Shown here: positions 1 to 45,715 of the stretch, in pieces
Numbering within the stretch: the first letter of the stretch is position 1
Layout of the letters: the number at the start of each line of letters is the position of its first letter
Notes under the pieces: generated by a model
Told to the model about the DNA's origin: nothing
Databases searched by the model: none
Seen by the model: the letters and a program-made list of their open reading frames with translations, nothing else
Assembly (NCBI RefSeq): GCF_006345805.1
Contig: NW_021826202.1
Span: 1 to 45,715 of the forward strand
DNA length: 45,715 nucleotides
Direction: 5' to 3'
From: Octopus sinensis
Lineage: Eukaryota
Position numbers and translations under genes: made by a program

Positions 1-96
1 GTAAGAGACACTGCCCAAGATGCCACGCACTGGGACTTGAACCCGGAACCATGTGGTTGGTAAGCAAGGTACTTACCACACAGCCACTCCTGCGCC
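1..96 (-). mobile_element. tRNA-derived SINE family A, 5' head (truncated by window edge)
   Basis: Reverse complement reads GGCGCAGGAGTGGCTGTGTGGTAAG...GGTTCAAGTCC with Pol III A-box and B-box-like motifs; matches the full copy at 10554-10963. Confidence 0.85.
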
Positions 97-109
97 TATA
101 TATATAGAT

Positions 110-503
110 TAATAGACAGAGAAGGAGAGAAAGATAGACAGAGTGGCAGAGAGACAGACCGAGATGGAGAGACACAAACAAATAACATGACTGAGAGACA
201 GAGAAAGGAAGACAGACAGAAAGGGAGAGTGGTAGACAGGCAGACAGACAGGAAGAAACAGACTGAGTAGGAGAAATAGAGAATGAGAGAGAGAGAGAGG
301 GGGGAGGCAGATAACCTCGCCGAGAGACAGAGAGGGACAAACTAAGCGGTAGAGAGACGGACAAATATAGAACAAACGTAGAGACGGACAAAGTGGCAGA
401 GAGGGAGGGAGAAGGACGGAGAGTGAGAAGCAGACAGGTAGACAGAAACGGTGGCGGCGGGGGCGGAGTACATACTGAAGGGTGGAGGAGCGATGGAGAA
501 GTG

Positions 504-559
<56 letters not shown>

Positions 560-760
560 CAAACAGAAAGGAAAAGTGGGAGATCTAGACAGACTGAGTG
601 GGAGAGAGGTAGACAGACAGAGAGGGAGGGAGAAAGACAGACATAAGGACCAGAGAGTGAGAGGCGGACAGACAGACAGATGGACAGACAGACAGAGGGG
701 GACGGGCTGAGAGGGGGAGGGTAGGAGAGAAGGCAGGGCGCGGGGGGGGGGTGAGAATAA
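110..760. repeat. GA/GACA-rich low-complexity tract
   Basis: (GA)n and GACA runs; explains the S/L/P-rich and E/R-rich ORFs here. Confidence 0.9.
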
Positions 761-1207
761 ATTCTACTAAAATAAATGAAACCCCGCGTAAAAAATACAA
801 TGTCTCCACTTCTGTCTTGACTACAAAAGAATGGAATAATCAAAATTAGAATTAAATTCCATTTTTCCCCCTCTTCTTTTATAATTGCCTCAGTAGGAAA
901 CCTTCCACGATATTCTTTTAATGATTATTGCTGTGTTTTCTAAGACTAAATATTTGTTCTCCTTCCCTTCCACGTCGACCACCATTATTTACGTACGTGT
1001 ATATATATGTATCTTCTCTGATGTATGCGTTTGATGATAATGATGATGATGGCAGTGATGATGATGATGATGATGTATGTAACATCAAAAGAGGTAATGC
1101 CACCCAAAAAGCAACCGGTGCTGAAGGAAATGCAATAGTAATTCCGTTACTTCCTCCACCCTGTCTGTCTGTGTGACTATGCGTGTATAAGTATATACTT
1201 ATGAATA

Positions 1208-1253
<46 letters not shown>

Positions 1254-1364
1254 TTCTTTTACACAGAACTTAAGAAAATATATGTAATGTACGTGTGTAT
1301 ATGTACGTATGTGTATATGTGTGTATAATGTTTATATATATATATATATATATTATATATATGA

Positions 1365-1555
1365 TAGGTCGCTAGCCACTACACATTCTTTATTTTCTCT
1401 CCTTGTTTCTTTCTGTGTTCCTTTCTGTGGAAGAGCGTAGGCCCGAAACGTAAAAGACTTCTCCACTTTCCGAGCGTCAAACTAATACATCTGTTTGTTT
1501 TCTACACCACCTGTCTTCGTCTTTTATTTTTTTTTTTTGGTAAATTCTCCCCTAT
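1365..1555 (+). mobile_element. Short dispersed element with a hammerhead-like motif (Penelope-like terminal repeat type)
   Basis: CTGTGGAA-GAGC-GTAG-GCCC-GAAACGT...GAGCGTC; shares GAAGAGC..GAAACGT and GAGCGTC..TAATACAT..TTTGTT with the minus-strand element at 31770-31965; lies next to a TA-rich tract. PLE assignment is inference. Confidence 0.5.
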
Positions 1556-1795
1556 ATGTTTGTATGATTGTGTATAGAGTTGAAACATTCCTGTCACAAC
1601 CTGGGACCTTGAAGACTGCTTTAATGCAAAAACGTATACTAGCCCCTTAATATTTGATATTCAATATTTCATCTATTCAATAAGACAATCAACACTTCAC
1701 TTCATTTTACTATATATACTATTTATACTCTATATTCTACATTAATATTATAAATATAAATAAAACATAAAAAAGACAGAGTTGGAATTCCATTG

Positions 1796-1834
<39 letters not shown>

Positions 1835-2089
1835 TGTTTTTGTGTTCGTGCATATGTGTTTTATGTACGTATGTGTATTAAATCTACACGTAAACACACA
1901 CATACACATATCTAACATCGACATACACACATATTAAGGTTGTGCCGAAAGTAAAGCAAAAGTGAGCGTAAATTTTGAACCCTTCCCTTATTTCCATGTG
2001 TTCCATGTTATTCTCTGGACATTTCCCTGATGTCCATGCATTATATACTATATATGTTCCTATTGTTTTTAACCGCCAAAGTAACTTAG

Positions 2090-2250
2090 GACGGGATCCT
2101 TTCAGTTTCCGCTTACCAAATTCACTCACAGAGCTTTGCTCGACCCGAGGCTATAGTAAAAGACACTTGTCCAAAGTGCCACGCAGTGGGACTGAACCCG
2201 GGACCATGTGATTGGGAAGCAAGCTTCTTACCACACAGCCACTCTTGCGC
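2090..2250 (-). mobile_element. SINE family A, 5' half
   Basis: Reverse complement of the family A head and body up to the internal microsatellite. Confidence 0.85.
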
Positions 2251-2256
2251 TTTAAA

Positions 2257-2487
2257 GGCGGTGAGCTGGCAAACACGTTAGCGCACTGGGCGAAATGCTT
2301 AGCGGTATTTCGTCTGTTGCTACGTTCTGAGTTCAAATTCCGCCGAGGTCGACTTTGCCTTTCATCCTTTGGTGGTCGATAAATAAAGTACCAGTTTCAC
2401 ACTGGGGGTCGATGTAATCGACTTAATCCCTTTGTCTGTCCTTGTTTGTCCCCTCTATGTTTAGCCCCTTGTGGGCAATAAAGAAAC
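2257..2487 (+). mobile_element. tRNA-derived SINE family B (tail type ...CCCCTTGTGGGCAATAAAGAAA)
   Basis: GGCGGTGAGCTGGCA...GAGTTCAAATTCCGCCGAGGTCGACTTTGCC; B-box-like GAGTTCAAATTCC; many copies in the window. Confidence 0.85.
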
Positions 2488-2525
<38 letters not shown>

Positions 2526-2854
2526 CGCAACCATTACTATATTCCAAATCAATGATGATAACAAAGGAGGAAAAATAGTGTTGAAATGTAGATTGTAGCA
2601 GATTCTTTTACCATTTTTCACAGGAACATTTCACAATTCCAAGAAGACGTTATGAAAACAAGATCAAACTGAAATATCCTTTTGTTCTTTTCGCTATTAT
2701 TTTTGTAATTATATATTTTGGAGGTTTTTCAATGTTATCTGGAGTGTTTTCGGTTTCTTTTATTTTGGTTTTAATGTTCTTTTTTTTTTACATTCATATA
2801 TTATGCATAAGGCGCACATACATATATAATTACATATATATAATCTACCTACAG

Positions 2855-2890
<36 letters not shown>

Positions 2891-3334
2891 CAACAAATAT
2901 ATGTCGTGTGTGTGTGTGTGTGTGTGTGTATTTACCATTTCTTAAGACCTCTAAATATGTTTTTATAATGCTTAAATGATTTGAGATATTGCCTTTTTGT
3001 AACGTTAGTGAAGTTGCCGACGAAGATTATTGCAGTACAATAAGGCCACCATTATCACCATTAACGGCAACAACAACAACAACAACAACAATAATAATAA
3101 TGATAATAATAATAATAATAATCGTTTGCCGTTGTTGAAATTGTTGCTTGTGAATACAATCACATTATACTTTAAGGATATTCAATGTTGTTACTAAAGT
3201 AGTACCCGTCAAAAACGACGGGGTTTATTTTTATCTCCTGATAGTAATTCTTAATCTTTACGCTTCAAGCCTCTCCCCATGTTCTTCTTGTGTTTCATTT
3301 TGACTTCTTTCAGTTCTTATTACCTTACAGTATT

Positions 3335-3465
3335 CCGCCGAGGTCTGCTTTGCCTTTCATCCTTTCAGGGTCGATAAAATAACTACCAGTTGATTACTGG
3401 GGTCTATTTAATCGACTTTGCGTCTCTCCCAAAATTGCTGGCCTTGTGCTAAAATTTGAAACCTT
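3335..3465 (+). mobile_element. SINE family B, 5'-truncated, alternative tail
   Basis: TTCCGCCGAGGTC..TTTGCCTTTCATCC..AAAATTGCTGGCCTTGTG..AAATTTGAAACC. Confidence 0.7.
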
Positions 3466-3489
3466 TATTACATTGTAGTTATTTCTGTC

Positions 3490-3587
3490 CTCCCAGCTGT
3501 TTTCCATAAACAACATTGCCCAGACTTGTGCCTCGGAGGGTAACATTCTAGGTGCAATCCCATGGTCATTCATGACCGAATGGGGTC
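3490..3587 (+). mobile_element. 3' tail of SINE family C variant
   Basis: CCATAAACAAC.TTGCCC.GACTTGTGCCT...GCAATCCCATGGTCA.TCATGACCGAA.GGGGTC matches about 17030-17118. Confidence 0.7.
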
Positions 3588-3842
3588 ACAGTACAAAGAG
3601 AAAGACAGGAGTGGTGTTATTGGTTAGGATGATGGTTACATTACAAATGGTGGTAGTGGTTTTGGTGGCGGTGATAGTCGTGGTCATGACGATAGGATGC
3701 AGGGATGGACGGTGGTAAAGTGATTTTGTGTAGTGATGGTTGTAACAGTGGTTGTAAGGATGATGGTGCATGTCTAGTTGTGGTGGTGGTGGTCGTCGTC
3801 GTCATCGTTGTGAGAGTGTCGTAGTGGTAGAGTTTCTTGTTC

Positions 3843-6800
3843 CAGGTCAGCTTCGATCGATCAGGCTTGATCAAAGGCTTTCCAGCCTTGACTCTCCCTT
3901 TCGATGATTGCAATGATGATGATGATGATGATAATAATTATAACATGAATTCCACTCTACCTTGCTCCTATAAATCTGGGGTCTTTTCTATGTAAAAAAG
4001 AGGACAGGTCAGCTTCGATCGATCAGGCCTGATGAAAGGCTTTCCAGCCTTGACTCTCCCTTTCGATGATTGCAATGATGATGATGATAATAATTATAAC
4101 ATGAATTCCACTCTACCTTGCTCCTATAATCTGGGTCTTTTCTATGTAAAGAGGACAGGTCAGCTTCGATCGATCAGGCCTGATGAAAGGCTTTCCAGCC
4201 TTGACTCTCCCTTTCGATGATTGCAATGATGATGATGATGATGATGATAATAATTATAACATGAATTCCACTCTACCTTGCTCCTATAAATCTGGGGTCT
4301 TTTCTATGTAAAAAAGAGGACAGGTCAGCTTCGATCGATCAGGCCTGATGAAAGGCTTTCCAGCCTGACTCTCCCTTTCGATGATTGCAATGATGATGAT
4401 GATAATAATTATAACATGAATTCCACTCTACCTTGCTCCTATAAATCTGGGGTCTTTTCTATGTAAAAAAGAGGACAGGTCAGCTTCGATCGATCAGGCC
4501 TGATGAAAGGCTTTCCAGCCTTGACTCTCCCTTTCGATGATTGCAATGATGATGATGATAATAATTATAACATGAATTCCACTCTACCTTGCTCCTATAA
4601 ATCTGGGGTCTTTTCTATGTAAAAAAGAGGACAGGTCAGCTTCGATCGATCAGGCCTGATGAAAGGCTTTCCAGCCTTGACTCTCCCTTTCGATGATTGC
4701 AATTGATGATGATGATGATAATAATTATAACATGATTCCACTCTACCTTGCTCCTATAAATCTGGGGTCTTTTCTATGTAAAAAAGAGGAGCACAGGTCA
4801 GCTTCGATCGATCAGGCCTGATGAAAGGCTTCCAGCCTTGACCTCCCTTTCGATGATTGCAATGATGATGATGATAATAATTATAACATGAATCCACTCT
4901 ACTACCTTGCTCCTATAAATCTGGGGTCTTTTCTATGTAAAAAAGAGGACAGGTCAGCTTCGATCGATCAGGCTGATGAAAGGCTTTCCAGCCTTGACTC
5001 TCCCTTTCGATGATTGCAATGATGATGATGATAATATTATAACATGAATTCCACTCTACCTTGCTCCTATAAATCTGGGGTCTTTTCTATGTAAAAAAGG
5101 AGGACAGTCAGCTTCGATCGATCAGGCCTGATGAAAGGCTTTCCAGCCTTGACTCTCCCTTTCGATGATTGCAATGATGATGATGATAATAATTATAACA
5201 TGAATTCCACTCTACCTTGCTCCTATAAATCTGGGGTCTTTTCTATGTAAAAAAGAGGACAGGTCAGCTTCGATCGATCAGGCCTGATGAAAGGCTTTCC
5301 AGCCTTGACTCTCCCTTTCGATGATTGCAATGATGATGATGATAATAATTTAACATGAATCGCACTCTACCTGTCTCCTATAAATCTGGGGTCTTTTCTA
5401 TGTAAAAAAGAGGACAGGTCAGCTTCGATCGATCAGGCCTGATGAAAGGCTTTCCAGCCTTGACTCTCCCTTTCGATGATTGCAATGATGATGATGATGA
5501 TAATAATTATAACATGAATTCCACTCTACCTTGCTCCTATAAATCTGGGGTCTTTTCTATGTAAAAAAGAGGACAGGTCAGCTTCGATCGATCAGGCCTG
5601 ATGAAAGGCTTTCCAGCCTTGACTCTCCCTTTCGATGATTGCACTGATGATGATGATAATAATTATAACATGAATTCACTCTACCTTGCTCCTATAAATC
5701 TCTGGGGTCTTTTCTATGTAAAAAAGAGGACCAGGTCAGCTTCGATCGATCAGGCCTGATGAAAGGCTTTCCAGCCTTGACTCTCCCTTTCGATGATTGC
5801 AATGATGATGATGATGATAATAATATAACATGAATTCCACTCTACCTTGCTCCTATAAATCTGGGGTCTTTTCTATTAAAAAGAGGACAGGTCAGCTTCG
5901 ATCGATCAGGCCTGATGAAAGGCTTTCCAGCCTTGACTCTCCCTTTCGATGATTGCAATGATGATGATGATGATATAATTATAACATGAATTCCACTCTA
6001 ACCTTGCTCCTATAAATCTGGGGTCTTTTCTATGTAAAAAAGGGACAGGTCAGCTTCGATCGATCAGGCCTGATGAAAGGCTTTCCAGCCTTGACTCTCC
6101 CTTTCGATGATTGCAATGATGATGATGATAATAATTATAACATGAATTCCACTCTACCTTGCTCCTATAAATCTGGGGTCTTTTCTATGTAAAAAAGAGG
6201 ACAGGTCAGCTTCGATCGATCAGGCCTGATGAAAGGCTTTCCAGCCTTGACTCTCCCTTTCGATGATTGCAATGATGATGATGATAATAATTATAACATG
6301 AATTCACTCTACCTTCCTGCTCCTATAAATCTGGGTTCTTTTCTATGTAAAAAAGAGGACAGGTCAGCTTCGATCGATCAGGCCTGATGAAAGGCTTTCC
6401 AGCCTTGACTCTCCCTTTCGATGATTGCAATGATGATGATGATAATATTATAACATGAATTCCACTCTACCTTGCTCCTATAAATCTGGGGTCTTTTCTA
6501 TGTAAAAAAAGAGGACAGGTCAGCTTCGATCGATCGATCAGCCTGATGAAAGGCTTTCAGCCTTGACTCTCCCTTTCGATGATTGCAATGATGATGATGA
6601 TAATAATTATACATGAATTCCACTCTACCTTGCTCCTATAAATCTGGGGTCTTTTCTATGTAAAAAAGAGGACAGGTCAGCTTCGATCGATCAGGCCTGA
6701 TGAAAGGCTTTCCAGCCTTGACTCTCCTCTCCTTCGATGATTGCAATGATGATGGATGTTATGATGATGATATAATAATTATAACATGAATTCCACTCTA

Positions 6801-7474
6801 CCTTGCTCCTATAAATCTGGGGTCTTTTCTATGTAAAAAAGAGGACAGGTCAGCTTCGATCGATCAGGCCTGATGAAAGGCTTTCCAGCCTTGACTCTCC
6901 CTTTCGATGATTGCAATGATGATGATGATAATAATTATAACATGAATTCCACTCTACCTTGCTCCTATAAATCTGGGGTCTTTTCTATGTAAAAAAGAGG
7001 ACAGGTCAGCTTCGATCGATCAGGCCTGATGAAAGGCTTTCCAGCCTTGACTCTCCCTTTCGATGATTGCAATGATGATGATGATAATAATTATAACATG
7101 AATTCCACTCTACCTTGCTCCTATAAATCTGGGGTCTTTTCTATGTAAAAAAGAGGACAGGTCAGCTTCGATCGATCAGGCCTGATGAAAGGCTTTCCCT
7201 TACTCTCTCCCTTTCGAGATTGCAATGATGATGATGATAATAATTATAACATGAATTCCACTCTACCTTGCTCCTATAAATCTGGGGTCTTTTCTATGTA
7301 AAAAAGAGGACAGGTCAGCTTCGATCGATCAGGCCTGATGAAAGGCTTCCAGCCTTGACTCTCCCTTTCGATGATTGCAATGATGATGATGATAATAATT
7401 ATAACATGAATTCCACTCTACCTTGCTCCTATAAATCTGGGGTCTTTTCTTCTACGTAAAAAAAAAAAAGGGGA
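3843..7474. repeat. Tandem array of a 156-bp unit, 23 copies
   Basis: Unit AGGACAGGTCAGCTTCGATCGATCAGGCCTGATGAAAGGC...GGGGTCTTTTCTATGTAAAAAAG. Unit starts at about 3843, 4001, 4152, 4317, 4472, 4628, 4787, 4946, 5101, 5256, 5411, 5570, 5727, 5884, 6043, 6198, 6356, 6512, 6669, 6842, 6998, 7154, 7307. Confidence 0.97.
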
Positions 7475-7479
7475 CGAGA

Positions 7480-10330
7480 ATGGATTATGCACCACAACCA
7501 CCACCACCATCCTTCCCATCATCACCGCCACCACCTCCATTTCATTTTATTCATTCCTCCTCCCAGCCACCCTCTCAGTTTGATTAACTCTTCACACTAT
7601 CTCTGCTGCACTGCTGTGAACTCCCAATGTTAGGGAGCAGCAGAATGGTAAAGGTAAAGGGGTGAGGAGGAGGTGCGGCATGGTGTAAATAGGGTGCAGC
7701 AGAGTGCAGGGATGAAGAGGATGAAGAACTAGTGGTGGTGGTGGTGGTGGTGTTTGTCTTGGTAGTAAGTCGTGCTGTGATGGTGCACTGTTGTGTTGTG
7801 TAGTATAAATAGGGTACAGGAGAGGGGGAGCTGTGGTGGTGGTGGTGGTGGTGGGTGGTAGTATTGATGGTGAGTGTTGAGGATGGCGGCGGTGGTGATA
7901 GTTATAACCGTAGTGGTAGTGCTGATGGCGGCGATAGTGATGGTGGTACTGGCAGTGGTGGTGGTGATAGTGGTAACCGTAGTAGTAGGGGTGGTGATGG
8001 TGGTAACTGCAGTGGTAGTGATGATGGTGGTAACCGTAGTGGTAGGGCTGAAGGCGATGGTGGAGGTGATGGTGGTGGTGGTGATGATGGTAACTGCAGT
8101 GGTAGTGGTGATGGTGGTAGTAGTGGTGGTGGTGATAGTGGTAACTGTAGTGGTAGGGCTGATGGCGGCAGTGGTGATAGTGGTAACCTAACCGTAGTGG
8201 TGGTGGTGGTGATGTGGATGCTAGTGTTGAAGGTGGCGGCGGTGGTGATGGTAGTAACCGTAGTGGTAGTGGTGATGATAGTGATGGTTGTGGTTGGTGT
8301 TGGTGGTAGTTGCAGTAGAAGCACTAGTGGTGGTTAATATTGAGCTGGTGTTGGTGGCGATGGTGGTTGTGTTGGCAACGTTACTGGCGATGGTGATGGT
8401 GGTGGTGGTGGTGTTTCGTCACTCAGGTATCAATCAGATATATTTTGGTGGTGGTGGTGGTGGTAGTAGTAGTAGTCATAGTAGAAAATGACAGTGGTGA
8501 TGGTATGAGTAGTAATAATTGTGGTGGTAAATGGTATGGTGGTACTGACAGTGCTGGAAGATGGTATGGTGATGATAGTAGCGTTGGTGGAGGTGGCGGA
8601 GGGGTAGTGGTTATAATTACCATCGCTACCATTGCCACTAATCCACTTCCCCAACCCTCTACACCATCCACCTACTGACCTATTTAACGACATAACTGAA
8701 TCCGCCCCCTCCCTTTTTTTTAATCCCCTGCTCACCCCCGGTCTTGCTCCCTGCTTCCACCTCCACCAATGGTCCCAACGCTGGTGTACTTACTCTTTCA
8801 TCACCCTACAAGATATTAAGATGATATAACGATGATGATGATGATGATGGTGATGATAATGATGATGTCCATGGTGATGATGATGATAATGATGATGTCC
8901 ATGATGGTGATGAGTGAGACGATCATCATCAAGTACATTTTGATTAAGTGGTATGATGGTTAATGGCAACGAGAATGATGGTGAAGAAGGGGGGCGGGGT
9001 GGGGAAGAGGGCTTGATGGTGAGGATAATATTCATAATGACATCTTCGACATAACGATTGGCTGCTGACGATGATGATAATGTTAACGACGGCGATGATG
9101 ATAATGATGATGATGACATTGGAGGCTGTTTTTGTTGTTATTGCCCTTTGCTAATGATAATAACTTAGTTAATGATGATGATGGTGATGATGATAACTAT
9201 AATAATAATAATAATAATAATAATAACCAGATGACGTTGATGACACCAGACCATTGGCAAATTAAGACCGTTAAAATGATGGCGGCGGTGGCACCGGTGA
9301 TGGTAGCAGCAGCGGTGGTGGTGGTGAATGGTGGCGGTGGTGGTGGTGTTGGTAGTGTGGTTAATGATGTTGGCCGCCATATTGTTGTTTATGTTGTTAT
9401 TGTTGCTGATTGTGGTGGTGGTGGTAGTAGTGGTGATGATTGCGATAGTAATGGTGGTGGTGGTGGTTGGTGGTGATGGTTGCGATAGTAATGGTGGTGG
9501 TGGTGGTGGTGATGGTTGCGATAGTAATGGTGGTGGTGGTGGTGGTGGTGGTGGTGGTGATGGTTGCGATAGTAATGGTGGTGGTGGTGGTGGTGATGGT
9601 TGCGATAGTAATGGTGGTGGTGGTGGCGTTCTGTTAATGACGTCGGCGGGGGTAATTATTACAATCCACCCTTATTGTTCATTGGTGACCTCATCACTTA
9701 CGATACCAGCATCACTCTTTAATACTCCTCCCCCCACTCGCACACACACACGTACGCACACTCCCGCGCGCATACATGCTCCGAAGTGATGCTGACAATA
9801 ACAGCAAGTAATGATGACATGTGACGATAAATGCAAAACAATGATGACGATGACGACGATGATAATGGTGGTGGTGGTGGTGGTGGTGGTGGTGACAGTT
9901 TTCGTAATGGTAATAATTACGTTGCTTATGGTTATTGAAGGTGTTGTAGGTAATTATGACGTTGCTGCTGCTGCTGCTGCTAATGGTAACGACGGTGGGG
10001 TTGCTGGTAGCGGCAGTGGTGGTAGTAATAACGGGAGTAGTAGTAGTGGTGGTGGTGGTGGTGGTGGTAGTGGTGGTGGTGGTGGTGGTAGTAGTAGTAG
10101 TAGTAGTGGTGGTGGTGGTGGTGGTAGTGGTAGTAGTAGTAGTAGTGGTAATGGTGGTGGTAATGGTGCTGGTGCTTCTACTGCCGCTGAGATGAACTAT
10201 GGCAAAGGTGATAATTGCGATAAAGATAATGTTGATGATGACGATGGTGATGATGAAGACAGCGATAATGATGGTGGTAGTTTGTCGAAAATGATGATGA
10301 GGATGGCGATAATGATGATTATGACATCAT
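7480..10330. repeat. Large GGT/GAT/AGT trinucleotide low-complexity block with embedded minisatellites
   Basis: Degenerate GGTAACCGTAGTGGTAG repeats at about 7890-8260; five GGTGATG(G/A)TTGCGATAGTAAT(GGT)n units at about 9432-9625. Confidence 0.9.
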
Positions 10331-10553
10331 TTCCGCTCTACCTTAACCTTGTGAATTTGAAAATTTTTTCTATGTTAAAGGAGATAGGAATGGTCTAAGC
10401 ATCGTATAGTTACACATACACACACTTATGTAAATTATACGTACATAAAACAGACACCAACACACACACGTACATTTTTATTGATAGTGTGATCCGAAAA
10501 AATCTTGGTACAGGAAGTTAGTAAATATCAAATATGTACACAGCTTGTATATA

Positions 10554-10963
10554 GGCGCAGGAGTGGCTGTGTGGTAAGTAGCTTGCTTACCAACCACATG
10601 GTTCCGGGTTCAGTCCCACTGCGTGGCAACTTGGGCAAGTGTCTTCAGCTTATAACCCCGGGCCGACCAAAGCCTTGTGAGTGGATTTAGTAGACGGAAA
10701 CTGAAAGAAGCCCGTCGTATATATGTATGTATATATATGTGTGTGTGTATGTTTGTGTGTCTGTGTGTGTCCCCCTAGCATTGCTTGACAACCGATGCTG
10801 GTGTGTTTACGTCCCCGTTACTTAGCGGTTCGGCAAAAGAGACCGATAGAATAAGTACTGGGCTTACAAAAGAATAAGTCCCGGGATCGAATTGCTCGAT
10901 TAAAGGCGGTGCTCCAGCATGGCCGCAGTCAAATGACTGAAACAAGTAAAAGAGTAAAAGAGT
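10554..10963 (+). mobile_element. SINE family A, full length (about 410 bp)
   Basis: tRNA-like head with A/B boxes, internal TA/TG microsatellite, body ending GGCGGTGCTCCAGCATGGCCGCAGTC and an (AGTAAAAG)-type tail. Confidence 0.9.
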
Positions 10964-11105
10964 ATATGACATAAAGCGGATACTACTCGGTCGACAAAGT
11001 TTATTAATGGATATGTGTTGTACACTTCGTCCCATATCGAATTGGATGGAGATTTCGATAAGATGACCGTCGATACACAACTCACGATTATATATATGTA
11101 TATAT

Positions 11106-11325
11106 TCTTTTATTCGTTTACTTGTTTCAATCATTTGACTGCGGCCATGCTAGAGCACCGCCTCGAAAGGGTTTTTAGTCGAAGAAATCGCCACCAGGAC
11201 TTATTTTGAAACTTTGTTCTTACTCTAGTAAGGGGGACGGAAACACACTAACACCGGTTGCTGAACGGTGATGGTGGGTACAAACAGACACAAATATACA
11301 GACACACACACACACAAACACACAC

Positions 11326-11375
<50 letters not shown>

Positions 11376-11537
11376 GATGGGCTTCTTTCAGTTTACGTCT
11401 AGCAAATACACTCGCAAGACTTTGGTCGGCCCAAGACTATTGTAGAAGACACACTCACCCAAGGTGCTACGCTGTGAGACTGAACCCAGAACCATGTAGC
11501 TGAGAAGCAAGCTTCTTACCACACAACTACGCCTGCA
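11106..11537 (-). mobile_element. SINE family A, diverged near-full copy
   Basis: Reverse complement of the family A tail (TTGACTGCGGCCATGCTAGAGCACCGCC), body and head. Confidence 0.8.
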
Positions 11538-11575
11538 CACACACACACAACACACACACACACATAAATATTAAG

Positions 11576-11785
11576 GCGGCGAGCTGGCAGAAACATTAGC
11601 ACGCCGGGCGAAGTGCGTAGACGTATTTCGTCTGCCGCTACGTTCTGAGTTCAAATTCCGCCGAGGTCGACTTTGCCTTTCAACCTTTTGGGGTCGATTA
11701 AATAAGTACCAGTTACGCACCGGGGTCGATATAATCGACTTAATCCCTTTGTTTGTCCTTGTTTGGCCCCTTGTGGGTAGTAAAG

Positions 11786-11790
<5 letters not shown>
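11576..11790 (+). mobile_element. SINE family B
   Basis: GGCGGCGAGCTGGCAGAA...GTGGGTAGTAAAGAAATA. Confidence 0.88.
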
Positions 11791-11820
<30 letters not shown>

Positions 11821-12361
11821 CACGCATGCAAATACGTATATAATCTCATCGATAATGGGGTGAAATTGTGATGATTTTCGGTCGATAACCGAGGAGGGGT
11901 GAACGTGTCCACGTCCTTTGTCTGATTTTTCCTGTTTTCCATGTGTTGCTTCGTCATCTTTGTGCGCAAATTTTTTACACTCATTCCCTCTCTTTATATA
12001 CGCACGTGTGTAAGTAAGTATGTTTGTATGTACGTTTGTAAACACACGCATGCATATAAACATTTTATTAATTATAAGGAATTTTAACGGAGCCATAAGT
12101 TCAAACGTTATTTTTGTTTCGAGGGAAGAGGTCGTGTGTAGGGAGAAATATTGATGATATCGATCCAGAGAATATAAGTACTAGTTTATTTTATCGATTT
12201 CAGAAAATAACAGAAAGCTAAATAGCCTCCATCCAATGAGATTTGTTTGAACTGATGAACAAAAGGCGGAAATTTTGACCTAATGATCTAATAGCATAAA
12301 GAATACCGATGGCGTATCCTTTACATGGGAACTATAATGTTCAAATAATAATAATAATAAT

Positions 12362-12791
12362 AATTTACTCTAGGGACAAGGCCTCAAATTTTGGAGGAGG
12401 GTGCAAGTTGATTAAATCGACCCTTGTACGCCACTGGTACTTATTTTAATGGATCTCGAAATGATGAAAGCAAAGTCGACCTCGGCGGAATTTGAACCTG
12501 GGCCTTAAAGACGGACGAATTGCCGCTAAACATTTTGCCCGGCGTGCTAACGATTCTGCCAGCTCGCCGTCTTTATAACAATGATGATAATCCTTTCTGC
12601 TATAGACACGAGGTCTGAAATGTTGGGGGATTGCATCGACCCAAGTGCGTAACTGGTACTTATTTAATCGACCCCGAAAGGATGAAAAGGCAAGTCGACC
12701 TCGGCGGAATTTGAACTTAGAACGTAAAGACGGACGAAATGCCACTAAGCATTTCTTCCAGTGGACTAACGATTCTGCCAGCTCGCCGCCT
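12362..12791 (-). mobile_element. Two adjacent SINE family B copies (about 12362-12571 and 12590-12791)
   Basis: Each contains AAAGTCGACCTCGGCGGAATTTGAAC and ends CTAACGATTCTGCCAGCTCGCCG. Confidence 0.85.
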
Positions 12792-12831
12792 TATAATAAT
12801 AATAATAATAAGAAGAAGAAGAAGAATATTG

Positions 12832-13068
12832 AACGGGATGGGCTACTCGACCTGAAGAAAATTCTAACTGGGTCCCACCTGCAAGGTCATGCGCTGTTTA
12901 CCTTGATACGAGATCAACATGTTGCGCATGTGTGGTTGTGATGCATGCGCCTGATGTACCCTTATCAGACGGGTAGTCATGATGGGTATATTGGGCGTCG
13001 TATATTTGTACCCCACTTTGATGGCATGCGTTGCTGTCTCACTCAATAATAATAATAATAATAATAAT
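12832..13068 (+). mobile_element. Probable retroposon 3' fragment with (AAT)n tail
   Basis: Complex sequence ending ...CTCACTC followed by (AAT)n; recalled as a common octopus repeat, not verified. Confidence 0.4.
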
Positions 13069-13270
13069 CATTTCTCCATTTTAGAAACTTTATTCTTACC
13101 AGTGAAAATTAACCCAGTATTTACACGTTATTATTTGTAGCTTTATCTGCTTCGAGTTTCCTCTGATTCAAAAAAGAATTATTTCGCATTCTTTAAGCGT
13201 GCATGCAGTGTGTAAACTTTTGAAGTATTTGTGCTTTTAGGCGATGTAAACAGTAATACTTGTTCGTGCA

Positions 13271-13305
13271 TTAATATCTCCCCTTTTTTTTCTTTACAGG
13301 TAAGT
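13271..13305 (+). other. Candidate recursive splice site (3' acceptor directly followed by 5' donor)
   Basis: TTAAT (putative branch A at 13274), 19 uninterrupted pyrimidines 13277-13295, ACAG (AG 13298-13299), then GTAAGT 13300-13305; no other AG between 13254 and 13297. Confidence 0.6.
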
Positions 13306-13805
13306 GTCTGAACAGCAATTTGTTTTAATATATTTACATGGAATCGTTTGGATTGATGTTTGGAACTAAATTCTTCTGAAGGTATTGTAGGGAATTTTTT
13401 CCTCGTTCTTTATTTGTTTCATTTATTAAAAGTCTTTGAGTCAGCAGGTGTTGGTATTTTCTTTTTATCATAGCATCTATATTATTAATTAATTAATTTA
13501 TTACATTTTCCCGCTCGCTACATTAAGTTTGATAGCATTAACTTGAGATTTATTAACTTTTATGGCTCATGCAAATGACGTCCGTAGATAAATTGTTTAC
13601 GCCTACTCGAATGCTTAAATGTTTTTACTAAAAATTCTTTCCTTGAGAAAACATATTCGAGTTTATAAGAATTCCTTTAAAACTACATATGTGATACACC
13701 TTATTGTTTATTTTCAAAATCAATATTGAAATTTGAGAGGGCACAGCTCTAGTCTACGGATATACGATTAAAATTTCGTAGGAAAGTATCACAAGATAAA
13801 TTCTT

Positions 13806-14001
13806 CAAGCCGAGCCAACTGGCAAGAGACTTAGGCCAAGACTAAGATGGTTGGATAATATCCTTAATCCCGATTGACCACACTTGGGAATCTGGCTAGA
13901 AAGAAATATGACAGTCGTTTCTTACTGCACCCTGCGGAGACTCTGCCCTCCATAACCCTCCCAGGAATAGTGGGTGGAGAAGATGAGTGGGTAGATAGAT
14001 G
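13806..14001 (+). mobile_element. Decayed 3' end of an RTE-clade LINE ORF2
   Basis: Translates QAEPTGKRLRPRLRWLDNI (13806-13862), like the GKRPRGRPxxRWxDxI C-terminal motif of RTE elements, then HLGI and a GATGG-like tail; in-frame stop present. Confidence 0.5.
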
Positions 14002-15301
14002 GAATATTCAAATTAGGGTGCGTATATTACATGGTATTGGCTTACAAAATGTATCTATCAACCAACTGGTGTTTACCTGAGATCGTATTGAGCCACCGCT
14101 TTATATATATATATATATAATTCGTCTTATGCTTAGAAGTGATGCACGTTACCAGAATTTCCGACTCGTCTGATAGAACAAACCTCTCCAGTCCTAATTA
14201 TAGTAACCGTGTGAAAGAAGTTAGCACTGGCTAGCTTGTACTGGTGTAGTTGTATGATATATAGTCATGATATTTTGAATGCATTTAATACGCACGTTTT
14301 AGATAATTGTGCAATAGATAAATGAGAATTTTATTTCTTACGCAAACTCTTCCTCAGTTAAGACATCAAAATATAAACAAATTGATGGAATTCGCCCTTT
14401 GTATATGATCAGAGCCGTTTAAGTTTTTTTTACTAGATGAAGAGAGGGCGAGGCTAGAAATGGGTGAACTATCTATAAATAGAGAAAGGGGAAGAGATGG
14501 TGGGAGAGTAAATGTGTGAGAAATGCAATCTTATGGGAAAAAGAGAAAAGAAAGGGTCACTTAAATAAAAGAATAAGGGAACACATAAGTCCAATAACTA
14601 CTAATGAATACATGACTGAAAGCAAAGAATAAAAACAATAAACATACGGATTCACACATATTCAAATATATATGCAAATATATATGCAAATATATATGCA
14701 TATATACATACACACAGACACTCGTAAACATGTACATATACTTGTGCATATGCATGTATATACATGCTCACTATCAAAAATCGGGCATCAACATTATGAA
14801 CATCAACATTATCGTCACTAGCATTATTTTATTTTGAAATTTCATATTCAAGGTTTCCCACGCTGTTGTTATCGGTTCGGTGCATCTGCATCATTGCATA
14901 TCGCTTCGTCTACACCCACCCACCCAGCAGCTCCACCACCTCCTTTCCCCCCACTAATATTCTGAGGTGTATGACGTCACCACTTCTTCTCCCTCCCCCC
15001 CCCGTCATATTAATTAATATCCCACCGTTACAGCTTACTGCATTTTTAACACCCTATAGAGGTCTACACCCAATTCGTTCTATATAGCCACACCAGTTCT
15101 CTTTCTTTCTCCCTCTCTCCGGCTGCCTCTCTTTCTCTCTCTTTTAATCTCTCTCTCACCCTCTCCCTCTCTCCCTCTCCCTCTTTATTCTAGCCTCTCT
15201 TGTCGTAAACGTCATTTCAATATCTTCATTTTGAATCTGAACTCAGGAGAGGTTTTCCGAGGACTCGAGATCGTACTGAGCCACCAGTTTACTAAACATC
15301 C

Positions 15302-15526
15302 TACTCTTTACTCTCTTTCTACTTGATTCAGTCGTTTGACTGTGGCCATGCTGGATCACCGCCTTTAGTCGAACAAATCGACCCCGGGACTTATTCTTTG
15401 TAAGCCTAGTACTTATTCTATCGGTGTCTTTTGCCGAACCGCTAGTTACGGGGACGTAAACACAACAGCATCGGTTGTCAGGCGATGTTGCGGCGACAAA
15501 CACAGACACACAAACATACACACACA

Positions 15527-15578
<52 letters not shown>

Positions 15579-16107
15579 TAAATTAGAGATAAAACCACTA
15601 TTAGGCAAATCATACAATGAAAAACTTAAGCCAATACATAAGATTAATTAATTTATATTATTTTAAATATATATCAAAATTATTAAAAAAATATCATTAT
15701 ATTTTTTAAATAATTTTGATATATATTTAAAATAATATAAATTAAATTAATTTCATGTATTGGCTTATGTTTTTCATTGTTTGATTTGCCTAATAGTGGT
15801 TTTATCTCTAATTTAATATAATATAATATTTTACTATAAAATTGGATTCAATCCTAAATCTGATTTTTCCCTGTAAGTTTGGATTTATTCCCTAATATTT
15901 TATTATATATATATATATCTATATATATATATATATATATAATACGACGTGCTTCTTTCAGTTTCCGTCTACCAAATCCACTCACAAGGCTTTGGTCGGC
16001 CCGAGGCTATAGTAGAAGACACTTGCCCAAGGTGCCACGCAGTGGGAATGAACCCGGAACCATGTGGTTGGTAAACAAGGTACTTACCACACAGCCGCTC
16101 CTACGCC
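15302..16107 (-). mobile_element. SINE family A split by an insertion (3' half 15302-15535, 5' half 15942-16107)
   Basis: Both halves match family A in order; the fold-back element sits in its internal microsatellite. Confidence 0.85.
15574..15900. mobile_element. AT-rich fold-back element with about 120-bp inverted arms plus about 80 bp extension
   Basis: TATATTAAATTAGAGATAAAACCACTATTAGGCAAATC... is mirrored by ...GATTTGCCTAATAGTGGTTTTATCTCTAATTTAATATA; centre about 15695-15698. Confidence 0.75.
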
Positions 16108-16185
16108 TACACAGATAATTTCCTTATAGTTATTACAAATTTGTACATTAGCCCACTCCCTCCATCGAATCGACATGACTTGTGC

Positions 16186-16190
16186 AGGTA

Positions 16191-16223
<33 letters not shown>

Positions 16224-16283
16224 CTATCTATCTATCTATCATCTAGCTATCTATCTATCTATCTATCTTCTATCTATCTATCT

Positions 16284-16314
<31 letters not shown>

Positions 16315-16319
16315 ATAAT

Positions 16320-16350
<31 letters not shown>

Positions 16351-16352
16351 AT
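16186..16352. repeat. (TATC)n-(TC)n-(TA)n compound microsatellite
   Basis: Seen directly. Confidence 0.9.
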
Positions 16353-16785
16353 TATAATTTAGGGTATCTAAGAGATACCTCCACGCTGGAAATAGCAGCC
16401 AAAACTTGACTCTAAAACCACATTAATGTTCATAGCGCACCAGGAGAGAAGACAACGGACAAGGTGAACTAGCAAAAATTTACTGGATAATTCCAGATCC
16501 TGGATTTCTGGCTTTGCAGAAGAAATGCTTTGCCACGTCAGTGGAATATACACAGAAAGTAACATAAATATACACACACACACACACACACACAGGTTTT
16601 TAATTAGAATGCAACTTGCGCAACACCACAACGACTGTCACTCGTAAAACCAAGAAGTCCAGAGACAAGCAGAGTGCAACATTAGTACACTTCTAGAGGG
16701 ATGCATTGGCAAAGACCTTGGGTCCCCCATTGATTTTCACACACAAACACACACACATACATATATATATTATTGTTTGGTGTGA

Positions 16786-17118
16786 AGGTGCATGGCTCAT
16801 TGGTTAGAGCATCGAACTTATGATCGTGAGGTTGTGAACTCGAACCCCGGACTCGGTTGCGTGTTGTGTTCTTGAGCAAGACACTCTATTTCACGTTGCT
16901 CCAGTTAACTCAGCTGTAGAAATTAGCTGTGACGTCACAGGTGCCAAGCTGTATCGGTCCCTTTGCCTTTTCCCTTGGATAACATCAGTGGCGTTGAGAA
17001 TGGAGGCAAGTATGCATGGGCAACTGCTGGCCTTCCATAAACAACCTTGCCCGGACTTGTGCCTGGGAGGGTCACTTTCTAGGAGCAATCCCATGGTCAG
17101 TCATGACCGAAGGGGGTC
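16786..17118 (+). mobile_element. tRNA-derived SINE family C variant with a CORE-like central domain
   Basis: TGGCTCATTGGTTAGAGC (A box), B-box-like GAACTCGAACC, then GTTGTGTTCTTGAGCAAGACAC..TTGCTCCAG..ACTCAGCTG. CORE similarity is by recall. Confidence 0.7.
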
Positions 17119-17289
17119 TCCGATTATTGTTTGCCTCATAAGGATTTACAAACTTCCAAAGAATGTGAAATAATTTTTTGAACGGTTGAACTCGAAGTAG
17201 ATAAAGCTATAATTAATAAATAGTAGCGTGTAAATATCGGGCTAAAAAAACTGTTTAGATAGGAAAAAAAGTTAAAGACTACCCGTGGG

Positions 17290-17758
17290 GTATATGTGTG
17301 TGTGTGTATAAAATATTTCTCTCTACCTGCCTAACTTTGCTAATTGCTTTCAATGGTAATATACACAAACAATATACGTTTTTTTTATCCAGTGTCAGTA
17401 TGTGTGTATGTATGTATATATATATATGTGTGTGTGTGTGTGTATATGTATATATATATATGTGTGTGTGTGTATATATATATGTGTGTGTGTATATATA
17501 TATATGTGTGTGTGTATGTATATATATATGTGTGTGTGTATATATATATATATATATGTGTGTGTGTCTGTGTGTATGTATATATATATATGTGTGTGTG
17601 TGTATATATATATATATATGTGTGTGTGTATATATATGTATGTGCGTGTGTGTGTATATACACACATAAGTATATATGTATGTATGTAGTATTACATATA
17701 TGTATATATATATATGTGTGTGTTTGTGTATTATATATGTATGTATATATTACACGCT

Positions 17759-17790
<32 letters not shown>

Positions 17791-18069
17791 CACACACGTG
17801 TGTGTGGGTATGTGTGTCCCCCCCAAAAAAAGAGCCGCGGATCAAAACAAAAAGAAACAAACCACTCCACCTTTAATTAGTTGTTCAGGTATTTTATTCT
17901 AAGTAATTTTTGGAGCGGTTTTACTTATTTCTCTAATCTCCTTCTTCAGTTTCTTTACTCCTTCGCTATCATTTCCTTCACTCTCCTTGCTCTTTACTGC
18001 CCCCTATCTCATCCCCCTTACTCTCTTGCGTATATATACGCATACATTCATACATACATATATATACAT

Positions 18070-18114
<45 letters not shown>

Positions 18115-18219
18115 CATACATACATACATATATATATATATATAATACATACATACATACATATATATATATACATACATATAGATATATATATAATATA
18201 TATATATATCTATATATAC

Positions 18220-18270
<51 letters not shown>

Positions 18271-18372
18271 ACATACATACATACCATATATATATACATA
18301 CATACATACATATATATATTATATATATATATATATAATATATATATATATAATATATATACACATACACAC
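17290..18372. repeat. (TA)/(TG)/(CATA) microsatellite blocks
   Basis: 17290-17815 and 18030-18372; source of the Y/I/V/C/H/T ORFs. Confidence 0.9.
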
Positions 18373-18624
18373 GTACTCTCTGCCAAATAACAAAATCAAT
18401 TCCGAGTATAATTAAGCTGTGACAGCATGTCTAATTAAGTCACGAATGAGATGCAAGCCGAAGCAACAACAACAATAATAAACGACACGACAACAACCAC
18501 TTGTTGATGTTGTTGTTGTTGTTTTGTGACGGCCCGAGGACATTTCGTTGGGGAAAACATGGCAGCCATGTTTCACAGTAAGCGAGCGTTACTATCATCT
18601 CATCTTCTTTCGCTTCCCGCATAC

Positions 18625-18763
18625 CACCACCACCACCACAGCTCCCTCCGCCACCACCACCACCACAGCTCCCTCCGCCCCGCCCCCCGCACCACAGCTC
18701 CCTCCTCCGCCGCCACCATCGCTATTGCATTTCGTATCTTCTCTGTTCATATCTTGATTTCAT

Positions 18764-18803
<40 letters not shown>

Positions 18804-19004
18804 CTCTCTCTTTTTTGTTCCCCCCCGTGTCTCTTTCCTTGAGCCTCTCTTCTTTCTTGTCTCTTTCTCTTTATTTCTGTCTCACTCCCTCCCCTCTCTC
18901 CCTCTGTCTTTTGTCACTCTCTCTTTTTCTCTCTCTGTCTTTGTCCCTCTCTCTCTCTGTCCCTCTCTCTTTTTCTCTATCTGTCTCTCTGTCTCACTAT
19001 TTCA

Positions 19005-19035
<31 letters not shown>

Positions 19036-19610
19036 GTCCTCTGTTTCTGTTTCACTGTCTCTCTCTCTCTTTCTCCTCGTACTTTTTTATTGTTTCTCCC
19101 CCCCCGTCTCTTTCTCTTTATCTCTGTCTCACTCACTCCTCTCTCCCCCTCTGTCTTTGTCCTTCTCTCTCTCTCTCTCTCTCTCTCTGTCTCACTATTT
19201 CTGTCTCTCCCTCTGTCTTTGTCCCTCTTTCTCCCTCTTTCACTGTCTCTCTCCCACTTGTCTTTCTCATTCCATCTCTCATCTCTCTCTGTCTCCCTCC
19301 GTCACTTCCTCCCTCTGTTTTTCTTCTCCTTCCATTTCTCTCTCTCTCTCCCTTCTCTCTACCTTTCATCTCTTTGTCTCTCCCTCTCTGTCTCTTTCTG
19401 TCATTCTTACCCTTTCTTTCCCCTCCCGACTCTTTTTCTATCTCTTCCCCTCAGTCCCTTTCCCCCCTTGTCTGTCCCTTTCCCTCCGATTTCTCTCTGT
19501 TTCCCTCTAACTCTTCCTCCTACTATTCCTCCAAAACCTCTTCATCCTGCCACTTCATCCCTTCCCATCGCCGTACCTCTCACTGCCACCCTTTCAACCT
19601 TCATATAAGA
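18625..19610. repeat. CAC repeat followed by a CT-rich low-complexity tract of about 850 bp
   Basis: Seen directly; source of the 360-aa S/L/F ORF. Confidence 0.9.
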
Positions 19611-19708
19611 AGAAGTGAGAGAGGCCCGAGTAAACTGTGTCTATGTACACAGAAACACACAAATATTTATTTACATATGTCACAATTAGTTTCTAGATTG
19701 TGTGTAAG

Positions 19709-20280
19709 GTGGCGAGCTGGCAGAACCGTTAGCACGCTGGACGAAATGCTCAGCAGTATTTCGTCCGCCGTCACGTTCTGAGTTTAAATTCCGTCGAGGT
19801 CGACTTTGCCTTTCATCCTTTCGGGGTCGATAAATTAAGTACCAGTTACGCACTGGAGTCGATATAATTGACTTAATCCGTTTGTCTGTCCTTGTTTGTC
19901 CTCTCTGTGTGTAGCCCCTTGTGGGTAGTAAAGAAATAGGTATTTCGTCTGCCGCTACGTTCTGAGTTCAAATTCCGTCGAGGTCGACTTTGCCTTTCAT
20001 CCTTTCGGGGTCGATAAATAAGTACCAGTTACGTACTGGGGTCGATATAATTGACTTAATCCGTTTGTCTGTCCTTGTTTGTCCTCTCTGTGTGTTAGCC
20101 CTTGTGGGTAGTAAAGAAATAGGTATTTCGTCTGCCGCTACGTTCTCTGGTTCAAATTCGTCGAGGTCGACTTTGCCTTTCTTTCATCCTTTCGAGGTCG
20201 ATTAAATAGTAGTTACCGAGTTACGCACTGCGGTCGATGTAATCGACTTAATCCGTTGTCTGTCCTTGTTTGTCCCCTCG
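19709..20280 (+). mobile_element. SINE family B tandem trimer
   Basis: One headed copy followed by two head-less units starting AGGTATTTCGTCTGCCGCTACG at about 19938 and 20121. Confidence 0.85.
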
Positions 20281-20285
20281 GTTTA

Positions 20286-20584
20286 GAAATCCGAAGGAGC
20301 AATATCTGGTGAATGGAGGTGGGAGTAACCCATCCCAGCCGAGCTGCAGCAATTTTTGTCTGGTTCCCAAAGCATCAAGGTGCCGAAATGAACTTTCTCA
20401 TCTTCCATTTTAAAGAGTTACAGAATAGCCACGGTTATAGGACATAAACCTTCTTCCACGAAAAATAGCTTAAACTGTGCTCTAATGGAGGTGTAGTCAA
20501 ATCCATTTTATGGACTCAACCATGTTCTAAAATAAGTCGAAAGGTAAGATACTATAAGTCGCACGAAACTTTCGGACCACCCAC
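20286..20584 (-). mobile_element. Internally deleted mariner element (5' ITR, start of transposase fused to the C-terminal SPDIAPSDF region)
   Basis: Reverse complement of 20400-20584 matches the 5' end of the element at 45076. ATG at 20408 gives MEDEKVHF; just downstream a shifted frame gives TRQKLLQLGWD...SPDIAPSDF, the mariner YSPDLAPSD motif. Confidence 0.85.
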
Positions 20585-20680
20585 ATATGTATATATGTAT
20601 TGTATCTTATCCACGTTTCTGTCAATCTATCCTTATACGCATATAGGTACGTGTATACATGTATCTATCTATCTACCTAC

Positions 20681-20716
<36 letters not shown>

Positions 20717-21009
20717 TTATCTATTTACTAATCTAATCTCTTTATCCATGTATGGACGGATGGAAGGATATACCCATCCTTCATGCCCATCTAAGCAGGG
20801 TACCCGCATCGTCCCACAGCAGATATATCTACTCGATGTAAACGAAGCTCCCACCTCCAATATAACTTTCATTGTTTCTCTATATTTAGAGCCCCCCCCC
20901 CGCTTCTTTTCGCCCCCCCCCCCCGCCCCACCCTCCAACCAGAGAACTTTTCCAGAACGTCAGCTGTTTGGGAATAACGAACGACACGAAGCAGGAACTT
21001 TAGGGAGTT

Positions 21010-22075
21010 GATGAGAAAATTAGAGAGAGAGAAAGAGAGAGAGAGAGAAAGGGAGCATGGGGAGGGGGGTGAGTGCGAGAAATTGATAAATAGATGAAGA
21101 GTCTGAAAAAGAGAGAGAATGTGTGTGTGTGTGTGTGTGTTGTGTGTGTGAGAGAGAGAGAGAGAGTGAGAAAGAATGTGAGAAAGGGAGAGATGAAATA
21201 CGTGTAAGAGAAGCTATTAAGGGAGACAAATAGGGATATATAGATAGATAGATACAGAGAGGGAGAGAGAGAGAGATGGGGAGTTGAGGATACGGCTGAG
21301 GGGCACCCACGGATGCAGTATAGGTATGGCGGCAGCGTTAGCGATAGTGGTGGTGGTGGTTATGTATATGGTAGTATAGGAGGCGGTGGAGGCTTGACTT
21401 GGGAGTCTTACATTAAAATGCAGAGAAACAGGTTTTCTGAAAGGTAGTAGAAGATGGCGGGGGGTGGGCACTTGGATTGTTCCTTTTTGTTTTGTTTTAT
21501 TTTGTTTGTTTTTGTTTTTTTTCTGTTCTTGTTTTTTTGTTCTTCGGTGGAATGTTTAGAATTTTCTGGCTCTTTTAATATAAGACAAGAAGAGATGAAG
21601 ATAACCGAAGGATCTTGTTGGCGGCGGCGGCGGCGGTGGTGGTGCGTGTTGTGACGATGGTTGTAAATGGTAGGCTGGTGCTGTTAGTGATGTCGAAGTG
21701 GTGGTGGTGGTATGGTGGTGGCTGGGTGGGGAGCTGGAGTTGAGGGTAGTTTCGGGAGTTAGTGATAATGGGGGTGTCTGTAGTGTTGTTGTTGTTGTTG
21801 TTTGTTGTTGGTGGTGGTGGTTGTGTTTGTGGTGGTGTTAACCATAGTGTGGGAGTAATGCTGTTCATGATGATGGCGATGATGATGATGGTTGTGACGA
21901 ATGTAGTACCACTAGTGTTAGTTCTGTTCTTGATACCTGTTGTGGTGGTGGCGGTGGCGATATTGTACCTCCAATGTTGTTGTTCTTGGTGGTGGTATCA
22001 GAATTAATAGGTGTATTGTTTATTGTATGTATCTATTGTTATCTGAGTAGTAGTAGTAGTAGTAGTAGTAGTATA
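21010..22075. repeat. GA, GT, GGT/GTT and AGT low-complexity stretch
   Basis: Seen directly. Confidence 0.75.
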
Positions 22076-22082
22076 GTGGAAA

Positions 22083-22396
22083 TTATTCTTTGGAAGCCTA
22101 GTACTTATTATGTCGGACCCTTTTGCCGAACCGCTAAGCTACGGGGACGTAAACACCCCAGCATCGGTTGTCAAGCGATGTTGGGGGGACAAACACAGAC
22201 ACACAAACACTTAAACACACATACACATATACACGATAGGCTTCTTTCAGTTTCCGTCTACCAAATCCACTCACAAGGCTTTGGTCGGCCCGAGGCAATA
22301 GTAGAAGACACTTGCTCAAGGCGCCACGCAGTGGGACTGAACCCGGAACCATGTGGTTCGTAAGCAAGCTATTTACCACACAGTCACTCCTGCGCC
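22083..22396 (-). mobile_element. SINE family A, 3'-truncated
   Basis: Matches the reverse complement of about 10554-10875. Confidence 0.88.
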
Positions 22397-22799
22397 TACG
22401 TATAAATATGCATACATATATATATTTATTCAGAGGACAATAGATTAAAATGGAGATATTTAATCGCATTCATTGGCTTACATCTGTTTCCGCATATCAG
22501 AATATGATAGTGTGAGATTTTACGGTTCCATCAGAGACTTAACAATCTGTCATTAATATATCACCTTGTCCTTGAATGTGCAGTAAATACAAGACTAGTC
22601 TGGATGTAAGGACGTGAGCTAATTTCCAGGACTTAGGAATTACGAGTCTTATAATATATATTGAATTCTAATAACCGGTTATTGGTGTTGCTGCGATGAA
22701 ACAGAATTATGTTATGTCTGTTTGTTAACTTCTCCCATATATCCTTATTACTCTTCGCCAGTTTGCCATTTTGTGTGTTGGGTTTGTATATATAGGGGA

Positions 22800-22980
22800 G
22801 TCTGTGTGTGTGCTTGGGATCTGTGTATGTATGTATGTATGTGTGTGTGTGTATATATATATATGTGTGTGTGTGTATCTATGTGTGTGTGTGTGTGTAT
22901 CTATATATGTGTGTGTGTATCTATGTATGTATGTATATATCTATGTATGTATGTATGTTTCTGTGTAAATGTATGTATAA

Positions 22981-23016
<36 letters not shown>

Positions 23017-23906
23017 TGCGTGTATGTGTATATATATATACATGTATATGTATTTATATATATAAATGTACATATATATGTGTGTGTGTGTATATATGTG
23101 TGTGTACATATATATGTGTGTATGTATGTGTGTATATATATATATATACATATGTAGATATACACATATACATACGCACGTTTTTAAGAATGTGCCTTTG
23201 TGCAATATCTATATATATATATGTGTGTGTGTGTGTGTAAATATAAATACACATACATCCATACAGACACAAACAGACCGATAGATAGACAGATAGATAG
23301 GGAGGCCGTCAGACAGAAAGAAAGACAGATAGATTCAAATGTATGTAGACATAGGGAACGGTTCCCCTTCAAAACATTATATATTAAATAGACGACTATG
23401 CTCTCCTTTATTAATCTTTTATTAAAAATATTTTCATATATCCTTATAAGGTTTCGAAATGTTAATGGTTATAGGAAGGTTAATATTGCAAACCAAACAC
23501 AGGGGACTAACTAATAAGGGAATATGAAAAATCTTTAATAAAAAAAAGATTTAACCGAAACACAGTCGTGTCTTTTTTTATATAATATAGTCTGATATAA
23601 TATTTGTGTGCGCGTGTCTGTTATACCTCTATATTTGTGTGTGTGAGTGCATGTACTAGAATATGCATGTATATATGTGTATATCTGCTTCTCTATCTAC
23701 ATTTGTGTGCATATATATATATATATGTATACACACACCCATATATATATGAAAGAGTACATGGACGCAAGGATGTATACAATTACACTAATGTATGTAT
23801 ATCTGTGTCTATGTATAAGCTATATGTATTCAGATATATTTACACTCATATATTCGTCAGTGTGTGAATATATATATGTATGTGTGTGTGTATTTGTGCC
23901 TCTCTC

Positions 23907-23956
<50 letters not shown>

Positions 23957-24028
23957 CAGAGAGAGGGTACATGTACGCACGGCTATACACAATTTCATGA
24001 ATGTAGTATGTCTATGTGTGAGTGCCTT

Positions 24029-24105
<77 letters not shown>

Positions 24106-24618
24106 CCACACACACACACCACACACACACACCACAGACATATAGACACATAGACACATACCCGAGTTGAAATCAAAGTGAAACATACCCAGCCATATAT
24201 CCACACACGCACGAAATACCCTCATCTGTAGCATACACGAACACACACACATGTATATATATATATATACAAACACACATGCATGCACACACACAAGCCC
24301 CTCCCCCCTTAAAAGGAACGCACCTTTATGTATATAGTAGGTAATTGCCTCCTGCCTGTTAATATCTGTTTTATACCTACGCACGCGCGTGTTTCCATGC
24401 GCGTGTGCAAAGAGTTATAGAGACCCAAGGTAATTTAGACGAAGCTAAGGGAATAGAGGGACTGAGACTGTCGACTCCGATTTTATAGTACGTATTTGAT
24501 GGTTCCCGGTGGGATTTGAACTTGAAAAACATGAATCACTGAAGCATACACCGTTTAACATCCTACACGACTCTCAACCGTGTGCGCCGACGCCATACCT
24601 TGGAATAAATTTTTTAAG

Positions 24619-24666
<48 letters not shown>

Positions 24667-24941
24667 ATTAATGAGCTGTATGTTTGCATGCCTGTACGTT
24701 GTATCTGTGTGTATGTATGTATGTATGTATGTATAGTATTTATATATATATATATATATATACACATACATATGCACACGTACATATAATATATATGTAT
24801 ATCTTCCATATTATACTGTATATCTAACTATACATACATGTATGTACATATACATGTATATATATATATACACACATGTATATATATATATATATACACA
24901 TGTATATATATATATATACATGTATATATATATACACACAT

Positions 24942-24973
<32 letters not shown>

Positions 24974-25110
24974 CTATATACATACATGTACATATAGATT
25001 CATACATACACATGTTTATATATACATGCATATATAGAGATACCATTTTATGTATACCTACATACTGTATATATACACATACACACGTGTACAAAGATGT
25101 GTGTGTATAC
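22800..25110. repeat. Clustered TA/TG/CA/TC microsatellites
   Basis: Main blocks 22800-23330, 23600-24300 and 24620-25110. Confidence 0.85.
23376..23586. repeat. Degenerate inverted repeat (old fold-back or MITE-like element)
   Basis: Left arm ATTATATA..ACGACT..AATCTTTTATTAAA..TTTTCATAT..CCTTAT is mirrored by ATAAGG..ATATGAAAAA..TTTAATAAAA..GATT..AGTCGT..TATATAAT. Confidence 0.55.
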
Positions 25111-25569
25111 ACTTACCTTGGTTTCTCATAGACTTAGTCCTCGGTAAAGACTTCGGAGCGGGAGTGGGGAAATTATTTGAGCATTACTGCGTGTGTTCAA
25201 TATTTGAGCATCTCTGGATCTTGCCTGTTGACTTTATGTATGTATGTATGTATATATATGCATGTACGTACGTGCACGAAAAAAACCCCCAGGAAACAGC
25301 TAAGTCATATATGAAACACACTACGAAAGCAAAGTTATATTCATGAGTTTAATAATCGTTCATATATTTCTACAAAGCGCGACAACATCGCGTCGCTGAC
25401 TTCATTTCATTCACAAGTTGAGACCAAAAAGGTGTTCAAACGTTAATAGGGTTAAGAATGCTAGTGTTGGAAACTAAGGGATTTTGGAAGATTTTTTTTT
25501 ATTACTATGAGAAATCCTGAAGAAACGCATTCACAGACAACTGCACACATGTTTATGTATGTGTGTGTG

Positions 25570-25607
<38 letters not shown>

Positions 25608-25610
<3 letters not shown>

Positions 25611-25975
25611 ATATAAACGGCAGTTTGTCTGTGCGTGTTTCTGTGTGTCTGTTTGCTTGTACCTTCACCCTGACCACGGCTTTCAACCGATTCTGATGAA
25701 ACTTGACACACTCATAGCCCAATGTCATAATTCAAAACTAACGCAGCGAAAATTTTGAAAAGTTCCCCCAGTTCTGAAAAAAATCGATAAATTCGACATG
25801 GGGTCCAGAATCAGAAACACAAACTGTCTAGGGGACGCAACTCACCTTTTTTAACTAAAAAAAAAAATTACCATCATTTTTTCCCATTTTTTTGCTATTT
25901 TTTGGCTAAACTCTCTAAAAATGCTTTATAGTTATTTCCCTTACAAACCTGAGCAACGCCGGGCGATACTGCTAG
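25608..25975 (+). mobile_element. Non-autonomous Helitron-like element, family H1
   Basis: A|TC start (TCTATATAAACGGCAGTTTGTCTG), CCCG/CGGG-type hairpin about 8 nt before a CTAG|T end; three copies in the window. Confidence 0.75.
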
Positions 25976-27123
25976 TATATATATATATAATATAATATAT
26001 ATATGTATATATATAAGAACATTGTGTGAAGAAGAACGAAACGAAACGAACGAATCGAATCGAAACGACGCGAGGGCGCTCAGTCATACAATAGTGTAAT
26101 AAATAAAATATATGCATACATACATACATACATATATGTACGCACCTACATCTACATGTATATATACATGTTTATTGGACACCCTGCGGGATGAAAAACA
26201 AAACCCGTCAAATGGTGGAGGAACTCTTGAGAGTCAACGGCCAACCAATAAATGTCTTAAGGCTGTATCATGCGCGGGGACATAGAAATAATTGGACTAA
26301 ATACCCGATCGCGCGGTTAAACCATTGGGAGTGAAGGACTCCTAGCCTTTGTTAGGGCATCCTACTATGAGAAGGTAACTCAAGTAACTGGGATAACTCA
26401 GACATAAAACCTGTGGCTCAGTGGTTACCGATGATGTTGACTTGTTCTTCTTTTCGGATTATTGCTGCTGTTGCTTCGTGAGTGGGATTGACTCAGTGCA
26501 CAGCGTTTCCTCACTTTAAAAAAAATCTTCTTGGACAGGCATTGCACGATAACTACATTGATTAAGCTTCGTGCAATGGCCATATATCGATAACGAGGGG
26601 GGAACCACCATGTATGTATGTATGGATGGATGGATGGATGGATCAAGAGTCATACAAGGGACTCACATTGCATCATTTATGCCTCTTTTCAGTGATTCCT
26701 TCTAGCAATGGCTTTGTTCGTATACGAGAAAGCAGCTACTGAGTAGGTACGCACTTACGTACGTATGTATGTACGTACGTATGTATGTGTGTATGTACGG
26801 ACGTATGTACGAAATATCTGTAATATAGATAACTATGAAGCTTTGGAACTTCAGAGGTCGGAAATAATGTAAAAATAACCTAAATTCATATGTATGGTGG
26901 ATTTGCCGTAACTTTTGTATGTGTGTATTATAATATGTATGTATGTGTTTCTCCCCTCCCCTCTCTCGTAACACTATTCCATCGTGAGATTTCTACGAAG
27001 CTAACATCCTAATTAGATGAATTCCTACCTGTGTACTCAACCCCGATATATACTGATTGTTGTCCATAGGGATTTCCATCCTCAAAAACCTGAGACCTAT
27101 TTATTATTGTTATTATTATTATT

Positions 27124-27158
<35 letters not shown>

Positions 27159-27206
27159 TATTATTATTATTATTATTATTAGTATTATTGTTGTTGTTGT
27201 TGTTAA

Positions 27207-27448
27207 GGCATCGAGTTGGTAGAATCTTTAACGTGTAAGGTAAAATTACTTAGCGGTATTTCGCCCGTCCCTACGTTCTGAGTTCAAAATCCGCTGCGGT
27301 CGTCTCTTTGCCTTTCATCCTTTCGGGGTCGAAAAAATAAATACCGGTTGAGCACTGGGGTCAATGTAATCGACTCATCCCCTCCCACAAAATTGCTGCT
27401 CATGTGGCAAAATTTGAAACCATTATTATTTATTATTATTATTATTAT

Positions 27449-27480
<32 letters not shown>

Positions 27481-27628
27481 TATTATTATTATTATTATTA
27501 TTATTAAGGCGGCATGCTGGACGAAAAACTTAGCGGTTTTTCGTCTGCCGTTACGTTCTGAGTTCAAATTCCGCCGAGGTTGACTTTGCCTTTCATCCTT
27601 TCGGGATCGATAAATTAAGTACCAGTTA
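27207..27628 (+). mobile_element. Two SINE family B copies separated by (ATT)n(ATC)n tails
   Basis: 27207-27420 with the AAAATTGCTG..TTTGAAACC tail; 27508-27628 is truncated where a family A copy begins. Confidence 0.75.
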
Positions 27629-27701
27629 CGTAAACACACCAGCATCGGTTGTCAAGCGATGTTGGGGGGATAAACACATACACACAAACATATACACGCA
27701 G

Positions 27702-27732
<31 letters not shown>

Positions 27733-27892
27733 CTTACATACATATACATACATATATATATGTATATATATATATATATACGACGGGCTTTTTTCAGTTT
27801 CCGTCTACCAAATCCACTCACAAGGCTTTGGTCGGCCCGAGGGCAGATACATACATACATACATACATACATACATACACACATACACACAT

Positions 27893-27933
<41 letters not shown>

Positions 27934-28150
27934 CGACGGGCTTCTTTCAGTTTCCGTCTACCAAATCCACTCACAAGGCTTTGGTCGGCCCGAGGTAATA
28001 GTAGAAGACACTTACCCAAGGTGTCACGCAGTGGCTGAACCCGGAACTATGTTGTTCGTAAGCAGCTACTCTATTTCATATAATTTGCCATTTAGGCATT
28101 TACAAAGAGGGGACAAACAAGCAAGCTACTCACCCACAGCCACTCCTATG

Positions 28151-28152
<2 letters not shown>
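27628..28152 (-). mobile_element. SINE family A with internal duplication
   Basis: Module CGACGGGCTT.TTTCAGTTTCCGTCTACCAAATCCACTCACAAGGCTTTGGTCGGCCCGAG occurs at about 27781 and 27934. Confidence 0.8.
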
Positions 28153-28197
<45 letters not shown>

Positions 28198-29095
28198 TAT
28201 ATATATATATATATATATATTATATTTATTTCCATTTTGTTGTACTTCAATTTCCTCTCCCTCTTTTCTTCTTCCCCAATTTTCCTTCTTCTCTTACCCC
28301 TTCTCTTTTCTTCCCTCATCAGTTTCTTCTCCCTCCCTCCCAATTCCTATTTCTTCCCTCCACCTTTCTACCATCTCGTTCGTTTTCTCCTTTCCTTCTC
28401 TCCCTCTCTTCTACCTCCATTCCTGCTCCGTCCTCTTCGCTCATCTTCCGCCTTCGGCACCACGTCATCCACCCCGACATCACGTCACTGATTTATTTAT
28501 TCCCTCGAGTTCAATTTTATTCTTCTTTTCATCTGAAATTCACTCAACAGACGTTGCTTGTTTTTATTAGCGTGTGTATACGTGTGCGACTGTGTTCTTA
28601 TGTATATGTGTATATACGCTTGTGTTTGCGTTTATGCCATCAGTAACGAATGCAGTTGGCTGATGTCAGTTGTGCAAACGCTATGTAAATATATTACACC
28701 CTCATACCATAATCATGCATACTCTAGTTATGTAATATTTAAATGGTTTTAGTACTTTATGTTTGCAATTAACTAAAAGCTCATTCCTTTTCTGTAATAA
28801 GTTATTACATGCTAGCATGATTTATATAGCTTCACGTGTGCATAAACGACATTCACGCGGCCAAACCTCGTACGGTTTCACAAAGATTAGAATACTCCAT
28901 TTAAGTTTACATTCGATGTCTATAAAATTTTGAGTTTTCATATGTATTTCGACAGTGACGTCGAATATCTTCTGATTTGAGAAGGATTGCTTGTGTAAGT
29001 AATACCTAATTTTGAAAAACTTGCGCTTAATTCCATTGGGCGCCTCCACAATCTATATATATATATATTATATATATATATATATATACCACATA

Positions 29096-29270
29096 CGAGC
29101 AAAACGCCCTCCGTCCAATGCAACCTTTTCAATAGTCTTGAGTATTGAAAAGGTTGCAAGACGCAACGAAAATTTTAGGAAAATAAAAATAAGAAGAAAA
29201 GTGGAAATTTTACGGCGGGTGTGTTACATTATAAGGCACAAAAAGAAAATGACTCTCTCCAGACACAACA

Positions 29271-29275
<5 letters not shown>
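29096..29275 (-). mobile_element. Helitron-like 3' end of family H3 type with a 16-bp perfect hairpin
   Basis: Reverse complement ends CATTGGACGGAGGGCGTTTTGCTCG|T, like 44374-44397; TGCAACCTTTTCAATA (29119-29134) pairs with 29143-29158. Confidence 0.5.
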
Positions 29276-29318
<43 letters not shown>

Positions 29319-29711
29319 TATATTTGTGTGTAAAAAGCGAGGGAAGATCCAGATAGACCAACAGGCAGTTTAGAAAATGAGAACAGGAATTAGGGCGATC
29401 TTTGTTGTGGAGAAGATTACGATGATCGTGGTATTGCCGATGGTGTTAAGGATCGAGTTAGTAGTAGGGGGCGACTGGTGTTGTATCAGGAAAGATGAAG
29501 GAACCAACATCTGGAAGGTTCCAGGGGTCACGCTTGGCTAACTCATCATTGTTAGTTTCAAACTGTAATTAGAATTGGTTACCGTGATATTTATTGCACC
29601 TGTTTATAGTCTGTCCCCTTGTGTGTTTACCGAACTGTGTGTATGGTCTACTATGTAATACATACGTACATACATATATAGACACATACATACATGTGTG
29701 TGTGTTTGTTT

Positions 29712-29775
<64 letters not shown>

Positions 29776-29805
29776 TCTCTATGTTTAGCCCCTTGTGGGC
29801 AATAA

Positions 29806-29869
<64 letters not shown>

Positions 29870-29929
29870 CATACTATATATGTAGTTAGCCGTACAGATT
29901 AGATGTAGACATAGGCAGACAGACGGACG

Positions 29930-30045
29930 GATGGACGGACGGGCAATTAGGCCGAGGCGGACAGACAGACAGAGGTAAACAAATAGATCTATAGAGGTAT
30001 AGAGAAATAGGTAGGCATATAGGCAGATATACAGAGTGATAGATT

Positions 30046-30078
<33 letters not shown>

Positions 30079-30240
30079 ATAGATAGTTGGATACATGGAT
30101 AGATAGATAGATAGATAGGTAGGTAAGTAGGCGCAGATAGATAGATAGATAGACAGATAGGTAGGCAGGTAGAGAGGTAGGTAGGCAGATATACAGAGTG
30201 ATTTATAGATAGATAGAGAAAGAGAGAGAGAGACAGGGTA
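29930..30240. repeat. (GATA)/(GACA)/(GGTA) microsatellite
   Basis: Seen directly. Confidence 0.85.
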
Positions 30241-30863
30241 ATAGATGTTTAATTTCCTGTGTGAAATAAAAACAAAATAACAATCATCTTTGCGATTGTG
30301 CTCAAATCATAGCAATTAACAAGGAAAAGAGAAATGCATGCACACATGCATCGATACATGCTTGCATCCTTACATGCAGCGGTACCTACCATCGTGGATG
30401 CATTTGGCTATGTAAGTATGAATTTTGCTCAATAACGTAAAAATGTTAGGATTTTCTAAGAGCAAAAGAAACTGACAAATCTCCTTCAAACCCGGCCTTA
30501 TTAGCGGCACAGTTAAAATCTGCAAAACATTCCAAAGATTCGCCGTCTGAGAATCTTTAAGTGAGAAAAGGCAAAAAAAAAAAAGGAAAGAAAGCGCGAG
30601 GCGTATAAAGAATGAGAGAAAGAGGCACGATAAAGAGAGGGGAGAGGGAGAGAGAAAGTGAGATAGAGAGGAGAAAGAGAGAGAGAGAGAGAAACAGAAT
30701 GGTAGAGGGAACACCATAAAGAAAGATTAATGGGACTTTTCAGTAAAAAAAATATATAAAGGGTAACAAATATCTCGCCTTACTCTCGCAAAAATAACGA
30801 AAATAAAACAAAACAAAACAGAATGTTTGCCAAAGTTAAGCATCTGGATGACAGACCTCTCTC

Positions 30864-30905
<42 letters not shown>

Positions 30906-31096
30906 TCTATATATATATATATCCTTCTAAGTACCCAACCTTCTACTGATTTTTGAGACGTCTTCATAACGATAAAGATGTTGCTATTCATCTCTCTGAC
31001 TATCCATCTTCTGTACCTGTCCATCAAAAGTCTATCAGTTACCTACCTGCCTCTCAAGGTGTTTGTTTGTTTGTGTGCGTATGCGTCTATGTGTGA

Positions 31097-31152
<56 letters not shown>

Positions 31153-31184
31153 AAATTTATAGAATATATATCTTTTATCAGCAT

Positions 31185-31482
31185 CGACTGCGGCTATGTT
31201 GGGACACCATGTTGAAGGTTTTTAGTCGAACAAATCGACCCCAGTATATATTTCCTTTTCAAGGCTGATACTTATCCTATTGTGTGTTTTTTTCTTTATT
31301 TGCCGAACCGCTAAGTTACATAAACCAACACCAGTTGTCAAACACTGTATGTGTGTGCGGGGAGGAGGTAAACGAACATAGACACACACACACACACACA
31401 CACATATACATATATATATATATATATACACAAGCTTTTTTTCAGTTTCCTTTACCAAATCCACTCACAAGGTTCTGGTCGG

Positions 31483-31550
<68 letters not shown>

Positions 31551-31710
31551 GACAGGATTTTTTGAGTTTCCTTCTACGAAATCCACTCACAAGGTGTCTG
31601 GTCGGACCCAGGCTATAATAGAAGCAACTTCTCCAAGGTGCTCTGCAGCGGGACTGAACACTGGATCACGTGGTTGAGAAGAAAACTTCTTACCACATAA
31701 TCACACTTCT
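31185..31710 (-). mobile_element. Diverged SINE family A with internal duplication
   Basis: CAAATCGACCCCAG, TTGCCGAACCGCTAAGTTAC, two AAATCCACTCACAAGG..TGGTCGG modules and a GCGGGACTGAAC head. Confidence 0.7.
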
Positions 31711-31769
31711 CTCTCTCTCATTCGTATATATATTAATATATATATATATATAAATAAAGTTATAATCCA

Positions 31770-31965
31770 AACATGAAAACACAAAGAGAAAACACAAAAC
31801 ACAACGCGAGGACGTGGAACAAATATGTATTATTGGACGCTCAGGAAAGAAGGAGGGTTTAACGTTTCGAGCGGAGCTCTTCGTCGGAAACATAGGAAAA
31901 GGAAAGATCTAGAGAAGGGAAGACAGAGGGAAAAAAATCGCCAACGGTACACACGCGGTCACATT
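31770..31965 (-). mobile_element. Short dispersed element with a type I hammerhead-like motif
   Basis: Reverse complement CCGACGAA-GAGC-TCC-GCTC-GAAACGTT...AGCGTC; related to 1365-1555; TA tracts on both sides. Confidence 0.55.
31830..31892 (-). ncRNA. Candidate type I hammerhead ribozyme (one core variant, weak stem I)
   Basis: Core C(C)GACGA, stem II GAGC/GCUC, GAAA, stem III ACGUU/AGCGU and a GUC cleavage triplet in the expected order. Confidence 0.35.
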
Positions 31966-31993
31966 TTGAAAAGAACCGGAAGGAAAATATATT

Positions 31994-32042
<49 letters not shown>

Positions 32043-32399
32043 ATATGTGTGGTGTGTGTCCGTGTGTCTTCCCGTCTGCATCTATTTGTCTTTTCTGTCT
32101 ATTTTTATGCATTCATATTTCTATTGTTGTCTTGAACAAAATTACAAAACAAAACAAAAATACACACACACACACACACACAGAGAGAAATGGTGAACTA
32201 AAAAACGAGAAGAGTTACTATTCGGGAGGGGGGTGGGGGAGACGACTGCCTGGGGATCGAGTTATATCAGCAGAGGGTAACCGATGTAGAGGGCAATGAG
32301 AAGAAAGAACCTGTCTCTTCGGTTTCCTTTTTGCCTCGAGTCATGTTATTGTTGTCTACATTATTGTTTTCAGATTGAGGATAGGGGGGCGGGCGAGGT

Positions 32400-32603
32400 G
32401 GATTGGTGGTGGTGGTGGTGGGAGGGAGAGGAATATGAGAGTGAAAGAGGACAGAGGGAGTGGTGGCGGTAGTAGTAGTAGTAGTAGTAGTGGTAGTAGT
32501 AGTGGTGGTGGTGGTGGTGGTGGTGGTGGTGGTGGTGGTGGTGGTAGTGGTGGTAGTAGTAGTAGTGGTAGTGGTAGTAGTGGTAGTGGTAGTAGTGGTA
32601 GTG

Positions 32604-32643
<40 letters not shown>

Positions 32644-32690
32644 TAGTAGTAGTAGTGGTAGTAGTAGTAGTAGTACTGGTAGTAGTTAAC
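32400..32690. repeat. (GGT)n/(AGT)n trinucleotide repeat
   Basis: Seen directly; source of the poly-V/T/S/G ORFs. Confidence 0.92.
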
Positions 32691-32869
32691 GGGAAGAACA
32701 TCCTAACAATAATCTGCTGAAACGCAGACAAACCGAACCATATTTTTTAAATGTGATCTTGCACACACACACACACACACACACATACACACACACACAC
32801 AGATATACACACATAGACATAAAAATATATAACATGTATGTATATATATATATGTGTGTGTGTGTGTGT

Positions 32870-33140
32870 GGAGGCACATGGCCTGGTGGTTAGAGCAGCG
32901 GTCTCGCGGTCGAGGGAGCGCGGGTTCGAATCTCAGACCGGGCGATGTGTGTGCTTATGAGCGAAAACACCTAAGCTCCACGCGGCTCCGGCAGAAGGTA
33001 ATGGCGAAACTTCTGCTGACTCTTCCGCCACAACTTTCTCTCACTCTTTCCTCCTGCATCTTGCAGCTCACCTACGACGGACCGGCGTCCCGTCCAGGTG
33101 GGGAACCTATACGCCAAGGAAACCGGGATACCGGCCCTTA
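32870..33140 (+). mobile_element. tRNA-derived SINE, family C-related
   Basis: GGAGGCACATGGCCTGGTGGTTAGAGCAGCGG...GGTTCGAATCTC (A and B boxes); tail GGCGTCCCGTCCAGG..GAAACCGGG. Confidence 0.8.
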
Positions 33141-33399
33141 GGCGGAGGGTATTTACAGTCGTGCTTGTTTGTTTTTGTCCGTGGACAAAGTATCACAAGA
33201 ACTGCTGGATGGATTCGGATGAAACTTTCAGGAATGTTTGGCCTTGTGATTGGCACACACTGATTAGATTTTGGGATCGATCTTGTTTAAGATGTTAACG
33301 TAATTTCTGGGAGATTTGACAACAGTTTCTAACTGTCTCGTGTGATCACACAGATGCCTTGTTGATTCGCAGAAAAGAAAGTTTGTTAAAAAGGTAAAG

Positions 33400-33575
33400 T
33401 TACCTTCGCGAGGTAAGGGCCGGCTTCCCGGTTTCCATGTCGTATATATTCCTCGCCTGGACGGGACGCCCTTTTGTCAACTGAGTGGACTGGAGCAAGG
33501 GAAATGGAGTGTTTTGCTCAAGAACGCAACTTGTTGCACAGTCCAGGAATCGAAACCGCGATCTTACGATCATAC
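33400..33575 (-). mobile_element. SINE family C, internally shortened
   Basis: Reverse complement of the head (GGTTTCGATTCCTGGAC), central CTTGAGCAAAACAC..CCAGTCCACTCAG and tail CGTCCCGTCCAG..GAAACCGGG. Confidence 0.7.
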
Positions 33576-33713
33576 TTGTAAAACCCAAAACGAAAACGAC
33601 GTGCCTTCTCTGAGAGGAGAGAGTAGTTTTGTATGTATGGATTACTTTTGTAGACGACATATAAGAGTTCTGCTACATCCTATTGAGAAAACTGCACATA
33701 AGATTTGTTTATG

Positions 33714-33962
33714 TGGAGTCGCGTGGCTTCGTGGTTAGGGTGTCAGTATCATGATCGTAAGATTGTGGTTTCGATTCCTGGATCGGGCGACGCGTTGTGT
33801 TCTTGAGCAAACCACTTCATTTCACGTTGCTCCAGTCCACTCAGCTGGCAAAAATGAGTAACGCTGCTGTGGACTGGCGTCCCGTCCAGCTGGGGAACAC
33901 ATAAGCCATAGAAACCGGGAAACCGGGCCCAGGAGCTTGGCTAGGCTTTGAAAGGGCGCATT
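33714..33962 (+). mobile_element. SINE family C
   Basis: GGAGTCGCGTGGCTTCGTGGTTAGGGTG..GGTTTCGATTCCTGG; closely similar to 41871-42120. Confidence 0.85.
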
Positions 33963-34029
33963 TATTTTTTTTAAAGATTTGTTTATAATGGTCAGAATGT
34001 TCGTTATACCTTAGCTCAATCCTTCCATC

Positions 34030-34205
34030 AAATCGATATTTCCTGTACAGGTGCACGGTGTGCCACGCATCAACACCTCAGGTGTCAAAGTGATCGCAAA
34101 GCAACGTGATATGAAGAATTTTGCTCAAACACATGAAGCATTGACCTGTCCGGGAATCGAAACCGTGATTTCGCGATCGTGAGTGCAACACACTGACCAC
34201 TAATC
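34030..34205 (-). mobile_element. Diverged tRNA-head SINE with a different body
   Basis: Reverse complement TAGTGGTCAGTGTGTTGCACTCACGATC..GGTTTCGATTCCCGGAC..TTGAGCAAAA. Confidence 0.6.
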
Positions 34206-34523
34206 TCACCCTGAAATTATAGAGAAGCGTTTTGAAACCCAACTCAATTCACCCGTTGATTTTTCTTACCTAAAACCCTAACCACAAAGCCATTTGCTCT
34301 CTTTGCAGTTCAATGGACTGTGACTTGAAATGTTCGACAGTTGAAATCTTCGCAACAATTGGCTATTGGACTTATCGATCAAATTCTTCAATGAACTTTT
34401 ATCAGTAGCTTCTTGTTGTAAATATCTTCAGTTTTCTTTAGCTTAAATGATATTTAATTCTTACCGAGAAAGACACACCAGCCCTTTAAAATATTGTGAT
34501 GGCATCTGTAGAATATACATACA

Positions 34524-34940
34524 CAGGAGTGGCTGTGTGGTTTGCTTACCAACCACATGGTTCCGGGTTCATTCCCACTGCGTGGCACCTTGGGCAATTG
34601 TCTTCTTCTATAGCCTCGGGCTGACCAAAGACTTGTGAGTGGATTTGGTAGACGAAAACTAAAAGAAGCCCGTCGTATATATGTGGATATATTATATATA
34701 TATATATATATCTATATATATATGGATATATATGTATGTTGGTGTGGTCTGTGTTGTCCCCACCAACGTCGCTTGACAACCGATGCTGGTGTTGTTTACG
34801 TCCCGTAACTAGCGGTTCGGCAATAGAGACCGATAAAATAAGTACTAGCTTACAAAGAATAAGTCCTGGGGTCGATTTGATCGACTAAAGGCGGTGCTCC
34901 AGCATGGCCGCAGTCAAACGATTGAAACAAGTAGAAGAGT
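34524..34940 (+). mobile_element. SINE family A, near full length
   Basis: Collinear with 10554-10963. Confidence 0.88.
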
Positions 34941-34964
34941 ATACATCAAGCATGTATGCACACA

Positions 34965-35072
34965 CAAAGGGTAAACTGATTACATCGACCCCAGTATGCA
35001 ACTGGTACTGATTTTAGCGAGATCGAAAGGATGAAGGGCAAAGTCAAACCCGGCAGCATTTGAGCTCAGAGG
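34965..35072 (-). mobile_element. SINE family B fragment
   Basis: ATCGACCCCAGT..AACTGGTAC..GAAAGGATGAAGGGCAAAGTC. Confidence 0.65.
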
Positions 35073-35349
35073 TACGGGTTAACGGGTTACCAGTTCGTAG
35101 CGGGATTTGAGCGTCTTTACTTGACTGTATAAAGTTGAAGTTCGTATTCACAATGTCGGAATATTTTAAAGGAAAAGCAATGATATAGACACAATGCACA
35201 TCTAGTTTCGCTTGGAGGTACCGGCGTGTGTCAGTTTGTGTAACAAGATTCGTATGTGTATGAATATATTTGTATAACTATAAGCACATATATACACTAT
35301 ATTTGTGTGCGCGTGTGTATTTATACATTTTAAAGTTCATTCACACGCA

Positions 35350-36085
35350 TACATACAGACGGAGAGACAGGCTGATAGACTCATAGATAGACAGGTAGAC
35401 TGATAGATAGACAGACAGTCAGACACAGACAGATACAGACACAGACAGATACACACACAGACAGATACAGACACAGACACAGACAGATACAGACACAAAC
35501 ACATACAGACACAGACAGATACACACACAGACACAGACAGATACACACACAGACACAAACAGATACAGACACAAACACATACAGACACAGACAGATACAG
35601 ACACAAACACATACAGACACAGACAGATACAGACACAAACAGATACAGACACAGACAGATACACACACAGACAGATACAGACACAGACAGATACAGACAG
35701 ATACAGACACAGACAGATACAGACATAGACACAGACAGATACAGACACAAACACATACAGACACAGATACACACACAGACACAGACAGATACAGACACAG
35801 ACAGATACAGACACTAACACAGACACAGACAAATACAGACAGACACTAACACAGACACAGACAGATACAGACAGACACTAACACAGACACAGACAGATAC
35901 AGACAGACACTAACACAGACACAGACAGATACAGACAGACACTAACACAGACACAGACAGATACAGACACACACAGACACAGACAGACAGATAGATATAT
36001 ATATAGATTGACTGACTGATAGGCAGACATATTGATAGACAGACAGACAAACAGACTGATAGATAGATAGATAGATAGATAGATA
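35350..36085. repeat. (ACAGAY)n hexamer-type repeat grading into GATA
   Basis: Seen directly. Confidence 0.9.
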
Positions 36086-36608
36086 GGTAGATATACATAC
36101 ATACACACGTGTACACGTGTGTGTAAAACTGTAACTTATGTATGTATAATCAATACTTATATAATATATACATGTATACACACACCCACACACAGATATA
36201 CTTACATATCCATTTATACATTCATAAACACACTTCTACAAACACAAACACACACACATCGATGTATACATATCTACACACACACACATGCATAAACATG
36301 TGTGTACACACGCCCTCGCGCACACATATATTAGTGTCCCCCCCACCCCATCCCCCACGCTTGCACACTCCGTCTTTGTCTGTCTGTGATGTCTTACAGC
36401 TGAGTCTACCATACAACAGAATGGGAATCATTCTGCATGTTCGTTAAAATATTCTTCTCTTCCTTTCTTTGCATTATTTCATATTTTTGTTCTTTATGAT
36501 TTTTCATCGTCTCTCTCTAAAAACAACACAAGATGACTTAAGCTTTCAACATTTCATCTACACCAGCTCTACACAACACACCCACAGACCTACATACATA
36601 TATATATA

Positions 36609-36650
<42 letters not shown>

Positions 36651-36852
36651 TCTTTACTCTTTTACTCTTTTTACGTTTTCAGAGTCATTTGACTGTGGCC
36701 ATGCTGGGCACCGCCTTTAGTCGAGCAAATCGACCCCAGGACTTATTCTTTTTGTAAGCCCAGTACTTATTCTATCGGTCCCTTTTGCCGAACCCTAAGT
36801 TACGGGGATGTAAACACGCCAGCATCGGTTGTCAAGCGATGTTGGTGGGACA

Positions 36853-36891
<39 letters not shown>

Positions 36892-37025
36892 CGACGGGCT
36901 TCGGTCAGTTTCCGTCTACCAAATCCACTCACAAGTAGGAGACACTTGCCCAAGCTTCCACACAGTGGGACTGAACCCGTAAGCATGTGGTTGGTAAGCA
37001 AGCTACTTACCACACAGCCACTCCT
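36651..37025 (-). mobile_element. SINE family A with a small internal deletion
   Basis: Collinear reverse complement; lacks the GGCTTTGGTCGGCCCGAGGCTAT segment. Confidence 0.85.
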
Positions 37026-37400
37026 ATATATATATATATATATATATCTATATTGTATAGAGGGCATTATTACACCTAAATGCCTCACACTAGGATGGGA
37101 CAAAGTCATTACTACCAAAAATTATACTATCATACCCAAAATGCAGTTTTTCAAAAGCAGACATTTAAAAAATGAATTTAGTTCTGTATCACCGGATTTC
37201 ACATTCAACTTACGGCTAATGATCATCAGCAGAACTGATTCTGAACACATCATAAATAAACTACAAACCTTACGTAGCGAAGACGAACAGACAACTGCTC
37301 ACTCCGGCCAAGCACATGGAATGTTTATAAATCATATATCCGGTAAAATGGCGGGCTTTTTACGAACTGCATGTCGGGTAATGAAAAGTATTTCGGAATA

Positions 37401-37562
37401 GTTTAACAATTAAGATAATCTCTTAATAAGGGATCTTAACAAGAAATTATCGGGTAGCTAGCGTGAAAACCTTCTTTTCTTTTCTTTTATGAGGTTTTCA
37501 CGCTAGCTACCCGATAATTTCTTGTTAAGATCCCTTATTAAGAGATTATCCTTAATGTTAAA

Positions 37563-37563
<1 letters not shown>
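37401..37563. repeat. Long palindrome: perfect 59-bp stem with 19-nt loop
   Basis: 37414-37472 is the exact reverse complement of 37492-37550; arms extend imperfectly to 37401 and 37563. Confidence 0.92.
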
Positions 37564-37596
<33 letters not shown>

Positions 37597-37769
37597 CAGC
37601 ATTTACGTTCACTTTCCATGCTCGGATAGGTTGAGCGGTCTGACAAGATCCCGTCGCGCCTCGAGGCCGCGTCGATCTCAAATGTCAGCTTTGGCAATCC
37701 CCTGTCACTGCTCGAGAAGCGATATTCATTTATTTACACCCAACCGTCCTTAACGACAGAATTAGGACC

Positions 37770-37893
37770 AGTATTTATTTATTTATTGTGGAAAAAAAAC
37801 TCGTAAGCTTTGGGGTCGATTTGTTCCGCTAAAACCCTCAAGGCGGTGCCGCCAACATGGCCGCAGTCCAATCACTGAAGCAAGTAGAAAGGT
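37770..37893 (+). mobile_element. SINE family A 3' fragment
   Basis: GGGGTCGATTTG..AAGGCGGTGCCGCCAACATGGCCGCAGTC..CTGAAGCAAGTA. Confidence 0.65.
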
Positions 37894-38836
37894 AAAACAT
37901 AAAAAAAACAAACCAAAAAACGGCGTGGGTGGGAGTGTGGAATAATACGGTGTGTCTTGATGCAAATTAGACTACTACTACTACCATTACTACTACTGCT
38001 ACTTCTTCCAGTGCCAACAACAATGAACAGAGAGAAAGGCTTCCTGTATTGTTTCAGTTCTCTGGTACGTTTGATCTTTTGTTTCACAATGGGAGGTATA
38101 AGTGTAGTCCCTCTGTCTCGTTTCGAGTAATGCTTGGAACATTTCCAAAAGGTCTGTCTACCATGAGGTTGGTGGTACGAGCTAGCGAAGTAAGTGGTCC
38201 TTCACTGTATTATACAGAGAAGTTGAAATTCCTTTTGAAAAATCTCTTCTCTTTTTTAACAAAAAATAAATTAATAATTTTATTGCGTAGGGGTCTGATT
38301 CGTCGTGTCTGAGAGAGGAACGGTGATAATAGCAGTTGTGGTTGTCTCTTAGGGGCGAGAAAGAAGCATCGGGGTTTGGGAGTGGAAGTGAATGGGGAGG
38401 GAGAAGAATGGAAAGAAGAAGAAACAATGATTGTTACAGGCAAAGATGACTCGTCGTCTACGAAAAATGCTTTACAACCTGGCGCCTGTCCCATCTTCCA
38501 AAATATATTATGTCTATCAAATAGTTTGTGTCTGTGTGAAGTGTGTGTGTGTGTGTGTGTTTATGTTTGGAGGTGGAAGAGAATTGAAAGAGAGAGGGAG
38601 AAATTGGTACCACTTCGAAAAGGTTTTTTCCTAATGGCGTTCGACCTGAAAGTTGGCAATGAAAACATTTAATATGGCGATCATTCCGGAAGTGTGTTTT
38701 CCCTCTGTTTTTGTGGCACCAATGTAACCTGTCTTTGAAAATGTCCCACACTCATCTCACAACCCTTGTCGCAAATGAAAGGAATTATTATTATTATTAT
38801 TATTTTATTATTATTATTATATTATTATTATTATTA

Positions 38837-39300
38837 TTGGCGGTGCCCCAGCATGGCCACAGATCGTGAGCTGAAACTAGATAAAATTTAAAAAAATATA
38901 AATAAAATAAAATTATTATTATTATTATTATTAGTGTTGTCGTTGTTGTTATTATAATGAAGCTGCGAGCTGGCAGAATCGTTAGTACGCCGGACGAAAT
39001 GCTTAGCAGTATTTATTCCGACTTTACGTTGTGTTCAAATTTCGCAAAGATCGACTTTGCTTTTCATCCTTTCGGGGGTCCTTAGAGTAGGTACCAGTCG
39101 ACTAATCCTCTCCTGCAAAATTTCAGGCTTTGTGTCTTATAGTACAAAGGGTTATTGCTGTTAAGGCAGCGAGCTGGCAGAGACGTTCTGAGTTCAAATT
39201 CTGCCTGAGTCAACTTGGTGTTTCATACTTTCGGGGACGATAAAACAAGTTCAATTTGAACACCTCCTCCCCGATAATTTCAAGCCTTGTGCCCAGAGTA
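38837..39300 (+). mobile_element. Chain of decayed SINE pieces (family A tail, two family B copies) among (ATT)n tracts
   Basis: GGCGGTGCCCCAGCATGGCC at 38839; GCGAGCTGGCAGA at about 38965 and 39169. Confidence 0.65.
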
Positions 39301-39426
39301 GAAAGGGTTATCAGTAGTAGTAGTAGTAGTAGTAGACCTTGTGAAGTCCTTAAAATCTTGGGCTCTTGTGGCCAATAGATATACTATTTTCACCAAGGCT
39401 GTGGAGCCGAAGCAAAAAGCTTCGAC

Positions 39427-39580
39427 TCTGACTCCTCTACTATTGGTACCTCCGACTCTTCTACTATAGTACCTCTGACTCCTCTACTATTGGTACCTCC
39501 GACTCTTCTACTATAGTACCTCTGACTCCTCTACTATTGGTACCTCCGACTCTTCTACTATAGTACCTCTGACTCCTCTT
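39427..39580. repeat. 47-bp dimeric minisatellite (24+23 bp subunits), about 3.3 copies
   Basis: CTCTGACTCCTCTACTATTGGTAC + CTCCGACTCTTCTACTATAGTAC alternate exactly. Confidence 0.9.
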
Positions 39581-39668
39581 TATGTAATTGGTTGTGGTCT
39601 ACATATCTCATAAAGCATATGCATACGCTTGTACTTTGAATAGGCCTATATGTTAGAACTCGCTTATA

Positions 39669-40073
39669 TCTCTATATATAAACGGCAGTTTGTCTCTCTA
39701 TATATAAACGGCAGTTTGTCTGTCTGCGTGTCTGTGTGTCTGTTTGGTTGTACCCTCACCCTGACCACGGCTTTCAACCGATCCTGATGAAACTTGACAC
39801 ACACATAGCCCAATGTCATAATTCAAAACTAACACAGCGAAAATTTTGAAAAGTTCCCCCAGTTCTGAAAAAATCGATGAATTCGACATGGGGTCGAGAA
39901 TCAGAAACACAAACCACAGACTGTCTAGGGGACGCAACTCGACCTTTTTAACTCTCAAAAAAAATTTACCATATTTTTTTTCCATTTTTTTCTATTTTTT
40001 GGCTATAACTCTCTAAAAATGCTTTGTAGTTATTTCCCTTACAAACCCGAGCAACGCCGGGCGATACTGCTAG
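39669..40073 (+). mobile_element. Non-autonomous Helitron-like element H1 with a duplicated 5' head
   Basis: A|TC start, TCTCTATATATAAACGGCAGTTTG present twice, hairpin plus CTAG|T end. Confidence 0.78.
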
Positions 40074-40599
40074 TTAAAGAATAAAGACATTGTGAGTCGG
40101 AGTCGGTATAGTTTTACCGACACCCCTTAATTGTTTCCGACTCCACGACTCCGACTACTCAACTCTGATTATCACTGTGAACAGAACGCCTTGCAGTATT
40201 TCTTTCTCTCTACCGCTTTTGCGTTTATGAATTCTTCAAATGAATGCCAAGAACCAGCAATTCTAGAATAGCACATCTACTTACTCCGCCGTTGATACAG
40301 ACTGCTTCGTGCACCACAACGAGCAGTTTGAATTAGACATACCCGGACAATTGTATAGGGAAAAACCGTGACCTGTGCCAATGAGTATTTGCTCGTATTT
40401 GCATGTATTAGAAGACATTCGCAAACAGAACAGTGAAAGGTGATGCTAGAAATTCTAGCCTAATGGAGAATAAATATATATACCGTTTTAATGGTAATGA
40501 AACTTTTATTCTCGCTGTATATTTTGCATATGTGAGTACTCATACGCACACATCTATGTATATATATATGTCCGCACACGAACACACACACATATATAT

Positions 40600-40640
40600 A
40601 TATATACGCACCTATATATTTGTATAGATATTTGTTTCTG

Positions 40641-40696
<56 letters not shown>

Positions 40697-40871
40697 CACA
40701 CACACACATATATTTACGCACCTATATATTTGTATAGATATTTGTTTCTGTCTCTCTCTCCTCATATATATATATACATATATATATATATACACATATA
40801 TATATACATACATATATACATACATATATATATATATATATATACACATATATATATATACATACATAATA

Positions 40872-40928
<57 letters not shown>

Positions 40929-40935
40929 TATATAT
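40600..40935. repeat. Microsatellite block with a duplication of about 110 bp
   Basis: ACGCACCTATATATTTGTATAGATATTTGTTTCTGTCTCTCTCTC at about 40606 and 40717. Confidence 0.8.
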
Positions 40936-41661
40936 ACACACAAGCACAGTGAGAGGTACTCACACACGCTCCCACACATACAGCTATGTACTCCTCGGAC
41001 CGTTAGATCTCAGGTTTCGTGCAAACGTGTACGCGTCAGCGAAGCGGAAAGATTGCAACAGGGCTCGGCTGACATATCTATTTTGTTCGGATTGAAAAGT
41101 TTAAGTTACCGAATCGCGGAGTGGGGTATCAGATTGATTTTCACCGCCTAGCGGAGAAATACAAACGATTAAATTGAAATTCCACTGATTTCATCCTACA
41201 TTAGCATACTCTACCCGTGTCTGGCACGTAATTTATATTATATTATTTAGAAATATATCCCCATTTTTTTTTTATTTTCTCGCAGAAAATCTTGTGCCCA
41301 TAAGATTCGTAGATCATATTTTATAATGATCGGATGCACATGTAAAATATTCACGTTCGATATACATGTAAAAATATACTTATATACAATGTTGCTATAA
41401 GCATAAACATATCCGTTGGATCTCAAGTTTCGTGCAAGCGTGCAATCGTCAGCAAAACGGAGAGTGATTTTTGGAGGCAAGCGAATTTATTTTCTTCTGT
41501 TATAAGAGCTACGTCATTGGGGTTAAAATATTGAAATCCACCCTCACACACACACACACCTCCAATGCGAACTATAACGTTGAAATAGCATTCACCGCAT
41601 TGCACATTAAAGTGCTATATCCTTATAAAGGGAATCTTATATTTTATGTATACATATATAT

Positions 41662-41870
41662 ATTTCTTTATTGCCCACAAGGGGCTAAACATAGAGGGGA
41701 CAAACAAAGGGATTAAGTCGATTATATCGACCCCAGTGCGTAACTGGTACTTTATTTATCGACCCCGAAAGGATGAAAGGCAAAGTCGACCTCGGCGGAG
41801 TTTGAACTCAGAACGTAACGGCAGACGAAATACGGCTACGCATTTCGCCCGGCGTGCTAACGTTTCTGCC
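41662..41870 (-). mobile_element. SINE family B, head clipped by the adjacent family C copy
   Basis: Ends CTAACGTTTCTGCC and lacks AGCTCGCCGCC. Confidence 0.85.
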
Positions 41871-42120
41871 GTGGGGGCGCGTGGCTTAGTGGTTAGGGTG
41901 TCAGCACCATGATCGCAAGATTGTGGTTTCGATTCCTGGACCGGGCGACGCGTTGTGCTCTTGAGCAAAACACTTCATTTCACGTTGTTCCAGTCCACTC
42001 AGCTGGCAAAAATGAGTAACGCTGCGATGGACTGGCGTCCCATCCAGCTGGGGAACACATACGCCATGGAAACCGGGAAACCGGGACCATGAGCCTGGCT
42101 AGGCTTTGAAAGGGCGTATT
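41871..42120 (+). mobile_element. SINE family C
   Basis: GGGGGCGCGTGGCTTAGTGGTTAGGG..GGTTTCGATTCCTGG..GGCTAGGCTTTGAAAGGGCG. Confidence 0.88.
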
Positions 42121-42134
42121 TATTTATTTTTTTT

Positions 42135-42247
42135 GTATACATATTTGTATAACATATTTGTATACATATTTGTATAACAAATTTGTATAACATATTTGTA
42201 TACATATTTGTATAACAAATTTGTATATCAAATTTGTATAACATATT
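42135..42247. repeat. 12-13-bp minisatellite (ACAWATTTGTAT[A])
   Basis: About 9 tandem units seen directly. Confidence 0.85.
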
Positions 42248-42312
42248 TCTTGCGTGTGATGTGCATCAACTACACTACATAATTTTTTATTTTATTATTA
42301 TTTTTTTTATTT

Positions 42313-42568
42313 ATGCGCCCTTTTCAAGCCTAGCCAAGTTCATGGGCCCGGTTTCTGTGGCGTATGTGTTCCTCCCAGCTGGACAGGACACCAGTCCATC
42401 CCAGCGTTACTCAAGAAACAGGAAGAAAGAGGAAAGAAATTTGGGGCGAATGAGTACAACAGGTGTTTACGCTCAATAAACACACACAACGCCCGGTCTG
42501 GGAATCGAAACCGCGATCCTCCGACCGCGAGTCCGCTGCTCTAACCACTGGGCCATTGCGCCTCCACT
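42313..42568 (-). mobile_element. SINE, family C-related (head like 32870, tail like 41871)
   Basis: Reverse complement GGAGGCGCAATGGCCCAGTGGTTAGAGCAGCGG..GGTTTCGATTCCC; tail GATGGACTGG..GGCTAGGCTTGAAAAGGGCG. Confidence 0.8.
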
Positions 42569-42643
42569 TACTACATAATACAATGTATAAATATTATAGA
42601 GAGAAGCATTGAGCACTTGGAATTTCTCCTATAATATAGAATA

Positions 42644-43025
42644 CTAGCAGTATCGCCCGGCGTTGCTCAGGTTTGTAAGGGAAATAACTATAAAGCATTT
42701 TTAGAGAGTTATAGCCAAAAAATAGCAAAAAAATGGAAAAAAATGATGGTAAATTTTATTTTGGGTTTAAAAAAGGATGGAGTTGCGTCCCCTAGACAGT
42801 TTGTGGTTCATGTTCTAATTTTCCCCCCATGTCGAATTTATCGATTTTTTTCAGAACTGGGGGACTTTTCAAAATTTTGGCTGCGTTGTTTTGTGATTAT
42901 GACATTGGGCTATGTGTGTGTCAAGTTTCATCAGAATCGGTTGAAAGCCGTGGTCAGGGTGAGGGTACAACCTGACAGACACACAGAAACACGCACAGAC
43001 TAACTGCCGTTTATATATAGAGAGA
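42644..43025 (-). mobile_element. Non-autonomous Helitron-like element H1
   Basis: Reverse complement of the 25608 and 39669 family with A|TC and CTAG|T ends. Confidence 0.78.
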
Positions 43026-43088
43026 TATTGGGACACATTACAAAATTTTCATAAAGGTATATTTATGCATGTATGCCATATATATATA

Positions 43089-43482
43089 TCTTTATATATA
43101 AAAGTAAGTTGTGTGTCTGTCTCCTACGATTTAGATTCCTAACTACTCCCGCATTTTGCGGTGCAGTTTAACCAAAAGCGGGTATCTTATAGTCGTAATT
43201 CATATCGAGACCTTCTGGGTATTAGCGCGCGTCTACGATGAGTCGACGATTTAAAAAAAAAATTTACCAACACTTTTTTCCATTTTAATGCATTTTTTCG
43301 CTATTATATAAGGGAAGTAACTCTCTAAAAATGTCTACGATGAGTCAACGATTAAAAAAAAATTTACCATAATTGTTTCCCATTTTTAATGCATTTTTTG
43401 CTATTTTTTGGCTATAACTCTCTAAAAATGCTTATATAGTTATTTCCCTTACAAACCCGAGCACGCCGGGCGATACTGCTAG
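43089..43482 (+). mobile_element. Non-autonomous Helitron-like element H2 (different 5' half, same 3' end as H1)
   Basis: A|TCTTTATATATAAAAG start; tandem repeat of about 100 bp GTCTACGATGAGTC..AACTCTCTAAAAAT; ends CCGGGCGATACTGCTAG|T. Confidence 0.72.
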
Positions 43483-43714
43483 TATATATATATATATAAT
43501 ATATACACACACACACACCATTGGTATCATGGGCAATATTCAAAATCAGAACCATATAGTTGAAGCAGGGTACTTCTAGCATATTTGAGTATTTTCTTTC
43601 CAGCTGTCTCTCATAAATATAAAGGATTTATATTAAAAGCTGATGCTATTTACATTCGTTTATACATCTGAAACTTTCATTGCTGCCACGCAATAGACGT
43701 TACCAATACAGTCT

Positions 43715-43730
43715 CATCTATCATCTATCT

Positions 43731-43774
<44 letters not shown>

Positions 43775-43918
43775 ATCTATCTATCTATCTACTATCTATC
43801 TATCTTATCTGCTGTCTGTCATGTCTGTCTGTCTGTCGTCTGTCTGTCTGTCTGTCTGTCGTCTGTCTGTCTGTCTGTCTGTCGTCTGTCTGTCTGTCTG
43901 TCGTCTGTCTGTCTGCTG

Positions 43919-43949
<31 letters not shown>

Positions 43950-44010
43950 CTCATTCTATCTATCTATCTATCTATCTACCTACCTACACACACACACACA
44001 CACACACACA
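43715..44010. repeat. (TATC)n-(GTCT)n-(TATC)n-(CA)n compound microsatellite
   Basis: Seen directly. Confidence 0.9.
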
Positions 44011-44014
44011 TGTA

Positions 44015-44396
44015 TCTATTATATAAAACCCGTTCTGTCTGTGTGTGTGTCTTCTAGAATCTCGGGCATCCTCCATCCGATTTCGCTCAAATTTGATGTG
44101 TAGATACCGACGGTATCAGAGGGTGTATAAGTCTTGAAAGAATTACAAAAATCGATTCCAGGTGAGAATGCGATCGATAAAGCCGTGGGAACGTGCATTT
44201 GTGCGCGCAAGTACATCAGCTGTTGAGTTCAATACTACGCGTACGCGAGAAAAATGCACGTGCAGTTTGCGCATAACAAGCCGGCTGGCTTGAAATAATG
44301 CCACAAAATGGGACGGTTGGACAAGTTGTTTTGAGAAAATTTGGTTTAAATGTTTGACAACTCAGCACCGTCCATTGGACGGGGTCGTTTTGCTCG
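44015..44396 (+). mobile_element. Non-autonomous Helitron-like element H3 (CTCG end)
   Basis: A|TCTATTATATAAAACCCGTTCTGTCTG start; palindrome CCGTCCATTGGACGG about 10 nt before CTCG|T. Confidence 0.55.
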
Positions 44397-44419
44397 TGTA
44401 TATATATATCCATAAGCCT

Positions 44420-44647
44420 ATTTCTTTACCCACAAGGGGCTAAACACAGAGGGAACAAACAAGGACAGACATAGATATTAAGTCGATTACATCGACCCCA
44501 GTTTGTAACTGGTACTTAATTTATGGACCCCGAAAGGATTAAAGGCAAAGTCGACCTCGGCGGAATTTGAACTCACAACGTAACGCAGACGAAATACCGC
44601 TAAGCATTTCGCCCGGCGTGCTAACGTTTCTGCCAGCTCACCGCCTT
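44420..44647 (-). mobile_element. SINE family B, full length
   Basis: TTTCTTTACCCACAAGGGG...CTGCCAGCTCACCGCC. Confidence 0.88.
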
Positions 44648-44824
44648 AATATATATCCATAAACCCTTTGTCGTTACTTGTAAGGGACGATAACCTGATA
44701 AATTGTGCCACGTTTCAGTAATCGCTGTGTTGCTAAAGGAGCAATTGTTTGAGCTCACCCACGTGAGAACTATTTACTTGAATCATTCTTATTCTCTCTT
44801 CTCGGATGAGCTCCTCGTAGCGTG

Positions 44825-44998
44825 AAATAATCCTTTCTACGATAAGCACACGGCCTAGATTTTGTGAGGAGGGAACAGTCGATCATATCGACCACAGTCC
44901 TCAACTGGTTACTTAATTTATCAAACCCAAAGGATCAAAAGCAAAGTTGACCCTCGGCGGAATTTGACCTCAGAACGTTGCGACGGGCGAAATACCGT
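44825..44998 (-). mobile_element. SINE family B, diverged and headless
   Basis: ATCGACCACAGT..AACTGGT..GCAAAGTTGACCCTCGGCGGAATTTGAC. Confidence 0.65.
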
Positions 44999-45010
44999 AT
45001 TCAAAACTTG

Positions 45011-45075
<65 letters not shown>

Positions 45076-45079
<4 letters not shown>

Positions 45080-45715
45080 GTTGTACGGAAAGTTCGTGCC
45101 GATTTATAGTACGCTTACCTTCGACTTATTTAGACATGGTTGAGTCCGTAAAATAGGATTTGACTACACCTCCATTTAGAGCACAGTTTAAGCTATCTTT
45201 TTGTGGGAAAAGGTTTATGTTCCTATAACCTGTGTTAATTCTGTAACCCTTTATAATGGAAGATAAAGTTCATTTTCGGCACTTGATGCTTTTTTTTCCG
45301 AAAAAGGAAAAATGCCTGACATACAGCCAAAGAAATATGCGCATTTTACGGTGATGTTTCTTTATCCGAAAGAACTGTACGGAAGTGGTTCGCAAGGTTC
45401 CGAACTGGTGATTGTAGCCTTATAGATAAAGAGCGATTAGGCAGACCATCCACTACAGATGATGACCAAATCAAGTCATTCCCACATTGCACAACCCGAG
45501 AATTGGCAGAAAGCCTCAACCGTCGTTCATGAGCACCTGGTAAATCTTGGGTACCACATGAGTTGAGCGAGAAGAACCTTTTGGATTGCATTTCCATCTG
45601 TGATTCGCTTTATAAACGGAATGAAAACGCACCTTCTTTAAAGCAAATTGTGACAGGTGATGAGAAATGGATTATCTACCGAAATGTTCAGAGAAAGCAA
45701 TCCTGGAGTAAGCGA
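45076..45715 (+). mobile_element. Mariner (Tc1/mariner DD34D-type) transposon, 5' part, inserted in a (TA)n tract; runs off the window
   Basis: ITR-like TTGGGTTGTACGGAAAGTTCGTGCCGATTT after TA; transposase remnants follow. Confidence 0.92.
45256..45715 (+). pseudogene. Mariner transposase pseudogene
   Basis: MEDKVHFRHLML; AKEICAFYGD..SERTVRKWFARFRTGD..GRPS; WVPHEL at 45548-45565; IVTGDEKW at 45647-45670; frameshifts and TGA stops. Confidence 0.92.

What the first reader, a model, noticed from the sequence alone, without database searches (positions are those of the whole stretch)
13254..13305. Textbook recursive splice site (acceptor CAG directly followed by donor GTAAGT) in a repeat-poor island
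Seen: TTAAT with a candidate branch A 25 nt upstream of the AG, 19 uninterrupted pyrimidines, ACAG|GTAAGT and a 44-nt AG-free zone, inside about 700 bp of non-repetitive sequence (about 13070-13800). Established: this zero-nucleotide-exon layout is the ratchet point used to splice very long introns stepwise in Drosophila (e.g. Ubx) and the RS-site of long vertebrate genes. Inference: the window lies in a giant + strand intron that is spliced recursively. I am not aware of recursive splicing being characterised in cephalopods or molluscs, but cannot check the literature here.
Basis: partly seen in the sequence, partly recalled or inferred. Interest (0 to 1): 0.8.

Follow-up and report, generated by a model that had tools for sequence, protein, structure and literature searches.

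The report
Candidate recursive splice site in octopus
A perfect back-to-back splice acceptor and donor sits in unique DNA of an exon-free, repeat-rich stretch of an octopus genome; it is much rarer than chance predicts and looks like the recursive splice sites of flies, but nothing here could show that it is transcribed, conserved or used.

Summary
On the + strand there is TTAAT (13271-13275), 19 straight pyrimidines (13277-13295), ACAG (13296-13299) directly followed by GTAAGT (13300-13305), and a 44-nt AG-free zone.

- **Rarity:** This position has both the best acceptor score and the best donor score in the window. No dinucleotide shuffle reproduces the motif (0 of 100). From real octopus DNA I estimate about 1e-4 to 1.5e-3 such sites per window, or roughly 25-90 per genome.
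- **Organism:** The window is Octopus DNA. The only protein hits are repeat-derived pieces of O. bimaculoides gene models.
- **Context:** 55% of the window is tandem or in-window repeat, and no coding exon was detected. The motif lies in the largest unique island (about 13195-14657), just after a repeat fragment.
- **Not testable here:** host gene, strand of transcription, conservation and RNA evidence. Strand clues conflict.
- **RS-exon:** A clear downstream donor for a cryptic recursive-splicing (RS) exon is missing.

My best reading is a recursive splice site in a long + strand intron (about 0.45). Rivals are chance (about 0.33), an ordinary or cryptic exon edge (about 0.15) and a repeat-borne motif (about 0.07). 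If real, it is a new member of a known kind, in a phylum where recursive splicing has not been described.

The parts
13271..13275 (+). Candidate branch point TTAAT (fits YTRAY/yUnAy); branch A at 13274, 25 nt before G13299
   Evidence: Read directly. Branch use is inferred, not shown.
13254..13297 (+). AG-exclusion zone (44 nt without AG) upstream of the acceptor AG
   Evidence: AGEZ 44; previous AG at 13252-13253.
13277..13295 (+). Polypyrimidine tract, 19 uninterrupted C/T
   Evidence: The 16 positions scored are all pyrimidines, score 11.2 of 11.5.
13296..13299 (+). Acceptor ACAG; splice junction after G13299
   Evidence: Acceptor PWM score 12.7, equal to the strongest real octopus acceptors in L001 (13.2 and 12.5).
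13300..13305 (+). Donor GTAAGT; with the preceding CAG it matches the CAG|GTAAGT consensus at 9 of 9 positions
   Evidence: Donor PWM score 8.6 of a maximum 9.1, the best in the window on either strand.
13300..13447 (+). Possible cryptic RS-exon (13300-13381 or 13300-13447), ended by weak donors aag|GTATTG (13382) or cag|GTGTTG (13448); stops in all three frames by 13328
   Evidence: Donor scores are -0.5 and 0.9 only, and no donor scoring 2 or more lies within 600 nt. This is a weak point of the recursive reading.
13195..14657 (.). Largest stretch of the window without tandem or in-window repeats; holds the motif
   Evidence: self-BLAST plus TRF mask. No copy in 111 kb of other O. bimaculoides DNA. 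Genome-wide copy number was not testable.
13109..13194 (+). Fragment of a dispersed repeat (76-82% to 17158-17245 minus strand; MAFFT suggests similarity up to about 13262); ends upstream of the motif
12835..13069 (+). Dispersed octopus repeat with an (AAT)n tail, immediately upstream of the island
   Evidence: 87.5% identity to L001 70886-71125. Its translations hit O. bimaculoides gene models P0001-P0003.

Best explanation
This is a recursive splice site (ratchet point) on the + strand, inside a long intron of an octopus gene whose exons lie outside the window.

Proposed mechanism (inferred): U2AF and U2 recognise the 19-nt pyrimidine tract, the TTAAT branch point and CAG13299. The upstream exon is then ligated to G13300. 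That ligation rebuilds a consensus donor (exon end + GTAAGT), which U1 uses to splice on to the next recursive site or to the downstream exon. The giant intron is therefore removed in pieces and no nucleotide of this site stays in the mRNA. If the weak downstream donors at 13382 or 13448 were used instead, an out-of-frame, stop-containing cryptic exon would be included. The much stronger GTAAGT should out-compete them, as donor competition does in Drosophila.

Shown here: the motif, its strength, its rarity and its place in unique DNA. Inferred: transcription on the + strand, intron context and actual use.
For: - **Consensus match.** The site matches (y)nncag|gtaagt exactly, with a branch point and a 44-nt AG-free zone (consensus from PMC2773006).
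- **Best of both signals.** The best acceptor and the best donor of the window fall on the same nucleotide: combined score 17.3 against 3.1 for the runner-up. The acceptor is as strong as the best real acceptors of an O. bimaculoides gene.
- **Rarity.** 0 of 100 shuffles reproduce it. In 313 kb of strand-bases of real octopus DNA only 6 full pyrimidine tract + YAG sites exist, at least one of which (L001 53200) is a true acceptor. Times the GTAAGT frequency, this gives about 5e-9 to 2e-8 per strand-base. That is 4e-4 to 1.5e-3 per window, and less once the AG-free zone and branch point are required.
[quoted passage not shown] In flies 539 recursive sites were detected, in 63-70% of very long introns (PMC6110457).
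- **Context.** The window has no detectable coding exon, stops in all frames follow the site, and the site lies outside all detected repeats.
- **Strand.** PAS hexamers are depleted on the + strand in unique sequence (30 vs 54, p=0.012).
Against: - No host gene, transcript, junction read, lariat or orthologue could be examined.
- The prior that an exon-free window lies in a + strand intron is only about 0.1-0.2 (my estimate).
- The T>A skew of the window (+0.017 to +0.04) is nearer the intergenic value than the +0.083 of the one transcribed octopus gene available.
- No respectable downstream donor for the cryptic RS-exon that fly and vertebrate recursive splicing requires (best 0.9 bits; requirement from PMC8605326).
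- The only long octopus introns I could inspect (39.2 kb and 17.6 kb in L001) hold no such site, so fly-like density is not evident.
- No other recursive-like site lies on the + strand in the remaining 45 kb.
- My PWMs are approximate and were written from general knowledge. The strict thresholds were set after seeing the site.
Confidence: 0.45

Rival explanations
1. Chance juxtaposition. A pyrimidine-rich tract that happens to end in CAG lies next to a chance GTAAGT, in DNA that is not transcribed on the + strand (intergenic, or antisense to a gene). It has no function.
For: - A 2.7-Gb genome is still expected to hold roughly 25-90 such sites by chance, and loosely defined versions occur about 0.1 times per window (PMC2773006 gives about 0.1 per 100 kb per strand).
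- The first stage reported whatever stood out, and the number of windows it scanned is unknown.
- No exon was found in the window, and the T>A skew is close to intergenic.
- No good RS-exon donor and no second recursive-like site in 45 kb.
- Pyrimidine tracts are common in this microsatellite-rich DNA.
Against: - The per-window probability is only about 1e-4 to 1.5e-3 for this quality.
- The best acceptor and the best donor of 91 kb of strand sequence coincide to the nucleotide.
- A branch-point motif and a 44-nt AG-free zone come on top of that.
Confidence: 0.33
2. An ordinary splice site of an unannotated exon. It would be either the donor of a small exon ending at 13299 (for example 13241-13299, 59 nt, behind the acceptor tgcttttag|G), or the acceptor of a non-coding or poison exon starting at 13300, in an mRNA isoform or a long non-coding RNA.
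For: - One frame is open across 13216-13308, and a plausible acceptor sits at 13240.
- Both splice signals are individually as good as real octopus sites.
- Vertebrate recursive sites often overlap cassette or poison exons (PMC6110456, PMC8605326).
- ORFs shorter than 44-50 aa were not included in the protein searches, so a short exon would have been missed.
Against: - Stops occur in all three frames within 27 nt after 13300, and there is no usable donor within 600 nt. An exon starting at 13300 would be non-coding and poorly defined.
- An exon whose last 23 nt are a perfect pyrimidine tract + CAG is as improbable as the chance case.
- No protein match to any ORF around the site.
Confidence: 0.15
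3. Repeat-borne motif. The tract and the AG|GT belong to a low- or mid-copy transposable element, for example the A-rich tail of a minus-strand retroposon read as a pyrimidine tract, as in antisense-Alu exonisation. If so, many copies of the 'site' exist.
For: - The window is 55% repeats, and repeat fragments abut the site (12835-13069 and 13109-13194).
- On the minus strand the tract reads AAAGAAAAAAAAGGGGAGA, which is tail-like.
- Being single-copy in 157 kb of octopus DNA does not exclude up to about 1e4 copies per genome.
Against: - No second copy of 13195-14657 in the window, L001 or L002.
- No target-site duplication for a minus-strand insertion.
- The neighbouring repeat's other copy diverges before the motif.
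- No transposon protein domain in the island.
Confidence: 0.07

Closest known systems
Drosophila intronic ratchet points / zero-nucleotide recursive splice sites (Ubx, kuz, Bx and hundreds more; Hatton 1998, Burnette 2005, Duff 2015, Pai 2018 PMC6110457, Joseph & Lai 2021 PMC8605326)
   Same: It matches the same consensus (y)nncag|gtaagt exactly, with juxtaposed strong acceptor and donor, a long pyrimidine tract and a branch point at typical distance. It lies far from any detectable exon, and the sequence after the site is out of frame and full of stops.
   Different: Fly sites are defined by RNA intermediates, saw-tooth coverage, deep conservation and a cryptic RS-exon of about 50 nt with its own donor. 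Here there is no RNA or conservation evidence, and only very weak donors at +82 and +148. The host is a mollusc with a genome about 20 times larger.
Vertebrate recursive splice sites with RS-exons (Sibley 2015; Zhang 2018 PMC6110456)
   Same: AGGT core with an acceptor stronger than average, a reconstituted strong donor, stop codons in the would-be RS-exon, and the expected setting in very long (often neuronal) introns of a large, repeat-rich genome.
   Different: Human sites depend on exon definition through a conserved downstream donor, and 50-69% have a detected RS-exon. Their reconstituted donors are usually weaker than here. Vertebrates show almost no sense-strand enrichment of the motif (ratio 1.0-1.5, PMC2773006).
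'Zero-length exon' in rat tropomyosin (Grellscheid & Smith 2006, as described in PMC2773006) and poison or cryptic exons
   Same: An acceptor directly followed by a donor inside an intron, where inclusion of the downstream sequence would bring in stop codons.
   Different: That case regulates a nearby alternative exon rather than subdividing a giant intron. No neighbouring exon is detectable here.
Antisense-retroposon exonisation (poly(A) tail read as a pyrimidine tract; my own knowledge, not checked in the library)
   Same: A T-rich tract next to repeat fragments in very repeat-rich DNA.
   Different: No repeat copy covers the motif and there is no target-site duplication. The tract is mixed C/T rather than a pure T run.

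Membership tests
Recursive splice site / ratchet point (Drosophila type) | Juxtaposed acceptor and donor around AG|GT matching (y)nncag|gtaagt | tested here: met
   Searches give an exact match. It has the top acceptor and top donor PWM scores in the window.
Recursive splice site / ratchet point (Drosophila type) | Usable branch point 18-50 nt upstream and no intervening AG | tested here: met
   TTAAT with A13274 at -25, and a 44-nt AG-free zone. This is at sequence level only; branch use was not shown.
Recursive splice site / ratchet point (Drosophila type) | Lies on the sense strand of a long (over about 10-20 kb) intron of a transcribed gene | not testable with these tools
   No eukaryotic DNA search was available. 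No exon was found in the window. Indirect strand clues conflict.
Recursive splice site / ratchet point (Drosophila type) | Cryptic RS-exon with its own downstream donor, weaker than the ratchet-point donor (PMC8605326) | tested here: inconclusive
   Only weak candidates exist: 13382 aag|GTATTG (-0.5 bits), 13387 and 13448 cag|GTGTTG (0.9 bits). Nothing scores 2 bits or more within 600 nt. The stops and frame are as expected.
Recursive splice site / ratchet point (Drosophila type) | Strong evolutionary conservation of the acceptor|donor core relative to its flanks | not testable with these tools
   No orthologous locus was obtainable. ORF look-ups found nothing on record and two metagenome scans returned nothing.
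Recursive splice site / ratchet point (Drosophila type) | RNA intermediates: exon-to-site junction reads, segment lariats, saw-tooth nascent coverage | not testable with these tools
Recursive splice site / ratchet point (Drosophila type) | Lineage-wide excess of the motif on the sense strand of long introns | tested here: inconclusive
   Only one octopus gene with long introns could be fetched (L001, introns of 39.2 and 17.6 kb). It holds no AG|GTRAGT site with a good tract. About 0.001 sites are expected by chance and about 0.5-1 if density were fly-like, so the sample is too small.
Vertebrate RS-exon type recursive site | RS-exon defined by a conserved competing donor; premature stop codon if included | tested here: inconclusive
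   Stops in all frames by 13328, so that part is met. The donors are weak and conservation could not be tested.
Ordinary internal coding exon boundary | Open reading frame continuing across the junction into an exon with protein homology | tested here: not met
   Stops in all three frames within 27 nt downstream. The upstream open frame is at most 84 nt. No protein hit to any ORF at 13182-14197.
Dispersed repeat / transposable element copy | Further copies of the segment elsewhere in the genome | tested here: inconclusive
   No copy of 13195-14657 in the window or in 111 kb of O. bimaculoides DNA. The whole genome could not be searched.

The most novel reading that the evidence does not exclude
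Octopuses remove giant introns by Drosophila-style zero-nucleotide recursive splicing at consensus ratchet points. This site would be the first example in a mollusc or any lophotrochozoan. Together with insects, sea urchin (motif enrichment only) and vertebrates, that would make recursive splicing an ancestral bilaterian way of handling long introns. It would also make cephalopod long neuronal genes a new system to study it.
Probability: 0.4. Interest if true: 0.55.

Novelty: new member of a known kind. Interest (0 to 1): 0.35.

Why it matters
Recursive splicing is documented by RNA evidence only in Drosophila and vertebrates. Motif enrichment suggests it in other insects and in sea urchin (PMC2773006). 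No paper in the held library addresses it in molluscs or cephalopods.

Cephalopod genomes are large and repeat-rich, and they have long introns. Whether they follow the fly solution (many conserved ratchet points) or the vertebrate one (few RS-exons) bears on two questions: how long introns are spliced accurately, and how old the mechanism is.

One site cannot answer that. It does give a precise test, because public octopus total RNA-seq and genome alignments would settle it within hours. If the site is not used, the finding is simply a rare chance motif.

Tried and rejected
- **Exact look-ups of window ORFs** (13334-13471 minus strand, 12979-13140 +, 20595-21011 +) to find the source record or other assemblies: nothing on record.
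- **Exact 20-mer scans of JGI metagenome contigs**, one for the site and one for a control 20-mer in the island: 0 hits each. The collection does not hold this locus, so this says nothing about conservation.
- **Protein search with ORFs around the site**: only repeat-derived matches to O. bimaculoides models, all confined to 12867-13137. Nothing matched 13182-14197.
- **Protein search with 44 unique ORFs of 44 aa or more across the window**: no hit, so no host gene was identified.
- **Third protein search with SINE/repeat peptides**, meant to harvest many octopus genes for a sense/antisense motif count: only one more retrievable locus (L002). P0001, P0002 and P0006 are not on record. The lineage-wide enrichment test could not be done at useful scale.
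- **SINE orientation as a strand indicator:** no bias in the yardstick gene, so uninformative.
- **Minus-strand retroposon tail as the origin of the tract:** no target-site duplication and no repeat copy. Not supported, but not excluded.
- **Rfam and tRNA scans:** nothing found, so no intronic RNA gene indicates a host strand.
- **Pfam on ten long ORFs:** only a mariner HTH at the window end.
- **Markov simulation** timed out. It was replaced by empirical counts.
- **Counting positions with 19 or more of 20 pyrimidines** overstates the chance rate, because long microsatellites count many times. I replaced it with counts of tract ends.

Full report
**1. What is there**

The + strand at 13254-13305 reads TAATACTTGTTCGTGCATTAATATCTCCCCTTTTTTTTCTTTACAG|GTAAGT.
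- TTAAT at 13271-13275, with A13274 lying 25 nt before G13299
- 19 uninterrupted pyrimidines at 13277-13295
- ACAG at 13296-13299
- GTAAGT at 13300-13305
- a 44-nt stretch without AG (the previous AG is at 13252-13253)

Only three AGGTAAGT octamers occur in the window on both strands. The other two sit in a GATA microsatellite (30121, +) and behind a purine-rich stretch (25118, minus), so neither has a pyrimidine tract.

**2. Is it more than chance?**

I scored all 278 AGGT sites of the window with simple acceptor and donor position weight matrices (PWMs). The PWMs are approximate metazoan frequencies written from general knowledge and serve only as a ranking device. The site scores 12.7 + 4.6 = 17.3, and the runner-up scores 3.1. 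It carries the best donor of the window on either strand (8.6 of a possible 9.1) as well as the best acceptor.

Shuffle controls:
- Y12-N-YAG|GTAAGT has 1 match and appears in 0 of 100 dinucleotide-preserving shuffles.
- A loose version (GTRAGT, up to 2 mismatches) is expected 0.10 times per window. This agrees with the published background of about 0.1 ratchet-point motifs per 100 kb per strand at an 80% score threshold (PMC2773006).

Shuffles destroy the long pyrimidine tracts of real octopus DNA, so I also counted in real sequence. The sample was the window plus two O. bimaculoides loci, 313 kb of strand-bases in all. Only 6 places have 16 of 16 pyrimidines followed by YAG. These include the site itself and at least one true acceptor, L001 53200. 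Twenty-one places have a slightly weaker tract.

Multiplying by the frequency of GTAAGT after AG (about 2.5e-4 to 3.3e-4) gives about 5e-9 to 2e-8 per strand-base. That corresponds to:
- 4e-4 to 1.5e-3 per window
- roughly 25-90 sites in a 2.7-Gb genome

The numbers fall further once the AG-free zone and a branch motif are also required. An earlier, cruder estimate from the share of positions with 19 or more of 20 pyrimidines overstates the rate, because each long microsatellite counts hundreds of times.

The motif is therefore a real statistical outlier for one window. A whole genome would still hold some tens of chance copies, and the strict thresholds were chosen after seeing the site.

**3. 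Surroundings**

*Organism.* The window is Octopus DNA. The only protein-level matches of ORFs near the site are to O. bimaculoides gene models: a cGMP-dependent kinase, an SVEP1-like protein and PP2A B-alpha. All of them fall in the 12867-13137 ORFs. That segment (12835-13068 plus an (AAT)n tail) is a dispersed repeat, with an 87.5% copy in the PP2A-B locus.

*Repeats.* Tandem repeats and in-window repeats cover 55% of the window. They include:
- a 156-bp satellite at 3843-7450
- many microsatellites
- 18 copies of a SINE of about 180 nt
- a decayed mariner at the 3' end

*The island.* The largest stretch free of such repeats is 13195-14657, and it holds the site. Just upstream, 13109-13194 (possibly up to about 13262) is a diverged copy of 17158-17245 on the other strand. 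The two copies part before the branch point. No copy of the island exists in 111 kb of other octopus DNA.

*No host gene.* Forty-four non-repetitive ORFs of 44 aa or more from the whole window gave no hit among 5.8 billion proteins. Rfam and tRNA scans were empty. No exon or RNA gene therefore identifies a host gene or strand.

**4. Strand of transcription: indirect and conflicting clues**

The one octopus gene I could fetch as a yardstick is PP2A-B, + strand, 65.7 kb (L001).

| Clue | Window | Yardstick |
|---|---|---|
| T>A skew | +0.019 overall; +0.027 to +0.062 in the first 30 kb; +0.017 in unique sequence | +0.083 in the gene (every 10-kb bin +0.05 to +0.13); +0.017 in its intergenic flanks; -0.044 in a neighbouring minus-strand gene |
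| AATAAA/ATTAAA hexamers in unique sequence | 30 on + vs 54 on minus (p=0.012), beyond the 0.87 ratio that base composition predicts | weak asymmetry in the gene, 112 vs 132 |
| SINE orientation | 12 + and 6 minus | 6 + and 5 minus across the whole L001 locus, so uninformative |

The skew looks intergenic or weakly transcribed. The hexamer depletion fits + strand transcription, but the yardstick itself shows little of it. I draw no conclusion from these clues.

**5. Features specific to recursive splicing**

In flies and vertebrates the site is recognised through a short cryptic RS-exon with its own downstream donor, which the regenerated strong donor then out-competes (PMC8605326, PMC6110456).

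- All three frames hit a stop within 27 nt after 13300, as expected for such an exon.
- The downstream donors are poor: aag|GTATTG at +82, att|GTAGGG at +87 and cag|GTGTTG at +148, scoring -0.8 to 0.9 bits. Nothing better lies within 600 nt. This feature is not clearly met.
- The two long introns available from octopus (39.2 and 17.6 kb in L001) contain no AG|GTRAGT with a good tract. The sample is too small to say whether octopus introns are enriched in such sites.

**6. Weighing the readings**

Chance density of a site this good is about 5e-9 to 2e-8 per strand-base. Ordinary exon edges that happen to look like this should be about as rare. The outcome therefore depends on whether octopus has a class of selected recursive sites.

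- Every invertebrate examined shows a 4-22-fold sense-strand excess of the motif in large introns: fly 2.2 vs 0.10 per 100 kb, sea urchin 0.54 vs 0.066.
- Vertebrates show almost none (1.0-1.5) (PMC2773006).
- No mollusc has been examined, and the held literature contains no study of recursive splicing in cephalopods or molluscs.

If octopus carries even a few hundred strong sites, they outnumber chance copies. If it resembles vertebrates, they do not.

I also estimate a prior of about 0.1-0.2 that an exon-free window lies in a + strand intron. The RS-exon donor is missing. Combining these, I put the readings at:
- recursive splice site: about 0.45
- pure chance: about 0.33
- edge of an unannotated or cryptic exon: about 0.15
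- repeat-borne motif: about 0.07

These are judgements built on the counts above, not measurements.

**7. Comparison with known systems and novelty**

In anatomy the site is indistinguishable from a Drosophila ratchet point. Membership cannot be granted, because the defining functional features are untested: sense-strand long intron, RNA intermediates and conservation. One structural feature, the RS-exon donor, is weak. If it is confirmed it would be a new member of a known kind, in a new phylum. That is interesting for the evolutionary reach of recursive splicing, but it is not a new mechanism.

**8. What would settle it**

- Map the window to an annotated octopus assembly.
- Inspect total or nascent RNA-seq for junctions to 13300, lariats and a saw-tooth step.
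- Align the orthologous introns.
- Count the motif by strand in long introns genome-wide.

Noticed in passing
window 12835-13069 (+); L001 70886-71125: A dispersed octopus repeat ending in an (AAT)n tail is annotated as coding sequence in O. bimaculoides gene models. In PP2A B-alpha (P0003) it gives the peptide CTLIRRVVMMGILG...SLNNNNNNN, where the poly-Asn is the microsatellite. Read on the other strand it appears in a cGMP-dependent kinase (P0001) and an SVEP1-like protein (P0002). The repeat is either exonised or mis-annotated.
   Followed up: partly
window 3843-7450: Satellite array with a 156-bp unit, about 23 copies and 94% matches.
   Followed up: no
window 19756-20279 and 17 other places (e.g. 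11623-11780, 12405-12497, 12635-12740, 41661-41833, 44419-44597): A SINE of about 180 nt is present 18 times (12 on +, 6 on minus), including a head-to-tail triple at 19756-20279. ARAGORN and Rfam do not call any tRNA in it.
   Followed up: partly
window 45320-45715 (+): Decayed mariner/Mos1-type transposase. HTH_48 matches at 45320-45529 (E 2.9e-10). The reading frame is broken at 45530 and continues to the window end.
   Followed up: partly
window 39693-39893 and 42825-43025; also 25599-25768: Two inverted copies (88%) of one repeat lie 2.9 kb apart, with a third copy elsewhere. They could be the ends of a DNA transposon or just dispersed copies.
   Followed up: no
whole window, unique sequence: Poly(A)-signal hexamers AATAAA/ATTAAA number 30 on the + strand and 54 on the minus strand (p=0.012). 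This is more asymmetric than base composition predicts (0.87) and more than in the one octopus gene used as a yardstick (112 vs 132).
   Followed up: partly
window 7850-10400: GGT/GTG-rich low-complexity block with GC skew of about +0.4 and long spurious ORFs.
   Followed up: no
L001 26757 (+), inside the 39.2-kb intron of the O. bimaculoides PP2A-B gene: A strong acceptor, tctttctctccgtctcag|GTGTAC (acceptor score 10.9), is followed by a weak donor. It may be an unannotated exon or a weak recursive-type site.
   Followed up: no
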